DNA of 58,794 nt from Clostridia bacterium. Lineage in GTDB: Bacteria; Bacillota; Clostridia; Oscillospirales; CAG-272. The DNA is taken from positions 1 through 58,794 of the forward strand of contig JAFXAC010000053.1 of the NCBI GenBank assembly GCA_017522125.1, given 5' to 3'. Each line of letters begins with the position of its first letter. Within the stretch, counting starts at the first letter, position 1. The notes under the pieces were generated by a model. That model was not told the DNA's origin. It did no database searches and worked only from the letters and a program-made list of their open reading frames with translations. The translations under genes were made by a program, and so were the position numbers. This document shows positions 1-58,794 of the stretch, one piece after another.

Positions 1-108
1 ACGGTTGCGGCTAAATCCAAGCTCTCGGCACCTTATTACACCGCAGGCGACGTTCCCTTCTCCACCGTTACCGGAAAGGGTGCGCAGATAAAATTCACTA
101 TAAGCTAA
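1..108 (+). CDS. 3' end of an unidentified CDS entering from the left edge (...GAQIKFTIS*)
   Basis: Frame 1 is open from base 1 to TAA 106-108 and is followed at once by a hairpin terminator. Too short to name. Confidence 0.4.
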   Translation, partial: TVAAKSKLSAPYYTAGDVPFSTVTGKGAQIKFTIS

Positions 109-112
109 AAAA

Positions 113-138
113 ACAGGCATCAAAGATGCCTGTTTTTT
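113..138. terminator. Bidirectional intrinsic terminator between convergent genes
   Basis: CAGGCATC-aaa-GATGCCTG stem (114-132) with an A-run upstream and T6 downstream. Confidence 0.75.
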
Positions 139-733
139 AAATATACTTAACCATAAAATAGTGCTTGACGCCGTCGCGCTTTCTGTCGGAGGTGATGATA
201 TCTCTGCCGCCATAAATAGTTCTCGCTTTTTTGTTGATCGAAGAAACGTGCTGGCGCAGAACAGAGCTTTTCCTATGCGAGTCACCAACGCAAACTGACA
301 AAAGCTCATCCTGCTCCACAGCATTGGGGCTTTGCTTTACGAGATATGACAGTATAGCAAGCTCCGACGGGGTAAGCGCCAAGGGATATCCGAGATAATA
401 AACGCCGTCGACGGACGAAGAAAGGCACTCGCCGTAGGTGAATCGTCTAATATCTCCCTCGATATCACGCAAAAGCTCAACAAGCCTACCGTCATCGTAC
501 GCTTCAAAATCGTTTTGTGCATTTCCGATAAGGAAAACGGGGACACCTACACGCAAGCAAGCTGTAAGCCACGGCGGATAAGTGCCTGCAATAAGCGCGG
601 CAGTCGTATCCTTGCGCCTTGCCGCTTCAAGAAACTCCCCGCAAGGCGGAGCATCCACAGTAAAGCCGAGATCACGATAGAAGTTTTGCACCTCTACCCT
701 TTTTGCAACATCCTCGCAATAAAGCCTTATCAT
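137..733 (-). CDS. Atypical OmpR/PhoB-type winged-helix regulator with a degenerate receiver-like N-terminus
   Basis: C-terminal wHTH-like segment (LTPSELAILSYLV...LRQHVSSINKKAR). The N-terminal half lacks the acidic DD pair and the phospho-acceptor Asp by eye. ATGA start/stop overlap with the upstream gene. Confidence 0.6.
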   Translation of the reverse strand: MIRLYCEDVAKRVEVQNFYRDLGFTVDAPPCGEFLEAARRKDTTAALIAGTYPPWLTACLRVGVPVFLIGNAQNDFEAYDDGRLVELLRDIEGDIRRFTYGECLSSSVDGVYYLGYPLALTPSELAILSYLVKQSPNAVEQDELLSVCVGDSHRKSSVLRQHVSSINKKARTIYGGRDIITSDRKRDGVKHYFMVKYI

Positions 734-1497
734 TTCTTATCGCCCTCAAGCGAGGCGGGTGCGGCGCACTCCTTGACCTCCTCGCCATAGTCCAGCGATG
801 GTACTTCGGCTGACATAAAAGCGTTTTTCTTGCTACGCAAAATCGGCGTATAGTATTTACCGCTGACAACAACGTGGTCGATAAGGTTCAAGCCGAGAAC
901 CTCACAAAAATCAGCAAGCTGATGCGTCAGCGAAATATCGTCAGCCGACGGATAGCAGGTTCCGTTAGGATGATTGTGCGCAAGTATTATTGAGGACGCT
1001 GAGCGCTTGAGCGCTTTTTCTGCAAGGGTACGCATAGAAAGCCTTACGGTATTGACCGAGCCATCGCCAAGCTGAACGGTATCAATGAGCTTCATTTTAT
1101 TATCGAACAGCATAGCGTAAGCCTTTTCGACCGTTACGCCAACGTAAAAGTTTACAAGATACTGCCCTACCTTTTCTATTGTATCATATACAAACGGAAC
1201 TTCCGCTTTGTCAATAGAATACCGACGGATTACGTCGCGATAAAGGCAGAACATAAGCGCAGAATTGGGTCCCATTCCGTCAACCTCAAGAAGATCGTCA
1301 TAATCCGCCTCAAGTACACCTGCAAACGAGCCGAAGCGCTCAATAAGTCGGTGGGAAAGGTCGTTTACGTCCCTCTGAGGTATAGCGTAATAAAGCATAA
1401 GCTCGATGACCTCGTGCGGACTGAATGAATCAAGTCCGCCCGTGAGGTATCTATCCTTCATACGCTGACGGTGTCCCGAATGAACGCCGCCTGCCAT
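730..1497 (-). CDS. radC: RadC-like JAB/MPN domain protein
   Basis: N-terminal GHRQRMKDRYL plus HhH-like region. C-terminal JAMM motif ILAHNHPNG...PSADD. Confidence 0.85.
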   Translation of the reverse strand: MAGGVHSGHRQRMKDRYLTGGLDSFSPHEVIELMLYYAIPQRDVNDLSHRLIERFGSFAGVLEADYDDLLEVDGMGPNSALMFCLYRDVIRRYSIDKAEVPFVYDTIEKVGQYLVNFYVGVTVEKAYAMLFDNKMKLIDTVQLGDGSVNTVRLSMRTLAEKALKRSASSIILAHNHPNGTCYPSADDISLTHQLADFCEVLGLNLIDHVVVSGKYYTPILRSKKNAFMSAEVPSLDYGEEVKECAAPASLEGDKK

Positions 1498-2999
1498 CAG
1501 AGCTTAGCGTTTGCGGATTTTAGGATTACGTCGTGGTGTCCGCCCTCTACGATGCTCGTAGCAGATACCAACGTGATGCGCGCATTCTTCTGAAGATCGG
1601 GAATGTTGTTTACGCCGCAGTTGCACATGGTAGATTTTACCTTATAAAGGCTCTTGGCTACGTTATCGTGCAGAGAGCCCGCATATACTACGTAGGAGTC
1701 AACACCCTCTTCGAATCCAAGGCCCGAGCTTCCGCCAAGGTCGTATCTCTGCCAGTTACGGGCGCGGTTAGAGCCCTCACCCCAATACTCCTTAACGTAC
1801 TGACCGTTGACAAAGAGCTTGTTTGTGGGGCTTTCGTCGAATCTTGCAAAGTATCTGCCAAGCATAATGAAATCTGCGCCCATAGCGAGAGCGAGAGTCA
1901 TATGGTAATCGTGAACGATACCGCCGTCAGAGCAGATCGGGATATAAATGCCCGTTTCCTCAAAATACTCGTCGCGGGCAGCCGCAACCTCGATAAGAGC
2001 CGTCGCCTGTCCTCTGCCTATACCCTTTTGCTCACGGGTGATACAGATAGAGCCGCCGCCGATACCGACCTTGATAAAGTCAGCACCTGCCTCGGCAAGG
2101 AAACGGAAGCCCTCGCGGTCAACTACGTTTCCTGCGCCTACCTTGACGCTGTCGCCGTATTTCTCACGAATGAAATCAAGGGTGAACTTCTGCCAGCAGG
2201 TATAGCCCTCGGATGCGTCGATGCAAAGCACGTCAGCACCCGCTTCAACGAGTGCGGGAACTCTGGTTTCATAGTCACGGGTGTTGATACCTGCGCCTAC
2301 CATAAAACGCTTGTCCTTATCAAGCATTTCAAGGGGGTTGTCCTTATGCTCGGAGTAATCCTTGCGGAAAACGAGGTAAGCAAGGTGGTCGTTTGCGTCA
2401 ACGAGGGGAAGAACGTTGAGCTTGTTATCCCAAATTATATCGTTTGCTTCCTTAAGAGTGGTGGTAACGGGAGCCGTGACCATCTTCTCACGGGGAGTCA
2501 TAAATTCCTTTACCTTAAGGTCGGTGGACATACGGGAAACGCGGTAATCTCTACCCGTTACGATGCCAAGGAGCTTGCCCGTGCTTGTGCCGTCCTCGGT
2601 AATAGCAACGGTACTGTGGCCCTTTGTCTTAACAAGCGTAAGAACGTCGGCAAGGGTATGCTCGGGGGTGAGGTTGGAGTCGCTTACTACAAAGCCAGCC
2701 TTGTAGTTCTTTACTCTTGCGACCATAGCCGCCTCATCCTCAACGCTCTGTGAGCCGTAGATGAAGGACATACCGCCCTCGCGCGCGAGGGCAACTGCCA
2801 TTTTATCGTCGGAAACGGACTGCATTATAGCGGAAACAAGCGGAATACCGAGAGTAATGTCAGGCGTTTCGCCCTTGCGGAACTTTACAAGGGGAGTTTT
2901 AAGGCTGACGTTTGCGGGAATGCAGTCAGGGGACGTGTAGCCGGGAACGAGAAGATACTCGCTAAAGGTGTGCGAGGGTTCTTTATAAAAATAAGCCAT
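1497..2999 (-). CDS. IMP dehydrogenase/GMP reductase family protein with a CBS pair
   Basis: [21 protein letters not shown]-terminus and catalytic-loop-like [13 protein letters not shown]. Start moved to ATG 2999, preceded by AAAGGAAG. The longer ORF start at 3077 has no RBS. Confidence 0.8.
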
Positions 3000-3095
3000 T
3001 TTTGAAAAGCTTCCTTTCTGTTTAACGTTTTTTATCAAGGATTGCACAGCAGGGTGTCGCAATAAAAACTGCGACACCCTACCATATTACAAAGT

Positions 3096-3503
3096 TCAGA
3101 TGAATTTGTTGAGCGACTCGGGGAGCTTTTCAACAGGGAGAGATGCGGTAACGACAATGTTTATCTTGTGGCTATCGGAAAGCTCGTCAACGTCGTGCAT
3201 AAAGCGCTCGAAGGCGTCGAGGTCCTCATTGCAAATGCGAAGCGCAGAGTCAATGAAAACGTCGGAAACGTCATGATTGCTTGCGAGAATGCCCGAAATG
3301 AAGCCGTAAAGAGCGCGCGCGTCGAATACGAAGTACTCGTCAACGTTGATAAGTCTGCAACGGGACGTGATATCGTAGCGGAGCTTGATGCCCTTCTCTA
3401 CGCAAACAACACAGCCCTTGGATTCGGAAACGGCGTCGTTTACAAGGTTGATAAGAGTCTTGGTCTTTCCGGAGCCCTTAGCTCCAACGATGAGTTTAAT
3501 CAT
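3096..3503 (-). CDS. Small P-loop NTPase, function unknown
   Basis: Walker A GAKGSGKT at residues 7-14 and a hydrophobic strand plus D (VFIDS) as candidate Walker B. RBS AGGAGG upstream. Confidence 0.6.
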   Translation of the reverse strand: MIKLIVGAKGSGKTKTLINLVNDAVSESKGCVVCVEKGIKLRYDITSRCRLINVDEYFVFDARALYGFISGILASNHDVSDVFIDSALRICNEDLDAFERFMHDVDELSDSHKINIVVTASLPVEKLPESLNKFI

Positions 3504-3581
3504 TTTATACCTCCTGGTTTTAGGGGATTACAATATTATTATACAGTATTTATTTGATAAAATCAAGTGGTTTATTTGATT

Positions 3582-4916
3582 TTACAGTCTTGCGCGGAGC
3601 TGTTCGGTCATTTCCTCGTAGCCGGGCTTGCCGAGGAGAGCGAACATATTCTTCTTGTACGCCTCAACGCCGGGCTGGTCGAAGGGATTAACGCCGAGCA
3701 TATATCCCGAAACGCCGCAAGCAAGCTCGAAGAAGTAGATCATATAGCCAAGGGAGCGTGCGCTGCGGTCCTTAAGGCGAAGAACGATGTTGGGAACACC
3801 GCCGTCAACGTGTGCAAGGAGCGTGCCGTTCATTGCCATGCGGTTGACCTCGCTCATCTTCATATCAGCAAGGAAGTTAAGTCCGTCGATATTTGCGGGA
3901 TCGTAGGGTACTGCGGCGTTGCTGTCGGGAGTTTCAACGTCGAGAACGGTCTCGAACATTGTGCGCATACCCGACTGAACGTACTGTCCGAGGGAGTGCA
4001 GATCCGTGGAGAAGATAACGGATGAGGGATAGAGTCCCTTGCCGTCCTTGCCCTCACTCTCGCCGTAGAGCTGCTTCCACCACTCGCAGAACATCTGCTC
4101 ATAGGGCTCGTAGCCTACGAATATCTCAACTGCCTTACCCTTGCGGTAAAGGATATTACGGATAGCGGCATACTTGTATGCATCGTTCTTCATAACGTCG
4201 GGCTCGGAGAGTGCCTTGCGTGCGTCTGCCGCGCCACCCATAAGCTCGTCAAGCTCGATGCCTGCAACTGCGATGGGGAGAAGTCCAACTGCGGTAAGTA
4301 CAGAGAAGCGTCCGCCGACGTCGTCGGGAACTACGAAGGTCTCAAAGCCTGCCTCGTCAGCAAACTTCTTAAGCGTTCCGCGTGCCTTATCGGTGGTAAC
4401 GAAGATACGCTCGCGAGCGCCGTCAACACCGTATTTCTTTTCAAGCATAGCTCTGAAATAGCGGAATGCTACTGCGGGCTCGGTAGTCGTGCCCGACTTT
4501 GAGATAACGTTTATGCAAACGTCCCTGCCCTCGCAAAGAGCGAGTATCTCGTCAAGGTCGCCGCCGCTGATATTACAGCCCGAGAAATAAATATCGGGAG
4601 TGTCCTTTTTCATAAGATTGTAGCGAGGGGACTTGAGGAATTCAACTACCGCGCGAGCTCCGAGATAAGAGCCGCCGATACCGATAACGATGAAGAGGTC
4701 GCAAGAAGACTGGATCTTCTTTGCAGCCGCCTTGATGCGTGCATATTCTTCCTTATCATAATTTACGGGAAGATCCATCCAGCCGAGCATTTCGCTGCCT
4801 GCGCCCGTGCGGTTGCGGAGCGTTGCTACTGCGGCGTTAACGTCGGGAGTGATAGCCTTTATTTCGTCGTCGGAAACAAAGGATTTGATGAATTTGTCAG
4901 AAAGTTTGAGTGCCAT
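3582..4916 (-). CDS. pgi: Glucose-6-phosphate isomerase
   Basis: SIS-domain motifs ([21 protein letters not shown]) and length typical of Firmicutes Pgi. Start taken at MALKL (4916). An alternative ATG at 4928 lacks RBS spacing. Confidence 0.9.
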
Positions 4917-5011
4917 ATATTTTCCCATCCTTAAAGAAATATATTATTTTATCTATTTTACCACTTTTTTGCTTTAATTTCAACACATTTTTAAGAGAAA
5001 TATTCTTTTTT

Positions 5012-6169
5012 TCATAATTTTTTTGAGCAACCGAAGAATCCCGATAGCATTCTGAGAAAAAGCGAGACAAATGAGATGCGCTCTACGCTCTCCGTGGCGC
5101 TGATATCCACCCTCGCAAGCTCATTGCCGTCAAGTGTAAATACTACGTCGCCCACCTTGTCGCCGTGCTTTATCGGTGCGGGGACGCTTTCGGGAAGCTC
5201 GACGCGTACCTCGACCGCCTTATCCTTCCCCTTCGCAACGATGGTGGAAAAATCGCCGTGCGCCACAGCGCAAGCGTCCGACTCGCCGCCCGTGACCGTA
5301 AGCGGCGCAAGAGTTGCGCCGCGATATCTGTAAAGCGAGAAATTGGCAAAGCCCCAATCGAGCAGAGCCGCCGCCGCGGCGTTACGCGCATCGCGCGTGG
5401 GAGATGCCATAATTACGGCGATGAGATGCATTCCGTCGCGCTCGGCAGTCGCGCTGATGCAGAATTTCGCCTTTGCCGTAGAGCCCGTTTTAAGCCCCGT
5501 TGCGCCCGCGTAAAATCTGACAAGGCGATTGGTGTTGGAAAGTCCAAACGCGCCGTCACGCACGGTATCCATCCACGTGGAGCTGTATTTCAGTATTCTT
5601 TCGTGCTTTATCAGCTCGCGCGACATAATGGCGATATCCCGCGCCGACAAAACGTGGTTGCTTACAGTATCGTCAAGTCCGTTCGTGTTTTCAAAATGCG
5701 CCGACTTCATTCCAAGCTCGGCGGCGCGCTTGTTCATAAGCTCCACGAATGCGCCCTCACTTCCCGACACCGCCTCGGCAAGCACGACGGCGGCATCGTT
5801 GGCGGATGCGATAACGACGGATTTCAATAGGTCGTCGACGCTCATCCTCTCCCCTTCCTTGAGGAATATCTGCGAGCCGCCCATAGACGCGGCGTGCGCC
5901 GACGCGGTAAGCACCGTGTCGTATGTAAAAACGCCCCTCTCTATCGCTTCCATTACGAGAAGCAAGGTCATAACCTTTGTGACCGAGGCGGGCGGTAGCG
6001 CCTCGTCGGCGTTCTTTTCGTAAAGCACGCGCCCCGTTTCGGCTTCAACAAGTATCGCGCTGACGCAATCAAGCCCAAGGTCGGGATATTCGGCGGCTGA
6101 GCCCGTGGGAACGAGCGACCAAAAAACCATAATTCCGCAAAGTATAACGGATAAAAATCTTCTTTTCAT
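5012..6169 (-). CDS. dacB: D-alanyl-D-alanine carboxypeptidase (serine-type, PBP5 family)
   Basis: Signal peptide, SxxK (SVTKVM), SxN (SANDAA) and KTG (LKTGST) motifs. Start at MKRRFL, preceded by GAGGTG. Confidence 0.85.
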   Translation of the reverse strand: MKRRFLSVILCGIMVFWSLVPTGSAAEYPDLGLDCVSAILVEAETGRVLYEKNADEALPPASVTKVMTLLLVMEAIERGVFTYDTVLTASAHAASMGGSQIFLKEGERMSVDDLLKSVVIASANDAAVVLAEAVSGSEGAFVELMNKRAAELGMKSAHFENTNGLDDTVSNHVLSARDIAIMSRELIKHERILKYSSTWMDTVRDGAFGLSNTNRLVRFYAGATGLKTGSTAKAKFCISATAERDGMHLIAVIMASPTRDARNAAAAALLDWGFANFSLYRYRGATLAPLTVTGGESDACAVAHGDFSTIVAKGKDKAVEVRVELPESVPAPIKHGDKVGDVVFTLDGNELARVDISATESVERISFVSLFLRMLSGFFGCSKKL

Positions 6170-6177
6170 AAAAGCAT

Positions 6178-6203
6178 CACCTCGCATAATCTTATGCGAG
6201 GTG
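6178..6203 (-). promoter_or_regulatory. Perfect 12-bp hairpin whose 3' arm contains the dacB-like Shine-Dalgarno
   Basis: Minus strand reads CACCTCGCATAA-GA-TTATGCGAGGTG, then ATGCTTTT and ATG (6169). It lies 25 nt after the stop of the upstream membrane gene. Confidence 0.55.
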
Positions 6204-6227
6204 ATAGTAAAAATATGAAAATAAGCT

Positions 6228-6767
6228 TTATTCCTCTTCGATTTCCGTTGCTTCGCCCTTAATTACCTTGGGGGCGGGCTTTTTGCCGTCGGCAAGCGCA
6301 CCGATAAGAGCAAAGAAGCCGTCAATAACGAAGAACACGCCTGCTACGATGATCGCCCAATCGTACGCCTCGCCCTTGCTCTTGAGCAGGAACACTGCCG
6401 CAACGATACAAAGAATGGGAGCGATGAAGTTAAAGACCTTAGCTATCATCTTTTGCTCCTTGTTCTTGAAGAACGCCACGATCGCCTTGAAGATATCTAC
6501 GATGCCGTACAGCGCAAGAACTGCGCCTACGACGATAACGGCGATCTCAAGCAATACCCAGCCGACGACGAGAACGCCGACGCCGAGGATCGCCTTGATA
6601 ACGCCGGTAACGTAGTATTTGCGGACGATCTCAACGATACCGAGAACGAGAAGCACTACGCCGAGAATGGTAAGGCATACGCTGATAACGCCGCCCTTAA
6701 GAACGATGAAAAGAATGCCTATAACGAGCGACATAAGCGCGGAAAGAAGTTGTGAGGTGTTTTTCAT
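6228..6767 (-). CDS. Integral membrane protein (HdeD/DUF308-like repeated G/V/I-rich helices)
   Basis: Five to six hydrophobic helices and an acidic C-terminal tail. No catalytic motif seen. Confidence 0.55.
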   Translation of the reverse strand: MKNTSQLLSALMSLVIGILFIVLKGGVISVCLTILGVVLLVLGIVEIVRKYYVTGVIKAILGVGVLVVGWVLLEIAVIVVGAVLALYGIVDIFKAIVAFFKNKEQKMIAKVFNFIAPILCIVAAVFLLKSKGEAYDWAIIVAGVFFVIDGFFALIGALADGKKPAPKVIKGEATEIEEE

Positions 6768-6788
6768 AAATTTCTCCTTAAATATCCG

Positions 6789-7838
6789 TTATTTTACCGA
6801 AAAACGGTATTCCGTGCAGGTAACGAACTCCTCTCCCGCAGAAAGAGTGCAGTCAAGGAAGTTTTCGTGGTTTATTGCGTCGGGCATAGACTGAGTTTCA
6901 AGGCAGAACGCGTGGCGGCGCTGCTGAGGCTTTCCGCCGCGGAAGGGATACCTCTCGTCGCCGAGGAAGTTTCCGCTGTAGAACTGCACGCAGGGACGGT
7001 CGGTAAAGACCTTCATCACTATGCTTCCGTCGGGAGAAGTAACCGTGGCCCTCTCCTTTACGCCCTCTCCCCTGTCGGCAAATACGAGGCAATGGTCAAT
7101 GCCGCCGCCGATAACGATATCCTCGTTATCGTCCGCCTCAAGTCCCTCGGAAATAAGCTTTTCCTCGGTGAAATCAAAGGGAGTTCCCTTTACGGACTTT
7201 ATCTCGCCCGTGGGGATAAGGGTGTCGTCGGTGGGAAGGTATCTGTCGGCGTCGATAAGTATCTTATGAGAGCCGATATATCCCTCGCCCGCGAGGTTGA
7301 AGTACGCGTGGTTGGTAAGGTTGAGTATGGTCTTTTTGTCTGTGGTGGCGCGGTAAGCTATCTTAAAGCCGCCCTCTGCCGTCAGCGTGTAGGTGACGGA
7401 CATCGTGAGCGTGCCGGGGTAGCCCTCCTCACCGTCGGGAGAAACTGCGCTGAAGGTAACTGCATCGTCCGACACGGTAGCAGTCCAGAGCTTCTTATCA
7501 AAGCCGCGCTTGCCGCCGTGAAGGTGATTTACGCCGTTGTTTATATAAAGCGAGTAATCAACGCCGTCAAGGCTAAATTTGCCGCGGCAAATTCTGTTGC
7601 CTATTCTGCCTACCACCGCGCCAAGATAGCCCTCCGCCTCCTCGTAGGAGCGAAGCGCATCGTAGCCGCAAACGGTGTCGCGCCAGCCTGCGGGGGTGTT
7701 TACTCTCGCGCGGAGAATTGTAGCGCCGTATTCCATAACGGTAAGCTCGATGCTATCGTTTGCAAGGGTATACGCGTATACCTCCTTGCCGTAGTTGAAG
7801 TTATCGCTTACCGTGCCAAACAGCTTTTTCGTAATCAT
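6789..7838 (-). CDS. galM: Aldose 1-epimerase (galactose mutarotase)
   Basis: Mutarotase signatures (NHLHGG, LTNHAYFNL, ETQ..PDAINH), directly downstream of galE. Confidence 0.85.
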   Translation of the reverse strand: MITKKLFGTVSDNFNYGKEVYAYTLANDSIELTVMEYGATILRARVNTPAGWRDTVCGYDALRSYEEAEGYLGAVVGRIGNRICRGKFSLDGVDYSLYINNGVNHLHGGKRGFDKKLWTATVSDDAVTFSAVSPDGEEGYPGTLTMSVTYTLTAEGGFKIAYRATTDKKTILNLTNHAYFNLAGEGYIGSHKILIDADRYLPTDDTLIPTGEIKSVKGTPFDFTEEKLISEGLEADDNEDIVIGGGIDHCLVFADRGEGVKERATVTSPDGSIVMKVFTDRPCVQFYSGNFLGDERYPFRGGKPQQRRHAFCLETQSMPDAINHENFLDCTLSAGEEFVTCTEYRFSVK

Positions 7839-7839
7839 T

Positions 7840-8853
7840 TTACACCTCGTAGCCCTTGGGGTTCATGGTCTGCCAACGGTCTGCGTCGCGGCACATACGG
7901 ACGATATCGTACTCTGCACGCCAGCCGAGAAGCTCGTAAGCCTTCTTGGGATCGGCATAGCACTCGGGAATATCACCCGGACGGCGAGCAACGATGTTGT
8001 AGGGGACCTTTTTGCCCGTTGCTTCCTCAAACGCCTTTACGATATCGAGAACGGAGTAGCCCTTACCCGTACCGATGTTGAATCTGTCAACGCCATCGAC
8101 CTTCATAGCGCGGTCAAGTGCCTTGAGATGTGCGCGAGCAAGGTCTACTACGTGGATATAATCACGCACGCCCGTTCCGTCGGGGGTGGGATAATCGTTA
8201 CCGAAAACGCTGAGCGCCTTGAGCTTACCAACTGCGACCTGAGTTATGTAGGGGAGCAGGTTGTTGGGGATACCGCAGGGATCCTCACCGATAAGTCCCG
8301 ACTCATGTGCGCCGATGGGGTTGAAGTAACGGAGAATGGAAACGCTCTTAAGCTCCTTGGCGTTGATAAGGTCGGAGAGGATGCGCTCTATCATAAGCTT
8401 GGTCTCGCCGTAGGGGTTGGTGGTGCTGAGGGGGAAATCCTCGCGGATCGGAACGGACGCGGGGTTGCCGTAAACCGTTGCCGAGGACGAAAAAACGATA
8501 GTACCTACGCCGTGAGCCTTCATAGCGCGGCAAAGGTTGAAGGTAGCGTCAAGATTGTGGCTGTAGTAGCGCAGAGGCTGTGCAACGGACTCGCCTACTG
8601 CCTTAAGTCCCGCAAAGTGAATTACGGAGTCGATATCGTTCTCCGCAAACACCTTTTCGGTTGCGTCGTAGTCGAGAAGATCAACTGCGTAGCACTTGGG
8701 TGCTTTGCCCGTTATCTTTTCGATCCTCTTAAGGACCTCGGGCTTACTGTTGGAGAAGTTGTCGATAATTACGACCTCTCTGCCGTCGTTAAGAAGCTCT
8801 ACGACCGTATGGGAGCCGATAAATCCTGCTCCACCTGTAACAAGAATTGCCAT
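7840..8853 (-). CDS. galE: UDP-glucose 4-epimerase
   Basis: N-terminal Rossmann motif VTGGAGFIGSH, YGETK catalytic motif, 337 aa. Confidence 0.9.
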   Translation of the reverse strand: MAILVTGGAGFIGSHTVVELLNDGREVVIIDNFSNSKPEVLKRIEKITGKAPKCYAVDLLDYDATEKVFAENDIDSVIHFAGLKAVGESVAQPLRYYSHNLDATFNLCRAMKAHGVGTIVFSSSATVYGNPASVPIREDFPLSTTNPYGETKLMIERILSDLINAKELKSVSILRYFNPIGAHESGLIGEDPCGIPNNLLPYITQVAVGKLKALSVFGNDYPTPDGTGVRDYIHVVDLARAHLKALDRAMKVDGVDRFNIGTGKGYSVLDIVKAFEEATGKKVPYNIVARRPGDIPECYADPKKAYELLGWRAEYDIVRMCRDADRWQTMNPKGYEV

Positions 8854-8868
8854 TTTTATACCTCTTTA

Positions 8869-9954
8869 TTATAAATATTTTTTAACCGTAGCAAGCATTT
8901 GCGGCATCTTTTGCTCCATATCCAAAACCAGCTTGAACTGATTGCGTGCGCGATCAAGGTTCTGCGTGGGATAGTGGATGCGGAAATAGGTGTCGCCGTT
9001 TAGATAGTCGGTAAGGAAGCGGATGCCCGTTTCCAGCGTGATTATCATCGCTCCCATAGGAAGCGCAAGTATCTCCATATCGGTAAGCGAGCCGTCGAGC
9101 CCTCCGATAAAGCCTCGCGCGAAGGCGTTGAACATATCCTCGCGCATATAGACAAGGTCAAGGTCGGTTTCGTCCTCGGCGGCACTTGACGCGCCAAAGC
9201 GGATAGCGTCACCGAAATCGAAAAGCACAGAGCCGGGCATTACCGTATCAAGGTCGATAACGCAAACGGGCTTACCCGTTACCTTGTCAAGCAGGATATT
9301 GTTTAGCTTCGTATCGTTATGCGTAACGCGGCGCGGGATCACTCCCGCCTCCATTCTGTCCATGATGTACGAGCAGATAACACGATGCTCCTTAACGAAG
9401 GCTATCTCGTCGGGAACGGACTCTGCCCTGCCCGCCGCATTCGCGCAAAGCGCCTCCTCAAAGGCACGGTAGCGTGCGGGGGTGTTGTGAAAATCGGGGA
9501 TAGTTTCGACGAGCCTTGTTACGTCGTAGTCGGCAAGCTGCATCTGAAACTTACCAAACGCACGTCCAACGCTCTCAAAGACCTTCGGTGACTCGGCGGA
9601 TTGATATCCTACGACGTTTCTTACGTATTCGTAGGCACGCCAGCAACCGCCGTTTTCGTCGCGGTAGTATACGCTTCCGTCCTTGGTGGAAATGAAATGG
9701 AGCGTTCCGCGCTTTACGTCGCCGCCTGCGGCTTCTATCTTTTTACTGATATGCTCGGTAACTCCGATTATATTCTTCATAAGCCCGTCGGGGTCCTTGA
9801 ACACCGAAGTATTTATGCGCTGGAGAACGTAACGCTCGCCCTTTTCGCAATAAATAAAATATGTACCGTTTATATGCCCCTCGGAGCATTCTCGGTAAGA
9901 CGAGGGGGCGGAGCGCAGATCAAACTGCGCGGCGATATTAAGAACGTCCGTCAT
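8869..9954 (-). CDS. N-acetylhexosamine 1-kinase-like (APH-fold sugar anomeric kinase, NahK/LnpB-like)
   Basis: APH-fold catalytic loop VTHNDTKLNNILLD and IDLDT metal site. Start taken at MTDVLN (9954), an ATGA overlap with the upstream stop. The longer ORF to 10116 would overlap the upstream gene by 160 nt. Confidence 0.6.
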   Translation of the reverse strand: MTDVLNIAAQFDLRSAPSSYRECSEGHINGTYFIYCEKGERYVLQRINTSVFKDPDGLMKNIIGVTEHISKKIEAAGGDVKRGTLHFISTKDGSVYYRDENGGCWRAYEYVRNVVGYQSAESPKVFESVGRAFGKFQMQLADYDVTRLVETIPDFHNTPARYRAFEEALCANAAGRAESVPDEIAFVKEHRVICSYIMDRMEAGVIPRRVTHNDTKLNNILLDKVTGKPVCVIDLDTVMPGSVLFDFGDAIRFGASSAAEDETDLDLVYMREDMFNAFARGFIGGLDGSLTDMEILALPMGAMIITLETGIRFLTDYLNGDTYFRIHYPTQNLDRARNQFKLVLDMEQKMPQMLATVKKYL

Positions 9955-10868
9955 TTTCTCAAGCCACTCCAGAGGTCCTCGGCGTAAACGCCGCTTTTTA
10001 TAAGTGCTCTGATGCTTTCCTTGACGTATTCCTTGTCCGCGGCGTAGGTAACGCCGTACCACTTTGCCTTGGTGGGACAAGCCGTGACCGTGGCAAGAGA
10101 GGCGTCCTGCGCCCAAGTAACGGCAAGGGGCAAATAGAACTCGTCCTTTTCGGGATTCTTCATTTCAGAGAGGAATCGCTTAAAGCCGTCGGCAGCGACG
10201 GGGAAAAACGCGGGAGTGAAGCCGAAGAAATTCATGGAAGCGGCGGCGGCGCCCGAAAGGAAGGTCCAGCCACCGTCCTCCTCCTGATACTCGGCATCGT
10301 CACCGAGAGGTCTTATCTTCGTGCGCTCGGTGATGGATATAAGCTCGCCGTTTTCGCCAAGCTCGCAAATGCCGCGCGAAACCGTGCCGTTATCGGTAAG
10401 TGTGTTTGCAAGGCGATACGCCGCAAAGCAGATGGGCATGGGCATTGCCGCGCTGTCAGCCGCCTTCAGGCGCTGTGCCATTTCCTCAAACGCCTCGTAG
10501 CCGTAGAAATCGTCGGCGTTTATCGTTGCGAAGTTATCGTCAACAATGCCGCGCGTGGAAAGCAGGGCGTGGGCAGTTCCCCACGGCTTCTTTCTGTCCT
10601 CGGGAACGCTAAAGCCCTCGGGAAGATCGTTTATGTCCTGAAAAGCATATTCCACCTTGGCGTAAGGCTCGACGCGGCAGCCTACGCTCTCACGGAAAAG
10701 CTCAAGATTTTCTTTCTTTATAACGAAAACGATCCTATCAAAGCCTGCCCTGATAGCATCGTAGCAGGAGTAGTCGATAATAAATTCTCCGCTTGGGCCT
10801 ATGGGGTCGATCTGCTTCATTCCGCCGTAGCGCGAGCCCATACCTGCGGCAAGTATTACAAGTGTCAA
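9951..10868 (-). CDS. Sugar-1-phosphate nucleotidyltransferase
   Basis: N-terminal LAAGMGSRYGG.KQ signature of NTP-transferases. TTG start preceded by AAGGAGAA. Translationally coupled to the kinase. Confidence 0.7.
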   Translation of the reverse strand: MTLVILAAGMGSRYGGMKQIDPIGPSGEFIIDYSCYDAIRAGFDRIVFVIKKENLELFRESVGCRVEPYAKVEYAFQDINDLPEGFSVPEDRKKPWGTAHALLSTRGIVDDNFATINADDFYGYEAFEEMAQRLKAADSAAMPMPICFAAYRLANTLTDNGTVSRGICELGENGELISITERTKIRPLGDDAEYQEEDGGWTFLSGAAAASMNFFGFTPAFFPVAADGFKRFLSEMKNPEKDEFYLPLAVTWAQDASLATVTACPTKAKWYGVTYAADKEYVKESIRALIKSGVYAEDLWSGLRK

Positions 10869-11019
10869 GATGTTCTCCTTTCCCTTTCGGGGCGAGCCTG
10901 CGCCCCCTATATTCCCTTATATTATATTACATTTTTCGCAAAATGTACAGTAGATTTTTAATTTTTCTTCGGACTTTCTGTTTATTATTACAATTTTAGC
11001 AGAAAATAAAAGCAAGCTA

Positions 11020-11048
11020 TTGACAAAAAAGTAACAATGTGCTATAAT
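11020..11048 (+). promoter_or_regulatory. Consensus sigma-A promoter of the Crp/Fnr-ABC operon
   Basis: TTGACA (11020-11025), 17-nt spacer, TGcTATAAT (extended -10, TATAAT at 11043-11048). Confidence 0.75.
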
Positions 11049-11089
11049 CTCAATGAAAAGTGTATCATTTGGGACACGGAGGTGACTAT

Positions 11090-11773
11090 ATGCAGATCTC
11101 AGACTTCAATCAACTGCTTCTTTCCAATAATCTTTTCGCGGGGTGCGATGCCTCGCTTCTTGAGGAAGCTCCCTTTGACAGCAAAAATCTTTTACATCTA
11201 AAAGTGGGAGATGACCTGTTTTCCGCGCACGGCTCGGCTTGCATAGGCATTTTGCTTTCGGGCAGATGCGCTATATATTCGGCTGACCCGTCGAAAAAGG
11301 TGCTTATGCGCTTCGTATTTCCCGGCGAAGCGGTCGGCGTTGCTTCGCTTTTCTCAACTGCTCGCCCCACGACGCACATTACCGCCTGCAACGATAGCGG
11401 TGCGTACTTTCTGGTACTTAGCCGCGACGATATCGACTCGCTTTTCTCCACGCCGTTCGGGGATAAGATAAGAAATAATATTCTCTCCTTCCTCTCGAAC
11501 CGCGTATCCTTCCTCAACTCGCGCATAGCCTGCATTACGGGCGGAAGCGCGGAGAGAAAGCTGGCTATTTTCTTGAATTCCGCTATGGATGCCACGCTCT
11601 CGCTTGAGTTCGACATAGGTATGTCGATGAAATCTCTCGCAAATGCGCTGAACATAGGACGCGCCTCGCTCTATCGCGCATTCGACTCACTTGAAAAGGA
11701 AAAGGTGCTTATCCGTAACGGCACTTCGGTAACCGTTATCAACCGTGAACATCTTCTTAATATATTCAAATAA
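11090..11773 (+). CDS. Crp/Fnr family transcriptional regulator
   Basis: cNMP-binding-like beta-roll N-terminus and C-terminal HTH (SMKSLANALNIGRASLYRAFDSLEKEKVL). ATG 11090 preceded by GGAGGTG. Confidence 0.75.
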   Translation: MQISDFNQLLLSNNLFAGCDASLLEEAPFDSKNLLHLKVGDDLFSAHGSACIGILLSGRCAIYSADPSKKVLMRFVFPGEAVGVASLFSTARPTTHITACNDSGAYFLVLSRDDIDSLFSTPFGDKIRNNILSFLSNRVSFLNSRIACITGGSAERKLAIFLNSAMDATLSLEFDIGMSMKSLANALNIGRASLYRAFDSLEKEKVLIRNGTSVTVINREHLLNIFK

Positions 11774-11791
11774 TTGAAAGGACCAAGAAAA

Positions 11792-12787
11792 ATGAAAAAA
11801 CTCTTAGCTTTACTCCTCGTTATCGCTCTTGCGATACCCTTCGCCGCTTGCTCGACCGCCTCTGACGGCGACACCGCGACCACCACCGCCGCTCCCACGG
11901 TTGACGACACGACCATTCGCGTCGCCGTGCTTAACGGTACTACGGGCTTTGGTATTGCCCCCCTCGTTTCCGACCTTAAGAACAACAAGTGCGATTTCAA
12001 GGCAACGGTTGATTTTTACGCCGACGCTACGCTCGTTGCTCCCCTTCTCATAAACGGCTCGGTGGATATTGCCGCCGTTCCCACTAACCTTGCCGCGACC
12101 GTATACAACAAAACGCAGGGCAAGGTCGAGGTGCTTGCGGTAAATACCCTCGGCGTGCTTTATCTGCTTGAAAACGGTGAGAGCGTAAAGAGCCTTGCCG
12201 ACCTTGAGGGTAAGACCGTTTACGTTCCCGGTCAGGGTACTAACCCCGAATTCGTGCTTCGCGCACTTCTCAACTATGCGGGGCTTACCGACAAGGTAAC
12301 GATAGATTACACCTACCAGAGCCCCGACGAGCTTACCGCCGCAATGGCAACGGGCAAGGCTGCTATCGGACTTCTGCCCGAGCCCAAGGTAACTGCCGCA
12401 AAGCTCAAGAACGCCTCTCTGCGCGTTGCAGTTGATTTCAGCGCCGAGTGGAAGCGACTTACGGGAACTGAGCTTGTTCAGGGCTGTCTTGTAGCCCGCA
12501 AGGACTTCGTTGACGCACACGAGGCACTTGCAAGCAAGTTCCTCGCCGCTTACGAGGCATCCGTAAACACCGTTGTTACCGACGTTGACACCGCCGCAAA
12601 GCTCATCGTTGAGGCAGGTATCGCTCCGCAGGAGGCGCTCGTCAAGAACGCTCTGCCCCGCTGCAACATCACCTACCTTACGGGTGAGGAAATGAAGAGC
12701 GCGCTTAACGAATTCTGGAGCGCACTTTACGGAATAGTTCCCACCTCTATCGGCGGAAAACTCCCCGATAGCGGAATTTTCGGGTAA
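11792..12787 (+). CDS. ABC transporter substrate-binding lipoprotein (NMT1/THI5, NitT/TauT-like)
   Basis: Lipoprotein signal MKKLLALLLVIALAIPFAAC, a T/D-rich linker, then a periplasmic-binding fold. Start moved to ATG 11792. Confidence 0.7.
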   Translation: MKKLLALLLVIALAIPFAACSTASDGDTATTTAAPTVDDTTIRVAVLNGTTGFGIAPLVSDLKNNKCDFKATVDFYADATLVAPLLINGSVDIAAVPTNLAATVYNKTQGKVEVLAVNTLGVLYLLENGESVKSLADLEGKTVYVPGQGTNPEFVLRALLNYAGLTDKVTIDYTYQSPDELTAAMATGKAAIGLLPEPKVTAAKLKNASLRVAVDFSAEWKRLTGTELVQGCLVARKDFVDAHEALASKFLAAYEASVNTVVTDVDTAAKLIVEAGIAPQEALVKNALPRCNITYLTGEEMKSALNEFWSALYGIVPTSIGGKLPDSGIFG

Positions 12788-13549
12788 ATGAAAATCTTAA
12801 AAAAGAGCGCCCCCTTCTTGGGGGTTGCTCTGTTTTGGGTCTTGCTTTGGCAGCTTGCGGCGTGGAAAACGGGAACTGCACTCCTGCTCCCCTCTCCGCT
12901 TGAAACGCTCACGCGCCTTTGGGAGCTTGCGCACACGGCGGAGTTTTTTAAGATAACCGCCCTCTCGCTCCTTCGCGTTTTTGCGGGGGCGCTGTCCGCC
13001 ATTATCGCAGGCACGCTGCTTGCCGCGCTTTGCGCGAGATTTAAGGTGCTTGAGCGCTTGCTTGCACCCGTAATAACCGTAGTGAGAGCCACGCCCGTGG
13101 CATCGTTTATAATCCTTGCTATGCTTTGGATAGGGCGCGGCGTTCTGCCGTCGTTTATCTCCTTTTTGATGGTATTCCCCATCGTTTTCACAAACGTGCT
13201 TGAGGGTATCTCGCAAGTACCCAAAGACCTTCTCGAAATGGCGCGGCTCTTTCGCCTTTCGCCCATACTTAAGCTACGGCGCATATATCTGCCGTCGGTA
13301 GCACCGTATTTCACGTCGGCGGCAAGATCGTCACTCGGGCTATCGTGGAAGGCAGGCATATCCGCAGAGGTGCTTGCTTTTTCGCCCGATTCCATCGGAA
13401 AAATGATCTCGCAGTCAAAAAACCATCTTGAAACGGTAGATCTTTTTGCGTGGACGGCTGTGATAATAATACTCAGCGTGGGTATAGAATTTTTGTTCAG
13501 CCGCGGCATAGAGCGACTTGGCAGAAGGATAGGAGGTAAGTCAAAATGA
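12788..13549 (+). CDS. ABC transporter permease (NitT/TauT family)
   Basis: Six hydrophobic helices, EAA-like loop (EMARLFRLSPILKLRRIYLP), operon position. Confidence 0.75.
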   Translation: MKILKKSAPFLGVALFWVLLWQLAAWKTGTALLLPSPLETLTRLWELAHTAEFFKITALSLLRVFAGALSAIIAGTLLAALCARFKVLERLLAPVITVVRATPVASFIILAMLWIGRGVLPSFISFLMVFPIVFTNVLEGISQVPKDLLEMARLFRLSPILKLRRIYLPSVAPYFTSAARSSLGLSWKAGISAEVLAFSPDSIGKMISQSKNHLETVDLFAWTAVIIILSVGIEFLFSRGIERLGRRIGGKSK

Positions 13550-14151
13550 TAAAGATGACCTCACTTTGCCGTTCCTTTGACAAGGAGATAATAAAGGGGC
13601 TTGACGCAACTCTGCCAAGCTGTGGATTCGTATCCATCTGTGGTCCATCGGGATGCGGAAAAAGCACGCTTTTACGCATACTTGCGGGGCTTGACACCGA
13701 CTATAGCGGCTCTATTGAGCCGTCACCGCGCGAGATGAAGGTATCTATGGCTTTCCAAGAGCCGCGCTTGCTTCCGTGGCGCACGGCGGCGGAAAACGTA
13801 AACCTCGTTCTTGGCGATAAAAAGGAAACGCTCCAAAGCTCCGCCGAGCTTCTTCTTGAGCTTGGCTTTGAAAAAGGCGACCTTTCAAAGCTCCCCGACG
13901 AGCTTTCGGGCGGTATGAAGGCGCGTGTTTCCCTTGCGCGTGCGCTTGCAATAAGCGACGCTCAGCTTTATATTTTCGACGAGCCGTTTGCCTCGCTTGA
14001 CGCCGAGACGGCGCGTCTGTGCGCCCGCGTGATACGCGCGCGCACCGCGGGTGCGCTCTGCCTTGCCGTGATACACGACACGAAGCTTGCGCACGAAATA
14101 TCCGACGAGGTGCTTTACTGCAAGGGCTCGCCACTTACGGCGCTCGAATAA
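13546..14151 (+). CDS. ABC transporter ATP-binding protein
   Basis: Walker A GPSGCGKST, signature LSGGMKARV, Walker B LYIFDEP. Confidence 0.85.
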   Translation: MIKMTSLCRSFDKEIIKGLDATLPSCGFVSICGPSGCGKSTLLRILAGLDTDYSGSIEPSPREMKVSMAFQEPRLLPWRTAAENVNLVLGDKKETLQSSAELLLELGFEKGDLSKLPDELSGGMKARVSLARALAISDAQLYIFDEPFASLDAETARLCARVIRARTAGALCLAVIHDTKLAHEISDEVLYCKGSPLTALE

Positions 14152-14152
14152 T

Positions 14153-14181
14153 AAAAAGCGGCTGATTTCAGCCGCTTTTTA
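14153..14181. terminator. Bidirectional intrinsic terminator
   Basis: AGCGGCTGA/TCAGCCGCT palindrome (14157-14176) flanked by A5 and T5, between convergent genes. Confidence 0.8.
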
Positions 14182-15651
14182 TTATTTAAAATACTCGGAG
14201 AGCAAGTTTGCGAGTGCGTTTGCCTTGTCGAGCGTTACGAGCTGGTCTGCCCTGTCCATAAAGCTGACTACGCAGTATTTTTCGCTGTAGCGTCTTATTT
14301 CAAGCGTGGCGGTAGTCTTTTCGCCCGCGTTGAAGATGAAATCCGCCTTAAATATCAGGGCGTCGCCGAAGCTCGCATCTCCGTCGTACACCGAGGTATA
14401 TGACGTAGCGCTAAGCTCCTCCAGAGCCTCGCATATCCTTGCGTAGGCGTTATAATCAAGCTCCGCGCCCGATTTGTCCGTATACGTTATCTTACTGCCA
14501 TCGTGAGTCAGCGCAACGCTCAAGGTCTTGTCGCCCGCGCTGAAGGTGATACCGTCAACGCGATCGTAATCGGCGTAGAATATCTCGTCGGGGCGCAGCT
14601 TGCGCTCGATTCCCGAAAGCAAAAGCTCAAAATTATCGCTTGCTACGGTCGACAGATAGTATGTCAAAAGCGAGCCGTCGGGACGGACGTGGTAGTAGCC
14701 GTCGTCCGTGATAGCGCCGAGGTCAAGCGCCAAGGTCTTTATATCCGTGCCACTCTTGTAGCTTATCTCAAGCCTTCCCGCCTTGTCAAGCCCGTGCTCC
14801 GCATCCTTTGCGGTATCGCAGGCAAGGCAATCAAGGTAGCTCATCGTAGTAAGTGCCTCGGTGATAAGGGCGGCAACGTCCTCGTCTATCGCAAACTCCG
14901 CGCCGCCGTTTACCGAAAGATACCAAAGGTAATCGTCGGTATAATCCTTATCGTTGCCGTCGGGATAATAGGTGTAAACGAGCACGTTATCCCCCTGCGT
15001 CCACTTGAGCGAGGTAGCGTCGCCACTCTCAAGCTTTGGCATTTCATCATAAAGCACGAAGTCAAGCACGTTGCCCGTCAAAAGCGACGGGAGCGTTTCA
15101 TCGACCATATATACCTTCGTTTTATCCTGCGGATCAAGGAAATAGTACATATAGTTAAAGCTGTTTTCGTCGCCTATAAGAAACTCGCGCGCGCTGCCGT
15201 CTGTATAAGCAAGCGTCAGCGTGACGCGCGGCTCGTCAAAGCCGTAAGCGCCAAGGCTTGCCTCGTCGGTGACGGAGATAAGCTCCGTTGACTTAGCGGA
15301 GTTAAGGTCGTCGATTATCATATCCACCGCATCCTTATCAAGAGGTACGTCGGGATATTCCTCGGCGCGCCACTCCCCGCCGTTAAGGATCAGGGTGAGG
15401 GTGCGTTTTTTATATTCAGCCTCTTTGTCCTCGCCGTGCGTATGATCACCACTGTCGAGATACTTGACCGTCATCGTTATCCTCTCGACTCCGTCGGGAG
15501 ATACGTCGGCTACGGGGTAGCTTGGCGTGGTTTCCTGCGGCGTGGTGTCATCGCCCGCGTCCAACAGCGCACCCGTAACGAAATACGCTATCATCATAAG
15601 CGCGAGGATCGCTATCATTATTATAAGATTTCTGATTCTTTTATCCTTCAT
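14182..15651 (-). CDS. DUF4340-like membrane-anchored protein, last gene of the ABC-2/GldG-type cluster
   Basis: Single N-terminal TM helix and a large acidic extracytoplasmic domain. The gene order ATPase, ABC-2 permease, GldG-like, DUF4340 is a recurrent arrangement. Confidence 0.55.
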   Translation of the reverse strand: MKDKRIRNLIIMIAILALMMIAYFVTGALLDAGDDTTPQETTPSYPVADVSPDGVERITMTVKYLDSGDHTHGEDKEAEYKKRTLTLILNGGEWRAEEYPDVPLDKDAVDMIIDDLNSAKSTELISVTDEASLGAYGFDEPRVTLTLAYTDGSAREFLIGDENSFNYMYYFLDPQDKTKVYMVDETLPSLLTGNVLDFVLYDEMPKLESGDATSLKWTQGDNVLVYTYYPDGNDKDYTDDYLWYLSVNGGAEFAIDEDVAALITEALTTMSYLDCLACDTAKDAEHGLDKAGRLEISYKSGTDIKTLALDLGAITDDGYYHVRPDGSLLTYYLSTVASDNFELLLSGIERKLRPDEIFYADYDRVDGITFSAGDKTLSVALTHDGSKITYTDKSGAELDYNAYARICEALEELSATSYTSVYDGDASFGDALIFKADFIFNAGEKTTATLEIRRYSEKYCVVSFMDRADQLVTLDKANALANLLSEYFK

Positions 15652-15657
15652 CTCGGA

Positions 15658-17121
15658 TCATCTCTTTTTTCTCGTATAAATATATACGCCGCCAAGCACC
15701 AGCGTTGCGATGGGCAGTACAAGAATGAAAATATTGCCCCAAAGGTTAGCCTGAGCCTCCGTAACGGTAAGCACAGAGCCTTCAAGGGAAATATCGCTTA
15801 TTTCGGGAAGCGAGGAAGCAAAGCTACCGCACAGATAATTGGTCATAAACCAGAAGCAATAAAGATTGTTTCCGTTAGATGCGTTGATAAAGCTATCCGT
15901 TATCATATTTGCCGAGCCGCACCAGATGAGCTTTGCTATAGCACCGTCCGCAAGCTCCTTCTCCGCTGAAACGGCAAGGGCGTAGGACTGCGCCTCGGTC
16001 TTTTCGCTACCCGATTTGGTATATGCCTTATCCGAGGTAGAAAGCAGAGTCGTGTGGGTGACGCCCGTCCCCTCCGTCGTCAATATGGCGTGGCTTGAGG
16101 GGGTCATAAGCGTATATTCCGAAAGCTCCGCAACTGCGCTATGCTCGCTGTCAACGTCGGGAATTATATAGGTCGGCTGTTGATAATATTTATCGGGATC
16201 CCCCTCGTAAACGGTATCCGCGCCCGCGCTCATACCGAGCGCGGCGGTAAGGGCTGAAAAGTTCGCAAGCTTGTCAATTCCCACGCCGCTGAAGAGAAGG
16301 ATATTTCCGCCCTTGCCGAGATATGCAAGGAGCTTATCTCTTTCAGCCGAGGTAAGGTCTATGGTGGGCGCGTTTATTATGATAAGTGAGCAATCCTCGG
16401 GTACGGTGTCATTGTCAAGAGCGACGTTGAGCGTAGCGTACGCCATTCCATATGCATCGAAAAGCCCCGTGACGGTGGACGAAAGCGCACTCTCGCCGTG
16501 TCCGTCGAGAACGTATATAGACGGTACGCTTTCCGCGGTAACGTACTCGATAGCACCCGTTATACTGCTCTCACCCGCGAAGAACTCCTTAACGTCGGAA
16601 AGATATGCGGAATATCCCATATAGTAGTATGATTGCATCTGCTCGTAGGTCATGCGCCCAAGCAGACTGCTGTAGTAGTAGAACAAGTCGTCATAGCTTA
16701 CGAGCTTGCTTCTGCGCTCGCTCGTAACGACAACGCTGTGATTTACCGCGTCCTTGGCATTATGCTCGGCAAGGAAATCTGGCGATACGATGGGATCTAC
16801 CACCTTTACGGTGACGTTCGAGGACGCGCCCGCGTATCTGTCGATAAAGTTTCTTATCAACTCGTCCTCATTGCCGCCCTGACAAATGAAATTGAGCGTT
16901 ACCTGCTCGTCAAGCGTGCCGAGGTATTTTTCGGTGGTTTCCGAAAGAGTGTAGATGCCAACGCTCGTCGTGTCAAGCTTTTTGACGTCGTCGGGCAGAG
17001 CGTTTACGAGAAGATTTGCAAAAACTATCACTCCGAGGAGAATTGCGGTAATAGCTACGCTGTATACGCCGAGCTTGCCGCTTTTTGCACTTGCATTAAA
17101 TGAAAATTTCATCTTTAGCAC
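15658..17121 (-). CDS. GldG-like ABC-transport auxiliary protein
   Basis: N- and C-terminal TM anchors around a large external domain. Positioned after the ABC-2 permease. Confidence 0.6.
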   Translation of the reverse strand: MLKMKFSFNASAKSGKLGVYSVAITAILLGVIVFANLLVNALPDDVKKLDTTSVGIYTLSETTEKYLGTLDEQVTLNFICQGGNEDELIRNFIDRYAGASSNVTVKVVDPIVSPDFLAEHNAKDAVNHSVVVTSERRSKLVSYDDLFYYYSSLLGRMTYEQMQSYYYMGYSAYLSDVKEFFAGESSITGAIEYVTAESVPSIYVLDGHGESALSSTVTGLFDAYGMAYATLNVALDNDTVPEDCSLIIINAPTIDLTSAERDKLLAYLGKGGNILLFSGVGIDKLANFSALTAALGMSAGADTVYEGDPDKYYQQPTYIIPDVDSEHSAVAELSEYTLMTPSSHAILTTEGTGVTHTTLLSTSDKAYTKSGSEKTEAQSYALAVSAEKELADGAIAKLIWCGSANMITDSFINASNGNNLYCFWFMTNYLCGSFASSLPEISDISLEGSVLTVTEAQANLWGNIFILVLPIATLVLGGVYIYTRKKR

Positions 17122-17127
17122 CTCCCA

Positions 17128-17991
17128 TCAGCTCCAACGGCGCTTTTCCATAGCCTGCACCGTAAGGAAAACGAAGAAAACGGCAATAGATATAAAATAC
17201 ACTATGGCTGTAAGGTCGAATATGCCGTCCGCAAAGCTGTAAAAGCGGTCAAACACCGCAATGTATTCAACGAGCTTCGGGAAAAGTCCCTCAAAAAGCG
17301 TGGAGTTCACGAAATACGTGATCAATGTTGGCGCAGCGCAGATAACGAGCGTAACGCCGCAGATGATGAGGTTTTTGGTAAGCACGTACACTATCGCCGT
17401 AAGAGCCGCAATGAGCGCAAGGAAGCACAGAAGCGAGCCGAGCGCCGTTGCGGGCAAAAGCTCAACAAGGCTTGAAAGCAGATAGATGGCAAGAAGCACG
17501 GCTACGCCCAAAACGGCGGAGATGCTTTGGCTCTCGGTGAGCGAGGAGAGGAAAACGCAAATGGCAATAAGGGCGCTTCCCAAAAGGAAAAAGCCGAATA
17601 TTGCGGAATACGCGCCAAGCATATATACCTCGCCAAAGAGCGAAAGAACAAGCGGATAAAGGCAGAAAATGCCACAGCAAAGACCGTAAACGGCAACGGC
17701 GGCAAGGTACTTGCCCATAACTACGGAGCTTAGCTTCATCGGCAGGGCGTAAAGAAGCTGGTCGGTCCTTGAGCGACGCTCCTCCGCCAGCGTGCGCATT
17801 GTGAGTATCGGCACGACTATCATAAGCACGATGGTCATATTGGAGAGCACGTACTCAAACGAGGGCGAAAGCTGAAGCAGATTTATCGCCATCGTGTAAA
17901 TACCCGCGAAAACGAGCATTACTGCAAGAAAAACGTAGCCCGTCATGCTTATGAAATAGGACTTGAACTCTCTTTTGAATATCGCTATCAT
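17128..17991 (-). CDS. ABC-2 type transporter permease
   Basis: Six to seven hydrophobic helices. 4-nt overlap with the upstream ATPase gene. Confidence 0.75.
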   Translation of the reverse strand: MIAIFKREFKSYFISMTGYVFLAVMLVFAGIYTMAINLLQLSPSFEYVLSNMTIVLMIVVPILTMRTLAEERRSRTDQLLYALPMKLSSVVMGKYLAAVAVYGLCCGIFCLYPLVLSLFGEVYMLGAYSAIFGFFLLGSALIAICVFLSSLTESQSISAVLGVAVLLAIYLLSSLVELLPATALGSLLCFLALIAALTAIVYVLTKNLIICGVTLVICAAPTLITYFVNSTLFEGLFPKLVEYIAVFDRFYSFADGIFDLTAIVYFISIAVFFVFLTVQAMEKRRWS

Positions 17992-19031
17992 TCGTTCTCA
18001 TCCTCCTCTTCGTTTTTTGCCGAAAACAGCGGCGTATATCCACCGTCATCGCTCTTTGAGTCGATTTCGGGGCTTTCGTAATGCTTCCACTCCGCGTCAG
18101 CCTCCTCGACGTAATTGTCGTTAGTGAGCGAGAGGAATATGTTTTCAAGCGTTTTATCGTCGCGGTGAAGCTCGGTAAGCGCGATGCCCTCTTTGGAAAA
18201 TGCAAAAAAGATATCACTGCGCACCTTTTCGCTATCATCGACCGTAAGGGAAATAAGCGTAAAATCGCCATCCGCGCTATATTTGGCACTTGCCTTGGGG
18301 AAAAGGCGTGAAATAACGCCCTTCGCTCTTGCCTCGTCGCACTTGACCTTGATGCATATCGGCTCGTCGGCTGAATTTTCAAGCTCGGCAAGCGGCGCGT
18401 CGGCAACTATCTTGCCGTTTGAGATAATAAGGATATGGTCGCAGACCGCACTTATCTCGGCAAGTATGTGGCTGCTGATAATGACGGTTTTCGTCTTGCC
18501 GAGGTGTCTTATGAGATCTCTTATCTCAATTATCTGCTTGGGGTCAAGTCCTACCGTCGGCTCGTCAAGAATGATAGTATCGGGGTCGCCTATCATCGCC
18601 TGTGCTATGCCCACGCGCTGACGGTAGCCCTTAGAGAGGTTCTTTATCAGGCGGTTTCGCACACCCGCAAGCCCCGTGATAGTCATTACCTCTTTTATTT
18701 GTCTTATGCTCTTTTCAAAGGGTACGCGCTTGGCATTCGCCACGAAAACGAGATACTCGCTCGGCGTCATTTCCATATACAGCGGCGGCTGCTCGGGAAG
18801 ATATCCTATACGGCGCTTTGCCTCGACGGGCTCCTCGAAGATATCGTGCCCATCGACAAGCACCGTTCCCGACGTAGCGGCAAGGCAGCCCGTGATTATA
18901 TTCATCGTCGTGGATTTTCCCGCACCGTTAGGGCCGAGAAGTCCGTAAATTCCCTTATCTACCTTAAAGGAAATATCTCTTACGGCGGTATGACCACCGT
19001 ATTTTTTAGTAAGATTTTTGACCTCTATCAA
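17988..19031 (-). CDS. ABC transporter ATP-binding protein with an acidic C-terminal extension
   Basis: Walker A GPNGAGKST, signature LSKGYRQRV, Walker B IILDEPTVGLD. Confidence 0.85.
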   Translation of the reverse strand: MIEVKNLTKKYGGHTAVRDISFKVDKGIYGLLGPNGAGKSTTMNIITGCLAATSGTVLVDGHDIFEEPVEAKRRIGYLPEQPPLYMEMTPSEYLVFVANAKRVPFEKSIRQIKEVMTITGLAGVRNRLIKNLSKGYRQRVGIAQAMIGDPDTIILDEPTVGLDPKQIIEIRDLIRHLGKTKTVIISSHILAEISAVCDHILIISNGKIVADAPLAELENSADEPICIKVKCDEARAKGVISRLFPKASAKYSADGDFTLISLTVDDSEKVRSDIFFAFSKEGIALTELHRDDKTLENIFLSLTNDNYVEEADAEWKHYESPEIDSKSDDGGYTPLFSAKNEEEDENE

Positions 19032-19169
19032 AGCTACTCCTCCTTAAAAGATGAAGTTATATATTACAATAGCATTTTAGTGTGTTATTAATATGATATC
19101 TTTTTGAACATTTTTTAACTTTTGCAAAAAGAGGGCTGCAAATGCCAAAAACACTTGCAGCACCCTTGA

Positions 19170-20150
19170 TCAGTCTATATCCTCTACTACGGACAAGGGC
19201 GGCTCCTCAAGTGCATCGGGACGCTCGATAAATTTCTTATAGAGCTTAAACGCTGATGCGAAATAATGTCCGTCGCATATTCTTTCATCCGTTACTGCCT
19301 TGATGTCGATATAGCGGCATTTTTCAAGATTTCCCTTTCGGTCATATTCGTAGACCGATTTTTTTGTTCCGTACGATATAAATACGGGAAGATTTCCAAA
19401 ATCGTAGATGTGGTGATATATGGGGTTTATACCAAGCGAGCCCATACTCGTTATAACCATCGTACCGTGGAAGGGCGAGAGCTGAAGCAGGGATTTCGGC
19501 AACCAGCCCCAATAATCAAGCGCGTTCAAAAACTTGACCGTCCAGCGCAAAAGCACGCCCGGAATAAAGGCAAGGAGCTTTGCCAAGCGGTCAAATGCCG
19601 TAGGCTTATCGAGGGAATCAATCGCCGCCTTTACAGTGGTGTTGAATTTTTCATAAACGTCATCCACGGTATCTCCCGGTGCAAAATCGACCTTGATAAC
19701 GGTTTCGGGGGCGTTCAGCGAAAGCTCCTTTTTGACCGTCATTACTACGGAAATAGAGTTTCTTGCATATATCTTTTGTCCGCTTATAAAGCGATTTATA
19801 CCGGGGCGTTGAGATATCGTGCGCACGTATGCGGCAAGCATAACGTGCAAAAGACCGAACGAGGTCTTCCCCTCCCTTATCTTGCGGCGGCACATCTCAT
19901 CCGCATTACTTATTTCTATCCTGTCGTAAAAGGTATTCAAAGCGTCGGAGCGCCGCGCCATTATGTATGGCATAAGTCGGTGCATCGGCTCTATCGTGCG
20001 GAGCTTTCTGCCGTCCTTTCGATCACCAAGACGGCGTCTTCTCTTTCGGTAAGTGAGAGATGCGGGCGCGGTGGCAGATCCGTTGGCTTTTGCTGCCGTG
20101 TTATCGGTCATCGTTTTGGCACTTGACGTAACGTTTTTTTCGTTTGCCAT
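19170..20150 (-). CDS. Stand-alone 2-oxoacid dehydrogenase E2/CAT-like acyltransferase domain protein
   Basis: C-terminal motif VTDERICDGHYFASAF resembles the DHRxxDG / HHAVCDGFH active-site region. No lipoyl domain. Start taken at MANEK (20150). Confidence 0.55.
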   Translation of the reverse strand: MANEKNVTSSAKTMTDNTAAKANGSATAPASLTYRKRRRRLGDRKDGRKLRTIEPMHRLMPYIMARRSDALNTFYDRIEISNADEMCRRKIREGKTSFGLLHVMLAAYVRTISQRPGINRFISGQKIYARNSISVVMTVKKELSLNAPETVIKVDFAPGDTVDDVYEKFNTTVKAAIDSLDKPTAFDRLAKLLAFIPGVLLRWTVKFLNALDYWGWLPKSLLQLSPFHGTMVITSMGSLGINPIYHHIYDFGNLPVFISYGTKKSVYEYDRKGNLEKCRYIDIKAVTDERICDGHYFASAFKLYKKFIERPDALEEPPLSVVEDID

Positions 20151-20267
20151 TATGTTACCGCCTTTCTTGCTCATTTTAGCATAAGCAGAATAATTATACA
20201 CTATTTCTCGCAAAAAATCAAGAAAAATATACGCACATATGAAATTTTAAGAATTATCGGGCTTATA

Positions 20268-20297
20268 TTGACTTTTTGGGGGCGTTTATGATATAAT
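20268..20297 (+). promoter_or_regulatory. Sigma-A type promoter upstream of rnhA
   Basis: TTGACT (20268-20273), 18-nt spacer, TGaTATAAT (TATAAT at 20292-20297). Confidence 0.65.
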
Positions 20298-20321
20298 TTA
20301 ATTTAATAGGAGAACTAAAAA

Positions 20322-20759
20322 ATGGATAAGGTTTTTATTTATACGGACGGTGCCTGCCGCGGAAATCCCGGCCCCGGCGGATGGGGCGCAATACTCGTTT
20401 ACGGCGAGCATAAGCGCGAAATGTCGGGAGGCGAGGCTATGACCACTAACAACCGAATGGAGCTTATAGCCGCTATCGAGGCACTTGCCGCGCTTCGCAG
20501 ACCGTGCGAGGTAACGCTGACCACGGATTCAAAATATCTTTGCGACGGCATTTCAAAGGGCTGGGCAGCATCGTGGCGCGCCAAGGGGTGGAAAAAATCC
20601 GACGGCAAGCCCGCGCTTAACCCCGACCTTTGGGAGCGCCTTTTGTACCTCATAGACGTCCACAAGGTGGAGCTTGTATGGGTCAAGGGACACGCGGGAC
20701 ACGAATACAACGAGCGTTGCGACGCGCTTGCCACCGCATACGCCGACTCGCTTCGCTGA
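20322..20759 (+). CDS. rnhA: Ribonuclease HI
   Basis: [23 protein letters not shown] and [14 protein letters not shown] motifs, 145 aa. Confidence 0.9.
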
Positions 20760-20775
20760 CACGAAAGGACGCAAT

Positions 20776-21435
20776 ATGAAATCTCAAAAAATAATGCTTG
20801 CACTCATCGTGGCATGCCTTGTGCTTTTGCTTGCGGTGCTTGTTTACGGAGTCGTTGCCTTTGGCGGCTCTGATGGCACGAGCGCGGACGGCACGGCGGA
20901 AAGCACTCCCACGGTATCCACAGCGCCCGACACTACGCCGAGCGTGCCTGACGGTACTACCGCCCCCGATGACACCACTGCCGCGGACACTACCACTCCA
21001 CCCGAAACCACAATACCCGAGTCGAGTGCTCCCGAAACGAGCGCCCCCGCGGATTACCCGCCCGTTAGCGGCAGCTTCACCTCGGCACTTGAGGTAAAGC
21101 TTGGCGTGGACGTTGATTGGCAAACCCTATCGCGCACAGCCGACGAGGCGGAGATAGAGTTTACCATAGTTCTGAATTCTTATATGATAGGAATAGGAGC
21201 AAGAAGTAATAATTACCTTAAAATAGGTGAAGAAAGCTACCGCTTCTCTACCCCGAAAGTAAACATAACGGAGCTTGTCAAGTCGGAAACCGTGCTTGCG
21301 GTATTGACCGTCAAGGTGCCGCTTACAAACGGAGAAGGCACGTTTGACGCCTCCTGCTCGTGGAACTACAAGGGAACTTACAGCGGAGTAAAAATTGATA
21401 ACATAATCTCCGAGGGAGTCATTGAAATAAAATAA
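20776..21435 (+). CDS. Membrane-anchored protein with a T/P-rich linker, function unknown
   Basis: Start moved to ATG 20776 (AAAGGA RBS). One TM helix, a low-complexity TAPDTTP linker and a beta-rich C-terminal domain. Confidence 0.5.
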   Translation: MKSQKIMLALIVACLVLLLAVLVYGVVAFGGSDGTSADGTAESTPTVSTAPDTTPSVPDGTTAPDDTTAADTTTPPETTIPESSAPETSAPADYPPVSGSFTSALEVKLGVDVDWQTLSRTADEAEIEFTIVLNSYMIGIGARSNNYLKIGEESYRFSTPKVNITELVKSETVLAVLTVKVPLTNGEGTFDASCSWNYKGTYSGVKIDNIISEGVIEIK

Positions 21436-21459
21436 GAGGTTGCATTGCAACCTCTTATT
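21431..21459. terminator. Bidirectional hairpin terminator overlapping both stop codons
   Basis: Palindrome AAGAGGTTGCA-t-TGCAACCTCTT (21434-21456) flanked by A/T runs. Confidence 0.75.
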
Positions 21460-22630
21460 TTATTTTCACGAGCGAGCGCATTCCGTCCGCAAGCGCACTG
21501 ACGAGTGCGTCGATATCCTCCGCGGTGTTTTCGGGGCAAAGGCTGACTCGTATGGTGGAATCCGCCGCCTTATCGTCAAGCCCGAACGCGCGAAGTGCGG
21601 CGCTGAGCTTTTTATCGTGCGACGAGCAAGCAGAGCCGCTTGAAACGCAGATGCCGCGTGCGGACAAGAAGTTGAGCATAGTTTGGCTCTTTATATTGGG
21701 AACGGTTATGCTGATAATGTGGTCGACGTGCCTTTCGGGGACGTTCAGAACAACGTCAAGCTCCGACAGACGCTCGACGGCGTAGGAATACAGGCGGCGC
21801 AGCTTGTCCGCGTTGGGAACGAGCGCGAGCCTTCCCTCTGTTACCGCCTTGGCAAAGCCTGCGATACCGACGAGGTTTTCCGTGCCTGAGCGCAGGCCCT
21901 CCTCCTGTCCGCCGCCGTAGATAACGGGTGTGAGAGCGCGGCGCTTTATCGCCGTGGGAGAAATTATAAGCGCACCGACGCCCTTCGGGCCGTGTATCTT
22001 ATGCGCTGACACGCTTATCATATCTATTCCACACGATACTCTCGGCAGACCTTGGCGCAAAAAGCCCTGAACCGCGTCGCAATGTATCAGCGCGTCGGGG
22101 CAAACTGCTTTTATCGCTCGCGTCGCCGCGTCGATATCGTAAAGTGCGCCCGTTTCGTTATTCACAAGCATAAAGGACGCAAGAAAAACGCCCTTCATTG
22201 CCTCGTTGCGAAGCTGTACCATATCGAGCGCTCCACCGCGAGTCGAGATATACACAGCCTCAAAGCCCTCGCGTGTGAGTGCTTCAACAGCCCTTGCTAC
22301 GGACGGATGCTCCGAATCCGTAGTGAGAATACGCTTTGAGGAAAAATGCTTTTTCGCCCTTGCCGCGCCGAGTATAGCGAGGTTATTTGCCTCACTTCCC
22401 GATGCCGTAAACACCGCGCGCCAGCCCTCTGCCTGCCTTACGCCAACCGCCGCGTAGAGCTGCTCGCGTGCGGTATTCAGAAGTCTATGTGCCTCGTCAC
22501 CTGCCGTGTGCAAGGACGATGGATTGCCGTATATCTCCATTGCGGCGGTCATAGCTTCCTTGACGCCTGCGGAAAGTGCGGTGGTCGCGCTGTTGTCAAG
22601 ATAAATTCTGTCCTTTACTTCTATTGCCAT
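21455..22630 (-). CDS. Cysteine desulfurase (class V aminotransferase, NifS/IscS-like)
   Basis: PLP-lysine motif SAHKIHGPKGVG and active-site Cys loop SSGSACSS. Confidence 0.85.
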   Translation of the reverse strand: MAIEVKDRIYLDNSATTALSAGVKEAMTAAMEIYGNPSSLHTAGDEAHRLLNTAREQLYAAVGVRQAEGWRAVFTASGSEANNLAILGAARAKKHFSSKRILTTDSEHPSVARAVEALTREGFEAVYISTRGGALDMVQLRNEAMKGVFLASFMLVNNETGALYDIDAATRAIKAVCPDALIHCDAVQGFLRQGLPRVSCGIDMISVSAHKIHGPKGVGALIISPTAIKRRALTPVIYGGGQEEGLRSGTENLVGIAGFAKAVTEGRLALVPNADKLRRLYSYAVERLSELDVVLNVPERHVDHIISITVPNIKSQTMLNFLSARGICVSSGSACSSHDKKLSAALRAFGLDDKAADSTIRVSLCPENTAEDIDALVSALADGMRSLVKIK

Positions 22631-22632
22631 AA

Positions 22633-23154
22633 TTACTTAAAGGTAAAGTGAGAAAGGATAGTGTTTACGTCCTCAAGATGCGAGTCGAAAAGCTCGGCGG
22701 TAGATGTATAGGTGAAAACGTAGAAAATATCCTTATACGCGCTGACTATCTGACGGTATTTGTAAGCAACTCCGTTCACCGTAGCGGTATAGTCGAAGCT
22801 GAGCGCCGCCGCACCGCCGAGAGTTGACTCGGCAGGGGCAGATACTACCGCAAAATCATCAAGCAGCTTGCCGAGCGAGTCGGTGGTATAGGTAACGTAC
22901 TGCTCCACGCTGAGATAGCCCTCACCCGGGAGCGTGCAGGTAACGCTGACGTTTGAACGGTCAACACTTGCGGAATAATACGCCGACGCGATGCCCGACG
23001 AGGTATTTGCAGTCCACGCCTTCGGCACGAAGAGATAGAACGCCTCGTTTTCGGAAGCAGCATTTTGCATTCCCTCGGGAGCGCCCGCGTCGGAGCAACC
23101 TACAAGGGATACGAGCATAAGCGCGCACATAAGCGCAACGATAATTCTTTTCAT
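22633..23154 (-). CDS. Lipoprotein, function unknown
   Basis: Signal peptide plus lipobox LVGC. No catalytic motif. Confidence 0.55.
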   Translation of the reverse strand: MKRIIVALMCALMLVSLVGCSDAGAPEGMQNAASENEAFYLFVPKAWTANTSSGIASAYYSASVDRSNVSVTCTLPGEGYLSVEQYVTYTTDSLGKLLDDFAVVSAPAESTLGGAAALSFDYTATVNGVAYKYRQIVSAYKDIFYVFTYTSTAELFDSHLEDVNTILSHFTFK

Positions 23155-23165
23155 TTTTTAACCTC

Positions 23166-24407
23166 TCAGTTCATTTTGCTGACGTAATCGGCGGCGGTCA
23201 GTACGCCGTATTTTCCACTTTCATAGGTAAGTCCGCCCTGGAAAAAGACGGTATATGGCGGGCGTATAGGCCCGTCGGCGGAAAGCTCGACAGATGCGCC
23301 CTGAACGAACGCTCCCGCCGCCATAATGACCTCGTCTGAGTAGCCGGGCATTGCCCACGGCTGAGGCTCAACGTAAGCGTCGACGGGCGAGCCCGCCTGT
23401 ATTCCGCGGCAAAATGCGCAAAGCGTGTCCGCGCTGTGCGTGACCACAGTTTGAATTATATCGGCGCGGCTCTCGCTCCATTTCGGCTCTGCCAAAAAGC
23501 CCATTTTCTCAAAAACGTAAGCCGCAAGGTGTGCCGTTTTGAGCGCGGCGGCTGTGGTGTGCGGCGCGTAGAAAAGTCCGAGGAACATATTTCTGTTCTG
23601 TCCGAGAGTTGCGCCGACCTCGCCGCCCGTTCCGACGGTGGTAAGTCTGTAGGACGCAAGCGTTACCGCCCTCTCGCTTCCCGCAAGGTATCCGCCCGTA
23701 AGCGCCATTCCGCCGCCCGGGTTCTTGATAAGCGAGCCTACGAGCAAATCCGCCTTCGGCTCTGCGGTGCAGGTAAATTCGCCGTAGCAATTATCCACAA
23801 CGACGTAAACGTTATCGCGCACGGCGTGGACGGCGTTATATGTAGCCGTTATCTCCTCGGGAGTGAGGGTGCGGCGGTTTTGATAGCCCTTTGAGCGCTG
23901 TATAAATACCACGCGCACGCTCTCGTCCTCGCGGACTCTTTGACAGACGGCATCGTTGTCTATAGTACCGTCGCGCATCTCGATAGCATCGTATTTTACG
24001 CCGAAATCGGCAAGCGAGCCGTCGCCGTTAGCGCCGTCGATGCCGATAACGCCGTCAAGCGTATCGTAGGGCTTGCCCGTAACGGCAAGGAGCGTGTCAT
24101 TCGGGCGGAGCAGACCGAAAAGTGCCGTGGAGAGCGCGTGAGTTCCGTTGACGAAATTATGTCTGACGAGCGCCGCCTCCGTATCGAACACGCGAGCCCA
24201 AACGCGGTCAAGCACCTCTCTGCCCCTATCGTCGTAGCCGTAGCCCGTCGTTCCCGCAAAGCACGCGTCGCTCACGCGCTCCTCCTTGAACGCCTCCATT
24301 ACGCGGCAGGTGTTTTCATACGCCATCCTGTCGATGGCGGCAAAATTTTGTGCAAGCGCCGCCTCTGCCTCAGCGGCAAGCATCATTACATTTTCGGAAA
24401 AAGGCAT
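23166..24407 (-). CDS. Methionine gamma-lyase family PLP protein (YnbB/aluminium-resistance-like)
   Basis: N-terminal region with TTGYGYDDRGRE and an overall layout typical of this family. Confidence 0.65.
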   Translation of the reverse strand: MPFSENVMMLAAEAEAALAQNFAAIDRMAYENTCRVMEAFKEERVSDACFAGTTGYGYDDRGREVLDRVWARVFDTEAALVRHNFVNGTHALSTALFGLLRPNDTLLAVTGKPYDTLDGVIGIDGANGDGSLADFGVKYDAIEMRDGTIDNDAVCQRVREDESVRVVFIQRSKGYQNRRTLTPEEITATYNAVHAVRDNVYVVVDNCYGEFTCTAEPKADLLVGSLIKNPGGGMALTGGYLAGSERAVTLASYRLTTVGTGGEVGATLGQNRNMFLGLFYAPHTTAAALKTAHLAAYVFEKMGFLAEPKWSESRADIIQTVVTHSADTLCAFCRGIQAGSPVDAYVEPQPWAMPGYSDEVIMAAGAFVQGASVELSADGPIRPPYTVFFQGGLTYESGKYGVLTAADYVSKMN

Positions 24408-25153
24408 TTCGTAACTTCCTTAAAGAATTTTTCTATATACGCGTCATCTCCATCTGTGGAAATGAAGCTGACGCGTCCCTCGCCGCCGTCCGCAAGAAGC
24501 CCTGCGGCGTCAAGGCGGCGTTTTGTTTGCGCCGCAGTTCCGACGGCGCCGTCGAAGATCTCGACGGCACGCCCGACGGCGGCAAGTATCTCGTTTTTAA
24601 CGAACGGGTAATGTGTACAGCCGAGAACAATACCGTCAACGTACCCGAGGCTCGCAAAAAGCTCGGACAAATAATCGCGCACGTCCTCGCCGCGCTCTAT
24701 CATGCCCGCAAGGCGCGGGCACGGCACGGGGATAAGCTCACACGCACCCGAATTTGCCCTGATAAGCTCTGAAAAGCGTGCGGATTCCACCGTGCGCGGC
24801 GTTGCAAGGACTGCAACTCTGCGACAAGCAGAGTGCGCCGCGGGCTTTACCGCAGGCTCGATGCCGACTATCGGAATGGTAGCGTATGTGCGGCGCAGGC
24901 TGTCCGCCGCCGCCGCGGTCGCGGTGTTGCAGGCTATGACAAGGCACTTTGCGCCAAGGTCTACAAGCCGTTTTGCATTCTCCTCGGAAAGCCGTAGCAC
25001 CTCGTCGGTGGTGCGGCTTCCGTACGGCGCGTTTTTTCTGTCGCCGAGGTAGATATAATTCTCATTCGGCATCTGCCTTACAAGCTCGGCAAGCACGGAA
25101 AGCCCGCCCACGCCCGAATCGAACACCCCGATGGGTGAGGCGTTTTTTATCAT
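24386..25153 (-). CDS. murI: Glutamate racemase
   Basis: IGVFDSGVGGLSV, IACNTA and LGCTHYP motifs. Start at MIKNASP (ATGA overlap with the upstream stop). Confidence 0.9.
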   Translation of the reverse strand: MIKNASPIGVFDSGVGGLSVLAELVRQMPNENYIYLGDRKNAPYGSRTTDEVLRLSEENAKRLVDLGAKCLVIACNTATAAAADSLRRTYATIPIVGIEPAVKPAAHSACRRVAVLATPRTVESARFSELIRANSGACELIPVPCPRLAGMIERGEDVRDYLSELFASLGYVDGIVLGCTHYPFVKNEILAAVGRAVEIFDGAVGTAAQTKRRLDAAGLLADGGEGRVSFISTDGDDAYIEKFFKEVTKCLFPKM

Positions 25154-26139
25154 TTGAATGCCTCGGCGTAGGCTACGGCAAGCTCGACGCACGCCTTAAC
25201 GTCCCTCATATCGACCGTTTCCACAGCGGAGTGGATATACCTTGTCGGTATTGACAGCGCGCCTGCGGCGCAGCCCGCACCCGCAAGCTGCAAGGACGAG
25301 GTGTCCGTGCCGCCGTAGGTCAATATCTCGCTTTGGTGATTTATTTTCTTGTCCCTTGCAAGCGCGTGAAGCTCGCTCACAAGGTCATCGTCGCAGATAA
25401 CGGACATGTCCTTTACCTTTATCGCAACGCCGCCGCCAAGCTTTACAGCCATTGGCTTTGCGCCCGGGGTGTCGCCCGTTCCCGTAACGTCAAACGCTAT
25501 AGCAACGTCGGGAGCTATGGCAAACGCGGCGGGCTTTGCTCCGCGGCATCCTACCTCCTCCTGAACGGAGAAAACGAAATAAATATCACTCTCGTTATTC
25601 TTGATACGCTTTGCGACCTCGACCATAATAGCACAGCCGAGTCTGTCGTCAAGCGGTCTGCCGCTTATGCGATTGGCGGAGAGCTTCGTCGTGTGGTGGA
25701 CGAGCGAAAAGCAATCTCCCACGCTGACGCGACGTGCCGCCTCGCCGTGCGTGGACGCGCCGATATCAACGTAAAAGCGGTCGGCGGTGAGTGCATCCGC
25801 CTTCGTTCCGCTGTCGGGAACGAGGACTCCGCGCGTGCCGTTTTCAAAAACGACCTCGCTGTAAGCCGCGGCAACGAAATTTATACCGCCGATGGGAGCA
25901 AGGCGGAGCATACCGTTTTCCTCGATATAGGTAACGATAAAGCCTATCTCGTCGCTGTGTGCGCAGAAAAGGAGCTTTTTTGCGCCGCTTCCTCGTTTGA
26001 CGGCTATAAGATTTCCGAGCGTGTCGGTATAGCATTCGTCAACGAAGGGCGCTATCTCGTTTTTTATAAGCGCGCTGACCTTTTTTTCTCTGCCCGAAAC
26101 ACCCGAGCAGCAAACTATATTTTTAATAAGGCTATACAT
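25150..26139 (-). CDS. M42 family metallopeptidase (paralog 3 of 3)
   Basis: HSDEIGF, DDRLGC and QEEVG motifs. Confidence 0.8.
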   Translation of the reverse strand: MYSLIKNIVCCSGVSGREKKVSALIKNEIAPFVDECYTDTLGNLIAVKRGSGAKKLLFCAHSDEIGFIVTYIEENGMLRLAPIGGINFVAAAYSEVVFENGTRGVLVPDSGTKADALTADRFYVDIGASTHGEAARRVSVGDCFSLVHHTTKLSANRISGRPLDDRLGCAIMVEVAKRIKNNESDIYFVFSVQEEVGCRGAKPAAFAIAPDVAIAFDVTGTGDTPGAKPMAVKLGGGVAIKVKDMSVICDDDLVSELHALARDKKINHQSEILTYGGTDTSSLQLAGAGCAAGALSIPTRYIHSAVETVDMRDVKACVELAVAYAEAFK

Positions 26140-26153
26140 TTTTTCCTCCGGAT

Positions 26154-27224
26154 TCAAAAGCCGTATTCGCAAAGGAATGCGTATATCAGCTCTTTTATGG
26201 CTTCGTAATCTTCAACCGACGCTACGCAGGATGCGGAGTGCAGATACCTCGTCGCGGCGGACACCGCGACGGTGCGAACGCCCGCGCCCGATTTGTGGAT
26301 GTGCGCGGCATCGTTGCCGCCTGAAACGTACTTTTTGACCTGCGCCGCGATTCCTCGGCGCTTTGCTATGTCAAGCATTCCGTCGACAAGCTCGCGGTCG
26401 TATATGGTCGAACGGTCAACGAGGGATATAACGCCACCGCCGCCGACCTTGGCAACGCGGGAGTTGGGCTTCACGTCGGGCAGGTCCGCTATCGCCGTGG
26501 ATTCAAGCACGACGGCGTAGTCGGGGCGCACTCTCTGTGCCGCGACCTGCGCACCCGAGCGTCCTATCTCCTCGCGCACGGTAAAGGCGCAAACGAGGTT
26601 AAATGGGAGCTTTCTGCCCTCGTCCTTCAGCCTGCGCAAAAGCTCGATCATAACGGCACAGCCAAGTCTGTCGTCTATTGCCTTGCCCTTTATAAAGCCC
26701 TCGTTCTCGCCAAAGCGCACGAAATCCGAGTCAAACACGCCGTAGTCACCAAGCGCGAGATATTTTTCAGCATCGGCGCGAGAGGTCGCGCCGATATCGA
26801 TATACATATCGTTTATTTTTGTCGCCTTTTTGCGCTCCTCGGCGCTTTGGTGGTGTATCGCCTTCGACGCTATAACGCCGCCGACGTCGCCGTTCTCACC
26901 GCGGAATATCACGCGTCTGCCGCAAAGCACGCGCGGATCGATGCCGCCGACGGCGGCAAATCGGATATAACCCGACTCCTCGATATATTTTACCATAAAG
27001 CCGACCTCGTCGGTGTGCGCGGAAAGCATTACCGTGGGGAGTCCCTCGCCCTCGCCGTCCACGCGTGCGTAGAGGTTTCCTACCTTGTCGCGCGTGAGCG
27101 TTGCCACGCCCGAAAGCTGGCGCACTATCTCGTCAGCGACCGCTTCCTCACAGCCCGACGGACCGAATTCAAGGCAGAGCTTCTCCAAAAGCTCGATGCC
27201 GCAAAGGAATTTATTTTCAGTCAT
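26154..27224 (-). CDS. M42 family metallopeptidase (paralog 2 of 3)
   Basis: HTDEVGF, IDDRLGC and REEIG motifs. Confidence 0.8.
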   Translation of the reverse strand: MTENKFLCGIELLEKLCLEFGPSGCEEAVADEIVRQLSGVATLTRDKVGNLYARVDGEGEGLPTVMLSAHTDEVGFMVKYIEESGYIRFAAVGGIDPRVLCGRRVIFRGENGDVGGVIASKAIHHQSAEERKKATKINDMYIDIGATSRADAEKYLALGDYGVFDSDFVRFGENEGFIKGKAIDDRLGCAVMIELLRRLKDEGRKLPFNLVCAFTVREEIGRSGAQVAAQRVRPDYAVVLESTAIADLPDVKPNSRVAKVGGGGVISLVDRSTIYDRELVDGMLDIAKRRGIAAQVKKYVSGGNDAAHIHKSGAGVRTVAVSAATRYLHSASCVASVEDYEAIKELIYAFLCEYGF

Positions 27225-28293
27225 TTTCGCTCATCTCCTTTACCGCTTTTTCAACCTCGGGCGAGGTTATGAAAAGCTTAACGAGCTTGCAAAGCGCCTC
27301 GGCATCGTCAAGGGAGATGACCTCGGCGCAGGTGTGCATGCTCTTAAGAGGCAGACCTACGTCGACCGTGGGAATACCGCGTCCGACAAGACCTATGACG
27401 TTGGTGTTAGTTCCCGTCCCCGACGGCGCGACCGTGCGCTGTGTGGGAACGCCGTTTTCCTTGGCGGCACTCTCCATGATGCGCGTAAGGCGTTTATCCG
27501 TAAGCGGAGAAAACGCTATCGACACACCGCCGCCGACCTTTACAGTTTCGCTGTCCTTGGTGTCGGGCGTTCTGCCGAGGTCAACGTCGGCAACGAGCGC
27601 GCAATCGGGCTCGGTGGCAAAAGCACCCGTAGCCGCGCCACTCATATAGCTGCCAGACTCCTCAAAGTTTGAAAATTGCAGATACACGTCGCCCCACAGC
27701 TCGTCCGCGGACGTTTTGGCGATCGCAAGAGCCGCGATAGCTCCGCAAGCTTTATCATCAAAGCCCTTGCCCGCGATAAAGCCGTTTTTAAGCTCGGAAT
27801 ATTTTGGCATGAAGCCCACGGGAGCTCCGATGCTGACGTGCTTTTGAAGCTCCTCCTTGGAGTAGCCCGTGTCGATGAGAAGCTCGTCAATGGGAACGAG
27901 CTTGTCAGCGTCCCCCGCACGCTGAAGGTGGGGCGGCGTTGAGCCGACGACACCGTATATCTTCGTTTTATCGCGGCAGTATACTACCACCTCGCTTGCC
28001 TGAAGTATCCTCGTATCAAGTCCGCCGACGTTGGTAACGGTAAGAAAGCCGCCGTCCTTTATCCCCGTGACTATCATTCCTATCTCGTCAAAATGAGTGT
28101 CGATGAGTATTTTTTTGGCGTTTTCCTTGCCGCAACGGCGGACGAAGGTATAGTTTTTCAGCGGAGATACAAGAACCTCGTCAAAATATCCGCCGATAAG
28201 CTCCCGAAGCTCCGCCTCGCTGTAGGTCGTGTGTCCCGACACGGACATAAGCCCCGCAAGCGAGAATATCATATCCTTAAGCTCGTTTTTCAT
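27217..28293 (-). CDS. M42 family metallopeptidase (paralog 1 of 3, most divergent)
   Basis: HFDEIGM, FDDKACG and FEESG motifs. Confidence 0.75.
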   Translation of the reverse strand: MKNELKDMIFSLAGLMSVSGHTTYSEAELRELIGGYFDEVLVSPLKNYTFVRRCGKENAKKILIDTHFDEIGMIVTGIKDGGFLTVTNVGGLDTRILQASEVVVYCRDKTKIYGVVGSTPPHLQRAGDADKLVPIDELLIDTGYSKEELQKHVSIGAPVGFMPKYSELKNGFIAGKGFDDKACGAIAALAIAKTSADELWGDVYLQFSNFEESGSYMSGAATGAFATEPDCALVADVDLGRTPDTKDSETVKVGGGVSIAFSPLTDKRLTRIMESAAKENGVPTQRTVAPSGTGTNTNVIGLVGRGIPTVDVGLPLKSMHTCAEVISLDDAEALCKLVKLFITSPEVEKAVKEMSEND

Positions 28294-29747
28294 TTCTTCT
28301 CCTGAAATTCAAGAACTGTTTTTTTGAAATAATTTCCGCGCTCCTCGAAATTTGAAAAGCGGTCAAAGCTCGTGCAGGCGGGGGAAAGCACCACCGCGCT
28401 TCCCTTTTTTGCTACGTCGCGAGCCGCGCTGACAGCCGCCGCAAAATCGTCCTCAAATATTACGCGGAGCGCGTCCTTCACGCCCGTTTCCGCGCGGCGG
28501 TGCGCTATTGCCTCGGCTATTTGCGGTGCCGCCTCGCCCGTAAGCACGACTGCGCTTGCGCGGGCAATCAGAGCGTCCGCAAGCGGCTCGAACGGAACGT
28601 GCTTATCCTTGCCGCCGCAAATGACTACGGGGCGGCAATCGAAGGTAGAGAGCGCCGCCACGCTACGCGAGGGGCTTGAGTCAATGGAGCTGTTGTAGTA
28701 CTTTACGCCGTCAAGCTCCCTGACAAACTCAAGTCTGTGCGCTACGCCCGAAAACTCGCGCGCTACCTCGCGTATGACCTCGATGGGAACGTAGCCCCAA
28801 GTGAGTGCCGCGGCGGTCATATAATTTTCTACATTGTGTATTCCCGGTATTTTGATCTCCGATGCGCGAAGGATCAAAATTTCACTCTCGCCGTCGGAAT
28901 ATATCACGTCGTCGCCACGCAAAAAGATGGCGGCACTGTTCGCTCTGCCATTCGTAAGCTCGGCAAATTCCGCGCCCGCCTCGGTGCAATGCGCCGAGAA
29001 AAATATAATTCTGCCCGAAAAACGCTCGGCGGCGGCGCGGGAAAGCTCATTTTTGCCGTTCAGCACCAAAAGCTCGGTGTTATCGCCGAAAACGTTGTAT
29101 TTCGCAAGAGTGTACTCCTGCATATCCGTGTGCCAATTAAGGTGGTTCGGCGTGATATTCGTTATCGCCGCACGCAGTGCGCTTGAGCGCATAGTCTGAA
29201 GCTGAAAGCTTGAAAGCTCAAGCACGGCGGCATCCTCACACGTCATTTCGGGCGCAAGCGACAAAAGCGGAGTGCCGATATTTCCGCCGACGTACGCACG
29301 TTTTACACTCGGTGCGTGCGACATAAAAAGATGTGTAAGAGTTGTCGTAGTGGTCTTGCCGTCGCTACCCGTTATAGCAAATATCTTTGCCTTGGTCGAT
29401 GCGCAAAACCACTCCATTTCGGAGCTGAGAAGCGCACCACGGCGCACCGCCTCGCAAAGCTCGCCCGCGTCGGGACGAATGCCCGGGGAGCGAAAAATGA
29501 CCGTATCGCTCATATCCTCGGTCAAAAAATCCACCGTAGGGTCTGCGCCGCATACGAAATTGACTCCCTTTTTTATAATAGAGGTCGCATCGTCGCCAAG
29601 CTCCGAGAGCTTTTTAGCGTCGCGCACGCTAAGGCGCGCGCCCATTCCCGTCAGCATGCGTGCGAGGGGGCGATTTGACACGCCAAAGCCAAGAACTATG
29701 GCTCTGCCGCGTTCAATGCATTCTTCTATCCTTTTGGTGTCTTTCAT
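28290..29747 (-). CDS. murD: UDP-N-acetylmuramoylalanine--D-glutamate ligase
   Basis: Mur ligase P-loop ITGSDGKTTTT, central and C-terminal Mur ligase layout, 485 aa. Confidence 0.85.
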   Translation of the reverse strand: MKDTKRIEECIERGRAIVLGFGVSNRPLARMLTGMGARLSVRDAKKLSELGDDATSIIKKGVNFVCGADPTVDFLTEDMSDTVIFRSPGIRPDAGELCEAVRRGALLSSEMEWFCASTKAKIFAITGSDGKTTTTTLTHLFMSHAPSVKRAYVGGNIGTPLLSLAPEMTCEDAAVLELSSFQLQTMRSSALRAAITNITPNHLNWHTDMQEYTLAKYNVFGDNTELLVLNGKNELSRAAAERFSGRIIFFSAHCTEAGAEFAELTNGRANSAAIFLRGDDVIYSDGESEILILRASEIKIPGIHNVENYMTAAALTWGYVPIEVIREVAREFSGVAHRLEFVRELDGVKYYNSSIDSSPSRSVAALSTFDCRPVVICGGKDKHVPFEPLADALIARASAVVLTGEAAPQIAEAIAHRRAETGVKDALRVIFEDDFAAAVSAARDVAKKGSAVVLSPACTSFDRFSNFEERGNYFKKTVLEFQEKK

Positions 29748-29874
29748 AAGAACGCTCCTTAAAGCAATAATGTATCACTATATTATATATTATATTTTAT
29801 CTTAACGCAATAGTTTTACAAAAAAATCGCCCCAAAAACGTCATACAGCGCGATATTTTCCGAAATTTGGAGTA

Positions 29875-29903
29875 TTCACAGCGCGGCATTTTCATGATAT
29901 AAT
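29875..29903 (+). promoter_or_regulatory. Sigma-A type promoter for the SH3b/C39-like hydrolase gene (about 125-nt leader)
   Basis: TTCACA (29875-29880), 17-nt spacer, TGaTATAAT (TATAAT at 29898-29903). Confidence 0.6.
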
Positions 29904-30030
29904 ATACATGCATATATGCGAAAGGAGTGTGAGAACAAAGCAAAAATCCCCAAAATAACCCCGAAGGCGCGGCTTTTTGCATAACCCTTGATTTTTGCCC
30001 GCCTTCAAAGTGACAAGAAAGGATGTTGCA

Positions 30031-30990
30031 ATGAAAAAATTAATTGGTTTTATTTTATCGGCTATAATGCTTACGTCAATTTTTATCCCTGCGGCAAGTG
30101 CCGCAAGCGCGACCTCGCGCGTTGGCAGAGTATCTACGTCAAGCGGCGGACTGAACGTAAGGAGCGCAAGCTCCACGGGCGCGTCCATCCTCGCCTCTCT
30201 GCCTAAGGGAAGCTATCTTACGCTTATGTGGAAAAGCGGCTCTTGGTGGTACGTTGAATACGCAGACGGCAAATACGGCTACTGCTACGGCGACTACATA
30301 AGTCCTGTGACGAGCGTACCGAAGGAGGTTTCGCTATCGTGGGGCGTGCTTAACGTGCGAAGCGGCGCGGGAACTTCCTACGCTCGCATAGACCAGCTCC
30401 AAAACGGCGACGTGGTGCTTCAGCTATCCACGGCAAACGGCTGGAGCAGGATAGTCTACGACGGCACAAAAACGGGATACGTAAGCTCACAATATCTAAA
30501 ACCTGCGCAAAGCTATCCCGCAACTTCGCTGTCCGTTCCCAGCTATAAGCAGAACGACAAGCGTTGGGCAAACCTAAAGCTTGGAAGCTCGGGAAAGACT
30601 ATGGCGAAAATTGGCTGTGCTACTACGGGCCTTGCAATGATGGAGTCATACCGCACGGGTACTACGGTAACCCCTGCGACAATGGCGAAGCGCTTGAAAT
30701 ATACGTCGACGGGAAGCCTATATTGGCCCGAAAACTACGTTGCGGTAACGAGCAAAACGGATTACTTAAAAAAGATATACGACCTTTTACGCTCGGGCAA
30801 GCCCGTTCTTATCGGAGCAAAGACCGCATCGGGCTCACAGCACTGGGTGGTAGTTGACGGCTACAAGGGCGGCTCTACCCTTTCGCCATCGGGCTTTACC
30901 GTAAACGATCCCGCAAGCACGTCGCGCTCAACGCTTCAGGATCTGTTTGACACGCATCCGTACTTTTACAAATATTTCTATTACAAATGA
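30031..30990 (+). CDS. Secreted protein with two SH3b domains and a C39-like cysteine peptidase domain (probable cell-wall hydrolase)
   Basis: Signal peptide MKKLIGFILSAIMLTSIFIPAASA. Two SH3b repeats (LNVRS.AS/GAGTS...). C-terminal KQND.RW...GCATTG...HWVVV (Cys/His). Confidence 0.7.
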   Translation: MKKLIGFILSAIMLTSIFIPAASAASATSRVGRVSTSSGGLNVRSASSTGASILASLPKGSYLTLMWKSGSWWYVEYADGKYGYCYGDYISPVTSVPKEVSLSWGVLNVRSGAGTSYARIDQLQNGDVVLQLSTANGWSRIVYDGTKTGYVSSQYLKPAQSYPATSLSVPSYKQNDKRWANLKLGSSGKTMAKIGCATTGLAMMESYRTGTTVTPATMAKRLKYTSTGSLYWPENYVAVTSKTDYLKKIYDLLRSGKPVLIGAKTASGSQHWVVVDGYKGGSTLSPSGFTVNDPASTSRSTLQDLFDTHPYFYKYFYYK

Positions 30991-30991
30991 G

Positions 30992-31022
30992 GAATAGGCA
31001 GTTGCAAAGCAACTGCCTATTC
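30992..31022. terminator. Bidirectional hairpin between convergent genes
   Basis: GAATAGGCAGTTGC-aaa-GCAACTGCCTATTC 14-bp stem. Confidence 0.75.
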
Positions 31023-31823
31023 TTCGTATTCCTTGATACCTGCCATTTTGGATATCTCGCGGAAGCCGCCCACCTCGGCACGCTGTATCGCGCCGTATAT
31101 GCGATAGCGAAGTCCGCGGTTTTCGCGCTCAAGCCGCGCGAGCAGCTGCTTCATCTCCTGCCTTTCGGTGTTTCCGTCGGCGGGACAGGTGGACGTTACC
31201 ACGGGGAGCTCCGCCTTACCCGCAAAATAGCGTATATCCTTTTCGGGCATATAGATGAGAGGTCTTATGACCGTAACACCTACGCGCGAAAGGTACGTCA
31301 CGGGCTGAAAAACGCCTATCCTTCCCTCAAAAAAGAGATTTAGCATAAACGTTTCAACAACGTCGTCAAAATGGTGTCCGAGGGCTACCTTGTTGCACCC
31401 AAGCTCGGCGGCGGCGGAATTAAGCGCACCGCGGCGCATCTTGGCACACAGCGAGCAAGGATTTGACTCCTTGCGGATATCGAATATGACCTTTGATATC
31501 TCGGTCTTTATTATCTTATGCTCAACGCCAAGCTCGCGGCAATACTCGGTAACGGACGAAAAATCCATTCCCTCAAGTCCCATATCAATGCTTACGGCGA
31601 TAAGGGAAAAGCGCTTCGGATAAAAGCGGCGAAGCCCCGCCATAGCCGCAAGGAGCGCGAGCGAGTCCTTGCCGCCCGAAACACCGACGGCTATTCTGTC
31701 GCCGTCCTCTATCATACCGTAATCATCTACCGCGCGGCGCGCAAAGCTAAGCAGGCGCTTGGTGTCAGCACCCCTTTTCTTTTTCGGCTCGCTCGCCGTA
31801 GTTTCAAGCTCTTTTTCACTCAT
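31017..31823 (-). CDS. ttcA: TtcA-like PP-loop ATPase (tRNA 2-thiocytidine type)
   Basis: PP-loop VSGGKDS and CSLCAKMRRG plus CP..G Cys motifs. Start taken at MSEKEL (31823). Confidence 0.75.
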   Translation of the reverse strand: MSEKELETTASEPKKKRGADTKRLLSFARRAVDDYGMIEDGDRIAVGVSGGKDSLALLAAMAGLRRFYPKRFSLIAVSIDMGLEGMDFSSVTEYCRELGVEHKIIKTEISKVIFDIRKESNPCSLCAKMRRGALNSAAAELGCNKVALGHHFDDVVETFMLNLFFEGRIGVFQPVTYLSRVGVTVIRPLIYMPEKDIRYFAGKAELPVVTSTCPADGNTERQEMKQLLARLERENRGLRYRIYGAIQRAEVGGFREISKMAGIKEYEE

Positions 31824-32496
31824 TGAAAAGAAAATCCTCCAGCATCTCCGTGCTATCAAAGCACGTTTTGCAATTTTTACGCATAAAGCAACGAATTTTT
31901 TCGCTCGGCTGTCCCCACAGCGCACCGACGAAGGCCACCCCTGCCGCGCGAGCCATATCGTAGCCCGGGCGAAGGTCGTCCACCATCAGCATTTGTGAGG
32001 GTGAAAAGCCAAACGTTTCCACAATATCCTCAATAGGTCTTACGGACGGCTTGCGCCATTCTTTGCCCATATCCCAGCTGTATATCTTGTCGGGGAGCGT
32101 GCCGAAATTCTCCTTCCAATCCCTTACGATAAAGCGCTCGTGAGAGTGGGAAACGACGCAAACTATGCCGCCTGCCGCGCGCTGACGCTCGATTATACGG
32201 CGTATTCCGTCAAACGCATCGGGTACGGTCGAGTCGGCAAAGCGTTGCCATACGGCAAGCTCGTGCGCCATTTCGGCATCACTAAATCCGAGTATCTCTC
32301 GGCAATATGGCTCAAAGCCCGGCTCGAAGCAATAATCGACGAACTCCGTGTAGCTCGGCTTATGCTCAGGACGCAGCGTTGAGAGTATCTCAAGCCACGA
32401 GGGGTAATTTACCGCGGGAGTGGACGCGACGGTGGTATCGTCGTGGTCGAGTATCAAAACGGGAAATTTTGTAGTAAATGACATTATTTTATCCAT
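31816..32496 (-). CDS. HAD superfamily hydrolase
   Basis: Motif I LDHDDTTV and C-terminal VDDL...A motif. Confidence 0.7.
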   Translation of the reverse strand: MDKIMSFTTKFPVLILDHDDTTVASTPAVNYPSWLEILSTLRPEHKPSYTEFVDYCFEPGFEPYCREILGFSDAEMAHELAVWQRFADSTVPDAFDGIRRIIERQRAAGGIVCVVSHSHERFIVRDWKENFGTLPDKIYSWDMGKEWRKPSVRPIEDIVETFGFSPSQMLMVDDLRPGYDMARAAGVAFVGALWGQPSEKIRCFMRKNCKTCFDSTEMLEDFLFNE

Positions 32497-33251
32497 TCCT
32501 TGGGGAAAGCGCAGGTGTTTTGAATTTTTTCAAACGCAGCGGTGCGCACGCGCGTGGTGTTGCGCGGCTCGTCAAGATAAAGCACTATCGGCGGCGTAAC
32601 GTCAAGGCGAGGGGAGGCACCGAGCTTGCCCTCGACTATAACGGCAGACGGGCGTGATACGGTGTCGGGATATATCTCCGTCATACGCTTCGGCTCTATT
32701 TTGACACGGCGCATAGCCTCAAAAAGCTCGGGCAAGCGCTCCGTCCTGAAAACGCAGTAAAAGCATCCGCCGTGCTTCAGAAGCTTTGCGGCGGCGGCGC
32801 AAAAATCGGCTATTCCGCCGTGATTTTCGTGCCTTGCGTCCTGCGCGGCGTCGTCGACCTTCGCCTGTCCCGGGTGCGCAATATACGGAGGATTGGCAAA
32901 GACCGCGTCAAACCTTCCGCCAAGCTGTGTTTCGTGGACCTCTCTTATATCGGCGGTTACGATGCTAACGCTGTCGGCAAGTGAATTAAGCTCGACGTTG
33001 CGCTCGGCGAGAGCCGCCATATCCTCTCTTATTTCAAGGGCTACGACCTCTTTCGCTTTGCCGTAAGCGGCGGCAAGCAGAGATACTATACCCGTGCCGC
33101 ATCCAAGCTCGCAGGCACGGCGCACGGGGCGCACAGACGCGGCAAGCAGATATGCATCCGTTCCCCACGCAAGACCGTGCCCCGCGTATATGAGCCTTAG
33201 CTTATCCCCTACCTCGGAGATGCTTTCACCCTTTGCAAGTTCAATATCCAT
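32484..33251 (-). CDS. SAM-dependent N6-adenine methyltransferase, tRNA1(Val) m6A37 (TrmN6/YfiC)-like
   Basis: SAM motif ELGCGTG and catalytic FANPPY. Start taken at MDIELAK, preceded by GAGAGGAA. Confidence 0.7.
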   Translation of the reverse strand: MDIELAKGESISEVGDKLRLIYAGHGLAWGTDAYLLAASVRPVRRACELGCGTGIVSLLAAAYGKAKEVVALEIREDMAALAERNVELNSLADSVSIVTADIREVHETQLGGRFDAVFANPPYIAHPGQAKVDDAAQDARHENHGGIADFCAAAAKLLKHGGCFYCVFRTERLPELFEAMRRVKIEPKRMTEIYPDTVSRPSAVIVEGKLGASPRLDVTPPIVLYLDEPRNTTRVRTAAFEKIQNTCAFPKEWIK

Positions 33252-33323
33252 AAAAGTTCCTCTCAATTTATGAAGAACGGAGCCGTCCTTATAGGGCGGC
33301 TCCGTTTTCGGCAAAATATGTAA

Positions 33324-33494
33324 TTATTCAGCCTTGGGTGCTCCTACGGGGCAAACGGACTCGCAAGAACCGCAGTCGATGCAGGTGTCAGCGTCGATAA
33401 CGTACTTGCCGTCAGCTTCCTTGATGGCGCCTACGGGGCACTCATCAGCACATGCACCGCATGCGATGCAATCGTCGGAAATCTTGTATGCCAT
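33324..33494 (-). CDS. fdx: 2x[4Fe-4S] ferredoxin, 56 aa (absent from the supplied ORF track)
   Basis: Hand translation gives MAYKISDDCIACGACADECPVGAIKEADGKYVIDADTCIDCGSCESVCPVGAPKAE*. Two CxxCxxCxxxCP motifs. GGAGG lies 8 nt upstream of the ATG. Confidence 0.9.
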   Translation of the reverse strand: MAYKISDDCIACGACADECPVGAIKEADGKYVIDADTCIDCGSCESVCPVGAPKAE

Positions 33495-33610
33495 AATAAT
33501 AACCTCCGTGTTTTATATGGTTTAATATATTGTATCACAAAAAATTTCTTTTGCAAATACCTTTTTGAAAAAAAGTTGTTTTTTTACGAAAAAAACATTT
33601 ACCAAGCGAT

Positions 33611-34843
33611 TTATTCGCCGTCGGACTTGTCGGCGGGCGGCGTTCTGCGCGCTTCCTTGATAATTTTTATATCCGCAAGCTTATAGGACTTCGGCGCTTG
33701 GTCGGGCTTTTCATCAAGCTTTACCCGAACTGCCGAGGATATGGGCATAATATCGGTGACTACGCCCTTGCCGTCAACGGTATCAACGATGGAGCCCTGC
33801 GGCGGCATAAGCGCGATCTCGCGCTCGTAGGTGTCCTGCTCGAAGCGCAGACAGCACATAAGTCTGCCACAGTTGCCCGATATCTTGGCGGAATTGAGGG
33901 ACAGTCCCTGCTCCTTTGCCATCTTTATGGACACCTGCGCGAAATTCGGCAAAAATCCCGAACAGCAGAGCTTTCTGCCGCATACTCCAAGACCTCCGAG
34001 CATTTTTGCCTCGTCCCTGATGCCTATCTGACGAAGCTCTATCCTTGTGCGGAACACAGATGCGAGGTCCTTAACGAGGTTTCTGAAATCCACTCTGTCA
34101 GCAGAAGTGAAGTAGAAAATGAGCTTTGCGTTATCGAAGGTATACTGTGCGCCGACAAGCTTCATATCGAGCTTATGCGCGTCGACCTTTTGCATACATA
34201 TTTTAAGAGATTCCTCTTCTTTTCTGTGGTTATCGGCGTTGTGGGCAATATCCTCCGCTGTAGCGGCGCGAAGCACCGTGCGAAGCGGCTGAACTATCTT
34301 CGTTTCCTCCACCTTGCGATTTGCGATTGCTATGTCACCGAACTCCATACCGCGCGAGGTCTCCACGATGACGTGGTCGCCAACCTTGAATTTGATGTCC
34401 CCGGGTGCAAAATAGTACACCTTGCCGCCGCCCGCAAAGCGCACGCCGACTATCTCAACGCCGTTTTCTATCTCCTCCTCGACCGCATCAGGCTCGTCGG
34501 AAAAGAGCGCGTCAAGCGTGGGGTCGGGGGGCAGGGGCTCATAATCCTCGTTCTTCTTCGCCTCGGCAAAATCGTCAAAACGGCTAAAGCCAAAGCCGCC
34601 CGTGCTTTTGCCGCCTATCTCGGGCGCGTCAAACGCCGCGATAGCCTCGATAGCCTCCGAGGTAGGTACGCTTTCGTTATGCTTATTTCTTCCGCCCGAG
34701 CGTCCCTTGCCCGAGCGTCTTCTGTCGCCGTTTCTGTGGCGGCGGCTTCTGTTGCCGTCGTGCCTTGCACCCGAGCTATTGCCGCCCGATGCGCCGTCGG
34801 CTTCTTCCGTTTTTATAATTTCCTCAATCATTTCAATCTCCAT
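33611..34843 (-). CDS. ricT: PSP1 domain protein (RicT/YaaT-like) with a roughly 130-aa R/G-rich N-terminal extension
   Basis: PSP1 core (ICMQKV..., CGRKLCCSGFL, GNCGRLMCCLRFE) directly downstream of holB, as in other Firmicutes. Confidence 0.8.
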   Translation of the reverse strand: MEIEMIEEIIKTEEADGASGGNSSGARHDGNRSRRHRNGDRRRSGKGRSGGRNKHNESVPTSEAIEAIAAFDAPEIGGKSTGGFGFSRFDDFAEAKKNEDYEPLPPDPTLDALFSDEPDAVEEEIENGVEIVGVRFAGGGKVYYFAPGDIKFKVGDHVIVETSRGMEFGDIAIANRKVEETKIVQPLRTVLRAATAEDIAHNADNHRKEEESLKICMQKVDAHKLDMKLVGAQYTFDNAKLIFYFTSADRVDFRNLVKDLASVFRTRIELRQIGIRDEAKMLGGLGVCGRKLCCSGFLPNFAQVSIKMAKEQGLSLNSAKISGNCGRLMCCLRFEQDTYEREIALMPPQGSIVDTVDGKGVVTDIMPISSAVRVKLDEKPDQAPKSYKLADIKIIKEARRTPPADKSDGE

Positions 34844-34851
34844 ATATAGCG

Positions 34852-35886
34852 TTAATTCATCATTCCCGTGCGCGAAAGCAGGGATATGAGTGTAAGACGC
34901 ACGTTCATATTTTTTTCAAGCGACTCTATCGCCGACGCGACCTCCTCGGAAAACGTAAGAAGGCGGCGTAGCGGATAGCTGTCGGAAAGCTCCGTTGCCG
35001 CCGCCCTGTCGGTATAAAAGCGCAAGGGCGCGTCGGAGCTTTTTTTAAGCAGGCACAGGTCGCGAAAAGCCGTTGATATATCCGTAAGCACCTTTATCGC
35101 CTCGTCGCGCGAGTTTGTGCAAGCGGCGCACAGATGCGCGAGCGCCTCGGCGCTCTTTTTCTTGTCCGCACAGATACGGCAGAATTTCGCCGCCGCCTGT
35201 CGCCTTGCCGCCACCTCGGCTGAGGCGTCGCCCGACAACAGCTCAATAGCGCGTCCGAGCGAGCCGCCCGCAGACATTACCGCCGCGTCAAAAATATCCT
35301 TGTCGCGGCTTGCCGTGGGGAGCGAGGCGCGAAGAGCCGCCGAAAGCTCGTCGGGGCTTAGCGGCTGCATACGAATGACGGGTGCGCGGCTTCGCACGGT
35401 CTCAAGCATTGATGCCGCGCTTTCGCAAAGGAGCAAAAACACCACGTACGCGGGCGGCTCCTCAAGCGTGAGCAAAAACGCGTTTTGTGCCTGCACCGTC
35501 ATAGTATCGGCATCGTTTATTATATAAAATTTCAAATCAAGGTCGTTTGGATAGATACAAACGTCGCCCTTCAAGGCGCGGATGGCGTCAACTCCAAGCG
35601 AAGCCTTGTCGCCGTCCCTGCCTATCTCGATGACGTCGGGGCAAATATGGGCAAATATCTTTCGGCAGCTCTCGCACTCTCCGCACGGAAGCGGCTTTGT
35701 GCCGTCACCTCGCGCCTCGCAGACGAGGGACGCCGCAAGCGTAAGAGCTAAGGTGTGCTTTCCTATTCCCTTCGCACCCTCGATGATGTAGGCGTGGGCG
35801 GTGTCGGGAGTGGGCGCAAGCAGGCTTTTTCCAAGTCTTGCCTTGAGCGCACCGTTGCCGTATAGCTTCGGGAATATCTCCTTCAT
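34852..35886 (-). CDS. holB: DNA polymerase III subunit delta'
   Basis: AAA+ P-loop-like GAKGIGKHTLA and Zn module CGECESC. Start taken at MKEIFP. Confidence 0.8.
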   Translation of the reverse strand: MKEIFPKLYGNGALKARLGKSLLAPTPDTAHAYIIEGAKGIGKHTLALTLAASLVCEARGDGTKPLPCGECESCRKIFAHICPDVIEIGRDGDKASLGVDAIRALKGDVCIYPNDLDLKFYIINDADTMTVQAQNAFLLTLEEPPAYVVFLLLCESAASMLETVRSRAPVIRMQPLSPDELSAALRASLPTASRDKDIFDAAVMSAGGSLGRAIELLSGDASAEVAARRQAAAKFCRICADKKKSAEALAHLCAACTNSRDEAIKVLTDISTAFRDLCLLKKSSDAPLRFYTDRAAATELSDSYPLRRLLTFSEEVASAIESLEKNMNVRLTLISLLSRTGMMN

Positions 35887-35960
35887 CGCCGTTTGTCCTT
35901 TCATACGTTATCATCTATTTATTATATCATTTTATATTTTTATTGTCAATCCTTTTTGCG

Positions 35961-36008
35961 TAAAGAAAACGGCTGTACGTCAAGTCGCAAGACTTGGCAA
36001 ACAGCCGT
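35961..36008 (-). terminator. Intrinsic terminator after asnA
   Basis: Minus strand reads AACGGCTGT..CAAGTC-ttgc-GACTTG..ACAGCCGTT followed by TTTTCTTT. Confidence 0.65.
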
Positions 36009-36018
36009 TTTTATCAAA

Positions 36019-37023
36019 TTAAAGAAGCGGTATTCCGTTTTCAGCGCAGATGCGATATGTTTCGCGCGGCCAAGAGGAGCATTGCACCTCTCCTATATGC
36101 GCCTTGCGCAAGAAAAACATACACATTCTCGACTGACCTATGCCGCCGCCCACGGAATAGGGCAGCTCGCCTCTGAGAAGGGACGCGTGGAACGGAAGCG
36201 CCGCCCTCTCGGTGCAGCCAGCCGCCTCAAGCTGACGGAGCATAGTTTCCTCGTCGACGCGGATACCCATACTCGAAAGCTCAAGCGCCATATCGAGAAC
36301 GGGATAGTAAACTATAATATCGCCGTTGAGCGACCAATCGTCGTAGTCGGGCGCTCTGCTATCGTGCCTTTTGCCCGAAGCAAGCGTACCGCCAATGCCC
36401 TGAAGGAACACGGCTCCGTACTCCTTTACGGCGCGAAGCTCTCTTTCCTTGGGGGTAAGGGTGGGGTATCTGTTTTCAAGCTCCTGCGCGGTGATAAAGG
36501 TTATATCCTCGGGAAGAAGCTTGTCAATGAAATTATAGTCGTCGGCTATATAGTTCTCAGTCTGGCGGAGTGCATCGTATATGTAACGCACGGTCTTGTG
36601 CAGGTACGCCTCGGTCCTTTCCTCGTGGCGCATGACCTTTTCCCAATCCCATTGGTCGACGAAAACCGAGTGGATATTATCGGTAATTTCGTCGCGGCGA
36701 ATTGCGTTCATATCGGTATAAAGTCCCTCGCCAACGGCAAAGCCGTAGCGGCGAAGCGCCATTCTCTTCCACTTTGCGAGAGAATGAACGACGGCATAGC
36801 AACCGCCCGTTTCTCCAAGGTCAAAGGAAACGGGACGCTCGACACCGCTGAGATCGTCGTTAAGTCCGCTTTCCGAATCAACGAACAGCGGCGCGCTGAC
36901 GCGGCGCAGATTGAGCTGATTTGCCAGATCGTTCTGGAAAAAATCTTTTACCTTTTTTATAGCTATCTGTGTTTGTCTTACCGTCAAATGCGGCTTGTAG
37001 CCTTGCGGCAGGATAACGGGCAT
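36019..37023 (-). CDS. asnA: Aspartate--ammonia ligase
   Basis: AsnA-type N-terminus (PQGYKPHLTVRQTQIAIKKVKDFF) and class II aaRS-like core, about 335 aa. Confidence 0.85.
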   Translation of the reverse strand: MPVILPQGYKPHLTVRQTQIAIKKVKDFFQNDLANQLNLRRVSAPLFVDSESGLNDDLSGVERPVSFDLGETGGCYAVVHSLAKWKRMALRRYGFAVGEGLYTDMNAIRRDEITDNIHSVFVDQWDWEKVMRHEERTEAYLHKTVRYIYDALRQTENYIADDYNFIDKLLPEDITFITAQELENRYPTLTPKERELRAVKEYGAVFLQGIGGTLASGKRHDSRAPDYDDWSLNGDIIVYYPVLDMALELSSMGIRVDEETMLRQLEAAGCTERAALPFHASLLRGELPYSVGGGIGQSRMCMFFLRKAHIGEVQCSSWPRETYRICAENGIPLL

Positions 37024-37085
37024 CGTGCGCACCTCTTTTCAACAAATATAAATTATTATATCACTTATTTAGCCGTGTGTCAATA

Positions 37086-37724
37086 TCAAAATCCCAGACT
37101 CTCGCCTACTATTATGACCTTTATGCGCCACGGTATGCTTGAACGGCGGGTGTAGACGAACTGACTGCACATACACTCGCCCGCGGTGAAGCACTCTCCG
37201 CATTTACCAAGCGTGCCGCAGGGCGTTTTCTTGCCAAGCCTTACGGCGTTTGGCGGCGCGGCGCACAGACGGGCGCGGTCAAAGCCGCCCTCGGCATCGG
37301 TGACGAGCTTGTTCATTCCAACGACGACGAGGACGTTTTGCGGACCGTAGCAAAGCGCGGCTACGCGGTTGGCGTTTCCGTCGATGTTTATAAGCTCACC
37401 CTCGGAGGTAAAGGCGTTGGCGCTCATAAGGAACCACTCCGCGCCGAACATCTCGAGATATTTTTGTCTTATCTCGTCGGGGCTTTTAGCGTCGGCGCGG
37501 TCGATAGCGGTATAATTTCCGCCCTTGATAGCGTCGATAAGACCTATCTCCGACATAGTAACGGAGCCGCCCCAGCCTACGCTTGCGCCCTCGGGGATAA
37601 GCTCAAGCGCCTTTTTAAGCGCCGCCTCTTTGTCGGGGCAATAGTAGCCTTCTATCTGACGAACCGCCATCTTTTTTATTACTGTAGCGGCTATATTTTC
37701 ATAATTTTTCTGTACGGGTGTCAT
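37086..37724 (-). CDS. LUD (lactate utilization, DUF162) domain protein
   Basis: Family-typical layout with GWGGSVT and a C-terminal Cys-rich tail (CGTLGKCGEC). Confidence 0.55.
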   Translation of the reverse strand: MTPVQKNYENIAATVIKKMAVRQIEGYYCPDKEAALKKALELIPEGASVGWGGSVTMSEIGLIDAIKGGNYTAIDRADAKSPDEIRQKYLEMFGAEWFLMSANAFTSEGELINIDGNANRVAALCYGPQNVLVVVGMNKLVTDAEGGFDRARLCAAPPNAVRLGKKTPCGTLGKCGECFTAGECMCSQFVYTRRSSIPWRIKVIIVGESLGF

Positions 37725-38511
37725 TTTTATTCTCCTTTTTACTAAACAAGCGCTCTGCCTCGTCCACGCCTACGCCGTGGAGCGTATAGAGCATAAACAC
37801 AAGCACGGATACGCCAAGCACGGCGGTTATAGCGACCGTTGCGGCATCCCATATTTTGCCGCCGCCGAGAGTGGGAACAAGGTAGCCGCAAAAATCGTAA
37901 ACGGCGTGAATGGCGATACAAAGCCATATCGAGCCCGTCTTTAGAAGCACGATTGAGAGCATTCCGCCGATGAGAGTGGAATACCCCGCTTGAAGCAGAG
38001 TTGCGCCAAGACCCGCGCCGAAAAAGAGGTTGAGCAGATGAATTCCGCCAAACACGAGCGAGGTAACGAGAGTCGCAAGGAATATCTCGCGCGTGCTGCC
38101 TCGGTGAGATTCGAGAATTGAGGTATAAAGCACGCCCCTGAACGTGAACTCCTCAAAAAATCCTATCATAAGCGATTCAAGGGCGAGGAGCGCAATATGC
38201 GACGCGGGGCTGTCGACCGTGGCGTTTCCGCTGATAAGTCCTATAATGGGCAGATTATTCACCGCCACCGCGAGCGCCGCCAGCGCGGCGAGGAGCGAGG
38301 CGCGGCTTTTGTTAAGTCCGAAAACGCGATATCCCAAAAGCAGGGTAAGCAGCATAAACGCAGTTCCGCCAAGGGCGCGCGTGATGCTTACTGATATCAG
38401 GGTGCTCAGCGTTTCATCAGCCGAATACGTGGGCGGAAAAAGCTCAAGAGCTGCCATAGCCGCAACGAAAACGGCAATAAAAGCGCCGAAAGCCGTGCGT
38501 TTAGTCCTCAT
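37699..38511 (-). CDS. CPBP family intramembrane glutamic endopeptidase
   Basis: EEFTFRG motif, FGGIH and HAVYD histidines, polytopic. Confidence 0.8.
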   Translation of the reverse strand: MRTKRTAFGAFIAVFVAAMAALELFPPTYSADETLSTLISVSITRALGGTAFMLLTLLLGYRVFGLNKSRASLLAALAALAVAVNNLPIIGLISGNATVDSPASHIALLALESLMIGFFEEFTFRGVLYTSILESHRGSTREIFLATLVTSLVFGGIHLLNLFFGAGLGATLLQAGYSTLIGGMLSIVLLKTGSIWLCIAIHAVYDFCGYLVPTLGGGKIWDAATVAITAVLGVSVLVFMLYTLHGVGVDEAERLFSKKENKNDTRTEKL

Positions 38512-39283
38512 AATAGCTTACGCCTTTCTTTTTATAGTAGAGATAAACGCTGACGCCGAGTGCCGCGCCACCCACGATGAGAAGCACGGAAACGAGCTGT
38601 GAGGGTGACCAGAAGCTAACGACGGTGCTTCCCCTGTCGTCCGCCCTGAAATACTCGGCAAAATAACGCCAGATGCCATAGCAGACCATATACGCGGCAA
38701 GCCCGTTGATGCGTTTTTTAGAGGTGCGGTAAAACATAAGTGCCGCCAGCGCAAACAAAAACATCGCCTCAAAAAGCTGAACGGGAACGTATTTTACACC
38801 CGCGCTGACGTGGTAAATTCCGTACCACGCGTCAGTTTCAGCGCCGTGACAGCACCCCGCCATAAGACAACCAAGCCTGCCAAGACCGTGCGCTACGGGA
38901 ATGGCGACCGAGGCTATATCCGCGATAACGAGGAATTTTCTGACGTGGCTCTTGTCGGGGAAAACGAACGCGCCGCCTATAAAATACACGGCGATAAACG
39001 AGAGCGCACCGCCGACGAGTCCGCCGAGGAAGGTCGCACCCGTGGACGCGTTGAGCGCAAAGCCGTCGCCGTCAAGCGCGTTATAAAGCGCTTGTGTGAG
39101 CACGGCGCTTGCGTAGCCCGCAACGACGGCAAAAATGCCGTCGAAAAGGACGAAATTGTGAAATTTCGCGGAAAACGCCAGCTTTTTTGAAAAATGCGCA
39201 AAGCAAAGCATTGCGGCAATTATGCCCGCGCCAAGAAAAATATCGTAAAGTCCAAGTCCGAATATTATTTCGTATGGATACAT
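38501..39283 (-). CDS. lgt: Prolipoprotein diacylglyceryl transferase
   Basis: GRLGCLMAGCCHG signature, polytopic, 260 aa. Confidence 0.85.
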   Translation of the reverse strand: MYPYEIIFGLGLYDIFLGAGIIAAMLCFAHFSKKLAFSAKFHNFVLFDGIFAVVAGYASAVLTQALYNALDGDGFALNASTGATFLGGLVGGALSFIAVYFIGGAFVFPDKSHVRKFLVIADIASVAIPVAHGLGRLGCLMAGCCHGAETDAWYGIYHVSAGVKYVPVQLFEAMFLFALAALMFYRTSKKRINGLAAYMVCYGIWRYFAEYFRADDRGSTVVSFWSPSQLVSVLLIVGGAALGVSVYLYYKKKGVSYYED

Positions 39284-39295
39284 TTTTTCTCCTTT

Positions 39296-40432
39296 TTAAA
39301 CTATCATCATAATAGCCGTAAGCACGGCGAGAAAGCCGAAATTAAACAGCGAAAATACGCCTATATAGTACAGCGCCTTGCCAGGGTTATGCTTGACGTA
39401 TTCTCTGAACGTGATAAGGCTCGCAAGCGAGGATATCAGCGTTCCGACACCACCTATGTTGACACCGACGAGCAGGTCTGCGTAATTCTCCGTAAACTGT
39501 GACAAAAGTATCGCCGTTGGGACGTTACTGATAAACTGACAGGAAATAACGCTGAAAAGCAAAGTGCTTTTTTCAAGAAGCATTGAAAAAAGCTCTCTGA
39601 TAACGCCTATCCTTGCCATATCCCCCGCAAAAATGAAGAAGAAAACGAAAGTTAAAAGCAGGGGGTAATCGACCTTGGCAAGCGCGTCGCGGTCGGCAAA
39701 TATCAGCACCGCGGGTATGACGATAAGCCCTATCCAATATGGTATCACGCGGAAAACTATAACTATCGAAAGCGCAAAAAGCACGAGATAGAGCGTGGTT
39801 CTCGGCACGCTGAGGTGTATTTTCTCATCCGAGACCGAAAGCGGCTCGGGCTTTACGAAAATAAAGCAGCACAGAGTAATAAGCGCGATGGAAACGGCGA
39901 AGGGCAAAAGCATTATCGACATAAATTCACCCGTGGGGATGTTGAATTTAGTGTAAAGATAAAGATTTTGCGGGTTTCCGAACGGCGTGAGCATTCCCCC
40001 GAGATTCGCCGCGATATTCTGCATAATGAAGGTGAACGCCATATATTTCTGCTTTCCCGTCTCGGAAAGAACGATATATCCGAGCGGCAAAAAGGTAAGC
40101 AGAGCCATATCGTTTGCGATGAGCATCGAGCCGATAAAGGTTATATACACGAGCGCAAGAACGCTCATACGCGCATTTTTGAAAAGCTCGACCACCTTAT
40201 GCGCGAGAACGTAAAAGAACCTGATGTTTTTCAGGGCGCATACCACGGCAAGCACGCAAAAAAGGCAGGTGAGCGTTTTAAGGTCGAAATAATCCAAATA
40301 TTGCGCGTCGGGCGGCACGATAAAGGACGTTACTATCGCGGCAAGGAGTGCTATGCACATCACCGCATTCTTCTTTACGAAGGCTGCCGCGGCGGTGACG
40401 TGCCTATGCTGTGATTCTATTGATGACGTCAT
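39296..40432 (-). CDS. ArsB/NhaD-superfamily (citrate-transporter-like) anion permease
   Basis: About 10-11 hydrophobic helices with an internal repeat layout. No finer assignment is possible by eye. Confidence 0.5.
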   Translation of the reverse strand: MTSSIESQHRHVTAAAAFVKKNAVMCIALLAAIVTSFIVPPDAQYLDYFDLKTLTCLFCVLAVVCALKNIRFFYVLAHKVVELFKNARMSVLALVYITFIGSMLIANDMALLTFLPLGYIVLSETGKQKYMAFTFIMQNIAANLGGMLTPFGNPQNLYLYTKFNIPTGEFMSIMLLPFAVSIALITLCCFIFVKPEPLSVSDEKIHLSVPRTTLYLVLFALSIVIVFRVIPYWIGLIVIPAVLIFADRDALAKVDYPLLLTFVFFFIFAGDMARIGVIRELFSMLLEKSTLLFSVISCQFISNVPTAILLSQFTENYADLLVGVNIGGVGTLISSLASLITFREYVKHNPGKALYYIGVFSLFNFGFLAVLTAIMMIV

Positions 40433-40459
40433 TTTATTCCTCGGTCAAGATTTATTGCT

Positions 40460-41533
40460 TTAGTCAGCGTCGGCAAGGGCGTTGAATTTTTTGATAAGCG
40501 CTATCTCGCGCGGATCGTACGGGCGCAGGTTCGGTCGGAAAAGATCGTGCTGCCACTTGGTAAAGTCATACCTCTCGGTGCCGCTTCGGTCATACTCGTC
40601 CCACAGCGAGGGCCACGGCTCGTGCGTCTGCGTTTTGCCCACGACGAAGCCCCAGCAATAGTTTGCCACGTTAGTTATGTAAAGAAGCGGATAGACCTCG
40701 GCTATATTGTTGTGGTTGATGCGGTGGAGCCACTCGGTGAGAAGCAGAGGTCTGCCGTAGCGCTCAAGGTACTTTATCGTTACGACGAGCTTTTCGTAGG
40801 ATTGATAGCTATGGAAGCTGATAACGTCGGAAAGCTCGATAGCAAGCTTTTCCTCCGCGCTTGCAATACCGTGCTTCACGCCGCGCCACATATCGGCGCA
40901 AAGCGGCTGAATGGGGTCCTCGGCGCGAACGAGCGCAAAAAGCTCGCGCAGGATATCGCAGGAGCGCGCGCCGATGGTGATGCCCGGCTCGTTGTAGATA
41001 TTCCAACAAATTATGCGCTCGTCTTGCGCGTAGCGGCGCACGGTCTCGCTTATCATAGTGAAGAATTTTTCGCGCAGTTCGGGATATTCAAGGTAGTGGC
41101 GGGGCGCTTTTGCCTTTTCCTCCTCGGACAGCGGGATCCTGCCCTGATGCTCGCCGAGGGCGTACGCCTGCTCGCCCATTTTCTTGGGAACGAAAACGTC
41201 GCCGCGCGGCAAGTCCTCCTCGTGCGTAAGCACTACCATTACCTTTTGTCCGTGCTTTGCACAAAGCTCTATGTATTTTTCAAATATCTCAAAATACGAG
41301 TCGGGCTCGGCGTAGTAAACGTCGAAATTAGCCCATATACGCACGGTATTGAAGCCTATCTCGCGGCAGAGCGCAAGCTCGCGGTCTGCGGTGGCGAGCT
41401 TTGCCTCGGCGCCGTAGCGCTGAAACATATCAAGGCGGTTTACGCAGTCGCTTCCGATGAAGTTACAGCCGCGAAGCCAGCCCTGCGCCGCATACCATTC
41501 ATTCGCCCTCTCGCGTGTCCATTGTTCTTTCAT
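40460..41533 (-). CDS. Clan GH-A (GH5-like) glycoside hydrolase, cytoplasmic
   Basis: NIYNEPG acid/base motif and LTEW candidate nucleophile. No signal peptide. Confidence 0.55.
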   Translation of the reverse strand: MKEQWTRERANEWYAAQGWLRGCNFIGSDCVNRLDMFQRYGAEAKLATADRELALCREIGFNTVRIWANFDVYYAEPDSYFEIFEKYIELCAKHGQKVMVVLTHEEDLPRGDVFVPKKMGEQAYALGEHQGRIPLSEEEKAKAPRHYLEYPELREKFFTMISETVRRYAQDERIICWNIYNEPGITIGARSCDILRELFALVRAEDPIQPLCADMWRGVKHGIASAEEKLAIELSDVISFHSYQSYEKLVVTIKYLERYGRPLLLTEWLHRINHNNIAEVYPLLYITNVANYCWGFVVGKTQTHEPWPSLWDEYDRSGTERYDFTKWQHDLFRPNLRPYDPREIALIKKFNALADAD

Positions 41534-41551
41534 ATTTTTCCCTTTCAAGCC

Positions 41552-42337
41552 TTAACCGAACACCTCGGCGGCGGCAACGGTTTTTAATATATCAAGGTCT
41601 ATCTTATCCCGACCGTATGCATCAAAAAATCTGTCGCGGTATTTATCGGTCTTTAAATTGAACTCAAGCGTCCACGCGCCCCAGAAAAGATCAACGTGTC
41701 TGTCTCCAATGCCGCCGTTACCAACGTCGATAAAGCCCGCAAGCCGCCAATTATCAAGCATTATGTTCGGCAGGCAATAATCGCCGTGAAGGAGAGTGTC
41801 GCACCCAAGCGCCCCCTTTCCCGCTTGCAAAGCGGCATACGCCTCATCTGCCGAGCGGTAACCAAAGCTGTCGGGAAAATGCGAGGAATCATAATTTCCG
41901 CTGCGGTAATTATCCTCGGCGAGAGCTATGTACTCGGCTGTTCTGTTGCGCACAGGGCAATCGGAAGCATCGATCGAATGCAAAAGGCGCAAAGCCTCGG
42001 CCATCGTATCGCAAAGGCGCAAAGGCTCGGCAAGGTATGCTCCATACGTGCAGTCTTCGCCCGCGACGCGCTCGGTGAGCAGCCAATCCGCCGCTTCCGT
42101 CGCATAATAAAGCACGCGCGCGCCAAGCCCCTTTGATTCGAAATACTCGCTCATTTGCGCCTCGCGCGCAAGAGAGGCGGCGCGGCTCGTTTTAAGATAA
42201 TAGCCGCCGTCTTTATCGATAAAGTACACGCGCGCCTCGGGCGAGCAGGAGCTGTCGTAGACCGCGCCGCCCTCTATTATTTTGCGTATCGCGGCGGGAA
42301 CACCGTGCGGTACGCCGTTCAAAAGCACTCTTTTCAT
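41552..42337 (-). CDS. Aminoglycoside 3'-phosphotransferase (APH(3')) family kinase
   Basis: Catalytic loop LLHGDYCLPNIML and FIDVGNGGIGDRHVDL. Confidence 0.75.
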   Translation of the reverse strand: MKRVLLNGVPHGVPAAIRKIIEGGAVYDSSCSPEARVYFIDKDGGYYLKTSRAASLAREAQMSEYFESKGLGARVLYYATEAADWLLTERVAGEDCTYGAYLAEPLRLCDTMAEALRLLHSIDASDCPVRNRTAEYIALAEDNYRSGNYDSSHFPDSFGYRSADEAYAALQAGKGALGCDTLLHGDYCLPNIMLDNWRLAGFIDVGNGGIGDRHVDLFWGAWTLEFNLKTDKYRDRFFDAYGRDKIDLDILKTVAAAEVFG

Positions 42338-42348
42338 AAATTCACCGT

Positions 42349-43014
42349 TTACCAAATGAATGGCAGTAGTCTGTATTTTACCTTTTTCGTGTATTCCGCA
42401 TAGCCCTCAAGTCCTTCCGAAAGCACCTTTTCCTCGTTAAGTATGCGAATAACGGTTGCGGGAACGTAAAGCGAAAACGGGATAAGTCCCCAAAGCGAGC
42501 CGAGTATCAGAGGAAGCGGCAAAAACATAAAAAGCGTTGCAAGATACATCGGGTGGCGCACAATGCCGTAAAGTCCCGTGCTTACGACCTTTTGTCCCTC
42601 TTGCACCTCGACGGTGCGCGAGAGGTAGGCGTTTTCGCGCATTACCTCGGCATACGCCGCGTATCCGATCAGAAACAGCACGGACGCGGTAACGGTAAGC
42701 CACACGGGCACGCGCGACCACGAAAAGCGAAAATCAAGCGCGGAAAGGATAAAGCCCACGGGGAATATCAAGCCCGACAGCGCGATAACGCCGCGCTGTG
42801 CCTTTTCTTTTTCCTTGTTGTTAAGTCTTTTTTTCAAAAGCTCGGGCGCTTTGATGAAAAGCACTATCCCCATAACGCACATCGGGATAAACAAAAGCGC
42901 AAGAAAGAGCCACGCGCCGCCGTAAAGGAGCGTTCCCGCGGGCAAGAACAAAAGCACGCCCACAAGGATGAGACCGAGAATAAATTTCACAAGTGCGTCA
43001 AATAACAGCTTCAT
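42349..43014 (-). CDS. ICMT/phospholipid methyltransferase family membrane protein
   Basis: GLYGIVRHPMYL motif and a polytopic N-terminus. Confidence 0.65.
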   Translation of the reverse strand: MKLLFDALVKFILGLILVGVLLFLPAGTLLYGGAWLFLALLFIPMCVMGIVLFIKAPELLKKRLNNKEKEKAQRGVIALSGLIFPVGFILSALDFRFSWSRVPVWLTVTASVLFLIGYAAYAEVMRENAYLSRTVEVQEGQKVVSTGLYGIVRHPMYLATLFMFLPLPLILGSLWGLIPFSLYVPATVIRILNEEKVLSEGLEGYAEYTKKVKYRLLPFIW

Positions 43015-43102
43015 CGAGCGCTCCTTTCGAGTTTTATATACATATTATAATAGTTGCGTGCGGTTTTTTCAATAGGCTACGGCGAAATGTTGTCAAAAAA
43101 TT

Positions 43103-43129
43103 AAAAAGCAGGGGTTTCCCTGCTTTTTA
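43103..43129. terminator. Bidirectional terminator at the left border of the AT-rich island
   Basis: AGCAGGG-gttt-CCCTGCT (43107-43124) flanked by A5 and T5. Confidence 0.7.
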
Positions 43130-43160
43130 TATAGCGTAACAAATCGAAAAATCGAACTAT

Positions 43161-44486
43161 TCAATTCCCATTTGCTTCCCACAAGTTTTTCTGCACCCAG
43201 CAGACGTTGCATTTATTTCGCGGGCAGGTACAGCACTGCCATATCTCCGATTTGCCGCCAAGCGTGGCAAGCGGAGTTTTTATGATCGGCGCAAGTATGC
43301 CGAGGGCGGCTTCGTCCAATAAAGCATTCAACTCGCCCTCTGTCATCAGCTGCCAATCGTAAACGTCCTTTTGGTTGGTATTAAGGCGTGTGTAGTAGCA
43401 GCAAGGAAATTGACCGTCCTTGTGATAGACGCGAACGTTAAAATAATATTCGTCCGAGTACTGAGATTTTTGCGCCTCGAACTCCAAGCAAAAATCCCCC
43501 TCCAGACCCATCGTCCATTTAGCTCCCTTTTTCTTAAATCCAAGCTGCTTTAGCCTTTCGGCGATCTTTTGCAAAAACTGCTTTTGCCTCTCTTTTTTTA
43601 AAGCCAAGATATCGTCCCTTGATTTATATAAATACGTATCATACACGTTTTTTATTTGATCGGCAACGGCGTTTTTGTCCGATTCATTTTTTATAACGGA
43701 GTAAAACCGCAATTTTATATTGAAATCGTCCTCGCCGTAGAGTCTAAAATGCTCTCCTTCCGCGACAGTTGTAAAGCCATACGTTACGCCAATATGCTCA
43801 CCGTAGTCCTTCAAATTCACCGCAAAGGCAACCTTGTCAAGCGTAAAGCGGTAAAAGCTGAACTGCCTAAAGCTCCACTCGGCTTCTTTGAAATTTGATT
43901 TAAGGAGCTCCTCTCTCAAAGAAAGCATCGTATCCGTATAACGCAAAAATTCTGCTTCTTTGTCGGTGAAGTCCTTGAAAAATTGCTCGATTCTTAAAAG
44001 CTCCCCTTCTTCAAGAAGCTGATAGGTCATAAGGTCTGTCAGCTCGATAGCAAAGCCGTCGACTTTTTCGGACTCTCTCGCAAAAGCGAGCTTATTATCA
44101 AAGGCTCTTTTGATAACGGCACACTCGGGAGTCCGATCGATTACTTTATAGTATCCACTGCCACTACGCTTTACCCAATCGCCAGCCTTTACCGTTGCCA
44201 TTTCCTTTTCATTCCGACACAGTGCCATCAGCCTGTCAAAAACTCGTCTGTCGGCATCCGTCAAGCAAGCGGGCTCAAGATGGAGCATTGCGTGATAGGC
44301 ATCGTGCAATCTATCGTTAAATAAATATTCAAGCCCCTCGGATAAGCGGAGCTTTTTATCGTAATCATTGCCGAAAATCGTGTCTATATCTTCGCCAAAA
44401 GCATTTTTATAATTCTTCCACCTTGCCTGAAATTCGTCGCTAAAGAACCATCTCTCTTTTTGTGAGCTTGTCTGTGTCTTATCCAT
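43161..44486 (-). CDS. Hypothetical 441-aa protein (C-terminal part DUF4304-like)
   Basis: Long clean ORF in AT-rich DNA. C-terminal KKKGAKW...F.LEF...Q pattern and a terminal Cys cluster. The family call is tentative. Confidence 0.4.
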   Translation of the reverse strand: MDKTQTSSQKERWFFSDEFQARWKNYKNAFGEDIDTIFGNDYDKKLRLSEGLEYLFNDRLHDAYHAMLHLEPACLTDADRRVFDRLMALCRNEKEMATVKAGDWVKRSGSGYYKVIDRTPECAVIKRAFDNKLAFARESEKVDGFAIELTDLMTYQLLEEGELLRIEQFFKDFTDKEAEFLRYTDTMLSLREELLKSNFKEAEWSFRQFSFYRFTLDKVAFAVNLKDYGEHIGVTYGFTTVAEGEHFRLYGEDDFNIKLRFYSVIKNESDKNAVADQIKNVYDTYLYKSRDDILALKKERQKQFLQKIAERLKQLGFKKKGAKWTMGLEGDFCLEFEAQKSQYSDEYYFNVRVYHKDGQFPCCYYTRLNTNQKDVYDWQLMTEGELNALLDEAALGILAPIIKTPLATLGGKSEIWQCCTCPRNKCNVCWVQKNLWEANGN

Positions 44487-44540
44487 AAATCATGTGCCTT
44501 TCTTCTGTTGCAAAGCAAGCGTTTGTGTTGAAAGTGCTGC

Positions 44541-45221
44541 TCAAACGTAAATGATGACTTTATTTGTTTTTTTCTTGTGCAGATACAATTTTAGCGGCAA
44601 GCCCGATCTTGCGCTTAATGCCTTTTTCGGACACGCTTCAACGCACCTAAGACACCTTATGCACCTGCCGTTTGTTTTACCCGATTTTATCGCCCCCAAG
44701 GGACAGATCTCCGAGCAAAGCCCACAGGCGATGCATTTTTCGCTTTTCCGTATTTTAAGCCCCAGCCGCCCTCTCAGCCTCGGAAGGATATCAGCCAAGG
44801 GATTTTTATATAGCTTGGGAAGGCTTACGGGAGAAGGGCTTTGTATCTTCTCAACGAGGGGCTTCAATTTATCGAAATCGCAAAAAGCCCCGTCGTTATC
44901 TATATAGGCGTGCTTCGTGGGGATATACGCGCCCGCAACAACGTTTTTTTGATAGCCTTTTTGTATCTCATACAGCACGTTCCCACAGCACATTTTTCCG
45001 TAGGTGGCAACGACCGTCAGATTGTCAACGGATACGCTCTTCAAAAAATCCTTTACGGCATCGGGAATATTTTGGCAGTGGACGGGAAACACGAGAACGA
45101 GATTTTGATAATCCGTATGTGCCGCCTCAATGCTTAAAAGAGGATAGTCCAAGCACTCGGCAAGGTACGCCGCGACCGCCCTGCTCTGCCCCGTATTTGA
45201 ATAAAAAACGGTTGCGTTCAT
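44541..45221 (-). CDS. EFR1-type flavodoxin-like plus 2x[4Fe-4S] ferredoxin
   Basis: N-terminal flavodoxin-like FYSNTGQSR. C-terminal CIACGLCSEICP and CIRCLRCVEACP. ATGA overlap with the upstream PP-loop gene. Confidence 0.65.
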   Translation of the reverse strand: MNATVFYSNTGQSRAVAAYLAECLDYPLLSIEAAHTDYQNLVLVFPVHCQNIPDAVKDFLKSVSVDNLTVVATYGKMCCGNVLYEIQKGYQKNVVAGAYIPTKHAYIDNDGAFCDFDKLKPLVEKIQSPSPVSLPKLYKNPLADILPRLRGRLGLKIRKSEKCIACGLCSEICPLGAIKSGKTNGRCIRCLRCVEACPKKALSARSGLPLKLYLHKKKTNKVIIYV

Positions 45222-46606
45222 TGTTCCAAGTACTCCCGCATTATCGCGCATTCGGGTATTTCCTCAAGCGAAAAGCCGAGCGAGCTCTTAAGCTCCGATA
45301 GCGCTTCCTCGCGGGAGAGATTGTTACTTCGCCCCGCTATCGCGATCTCAAGTGCGCTGAACGGTATCATCGTGCTTTTCATCTCGTAAAATCTTACGAA
45401 TTGCGAATGCTCCTTGCATTTTTCGATTTTACAGCTCGTATGTAATCCCTTATCGGCTTCCTCGGGGGCAACCCAGCCGCATTCACGAATGATGATATCC
45501 TTTATCTTTCTCCACTCGTAAGCACCGCCGCTTATTTCATCAAAATCGACCTGTACGAACGCGGGAATATTGCCCGTGCGCGAGGACGCGCGTATCGCTC
45601 TTTTTAACGGAGTCAGAATATTGGGGGCTTCTCTTATGGCTTCACAGACGTTTTGCACGAGGGGATTTCTGTATCCCGCTAAATTTTTCAATCTGCTGTC
45701 GCCGTATGCAAGCTGCTTCATCGTGGCGAGGGTGTGGAATTGACCCTTTTTCAGCGGTGGGCGAAGCGTTAGCACCCTGCCGACGTTCAAAAGGAAATTA
45801 AGCACCTTGTTTTGCGCAAACGTATAAGCAAATTTGGGCGCCATGTGATTGAAATACAAGCCGAGCATCTGTGCGGGCTCATTTCCCGCAACGAAATACG
45901 GGACCTTGTTTGCAACAAGCTCCGAGTAAAACAAAACGTACGCGAGGGAAGGACAGGCGCAGGTGTTTCCGTTTAAGGAATAGAGCTTTTTATATATCCT
46001 TTTCAGATCGTCGCTTGAAACTCTGCGGCTGATAAACTCCACCGAATCAAGCGTCGCCTTGGCGTTTTCCACGCTCCTTCTCGCGCAGTCGGACATATAG
46101 GGGATCTCCCAAGTGAGCGCCAGAACGCGGAGCTTTAATTTTTTTGAGAGATAGTACAGTAAATACGTGGAATCCTTGCCGCCCGTGTAAAACACGGCAA
46201 CGTCAAAGCGCGATCTTTTTGACCTTGGGAATGTATTTACTATCGGAACGATGCTTTTCAGCTCTTTCGTCTTGTCCGCGGATTGGCAAATGGGGCATTT
46301 CCCCTCTGCGTCGAACTCTATACCCGGGATCATAAAATCGTTTGCAACGCAGGTCTTGCAAAATCTTGCCTCGTCAAAGCCCTTGGGAATCGCTATTTTA
46401 TCCTCACTTTTAACGATCTGCACGCCTATGAGATTTTTTAGTGCATAGGCTTCCTTCGGCGTCAGCTCGCACGGCAGCCTTTCGACGATCGCTCTTTGCT
46501 TTTTGGTAAGCCGAACGGTATTTTTAAACGTGTCGGGCTGATTTCGCAAGCCGTAATATCTCAAAATACTGCCTTCAAGCCTCCATCTGCTTTGGATATC
46601 GTACAT
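45218..46606 (-). CDS. PP-loop ATP pyrophosphatase, N-acetyl-sugar amidotransferase (WbuX)-like
   Basis: Zn-ribbon CKTC...FDAEGKCPIC followed by PP-loop FYTGGKDST. Confidence 0.55.
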   Translation of the reverse strand: MYDIQSRWRLEGSILRYYGLRNQPDTFKNTVRLTKKQRAIVERLPCELTPKEAYALKNLIGVQIVKSEDKIAIPKGFDEARFCKTCVANDFMIPGIEFDAEGKCPICQSADKTKELKSIVPIVNTFPRSKRSRFDVAVFYTGGKDSTYLLYYLSKKLKLRVLALTWEIPYMSDCARRSVENAKATLDSVEFISRRVSSDDLKRIYKKLYSLNGNTCACPSLAYVLFYSELVANKVPYFVAGNEPAQMLGLYFNHMAPKFAYTFAQNKVLNFLLNVGRVLTLRPPLKKGQFHTLATMKQLAYGDSRLKNLAGYRNPLVQNVCEAIREAPNILTPLKRAIRASSRTGNIPAFVQVDFDEISGGAYEWRKIKDIIIRECGWVAPEEADKGLHTSCKIEKCKEHSQFVRFYEMKSTMIPFSALEIAIAGRSNNLSREEALSELKSSLGFSLEEIPECAIMREYLEQ

Positions 46607-46672
46607 AGCAGTTCCTTTCTTCGACAGTTATACTAAACTGCGTAAAATGGGGTTTCGATTAGTCGAAGGGAT

Positions 46673-46951
46673 CTATTTCCCATTTTTAAAGTATCCTTTA
46701 CCCCCAAACGTATCGTACCACAAGGTGAATATCGCGCCGCAGCTTTTGCATTTGATCCTATACCATAGTCCATCCTGCGGCCACTGCTTTACGGTTTTTT
46801 CGGGAACGTTCCCGCCGACGTATTCATAATTTCCATCGGATAATAAGCGCTTGAGCTTTTGTAAAATATCAAAAAATTCGTCGGTGCTTTTGATATGCCT
46901 TACAGCTTCAAGCTTTTGGCATTCATTGCACAGCCTTTTGAAAAAAATCAC
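46673..46951 (-). CDS. 92-aa hypothetical protein with a CxxC...CxxC zinc-ribbon pattern
   Basis: GTG start preceded by GGAGAA. CNEC and CKSC pairs. Confidence 0.5.
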   Translation of the reverse strand: MIFFKRLCNECQKLEAVRHIKSTDEFFDILQKLKRLLSDGNYEYVGGNVPEKTVKQWPQDGLWYRIKCKSCGAIFTLWYDTFGGKGYFKNGK

Positions 46952-47050
46952 AAGTTTTCTCCTTCAGATATAAATGACGCTCTCCTCTCGGCGCAAGAGC
47001 GTAAAAGGTTTAAAAATCGGTTAAAAACGGGTTGGGAAAGCCAAAAGTCA

Positions 47051-47416
47051 TCAAATACCCAAGAAAAAGAAACCATTATATTCGCGTATTGCTTTTTCGA
47101 GCCACTCAGCAAAAACTTCAAATCCTTTGGGTCTGTCATTAACAATTTGTTCCCTAATTGCTAACGTCTGCTCTTTTGTGTAGTAATTGACGCCGTAAGG
47201 GTCAAGCTCTTGCGTTTCCTTGGAAAGAATCGGATTTCGTAAATAATCGCCGTAATTTTCAAAGAAAGCCTTGCCGTTATCAACGCGAACAAGCAAAGAA
47301 TCCTTTTCCTTGAACGAGTATCCCTTTTTTAATATCTTTTTTATATCCCACTCTTTTTTGCAATACTGAAATTCAAAATATGCACTTCCTTGCTTTTCGG
47401 AACACGGTATAAACAT
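47051..47416 (-). CDS. 121-aa hypothetical protein
   Basis: ATG preceded by AGGAGG. No recognisable motif. Confidence 0.5.
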   Translation of the reverse strand: MFIPCSEKQGSAYFEFQYCKKEWDIKKILKKGYSFKEKDSLLVRVDNGKAFFENYGDYLRNPILSKETQELDPYGVNYYTKEQTLAIREQIVNDRPKGFEVFAEWLEKAIREYNGFFFLGI

Positions 47417-47512
47417 AATTACCTCCTACTGATATAAAAGACGCTCCCCTCTCGGCGCAAGTGCGTAAACGGTGTTTCTTGCACCAAAATAAGCGGCGAA
47501 GTACCAAAGCCC

Positions 47513-48274
47513 TCAATGTGCATCATAAGAGAGATTGCACTCCTTGCAAACATCTCGTTCGTGATCCTCGGAAAAGCTTACTCGCTCCATTATCCTTCCG
47601 CATTTAGGGCAGATATGTATCTGCTGATCGCCCACGTTCTCCGCTTTTATGCTTTTTCCGTAATCACATTCCAAATGGTAGTACACAGGATAGCCAAGCT
47701 TTTTGCTCATATATTCCGCAATTTCGATTTCCTGCTTGTTTAATGCAGAATCAAGCTTTACACGCTGATTTCCCGTATAGCGATCGCAAAGGCAGTTCAT
47801 CCAAAGCATATCCATTGATGAGTAATTCTCTTGCCAATTTTGAACCAAGCAATAATCCTCTTGGCTCTCTGCGGGAAAAGGAAGCTCGTAATACGCAATG
47901 GGCTTTCCGCAATCACAGCAAGTAAATACGCTATCTTGGTCGCGGGAATACGTTTGCATTTCAACTGCGCTTCTCTTTTTGCAACCACAATACTGCCCGC
48001 TTTCAACGTTTTCACCCATGGGGGTAAGGATGCAGTCGTATATTTCCTTAATTCTTTTTCGATCCCGTTTTACGTATACCCCATCATATTTTTCATCAAA
48101 GGAATCGGATTTTGGCAACGTTACGTACATTGCGTAATTCTCGTTTTTCGTTAGCGTATAGCTCTTCAAGATCTGCCCGTTTCGCTCAAGCGAGCAGAGA
48201 AAAGACCAGATCAGGTCTTCTGCGTCCTCTTGTGCTATGCTTTGCTTGGCAAACAACTCTATTTTACAAAACAT
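47513..48274 (-). CDS. 253-aa multi-zinc-ribbon protein (DUF2310-like)
   Basis: CCDCG, CPKCG and CKEC ribbons plus an N-terminal NGQIL segment. The family call is tentative. Confidence 0.45.
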   Translation of the reverse strand: MFCKIELFAKQSIAQEDAEDLIWSFLCSLERNGQILKSYTLTKNENYAMYVTLPKSDSFDEKYDGVYVKRDRKRIKEIYDCILTPMGENVESGQYCGCKKRSAVEMQTYSRDQDSVFTCCDCGKPIAYYELPFPAESQEDYCLVQNWQENYSSMDMLWMNCLCDRYTGNQRVKLDSALNKQEIEIAEYMSKKLGYPVYYHLECDYGKSIKAENVGDQQIHICPKCGRIMERVSFSEDHERDVCKECNLSYDAH

Positions 48275-48329
48275 ACTTCCTTCTCCTTTCGGGGCGTTAT
48301 ACTAAACTGATGTAAAATAAACTTTTTAC

Positions 48330-48680
48330 TTATGCGTTTTCCTTCGCGGTGGTGATGGAGGAGATGAGTCTGCGCCTGATCGAACCGCATTTGTTTTTTA
48401 AATCTTTATAGTTCGATTCGGTTATTTTCCCTTTTCTGAAAATCAGTTCAAGCCAATATTCAGTTTCCGAGCACTCCTTTAAAGAGATTTCAAGCTTATT
48501 TATAAAATCTGCCTTACTCTGTGCATATTTTGCTTCGTGAATATTAGCACCTATAGAGGATGAAGAACGGACAATTTGATTGGCGTAAATGGAGCAACCT
48601 TTGATTTCGTCGCATAGGTCTGATATTTGGATAGCAAATTCTATAGCGTCCTCTCGTAGTTGGTTCTTATTGTCTATCAT
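48330..48680 (-). CDS. Four-helix-bundle protein (23S rRNA intervening-sequence protein/Avd family), copy 1
   Basis: 116 aa with family-typical QIVRSSSSIGANI.EA and E..YWLEL motifs. Confidence 0.85.
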   Translation of the reverse strand: MIDNKNQLREDAIEFAIQISDLCDEIKGCSIYANQIVRSSSSIGANIHEAKYAQSKADFINKLEISLKECSETEYWLELIFRKGKITESNYKDLKNKCGSIRRRLISSITTAKENA

Positions 48681-48702
48681 TTTTTACTAATCCTTTATTC
48701 TG

Positions 48703-49015
48703 TCGATATGTTGCTTCGCAACTCGATATCAATACCTTCGGTATGTCGATATGTTGCTTCGCAACTCGATATGTTTTCGCTACGCTCAAACTCGATATAT
48801 GCTCACTTTGTTCGCATTCGATATGTTGCGCTTTGCGCAACGAGAGGCGCTTTGCGCCTTGGCGCTTTTCCCCAATCTCGTTTTGCCGCAAGGCAAAACA
48901 TATCGAGTCCCCGCAGGGGATATATCGAGCCGCCGCAGGCGGCATATCGACCGACGCGTCAGCGGCGCATATCGACATCGAGTCGTCGTGTCAGCGACAC
49001 GACAGACTCGACGTG
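48703..49015. repeat. Heptamer/hairpin array, copy 1 (6x TCGATAT, centre, 4x ATATCGA)
   Basis: TCGATAT at 48703, 48723, 48746, 48766, 48792 and 48818. ATATCGA at 48900, 48922, 48944 and 48969. Intervening palindromes include GTTGC-ttc-GCAAC and GTTTTGCC-gcaa-GGCAAAAC. Confidence 0.9.
48959..49015 (-). pseudogene. Orphan duplicate of the last 18 codons plus stop of rlmD (HVESVVSLTRRLDVDMRR*)
   Basis: 57/57 nt identical to 50335-50391. No upstream coding continuation: homology stops at 49015/49016. Confidence 0.85.
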
Positions 49016-49080
49016 GGGCAAGAGTACAAAAGGTATATTTTCATGCCAAAAACGGGGGTTGTAAAGCCAAAAGGTATATT

Positions 49081-49746
49081 TTAATTGTACTCTTCTACAT
49101 CACCAAGTAATTTAATAATTCCATTGTCCACAAGTATAGCACCTTTCATAATAGCAGTTGCATATACCGTTTTCTTGCGTTCTTCAAGAACCTTTTGAAT
49201 TGCTGCCTTTTGAGCGTCTTTCCCCTCATAATGCACTTCCAAATAAAAGTCATTCAAATACGGTAATCCCTCATAATATTTGAACTCTGGATAATCATCG
49301 TCGGGGGAAAGATGATATTCAGCAAGTTGAATAACGGCTCCCGCACTATAGCCCATAACAATCCCCTTATGCTTCATCAAAACATCTTTTAGATCAAATT
49401 CCTTGATGCGATCCATCATCCTATCTGGCAAGCCGCCGAGAAAATAGAGGATATCCGCATTTTCAATCTTTTCCTTTGCAGATTCCTTTGTATCCGTAAA
49501 ATAGTTGATAAACGAAACATTCTCCTCGGAGATTCCGTATGCAGTAAACCCACTAACAATACCTTCGTAAAACCTACCATTGCTTTTGCTATATAAGCAA
49601 TTCCAATCCGCAAGAGATTTAGCTTTACTGTCACGAAAAGAGAACGCAATTACCACTACTCTGTGAGTAGGTTGCATATATTTTTTTAATTCATCATAGA
49701 GCCATGGAGCATCTATATCGTAACCCTCAAGTAAAATATTAATCAT
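49081..49746 (-). CDS. Peptidase S51 (dipeptidase E-like, class I glutamine amidotransferase-like) protein
   Basis: ILYFLGG, GYSAGA nucleophile-elbow-like motif and a downstream His. ATGA overlap with four-helix-bundle copy 2. Confidence 0.6.
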   Translation of the reverse strand: MINILLEGYDIDAPWLYDELKKYMQPTHRVVVIAFSFRDSKAKSLADWNCLYSKSNGRFYEGIVSGFTAYGISEENVSFINYFTDTKESAKEKIENADILYFLGGLPDRMMDRIKEFDLKDVLMKHKGIVMGYSAGAVIQLAEYHLSPDDDYPEFKYYEGLPYLNDFYLEVHYEGKDAQKAAIQKVLEERKKTVYATAIMKGAILVDNGIIKLLGDVEEYN

Positions 49747-50099
49747 TGATTTTGATTCTCCTTTGCGGTGGTGATGGAAGCGATAAGTCTGCGCCTAATT
49801 GAGCCGCATTTGTTTCTTAGCTCTTTGTACGTGACCTTGCTCATTTTTCCTTTTCTGAAAATCAATTCAAGCCAATATTCAGTTTCCGAGCACTCCTTTA
49901 AAGAGATTTCAAGCTTATTTATAAAATCTGCCTTGCTCTGTGCATATTTTGCTTCGTGAATGTTTGCTCCGATAGATGATGAAGAACGGACAATTTGATT
50001 GTCGTAAACGGAGCAACCTTTGATTTCGTCACATAGGTCTGATATTTGAATTGCAAATTCAATCGCGTCCTCTCGGAGTTGGTTCTTATTGTCTATCAT
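49743..50099 (-). CDS. Four-helix-bundle protein (23S rRNA IVS protein/Avd family), copy 2
   Basis: 118 aa, about 90% identical to copy 1 with many synonymous differences. Confidence 0.85.
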   Translation of the reverse strand: MIDNKNQLREDAIEFAIQISDLCDEIKGCSVYDNQIVRSSSSIGANIHEAKYAQSKADFINKLEISLKECSETEYWLELIFRKGKMSKVTYKELRNKCGSIRRRLIASITTAKENQNQ

Positions 50100-50121
50100 T
50101 TTCTACTAATCCTTTATTTTG

Positions 50122-50391
50122 TCGATATGTTGCTTCGCAACTCGATATGTTTTCGCTGCGCTCAAACTCGATATATGCTCACTTTGTTCGCATTCGATAT
50201 GTTGCGCTTTGCGCAACGAGAGGCGCTTTGCGCCTTGGCGCTTTTCCCAAATCTCGTTTTGCCGCAAGGCAAAACATATCGAGTCCCCGCAGGGGATATA
50301 TCGAGCCGCCGCAGGCGGCATATCGAGCGACGCGTCAGCGGCGCATATCGACATCGAGTCGTCGTGTCAGCGACACGACAGACTCGACGTG
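50122..50391. repeat. Heptamer/hairpin array, copy 2 (4x TCGATAT, centre, 4x ATATCGA), overlapping the rlmD 3' end
   Basis: TCGATAT at 50122, 50142, 50168 and 50194. ATATCGA at 50276, 50298, 50320 and 50345. The rlmD stop TGA (50335-50337) lies in a hairpin loop. Confidence 0.9.
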
Positions 50392-51726
50392 TCCCGTTCT
50401 CGGAAACAGATCAACGGGAAGGACGGTGCCGATGCTCCAGCCGAGTTGGTAAAGGTGAGCAAGATCGCGTGCGAGCGTTGCGGGGTTGCAGGAGATATAC
50501 ACTATCTTCTTTACGCCTGCCCTATCGAGCGTATCAAGCAGCTCGGCGGCACAGCCCTTGCGCGGCGGGTCAAGCACGACCACGTCGGGAAGCTCACCCG
50601 CAACGCCGAGAAGCTCGGACGCGCCAAGCGCCGAGTCGGCGCACAAAAAGCGCGCGTTCTCAATGCCCGCGCGTGCGGCGTTAGCCACGGCGCACTCAAC
50701 CGCCTCGGGCACTATCTCAACGCCCGTAAGCCGTCCTACGCGCCCCGCCATAGAAAGTCCTACGCTTCCGATGCCGCAATAAAGGTCAAGAAGATGCTCG
50801 TCGCCGCGAAGTCCCGCCATATCAGCGGCGGTGCGGCAAAGAAGCTCGGCGGCATCGTGATTTACCTGATAAAACGCCGCGGGCGCGACGTCAAGCTCAA
50901 CGCCGCAAAAAACGTCCCTTATCGACGCCTTACCCGCCACGGTGATATATTCATTGCCAAGTATTACGTTGGAGTTTTTCGTATTTACGTTAAGTACCAC
51001 GCCCACGATGCGCGAAAACGTGCGCATCAGCGCCTCGGCAAGCTCGTCGGCGTGCGGCAAGCTCCTGCCCGCTATGACGATGCAAACGAGTATCTCGCCG
51101 TCCTCGCCCGCGCCCGTGCGCAGATAGAGGTGGCGCAAAAGTCCCTTGCCGCTTTCCTCGTCGTATACGGAAATCCCCTTTTTATATGCGAAATCGCAAA
51201 CGAATTTCGCTATCTTGCCGAATATCTCGGGCTGTAAGGGGCAGGATTCGTCGCCCGTAACGCGATGTGTTCCCGAGGCGTAAAAGCCCGCGCGAATGCC
51301 GCCCTCGTATGCCGCAAAGCGATATTGCGCCTTATTGCGATAGCCCCAGACCTCACCCGTGTGCGCGGTTTCGAGCACCTCAACGTGCGAAAGCCCCGCC
51401 TTATCAAGTTCGGAGCGCACGTTCTGCCGTTTCAGCTCAAGCTCGTGAGAGTATTTTATAAATCTGTACGCACAGCCGCCACAGCTTGCGGGGGCGGTGC
51501 ATCTGTCACTGCTCTCGCGCAACGGCGAGGGGGTGACGACCTTCATAAGCCTTCCGACGAGATAACCCTTGGTTATCTTTATTATCTTCACCTCTGCCCT
51601 CTCGCCGCTGACTGCGCCGTGGGTGAACACGACCTTGCCGTCCTCCGTCCTGCCTACTCCGTAGCCAAGATTGCTGACGGCGGTAACGTCGATTGTAACG
51701 ACGTCGTTTTTCTTTATATCAGACAT
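50335..51726 (-). CDS. rlmD: 23S rRNA (uracil-C5)-methyltransferase, RlmD/RumA family
   Basis: TRAM domain, Fe-S Cys cluster (CTAPASCGGC), SAM fold (DLYCGIG), nucleophile region YISCNP and terminal FPRTGHVE motif. Start taken at MSDIKK (51726). Confidence 0.85.
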   Translation of the reverse strand: MSDIKKNDVVTIDVTAVSNLGYGVGRTEDGKVVFTHGAVSGERAEVKIIKITKGYLVGRLMKVVTPSPLRESSDRCTAPASCGGCAYRFIKYSHELELKRQNVRSELDKAGLSHVEVLETAHTGEVWGYRNKAQYRFAAYEGGIRAGFYASGTHRVTGDESCPLQPEIFGKIAKFVCDFAYKKGISVYDEESGKGLLRHLYLRTGAGEDGEILVCIVIAGRSLPHADELAEALMRTFSRIVGVVLNVNTKNSNVILGNEYITVAGKASIRDVFCGVELDVAPAAFYQVNHDAAELLCRTAADMAGLRGDEHLLDLYCGIGSVGLSMAGRVGRLTGVEIVPEAVECAVANAARAGIENARFLCADSALGASELLGVAGELPDVVVLDPPRKGCAAELLDTLDRAGVKKIVYISCNPATLARDLAHLYQLGWSIGTVLPVDLFPRTGHVESVVSLTRRLDVDMRR

Positions 51727-52399
51727 AGTATTCCTCGCCGTTGTCAAGGCACAGGCAGGCAAGTCTGCCGCCGCGTGCCGCACCGCAGTCAATGGCTATA
51801 AAGCCCTCGCCGCGATATATATCGCCGTTGCACGAAAAATTCTCGGTGGTGGGCGCGTGTCCGACTATCATAGTAGCCTCGCCTACTGCGCACACGTCGG
51901 CACCGTCGGCAGAGAAATCTGCCCAATCGTAATCCTCAAGGTCCTTGTCAGCCTCATAGCCCTTTATTCCCGAATGAACGAGAACGTAGTCCCTGCCGCC
52001 GACGTGCAGAGTTTCGTAGGGTGCCATATCCGCAAGGTAGTCGATAACGCCCTCGCGCATATCCGCGTCAAGCTCGCGGAAGCCGTCAAGCGTGCGCTGT
52101 CCGCCCATTGCTATCCATTTTTGCATTTTTGCGATGAAGTCCGCGTCGGGTGCTTTTCCGTCCTTGAGCATTTCCGAAAAGCCCTCAAGCATCTCGGCGG
52201 CAAGCCTATCGTGCTCGCCCGCGACGGGCCAGACGTTTTCGCGCATACTGAGGTCGCACACAAGCTCAATAGGCTCGTCCCCTATATCAACGATATCGCC
52301 AAGCACGAACATAACGTCGTTCTTGGAAAAATTTATCTGCTCAAGCAGTGCGGTAAAATCGGCGTAGCAGCCGTGAATATTTGATACAACGTAGGTCAT
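51719..52399 (-). CDS. Metallophosphoesterase (PPP-family Ser/Thr phosphatase/ApaH-like)
   Basis: SNIHG, GDIVDIG and VHSG motifs. ATG 52399 preceded by GGAGGAG. Confidence 0.75.
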   Translation of the reverse strand: MTYVVSNIHGCYADFTALLEQINFSKNDVMFVLGDIVDIGDEPIELVCDLSMRENVWPVAGEHDRLAAEMLEGFSEMLKDGKAPDADFIAKMQKWIAMGGQRTLDGFRELDADMREGVIDYLADMAPYETLHVGGRDYVLVHSGIKGYEADKDLEDYDWADFSADGADVCAVGEATMIVGHAPTTENFSCNGDIYRGEGFIAIDCGAARGGRLACLCLDNGEEYYV

Positions 52400-52415
52400 T
52401 TTATCTCCTCCAAAA

Positions 52416-53180
52416 TCATATAGCGGTAAATGGTGAATAATCAAGTATTTCTACCGTAACGCCCGCATCGGCGGAGCGTACGATATCGGCAAGCCTTTGA
52501 CAAACGGGGTTTTCGGTATGATAATGCCCCGCCTCGATAAGCGCGATCCCCTGCCCCTCGGCGTAGCCCCAAGCGTGATGCTTGAACTCGCCGCCTATCA
52601 AAACGTCCGCACCGAGCGCGGCGGCGGGAGCGATAAAATCCGTGGTTGCGCCGCCCGCAACCGCAACGCGGCGAACCTTTTTGTCGGGGCAATTTGAATA
52701 TTTTACGCTCCGCGTTTTAAGCGTGCGCGAGGTGCGCTCGGCAAGCTCAAAAAGGCTTACCTCCTCGTCGAGCGTGCCTATCCTGCCGAGGTCGGGCACC
52801 TCCTCGTCACCAAATGGGACGGCATTGCAAATGCCCAAAAGACGGCAGAGGATATCGTTCACTCCGTCCTTTGCGGCATCAAGGCGCATATGAAACGAAA
52901 ACGCGGCAACCCCCGCGCCGTTAAGCTCGTCAAGCCATTTTGCGGGCGGCGTTCCCTCAATCGCCTCTCCGTATATAAGGGGATGATGGGTAAGAAGCAC
53001 GTCAAAGCCGCCGCTTATCGCCCTTTCCACAGCGGCGCGGTACGGGTCAAGCGCGACAAGTACGCGCCCCACCTCTCGGTCGGGGTGCGGCATAGCCTGC
53101 GCCCCGTCGGTGTCTATCTCCTCGGAGTAGCGGGGCGGAAGTATTTTTTCTATATATTCGTAAAGCTGTTTAACAGTCAT
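52416..53180 (-). CDS. Nif3-like dinuclear metal centre protein
   Basis: THHP and GHY.TE motifs. Classic trmK-nif3 gene pair. Confidence 0.8.
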   Translation of the reverse strand: MTVKQLYEYIEKILPPRYSEEIDTDGAQAMPHPDREVGRVLVALDPYRAAVERAISGGFDVLLTHHPLIYGEAIEGTPPAKWLDELNGAGVAAFSFHMRLDAAKDGVNDILCRLLGICNAVPFGDEEVPDLGRIGTLDEEVSLFELAERTSRTLKTRSVKYSNCPDKKVRRVAVAGGATTDFIAPAAALGADVLIGGEFKHHAWGYAEGQGIALIEAGHYHTENPVCQRLADIVRSADAGVTVEILDYSPFTAI

Positions 53181-53881
53181 TTTTTCTCCTTTACGGCGGC
53201 AAGGATATCAGCCGCCAGCTTTCTTTCGGGCGTTGCGTCGCGTGATGCGCTTTCAAGCCCGCGCGCACGGGTAAGAAGCACCTCCGCGGCAAAATCGGCA
53301 AGCTTTTTAAGCTTCTCTCCGCCGCGTGCGATATTGTGTCTGCCGAGTATCAGCTCGACCTCGCCGTATTCCTCACGCACTCCCGTATATTCGGCGGCGA
53401 TTATCTGGTATATCCTGCCGTCGCCAAGCCTTTCGTCCTCGGCAAGAGATTCGTCTATTATTGAAAATCCGCCCTCGGTAAGACCGCGGCGAAGCTCGGC
53501 GGCGCGCGTCATCGGCTGCATTATAAGCCGCACGCCCTCGCGCTTAGCAAGCTCTGATGCGCTGACTATGCGCCATATCAGCTCGCCGCCCATTCCGAGA
53601 ACGTACACGTCCTCGGGTGCGTATTCCTCAAGCCCCGAAAGTCCGTCTGTGCGCACGGCGGCAATTTTTTCGCCAAGCCCCGCGCCCGATATGTTTATCC
53701 TCGCGCGAGTTATCGGTCCTTCGTTTATATCCGAGGCAACGCCGCGCGGCGCAATTCCCTCTCCCACAAGGTATATGGGAAGGCTTGCGTGGTCCGTTCC
53801 GACGTCGGCAAAGGCTTTGCCACGGCGCGCAAACGACGCGGCGGCGGCAAGGCGCGAGTCAAGCTGTATTTTTTTCATCAT
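53177..53881 (-). CDS. trmK: tRNA (adenine22-N1)-methyltransferase
   Basis: SRL..AA.F.....ADVGTDHA.LPIYL N-terminus. Start ambiguous between 53881 and 53878. Confidence 0.75.
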   Translation of the reverse strand: MMKKIQLDSRLAAAASFARRGKAFADVGTDHASLPIYLVGEGIAPRGVASDINEGPITRARINISGAGLGEKIAAVRTDGLSGLEEYAPEDVYVLGMGGELIWRIVSASELAKREGVRLIMQPMTRAAELRRGLTEGGFSIIDESLAEDERLGDGRIYQIIAAEYTGVREEYGEVELILGRHNIARGGEKLKKLADFAAEVLLTRARGLESASRDATPERKLAADILAAVKEKK

Positions 53882-53934
53882 TTTTCCCGTAATTTGTTTT
53901 TTGGGGTGCTGCAAGCAGCACCCCATGATATCAA

Positions 53935-54138
53935 TTATGCTTTTGCGGCAAAGTAATCGTTGATAGCCTTTACAAGCTCATCAGCGTTGGTGCCGTGAAC
54001 GGCGCAAGCCTGCTCGATGGTCTCACCGCGTGCGGCGGGGCATCCGAGGCAATGCATTCCGATAGCAAAAAAGAACTGCGCGGTATCAACGTCAAAATCA
54101 AGAACGTCACCGATAATGCTTTCCTTAGTAACTTTCAT
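53935..54138 (-). CDS. DUF1858 / hybrid-cluster-associated redox disulfide domain protein (67 aa)
   Basis: MHCLGCP motif. ATG 54138 preceded by AAGGAGG. The longer ORF to 54258 has no RBS and an implausible N-terminus. Confidence 0.7.
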   Translation of the reverse strand: MKVTKESIIGDVLDFDVDTAQFFFAIGMHCLGCPAARGETIEQACAVHGTNADELVKAINDYFAAKA

Positions 54139-54326
54139 AATTACATCCTCCTTAAGTATAAAGCGTATATAATAATTATACCCATATCCCTCGCATTTGT
54201 CAAGGAAAAGAGTAAAGTTAAGATTTATTTTATAAAATTTGTATTTTCCTCTTGCCAAAGCGTTGAATAATATGTTATACTATAATGTAAAATAATTTCG
54301 TATGCCCATTGTGGCGGGAGGTTCTT

Positions 54327-55436
54327 TTGATAGTTGCACTTGAAGAAGCAAAATATAAATTAACGAATATGCGCCCCGTGCTGAAGGAGCTTGGCGACGC
54401 ACTGCGCGTAAGCGAGCTTTCTGCGACCGCCGAGGAGCTTGAAAAGCAGACGCTTGAGCCTGATTTCTGGTCCGATCAGGAAAATTCCACGAAGGTGCTT
54501 CAGACCATAAAGCAAGCCAAGGACACCGTAGCGGACTACAACGCGCTCGTTGAGCGTCTTGAGGACGCTATCGCGCTTGCCGAGCTTGCCATCGAGGAAA
54601 ACGACGAAAGCTGTGTTCCCGAGGTCGAGGCAGAGCTTGAGGAAATAATAGCCGCCGAGGAGAAAAAGAGGATCTCCATTCTCCTGTCGGGCGAGTACGA
54701 CCGCAACAACGCGATCATCTCCTTCCACCCGGGTGCGGGCGGCACGGAGGCACAGGACTGGGCGCTTATGCTCTACCGTATGATCACCCGTTGGGCGGAA
54801 AAGAACGGCTTCAAGGTAAAGCTGACCGATTGGCTTGACGGCGAGGAAGCGGGCATCAAGAGCGCGACCATTATGGTCGAGGGCACGAACGCATACGGTT
54901 ACCTCAAGAGCGAGAACGGCGTTCACCGCCTTGTCCGCGTTTCCCCCTACGATTCCGCAGGACGCCGCCATACGTCCTTTGCCTCTATCGAGGTAATGCC
55001 CGAGTTTGACAAGCTTGACGAGATAGTTATCCGCGACGAGGATTACGATTTTATCGCATTCCACTCCAGCGGCGCGGGCGGTCAGAACGTTAACAAGGTA
55101 TCCTCAGCCGTTCGCCTTATCCACAAGGCAACGGGAATAGTAGTAACCTGCCAGACCGAGCGCTCACAGCTCCAAAACAAGGAAACCGCGATGAAGATGC
55201 TCAAATCCAAGCTCATGGAGATAAAGATACGCGAGCGTCTTGACACTATCGAGGAAATTCAGGGTAACAAAACTAATATCGAGTGGGGCTCGCAGATACG
55301 CTCGTACGTATTTATGCCCTACACTCTCGTAAAGGACAACAGAACGTCCTTTGAAACAGGTAATATAGCGGCTGTTATGAACGGCGAGATCGACGGCTTT
55401 ATCAACGCGTATCTGAAGCATATTTCAAAGCAGTAA
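54327..55436 (+). CDS. prfB: Peptide chain release factor 2, encoded without the programmed +1 frameshift
   Basis: GGQ motif (SGAGGQNVNKV) and RF2-type loop RVSPYDSAGRRHTSF. Continuous ORF. TTG 54327 lies 5 nt after GGGAGG. Confidence 0.85.
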   Translation: MIVALEEAKYKLTNMRPVLKELGDALRVSELSATAEELEKQTLEPDFWSDQENSTKVLQTIKQAKDTVADYNALVERLEDAIALAELAIEENDESCVPEVEAELEEIIAAEEKKRISILLSGEYDRNNAIISFHPGAGGTEAQDWALMLYRMITRWAEKNGFKVKLTDWLDGEEAGIKSATIMVEGTNAYGYLKSENGVHRLVRVSPYDSAGRRHTSFASIEVMPEFDKLDEIVIRDEDYDFIAFHSSGAGGQNVNKVSSAVRLIHKATGIVVTCQTERSQLQNKETAMKMLKSKLMEIKIRERLDTIEEIQGNKTNIEWGSQIRSYVFMPYTLVKDNRTSFETGNIAAVMNGEIDGFINAYLKHISKQ

Positions 55437-55459
55437 GCTACACGGTGAAAGGAAAAAAT

Positions 55460-55885
55460 ATGGAAAACAAGAAAGAAAGCTTTAACAAAATATTTCTTGC
55501 AGTAACCGCTTGCACGGCGTTTATAGGCGCTATAGTTGCCGCAGGCAAGGTTATTTTCGGAAAAGAATCTCACACTGATGACAAGAAAGGCGAGGACAGC
55601 ACGAGCCTTTTGGTAGCCATCTGCGTTCTGCTTGTCGGTGTCGGCACGCTTGTCGGCGGAGTGCTTTTTGCCCTTCGCTCCATTCGCAAGGTCAGGGGAG
55701 GATACATTATCGACCTCTTTGACCGTGATGAGTACGACGTTATCTCTCCCGAGGAGGAGGACAACTTCGAGGTGCTTATCCGCGGCGAGCTTCGCCCGAG
55801 TGGCGACGATGATTGCGCGGCTCCGAAGCTTAGCGACGATATCGTTCCCGTTGACGAGGACACGAACGAGGACAACTACAACTAA
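55460..55885 (+). CDS. Small membrane protein with an acidic C-terminal tail
   Basis: Two hydrophobic helices, then a D/E-rich tail. ATG 55460 preceded by GAAAGGAAAAA. Confidence 0.5.
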   Translation: MENKKESFNKIFLAVTACTAFIGAIVAAGKVIFGKESHTDDKKGEDSTSLLVAICVLLVGVGTLVGGVLFALRSIRKVRGGYIIDLFDRDEYDVISPEEEDNFEVLIRGELRPSGDDDCAAPKLSDDIVPVDEDTNEDNYN

Positions 55886-55896
55886 TATCAAGCATC

Positions 55897-55924
55897 AAAA
55901 GCGGCGGAAATTCCGCCGCTTTTG
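55897..55924 (+). terminator. Intrinsic terminator after 55460..55885
   Basis: AGCGGCGGA-aat-TCCGCCGCT followed by TTT. Confidence 0.75.
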
Positions 55925-55938
55925 CTTAACCTTGTACT

Positions 55939-55965
55939 AAAAAAGCCCGCCCCAAAGGGGCGGGC
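55939..55965 (-). terminator. Intrinsic terminator after the SipW-signal protein gene
   Basis: Minus strand GCCCGCCCC-ttt-GGGGCGGGC followed by T6. Confidence 0.75.
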
Positions 55966-56003
55966 AAGCTTTGTTCGGGTTTAACCGAACTTTGCGCGGC
56001 TAA

Positions 56004-57446
56004 TTATCTGCCGTCAAAATCCTTGAAGGAGTTGGGATTACCGTTGATCTGCCAATCTACGTTGGTCTCGTTGATGGTGTAAGAGTCGTTCTTGTATATC
56101 AAGTGGAACTCTCTTGCAGTAACACCATTAGTATATACAGCATTAACTACGGTATCCTCGAGGTTGATAACAACGTTCTCGGCGGGAGTCTCAACTACGA
56201 TTACAGCAAAGCGGTTTGCATCAACAGGAGCAGACTTATTAATACCGGTGAGGGTACTGTTCTTAACGTTTACAACGGTGCCTTCAGACCAGATATTGAG
56301 TGCGGCATAGCCGGTGATCTCACTATCCTCGATATTGATAACAACTTCCTTGTTATCGCTTGCAACGTTGATTGCATAGTAAGAATTGTTAACGATGGTG
56401 GAGTTCTTGATGGTTACGTCAAGACCGTCGTTACCGAAGAAGGAAATACCTCTGGTATACGTAAGGTTGTTATCAACAACAAGATTGATGTTGTCGATTA
56501 CGAGAAGGGCATCAGTCTGATCCGCAACATTAACTACGCGAGTACCGTTAGCACCGCTGTAGATGGTGGATTCGCCGTCACCGATGATGGTGAGGGTACC
56601 GTTAACCTCGAGCTGCTCGGGAAGCTCGATGTCGTTGTTGATAAGAACGGTGGTAGCGCCGCCCTTAACAGCCTCAACGATCTCTGCGGTATTGGATACT
56701 ACAGGGAACTCTGCGTCTGCATCATACTGATCGTCGAAGTCGTCTTCCTCATAAGTCCACTGAGTAGCTACGAGAGTAAGACCGAACTCGATCTCGGGCT
56801 GATTTGCAAAGGTATCATCCTCGTTAGTGAGGAAGTTTGCGGTGTTGTCTACCCAAGTAGGCATGTGAACAACGATCTCGAAGATCTCCTCATCTTCGCC
56901 TGCATCAGCTCCGTCATTGGGAACGAGAGTATTGATGCCGAAGTTGGGGTTATCAACGGTCATGTCGTTGGTAGCCTCGTTGAGCTTGGTGGTTGCGAAG
57001 GGGATGTACTCGTCACGAGTGGTAGCAGCTCCCTCGGAAACAAGACCGGTGAAAAGGTAGTCGGAGAGCATGAACTCAGATCCGAAAACGTTAATGCCAG
57101 CCTTCTCGGAAAGGATGTTGATACCAAGCTTATACTTGAGTGCGAGAGTTCCTACGTTACGTACGCGGAAAGCTACAACCTCAGTATAGCCGGGCTCGTA
57201 GAGGGCGTCTTCGTTGAAGAGGTTGGTGTCTTCATTAACGGGAATCCACTCTCCAAGCTCGCCGTTTTCGTCGTATACGGCGTAATCGAGTTCAATATCG
57301 AGGTTGCCGGAAACTATTCTGTTCTTGCTGGCAACAACGGTATCGGTGAACCACGCGTAAGTGGTTCCAAGGAGCATCGAGAAGCAGATAATGATTGCCA
57401 TTACGCTTGCAAGAAGAGCTCTCTTAGTGGTCTTGCGATTCGTCAT
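56004..57446 (-). CDS. Secreted protein with a SipW-cognate (TasA/camelysin-type) signal peptide and a beta-helix-like repeat body
   Basis: KRALLASVMAIIICFSMLLGTTYAWFTD N-terminus. Repetitive N/V/T-rich C-terminal half (NNL..., VVN...). ATG 57446 preceded by AAGGAGG. Confidence 0.7.
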   Translation of the reverse strand: MTNRKTTKRALLASVMAIIICFSMLLGTTYAWFTDTVVASKNRIVSGNLDIELDYAVYDENGELGEWIPVNEDTNLFNEDALYEPGYTEVVAFRVRNVGTLALKYKLGINILSEKAGINVFGSEFMLSDYLFTGLVSEGAATTRDEYIPFATTKLNEATNDMTVDNPNFGINTLVPNDGADAGEDEEIFEIVVHMPTWVDNTANFLTNEDDTFANQPEIEFGLTLVATQWTYEEDDFDDQYDADAEFPVVSNTAEIVEAVKGGATTVLINNDIELPEQLEVNGTLTIIGDGESTIYSGANGTRVVNVADQTDALLVIDNINLVVDNNLTYTRGISFFGNDGLDVTIKNSTIVNNSYYAINVASDNKEVVINIEDSEITGYAALNIWSEGTVVNVKNSTLTGINKSAPVDANRFAVIVVETPAENVVINLEDTVVNAVYTNGVTAREFHLIYKNDSYTINETNVDWQINGNPNSFKDFDGR

Positions 57447-57646
57447 TGTTTTTTCCTCCTTAAATTTGTATTTGAGTAAAGACGAATATCTTAGCGCCAT
57501 AGGCGTTGAGATCGTTACTACGGGCGGCGCGCGGAATTTCCCAAGAATACTTTTTAATTCGTCCACTTAAATCATATAAAAAGGAAATGATGAATCGCTC
57601 CGTTGCCGCCCGCCCCTTCACTCGGGCGCCCCCGAACGAAGAAGCA

Positions 57647-57675
57647 AATACAACATAATTAGAGTTATGTTGTAA
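57647..57675. repeat. Left inverted repeat / recombinase core site (10-6-10)
   Basis: TACAACATAA-TTAGAG-TTATGTTGTA at 57649-57674. 28/29 identical to the reverse complement of 57909-57937. Confidence 0.85.
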
Positions 57676-57836
57676 AAAACATTTTAAAAAAACAAAAGAA
57701 CAGACAAAAAATAAAAACCGCATAACGAAAAAACCTTTTCGGAAATACTTTTTTAAAAAAGTTGTCTGAAAAGGTCTTTTGATATGCTTAAATGAAAAAA
57801 TGTAAAAACTTTTTGCTAATTCCTTTAAAAAAAGGG

Positions 57837-57865
57837 TTGACTTTTTATTGTTTGTATGTTATCAT
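57837..57865 (+). promoter_or_regulatory. Near-consensus promoter inside the invertible segment, currently pointing away from 56004..57446
   Basis: TTGACT (57837-57842), 17-nt spacer, TATCAT (57860-57865). Confidence 0.7.
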
Positions 57866-57908
57866 ATGAATGCGTACTGTAGGATTTTATCATCTGGCAG
57901 AGACGCAG

Positions 57909-57937
57909 TTACAACATAACTCTAATTACGTTGTATT
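57909..57937. repeat. Right inverted repeat / recombinase core site (10-6-10, spacer inverted)
   Basis: TACAACATAA-CTCTAA-TTACGTTGTA at 57910-57935. The spacer is the reverse complement of the left-site spacer. Confidence 0.85.
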
Positions 57938-57961
57938 CCCGACGCGGTCGGGCTTTTTTTA
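57938..57961 (+). terminator. Plus-strand-only intrinsic terminator immediately outside the right repeat
   Basis: CCCGAC-gcg-GTCGGG, then C and T7. On the minus strand the hairpin is followed by AATAC, so it is not a terminator for the recombinase gene. Confidence 0.8.
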
Positions 57962-57968
57962 TTGCTTT

Positions 57969-58793
57969 TTATATCAGCAAACGCATATTTTCCATCTTTT
58001 TCCTATGCTCTGCTCCGCTTTCGATTATATAGATACGCGTTGTATCTATGCTGCTGTGGCCGAGAATATCAGACAGCCTTGATATATCCTTATCAATGGA
58101 ATAGAACATTTTTGCAAAAAGGTGGCGAAGGTTGTGGGGGAACACCTTTTCAGCACTCACACGTGCCGCCGCGCAAAGAGAGCGCATCTCGCGCCAAATA
58201 TTGCTCCTGTCGAGTGGCTTGCCGCCGCGGGTAATAAATATAGCCCCTGTTGCGATCCCTCTTTTTTTAGCGTAAGCCGCAAGCCTTTTGCGCAGCTCCT
58301 TGACGATCAGCACCCTTCGCAGCTTTCCCTTGCAATTCACGATCGCCTCACCGCGCGCGAGAGATTCGACCGTGATAAACTCAAGCTCGCTGACTCGTAT
58401 ACCCGTAGCGCAAACGGTTTGAAGCAGGAGCGCCAAGCGTTCGTTTTTCCTTCGCTCCGCCTCTCGCACGAGTCGTAAATATTCCTCGCGGCAAAGCTCC
58501 CTTTCCTCTGAGCAATACACCATTCTTTGCACTCTCAACCGCTTTTGGCAAAGCTCTTCCCTGCCGCAAAATTTAAAAAACGAGTTTAGTGACGCTATTG
58601 TGCAGTTTACGCTTTGCGGCGAATATTTTTTTGTCAGCTCGTCCTTGTAGGCTCTGGCTCGCTCTGCGCTTGCCTCACCGTCCCCGATGAAATCAAGAAA
58701 ACGCCCCACGTCGCTCAGATATTTTCTTACGGTTGCCGCGCTTTTTTCAGTTCTGAATAAATAATCTTTGTATTCTTTTATATTTTTCAGCAT
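57969..58793 (-). CDS. Tyrosine site-specific recombinase (XerC/D-like phage-integrase family)
   Basis: N-terminal SAM-like core-binding domain. Catalytic residues in ATGIRVSEL (Arg), HNLRH, LGHSSIDTTRIY (His..Tyr). The ATG lies 1 nt from the window edge, so the RBS cannot be seen. Confidence 0.8.
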   Translation of the reverse strand: MLKNIKEYKDYLFRTEKSAATVRKYLSDVGRFLDFIGDGEASAERARAYKDELTKKYSPQSVNCTIASLNSFFKFCGREELCQKRLRVQRMVYCSEERELCREEYLRLVREAERRKNERLALLLQTVCATGIRVSELEFITVESLARGEAIVNCKGKLRRVLIVKELRKRLAAYAKKRGIATGAIFITRGGKPLDRSNIWREMRSLCAAARVSAEKVFPHNLRHLFAKMFYSIDKDISRLSDILGHSSIDTTRIYIIESGAEHRKKMENMRLLI

Positions 58794-58794
58794 A

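What the first reader, a model, noticed from the sequence alone, without database searches (positions are those of the whole stretch)
57647..57961. Invertible-promoter (inverton) phase switch between a tyrosine recombinase and a SipW-signal surface protein gene, currently OFF
Two 29-bp sequences (57647-57675 and 57909-57937) are inverted repeats, 28/29 identical. Each is a complete tyrosine-recombinase core site with 10-bp inverted arms around a 6-bp asymmetric spacer: TACAACATAA-TTAGAG-TTATGTTGTA and TACAACATAA-CTCTAA-TTACGTTGTA. The spacers are reverse complements, so the sites are in inverted orientation and recombination would flip the 233-bp segment between them rather than delete it. That segment carries a near-consensus promoter (TTGACT-17-TATCAT, 57837-57865). 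At present the promoter fires rightward, through the right site and straight into a strong plus-strand-only terminator (57938-57961). That terminator shields the convergent recombinase gene (57969-58793). After inversion the promoter would fire leftward, across the left site and a roughly 200-nt leader into the secreted beta-helix protein gene (ATG 57446), which otherwise has no convincing promoter. This matches the established architecture of fimS, cwpV and Bacteroides-type invertons.
Basis: partly seen in the sequence, partly recalled or inferred. Interest (0 to 1): 0.75.

Follow-up and report, generated by a model that had tools for sequence, protein, structure and literature searches.

The report
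Invertible promoter switch, currently OFF
A 233-bp promoter-carrying DNA segment sits between two inverted recombination sites, next to its own Xer-like recombinase gene, and is found flipped in close relatives, so it is a genuine on/off switch for a secreted fibre-type surface protein and belongs to a large family of such switches in gut Clostridia.

Summary

**The sites.** Two 26-bp core sites, TACAACRTAA-N6-TTAYGTTGTA, lie at 57649-57674 and 57910-57935. Their spacers (TTAGAG and CTCTAA) are reverse complements. They flank a 27% GC segment that carries a near-consensus extended -10 promoter.

**The current state.** That promoter now points at the 3' end of a catalytically intact 274-aa Xer-like tyrosine recombinase gene. 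It points away from a gene for a SipW-signal, TasA-like plus beta-helix protein.

**Evidence that it flips.**
- A relative whose recombinase is 88% identical (L128) has collinear flanks but the segment flipped exactly at the sites (ON).
- A contig 98% identical to the window (L129) has the ON junction.
- The six distinct contigs that are identical or 97% identical in the recombinase are all OFF.

**The family.**
- The same core recurs in at least 73 Clostridia loci as pairs 147-423 bp apart.
- The spacers differ between loci but are exact reverse complements within each locus (79 of 87 pairs, none direct).
- In 61 of these loci a homologous recombinase gene abuts one site.
- One homologue shows both orientations among ten contigs that encode the identical protein.

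**Verdict.** It is a new member of a known kind, a tyrosine-recombinase inverton. It probably belongs to the Clostridia "inverton group 139" reported in 2025, though I could not confirm that by sequence.

The parts
57969..58793 (-). Gene for a 274-aa Xer-like tyrosine recombinase (the putative invertase). Its promoter and RBS lie just outside the window.
   Evidence: Pfam Phage_int_SAM_1 plus Phage_integrase. The best NCBIfam matches are XerA/XerC/XerD, all below cut-off. The closest solved structures are archaeal XerA 4a8e and 5hxy. R133, K155/157, H220, R223, H246 and Y255 are at least 97% conserved in 52 switch-adjacent homologues. The upstream terminator, promoter-like site and RBS are seen in L001.
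57938..57961 (+). Hairpin plus T7 tail (intrinsic-terminator-like), placed to stop the OFF-state promoter before it runs antisense into the recombinase gene.
   Evidence: -8.7 kcal/mol; the T tail is on the + strand only. The stem is kept in L127 and L128, with changes in or next to the loop. An equivalent element is present in 10 of 43 family modules.
57909..57937 (.). Recombinase-proximal recombination site (core 57910-57935: TACAACATAA-CTCTAA-TTACGTTGTA).
   Evidence: The single arm mismatch (G) lies in the outer arm and stays next to the recombinase gene in both the OFF and ON relatives.
57676..57908 (.). Invertible segment, 233 bp, 27% GC.
   Evidence: It is 99.6% identical but reverse-complemented relative to the flanks in L128. 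Its promoter end is joined to the target-proximal site in L129. GC content.
57837..57865 (+). Sigma-70-type promoter TTGACT-17-TATCAT with an extended -10 TG (57857-57858) and an upstream A/T tract. It now fires towards the recombinase gene (OFF).
   Evidence: A comparable promoter whose -10 ends 33-35 or 41-45 bp from the exit site is found in 30 of the 43 family modules with a clear promoter.
57728..57780 (.). A-tract/hairpin/T-tract inside the segment, resembling a bidirectional terminator. On the minus strand it is followed by UUUUUUCG and would stop recombinase read-through in the OFF state.
   Evidence: strand folding gives -16.9 kcal/mol (minus strand, z -4.8) and -18.4 kcal/mol (plus strand, z -4.4). 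25 of 43 family modules have an antisense terminator-like hairpin upstream of the promoter.
57647..57675 (.). Target-proximal recombination site (core 57649-57674: TACAACATAA-TTAGAG-TTATGTTGTA).
57447..57646 (-). 200-nt structured 5' leader of the target gene, with RBS AAGGAGG at 57455-57461. No promoter-like site was found on this strand.
   Evidence: no minus-strand promoter match. (-74.6 kcal/mol, z -4.3). (no Rfam match).
56004..57446 (-). Target gene: a 480-aa secreted protein with a SipW-dependent-type signal peptide, a TasA-like domain and a C-terminal right-handed beta-helix.
   Evidence: TIGR04088 at 23 bits against a cut-off of 19. The identical protein is named 'SipW-dependent-type signal peptide-containing protein' by NCBI. 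AlphaFold model with pLDDT 79 overall and mostly above 90 from residue 301. Foldseek best hit is the TasA fibre 8aur (E 5e-5), followed by PL6/pectate-lyase/tailspike beta-helices.
55945..55965 (.). Bidirectional terminator that closes the single-gene target unit.
   Evidence: 9-bp all-GC stem. On the minus strand it is followed by TTTTTTAGTA.

Best explanation
This is a phase-variation switch (an inverton). The adjacent 274-aa Xer-like tyrosine recombinase should bind the four conserved 10-bp arms (TACAACATAA), pair the two sites, and exchange strands across the identical but inverted 6-bp spacers. This flips the 233-bp segment.

In the orientation present in the window (OFF), the segment's strong promoter fires towards the recombinase gene and is stopped by a hairpin plus T-tail at 57938-57961. 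Read-through from the recombinase gene is stopped by a terminator-like hairpin inside the segment, so the target gene is silent.

After inversion (ON), the same promoter reads through the target-proximal site and a 200-nt leader into the gene for a SipW-signal, TasA-like plus beta-helix surface protein.

Shown: the sites, their orientation, natural occurrence of both orientations with breakpoints inside the sites, an intact recombinase, and family-wide conservation of this layout.

Inferred: that this recombinase is the catalyst, that the promoter and terminators work as predicted, and the switching rate.
For: Sites and chance level.

Promoter and terminators.

Flipped state in nature:
- L128 (recombinase 88% identical) has flanks collinear with the window at 93-95% identity. 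The 233-bp segment is 99.6% identical but inverted, with breakpoints inside the 26-bp cores.
- L129 matches the window's target side at 98.25% and starts with window 57882-57908 joined to the target-proximal site, which is the ON junction.

Family evidence:
- 73 genome loci hold site pairs 147-423 bp apart. In 79 of 87 pairs the spacers are exact reverse complements, and in none are they direct. Chance is 1/4096 per pair. There are 52 distinct spacers among 61 modules.
- In 61 loci a homologous recombinase gene (E 1e-50 to 1e-105 for nearly all) ends within about 130 bp of a site in all but one (258 bp) and points into the switch.
- The promoter points to the recombinase in 37 modules and to the target in 6.
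- In the converse test, 4 of 4 recombinase homologues chosen without regard to sites have such a pair downstream.
- Ten contigs encoding the identical homologue P0082 show both orientations (4 OFF, 6 ON), with the inner arms swapped exactly as predicted.

Recombinase: the catalytic residues are intact.

Literature:
- Read-level flipping has been shown for a Clostridia inverton group with 26-bp inverted repeats about 230 bp apart and an adjacent tyrosine recombinase (PMC11892184).
- The logic of 'conserved arms plus a switch-specific 6-bp spacer' has been proposed for C. difficile RecV (PMC12282940).
Against: All six distinct contigs whose recombinase is identical or 97% identical to the window's are OFF. 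Switching in this lineage may therefore be rare or strongly OFF-biased. No reads were mapped. The ON examples come from a more divergent MAG and from one short contig. Promoter and terminator calls are consensus or energy predictions, and the shield hairpin is not stronger than shuffled sequence. No experiment links this recombinase to these sites. A fixed promoter of non-sigma-70 type in the leader cannot be excluded.
Confidence: 0.88

Rival explanations
1. It is a fossil switch. The segment inverted in the past, which explains the L128 versus window difference, but it no longer flips in this strain and the gene is permanently off or driven otherwise.
For: All six distinct contigs whose recombinase is identical or 97% identical are in the same OFF orientation. 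One arm carries a mismatch.
Against: The recombinase ORF and catalytic residues are intact. The spacers are still perfectly matched. A 98%-identical contig has the ON junction and breaks inside the segment, as assemblies of mixed populations do. The segment is more conserved than its flanks (99.6% against 93-95%). The mismatched arm variant TTACGTTGTA also occurs in other family sites.
Confidence: 0.06
2. The recombinase is the integrase of the neighbouring prophage, and the repeats are attachment-site relics rather than a regulatory switch.
For: Just beyond the window end lie a P22-type portal gene and a major head protein gene (phrog_267, 1e-48), and these are conserved in L001, L127 and L128. 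The recombinase matches the PHROG integrase families.
Against: The sites are inverted, 233 bp apart and both on one side of the gene, not direct repeats flanking an element. A 13-bp-stem terminator and a separate promoter-like site isolate the recombinase gene from the phage genes. None of the other 120 site-bearing loci contains homologues of these phage proteins. No match was found in 2.9 million viral contigs. The protein has no extra arm-binding region: the SAM-like and catalytic domains fill its 274 aa.
Confidence: 0.02
3. It is a chromosome-dimer-resolution (dif) site served by a single Xer recombinase.
For: The recombinase is most similar to XerA/XerC/XerD. The arm TTATGTTGTA resembles the XerD-side arm of dif (TTATGTTAAAT in E. 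coli; my own knowledge).
Against: There are two sites in inverted orientation with a promoter between them. Scores are far below every Xer equivalog cut-off: 128 against 220, 114 against 335, 110 against 330. Spacers differ between loci, and one MAG has three such pairs (L021, L036, L111). dif is a single conserved site.
Confidence: 0.01
4. The switch's main output is not the surface-protein gene. It instead sets recombinase level through antisense transcription, or produces a roughly 90-nt RNA in the present orientation.
For: In the present orientation the promoter should produce a short RNA ending at 57961. In 11 of the 43 family modules with a clear promoter (16 of all 61) the recombinase stop codon is the TAA of the outer arm and there is no shield terminator, so the OFF promoter must read antisense into the recombinase gene.
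Against: In this window a terminator separates the promoter from the recombinase gene. Across the family the gene on the far side is co-oriented with the ON promoter and is often a secreted or surface protein, pilin or polysaccharide-operon gene. This may be an added layer rather than an alternative.
Confidence: 0.03

Closest known systems
Clostridia 'inverton group 139' with tyrosine 'invertase group 35' (hCom2 defined-community study, Microbiome 2025, PMC11892184)
   Same: The taxon matches: 32 of 33 invertons are in Clostridia, across 17 strains. A tyrosine recombinase gene lies next to nearly every inverton. The geometry matches, for example Clostridium sp. D5 with 26-bp repeats whose starts are 231 bp apart, compared with 26-bp cores 261 bp apart here and a family median of 240. 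Read-level flipping was shown there.
   Different: The repeat motif of group 139 is only in a figure or table that I could not read, so identity with TACAACATAA-N6-TTATGTTGTA is unproven. That paper gives no mechanistic dissection (arms, spacer code, internal terminator) and does not include this organism.
Clostridioides difficile RecV switches (flgB, cwpV, cmrRST, pdcB and others)
   Same: Both use a tyrosine recombinase. Each repeat is two binding motifs around a 6-bp spacer. [quoted passage not shown] Targets are surface or motility functions in a clostridial host.
   Different: RecV lacks an N-terminal DNA-binding domain and acts in trans on at least six switches (PMC12282940). Here the recombinase has a SAM-like N-domain, and in most loci each switch has its own adjacent gene (61 of 73). 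From my own knowledge, cwpV and flgB act through leader or terminator effects with the promoter outside the segment. Here the promoter is inside the segment.
E. coli fimS with FimB/FimE
   Same: A short invertible segment carries a sigma-70 promoter next to the recombinase gene(s). It gives ON/OFF control of a surface fibre, and the population is OFF-biased.
   Different: FimB/FimE are about 200-aa enzymes of a different subfamily; the window protein scores 23-27 bits against cut-offs of 221-222. From my own knowledge, fimS has 9-bp repeats and needs IHF and Lrp. Here the sites are full dif-like 26-bp cores.
Xer/dif systems with a single recombinase (archaeal XerA, XerH/difH, XerS/difSL)
   Same: These are the closest relatives by sequence and domain architecture (XerA 4a8e, E 5e-22). 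The core site is palindromic with a 6-bp spacer and ATAA/TTAT inner arm ends, as in dif (my own knowledge).
   Different: The function is inversion of a promoter between two sites, not resolution at one site. Spacers vary from locus to locus. Scores fall below all equivalog cut-offs.
Bacteroides invertible promoters (Tsr tyrosine invertases; Mpi serine invertase)
   Same: They are gut-commensal switches for surface proteins and polysaccharides. The regulated gene classes overlap: NusG/UpxY-like antiterminators, Wzz-like proteins, pilins and secreted proteins (PMC11892184).
   Different: They use different repeat motifs, a different promoter type and different recombinase subfamilies. Many Bacteroides switches are served in trans by one master invertase (my own knowledge).

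Membership tests
Tyrosine-recombinase inverton (invertible promoter switch) | Two recombination sites in inverted orientation flanking a short segment | tested here: met
   Arms 57647-57675 and 57909-57937 match at 28/29, and the spacers TTAGAG and CTCTAA are reverse complements. None is expected by chance.
Tyrosine-recombinase inverton (invertible promoter switch) | The segment occurs in both orientations in natural DNA, with breakpoints in the repeats | tested here: met
   L128 has the segment flipped between collinear flanks, and L129 has the ON junction at 98% identity. Reads from a single population were not examined.
Tyrosine-recombinase inverton (invertible promoter switch) | An outward-reading promoter inside the segment, and a downstream gene without its own promoter | tested here: inconclusive
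   The consensus scan finds TTGACT-17-TATCAT with TG inside the segment and nothing on the minus strand of the leader. The same layout is seen in 43 family modules. Transcription was not measured.
Tyrosine-recombinase inverton (invertible promoter switch) | A nearby tyrosine recombinase with the complete catalytic set R-K-H-R-H/W-Y | tested here: met
   R133, K155/157, H220, R223, H246 and Y255 are present when aligned to XerA 4a8e and to 52 homologues.
Tyrosine-recombinase inverton (invertible promoter switch) | The recombinase catalyses the inversion | not testable with these tools
   This needs co-expression or a knockout. The support is only by association: in 61 of 73 loci the homologous gene abuts the switch, and 4 of 4 homologues picked by protein have a switch.
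Xer/dif chromosome dimer resolution (XerC, XerD, XerA, XerS) | The protein reaches the NCBIfam equivalog cut-off | tested here: not met
   XerA_Arch 128 against 220, XerC 113.6 against 335, XerD 109.5 against 330, XerS 64 against 267.
Xer/dif chromosome dimer resolution (XerC, XerD, XerA, XerS) | A single conserved site per replicon | tested here: not met
   There are two inverted sites 233 bp apart. The spacer differs in nearly every locus (52 distinct among 61), and one MAG has three pairs.
FimB/FimE-type DNA invertases (NF007370/NF007371) | The protein reaches the subfamily cut-off, and is about 200 aa with no N-terminal core-binding domain | tested here: not met
   23-27 bits against cut-offs of 221-222. 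Phage_int_SAM_1 domain at residues 5-79.
C. difficile RecV-type switches | A catalytic-domain-only recombinase acting in trans on several switches | tested here: not met
   The window protein has an N-terminal SAM-like domain and is encoded beside its switch. RecV is described as lacking that domain (PMC12282940). No direct sequence comparison with RecV was possible.
C. difficile RecV-type switches | Sites are two binding motifs around a 6-bp spacer that is unique to each switch | tested here: met
   10-bp arms with ACATAA invariant. 52 distinct spacers among 61 modules, always matched within a pair.
Temperate-phage integrase with att sites | Direct-repeat att sites at the two ends of the element, and the integrase is part of the phage genome | tested here: not met
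   The sites are inverted and adjacent. A terminator and a separate promoter-like site separate the gene from the head and portal genes. There is no phage linkage in the other loci and no hit in viral contigs.
hCom2 inverton group 139 / invertase group 35 (PMC11892184) | A shared inverted-repeat motif | not testable with these tools
   The motif is not in the held text or supplements. Taxon, repeat length, spacing and adjacent tyrosine recombinase agree.
SipW-dependent-type signal peptide proteins (TIGR04088), for the target gene | The N-terminal signal matches the model above its cut-off | tested here: met
   23 bits against a cut-off of 19, residues 16-49. Close homologues elsewhere sit in an operon with a weakly S24/S26-like peptidase gene.

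The most novel reading that the evidence does not exclude
The window holds one copy of a self-contained, Xer-derived 'switch cassette'. The cassette consists of a recombinase gene, two dif-like sites, an internal bidirectional terminator and an outward promoter at a fixed distance from the exit site. It has spread through gut Clostridia and been placed in front of many unrelated surface genes. The 6-bp spacer acts as an address code that lets many paralogous switches coexist in one genome without cross-talk. The same site family also builds multi-site switches (P0082 loci) and possibly multi-gene promoter-swap systems (Vescimonas). This family has been catalogued at most as an unnamed inverton group and has not been dissected mechanistically.
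Probability: 0.45. Interest if true: 0.6.

Novelty: new member of a known kind. Interest (0 to 1): 0.45.

Why it matters
Phase-variable surface structures shape how gut bacteria meet phages, immunity and mucus. Outside Bacteroides and C. difficile the switches are mostly only listed, not understood. This locus is a clean example, supported by natural variants, in an uncultured Clostridia lineage.

The comparison also yields a practical rule: conserved TACAACATAA arms, locus-specific reverse-complement spacers and an adjacent recombinase gene of about 280 aa. That rule could be used to find and orient hundreds of Clostridia switches from assemblies alone. It could also be used to design orthogonal recombinase/site pairs.

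For this window itself the result is confirmatory rather than surprising.

Tried and rejected
- **Viral contigs.** Scanning 2.9 million viral contigs for the core site gave nothing, so a phage origin of the switch is not supported.
- **Rfam.** There were no matches on the leader or switch at E<=1, and none on the whole window at gathering scores. The window has no tRNA genes. The structured leader is therefore not a known riboswitch.
- **Literature search for the arm strings.** This returned only unrelated primer hits. Searches for inverton, tyrosine recombinase and Clostridia found essentially one relevant paper.
- **PhaseFinder paper.** The original paper (PMC6543533) is not held.
- **JGI metagenome scan.** Scanning for this locus's own site gave a single contig. 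It was useful, but too few to estimate an ON:OFF ratio.
- **Close target homologues.** P0122 and P0125, looked up to find more copies of the switch, sit instead in a sipW/tasA-like operon with no sites.
- **Phage-gene linkage.** This was tested across the 120 family loci and was absent.
- **Pfam scan of ten upstream genes (42-54 kb).** This showed housekeeping functions only and no SipW peptidase.
- **Prophage-integrase and dif readings.** Both were considered and rejected (see the rival explanations).
Full report
**1. The observation**

- The repeat finder gives inverted arms 57647-57675 and 57909-57937: 29 nt, 97% complementary, 233 nt apart.
- The 26-bp core TACAACRTAATTAGAGTTATGTTGTA occurs exactly twice in the window with up to three mismatches allowed, once on each strand. 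None is expected in shuffles.
- Each core is itself a palindrome of two 10-bp arms. Orientation is therefore defined only by the 6-bp spacers, TTAGAG on the left and CTCTAA on the right, which are reverse complements.
- The segment between the sites is 27% GC in a 51% GC window.
- It contains TTGACT-17-TATCAT with a TG extended -10 at 57837-57865 on the + strand. This is the best promoter-like match in the 3 kb scanned.
- Immediately right of the right-hand site is a 6-bp GC-rich hairpin followed by T7, with the tail on the + strand only. Its folding energy (-8.7 kcal/mol) is not better than shuffled sequence, so it is a plausible terminator rather than a strong one.

**2. The genes on either side**

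- ORF 57969-58793 (-) encodes 274 aa with an N-terminal SAM-like domain and a tyrosine-recombinase catalytic domain.
- NCBIfam places it nearest XerA, XerC and XerD, but far below their cut-offs. It is very far from the FimB/FimE-type invertase models.
- The nearest solved structures are archaeal XerA (4a8e, 5hxy), then XerD and XerH.
- The catalytic residues R133, K155/K157, H220, R223, H246 and Y255 are present. They are at least 97% conserved among 52 homologues found next to similar switches.
- The window ends one base beyond the ATG. On a longer contig carrying the identical gene (L001), the ATG is preceded by a GGAGG RBS, a promoter-like TTGATT-18-TAAAAT and a 13-bp-stem terminator. The ORF is therefore complete and forms its own transcription unit.
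- The other neighbour, 56004-57446 (-), starts at an ATG with a good RBS.
- It has a SipW-dependent-type signal peptide above the TIGR04088 cut-off. NCBI names the identical protein accordingly.
- In an AlphaFold model built on 39 homologues, it folds into a TasA-like domain followed by a confidently predicted right-handed beta-helix.
- A GC-rich bidirectional terminator at 55945-65 closes this single-gene unit.
- Recombinase and target are co-directional. The promoter in the segment currently points against both.

**3. Direct evidence that the segment flips**

- I fetched contigs that encode the identical recombinase (five distinct contigs, L001-L005) and its 97% relative (L127). All have the window's orientation.
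- A MAG contig whose recombinase is 88% identical (L128, GCA_045544735.1) has the same gene order and near-identical flanks (93-95%). The 233-bp segment is 99.6% identical but reverse-complemented, and the change of orientation falls inside the two 26-bp cores. In L128 the promoter therefore reads into the leader and the SipW-protein gene.
- The single arm mismatch (G) stays next to the recombinase gene in both states. This is expected if exchange occurs in the spacer and the outer arms do not move.
- The one JGI metagenome contig that contains this locus's site (L129) is 98.25% identical to window 55962-57675. It begins 27 nt inside the segment with the promoter end joined to the target-proximal site, which is the ON junction.
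I could not map reads from a single population.

**4. A large family with the same design**

Nearly all are in Clostridia: Oscillospiraceae, Lachnospiraceae, Acutalibacteraceae and others.
- Allowing up to four arm mismatches, 73 loci hold a pair of sites 147-423 bp apart (median 240).
- In 79 of 87 pairs the spacers are exact reverse complements, and in none are they identical in direct orientation.
- The spacer itself differs from locus to locus, with 52 distinct sequences in 61 modules, while arm positions 5-10 (ACATAA) are invariant apart from six scattered substitutions.
- This covariation, with arms kept, spacers free between loci and always matched within a pair, is what selection for recombination between the two sites predicts.
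- In 61 of the 73 loci a homologue of the window recombinase (39-57% identity) ends within about 130 bp of one site in all but one (258 bp), always pointing into the switch. In 16 of the 61, its stop codon is the TAA of the outer arm.
- In the 43 modules with a clear promoter, the -10 ends 33-35 or 41-45 bp from the exit site in 30.
- 25 of the 43 have a terminator-like hairpin upstream of the promoter on the opposite strand. 10 of the 43 have a shield terminator like the window's.
- The promoter points to the recombinase in 37 modules and to the far-side gene in 6.
- Where recognisable, the far-side genes are mostly secreted or surface proteins, a type IV pilin, Wzz-like and NusG-like starts of polysaccharide operons, and glycosyltransferases.

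**5. The converse test**

The loci in section 4 were ascertained by the site. I therefore also picked four recombinase homologues from the protein search without regard to sites.
- All four have a downstream pair of CATAA-N6-TTATG sites with reverse-complement spacers.
- For one of them (P0082), ten contigs from different samples encode the identical protein.
- Their central segment of about 237 bp is in one orientation in four contigs and reverse-complemented in six.
- The inner arms are exchanged exactly as predicted. The number of tandem sites on either side also varies: 3+1, 2+2, 2+1, 1+3 and 2+3.
- This is within-species evidence that the family's sites recombine in nature.

**6. Mechanism proposed**

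- The recombinase binds the four arms, synapses the two cores and exchanges strands across the 6-bp spacers, inverting 57676-57908.
- OFF (the window's state): transcripts from the promoter start near 57872, cross the recombinase-proximal site and end at the hairpin plus T7 tail at 57938-57961.
- Also in OFF: transcripts of the recombinase gene, which has no terminator of its own, enter the segment and meet the A-tract/hairpin/T-tract at 57728-57780. On that strand the hairpin is followed by UUUUUUCG (-16.9 kcal/mol, z -4.8).
- ON: the promoter reads through the target-proximal site and the structured 200-nt leader into the target gene.
- The leader folds at -74.6 kcal/mol (z -4.3), has no Rfam match and has no promoter-like site of its own.
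- The sites, orientation states and conservation are shown. Catalysis by this protein, promoter and terminator activity, and switching rate are inferred.

**7. Rivals**

- **Prophage integrase.** This is suggested by the portal and major-head genes just outside the window. Against it are the inverted, adjacent sites, the terminator and promoter that isolate the recombinase gene, the absence of such phage genes in the other loci and the absence of hits in viral contigs.
- **dif site.** This is contradicted by the paired inverted sites, the variable spacers, the several pairs per genome and the sub-threshold Xer scores.
- **Fossil switch.** This cannot be excluded, because all the closest contigs are OFF. 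It is made unlikely by the intact enzyme, the perfectly matched spacers, the 98%-identical ON contig and a segment more conserved than its flanks.
- **Regulatory output on the recombinase itself (antisense).** This is possible in family members that lack the shield terminator. It would be an addition rather than an alternative.

**8. Comparison with what is known**

- It works like fimS, the C. difficile RecV switches and Bacteroides invertible promoters.
- It is not a member of the FimB/FimE subfamily.
- It differs from RecV in having an N-terminal domain and a cis-encoded enzyme per switch. It shares RecV's proposed 'binding motifs plus switch-specific 6-bp spacer' logic (PMC12282940).
- By sequence and site it is a Xer/dif derivative.
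- A 2025 survey of a defined gut community reports 'inverton group 139': 33 invertons, 32 of them in Clostridia, across 17 strains. It has 26-bp repeats about 230 bp apart and an adjacent tyrosine recombinase, and read-level flipping was shown (PMC11892184).
- This is very probably the same family, but its motif is not in the text I could read.
- The arm strings themselves appear in no relevant paper held.

**9. Verdict**

The finding is real and correctly interpreted. It is a new member of a known kind. The family-level regularities documented here go beyond what I found in the literature and raise the interest somewhat. These regularities are the dif-like core, the spacer code, the cassette layout and the multi-site variants. 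The locus itself is confirmatory.

Noticed in passing
L014:2200, L028:543, L033:1418 and 6756, L029:1654(-), L056:1136, L066:7027(-), L067:49/3914/6300, L083:7154, L107:68: In Vescimonas sanitatis and two uncultured Oscillospiraceae MAGs from the same Hadza study, the same core with one fixed spacer (TACAACATAA-TGATGT-TTACGTTGTA) sits about 60 bp upstream of many paralogous genes that start MKKIIATVL and share a conserved 5' UTR. Most copies have a terminator-like or 'silent' upstream flank. Two copies (L056, L067:49) have an upstream flank with an extended -10-like TGTGGTATACT. This looks like a multi-gene promoter-swap system, similar to Mycoplasma vsa/vpma with Xer1.
   Followed up: partly
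L135-L144, 30-400 bp downstream of the recombinase gene: Ten contigs encoding the identical recombinase homologue P0082 carry three to five sites with the same spacer. They are arranged as tandem copies 31-32 bp apart on either side of the segment, in the patterns 3+1, 2+2, 2+1, 1+3 and 2+3. This implies recombination between alternative site pairs, that is, a nested multi-site switch.
   Followed up: partly
Beyond window end; L001:1-3896 (also L127, L128): A P22-type portal gene, a 174-aa gene, a major head protein gene (phrog_267, 1e-48) and a 416-aa gene of unknown function lie directly upstream of the recombinase gene on the same strand. They are conserved in relatives down to 88% recombinase identity. 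Several assemblies break about 1.95 kb upstream of the recombinase gene (L002, L003, L004).
   Followed up: partly
window 57447-57646 (-): The 200-nt leader of the target gene is GC-rich in parts and is predicted to fold strongly (-74.6 kcal/mol, z -4.3), with two long GC hairpins. It has no Rfam match and its function is unknown.
   Followed up: partly
L024, L031, L039, L049, L055, L057, L059, L060, L061, L063, L070, L071, L079, L084, L104 (recombinase stop / outer arm): In 16 of the 61 family modules (15 of them listed under 'where') the recombinase ORF ends at the TAA of the outer arm (TACAACATAA) and there is no room for a shield terminator. The OFF-state promoter must then transcribe antisense into the recombinase gene, which may be a built-in feedback on switching.
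   Followed up: no
43 family modules: The distance from the end of the -10 hexamer to the exit site clusters at 33-35 and 41-45 bp, about one helical turn apart. This suggests a phasing constraint between the promoter and the recombination site.
   Followed up: no
L021, L036, L111 (one MAG, JAUNQD01): Three switch-like site pairs occur in one genome, each with a different spacer (TAACTG, CACCCA, TATACG). None has an adjacent recombinase gene within the 8-kb loci, so there are also trans-served switches in this family.
   Followed up: no
L051:815-1049 and L116:34-268 (one MAG, CAZGJC01): The same pair of sites appears on two contigs of one assembly, next to a contig end in L116, with the arm combinations exchanged. 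This may be both orientations of one switch assembled separately.
   Followed up: no
L155:1-3973, L156:1-3281: Proteins 85-93% identical to the window's target are encoded elsewhere without any switch. They form the last gene of an operon with two other camelysin/TasA-like genes and a 241-aa protein with weak S24/S26 signal-peptidase matches, probably SipW.
   Followed up: partly
L128:5346-7418 versus window 56004-57446: The gene under the switch differs in the ON relative: 690 aa instead of 480 aa, at 49% identity over about half the length. The switch segment is nonetheless 99.6% identical. The regulated surface protein therefore diversifies faster than its switch.
   Followed up: no
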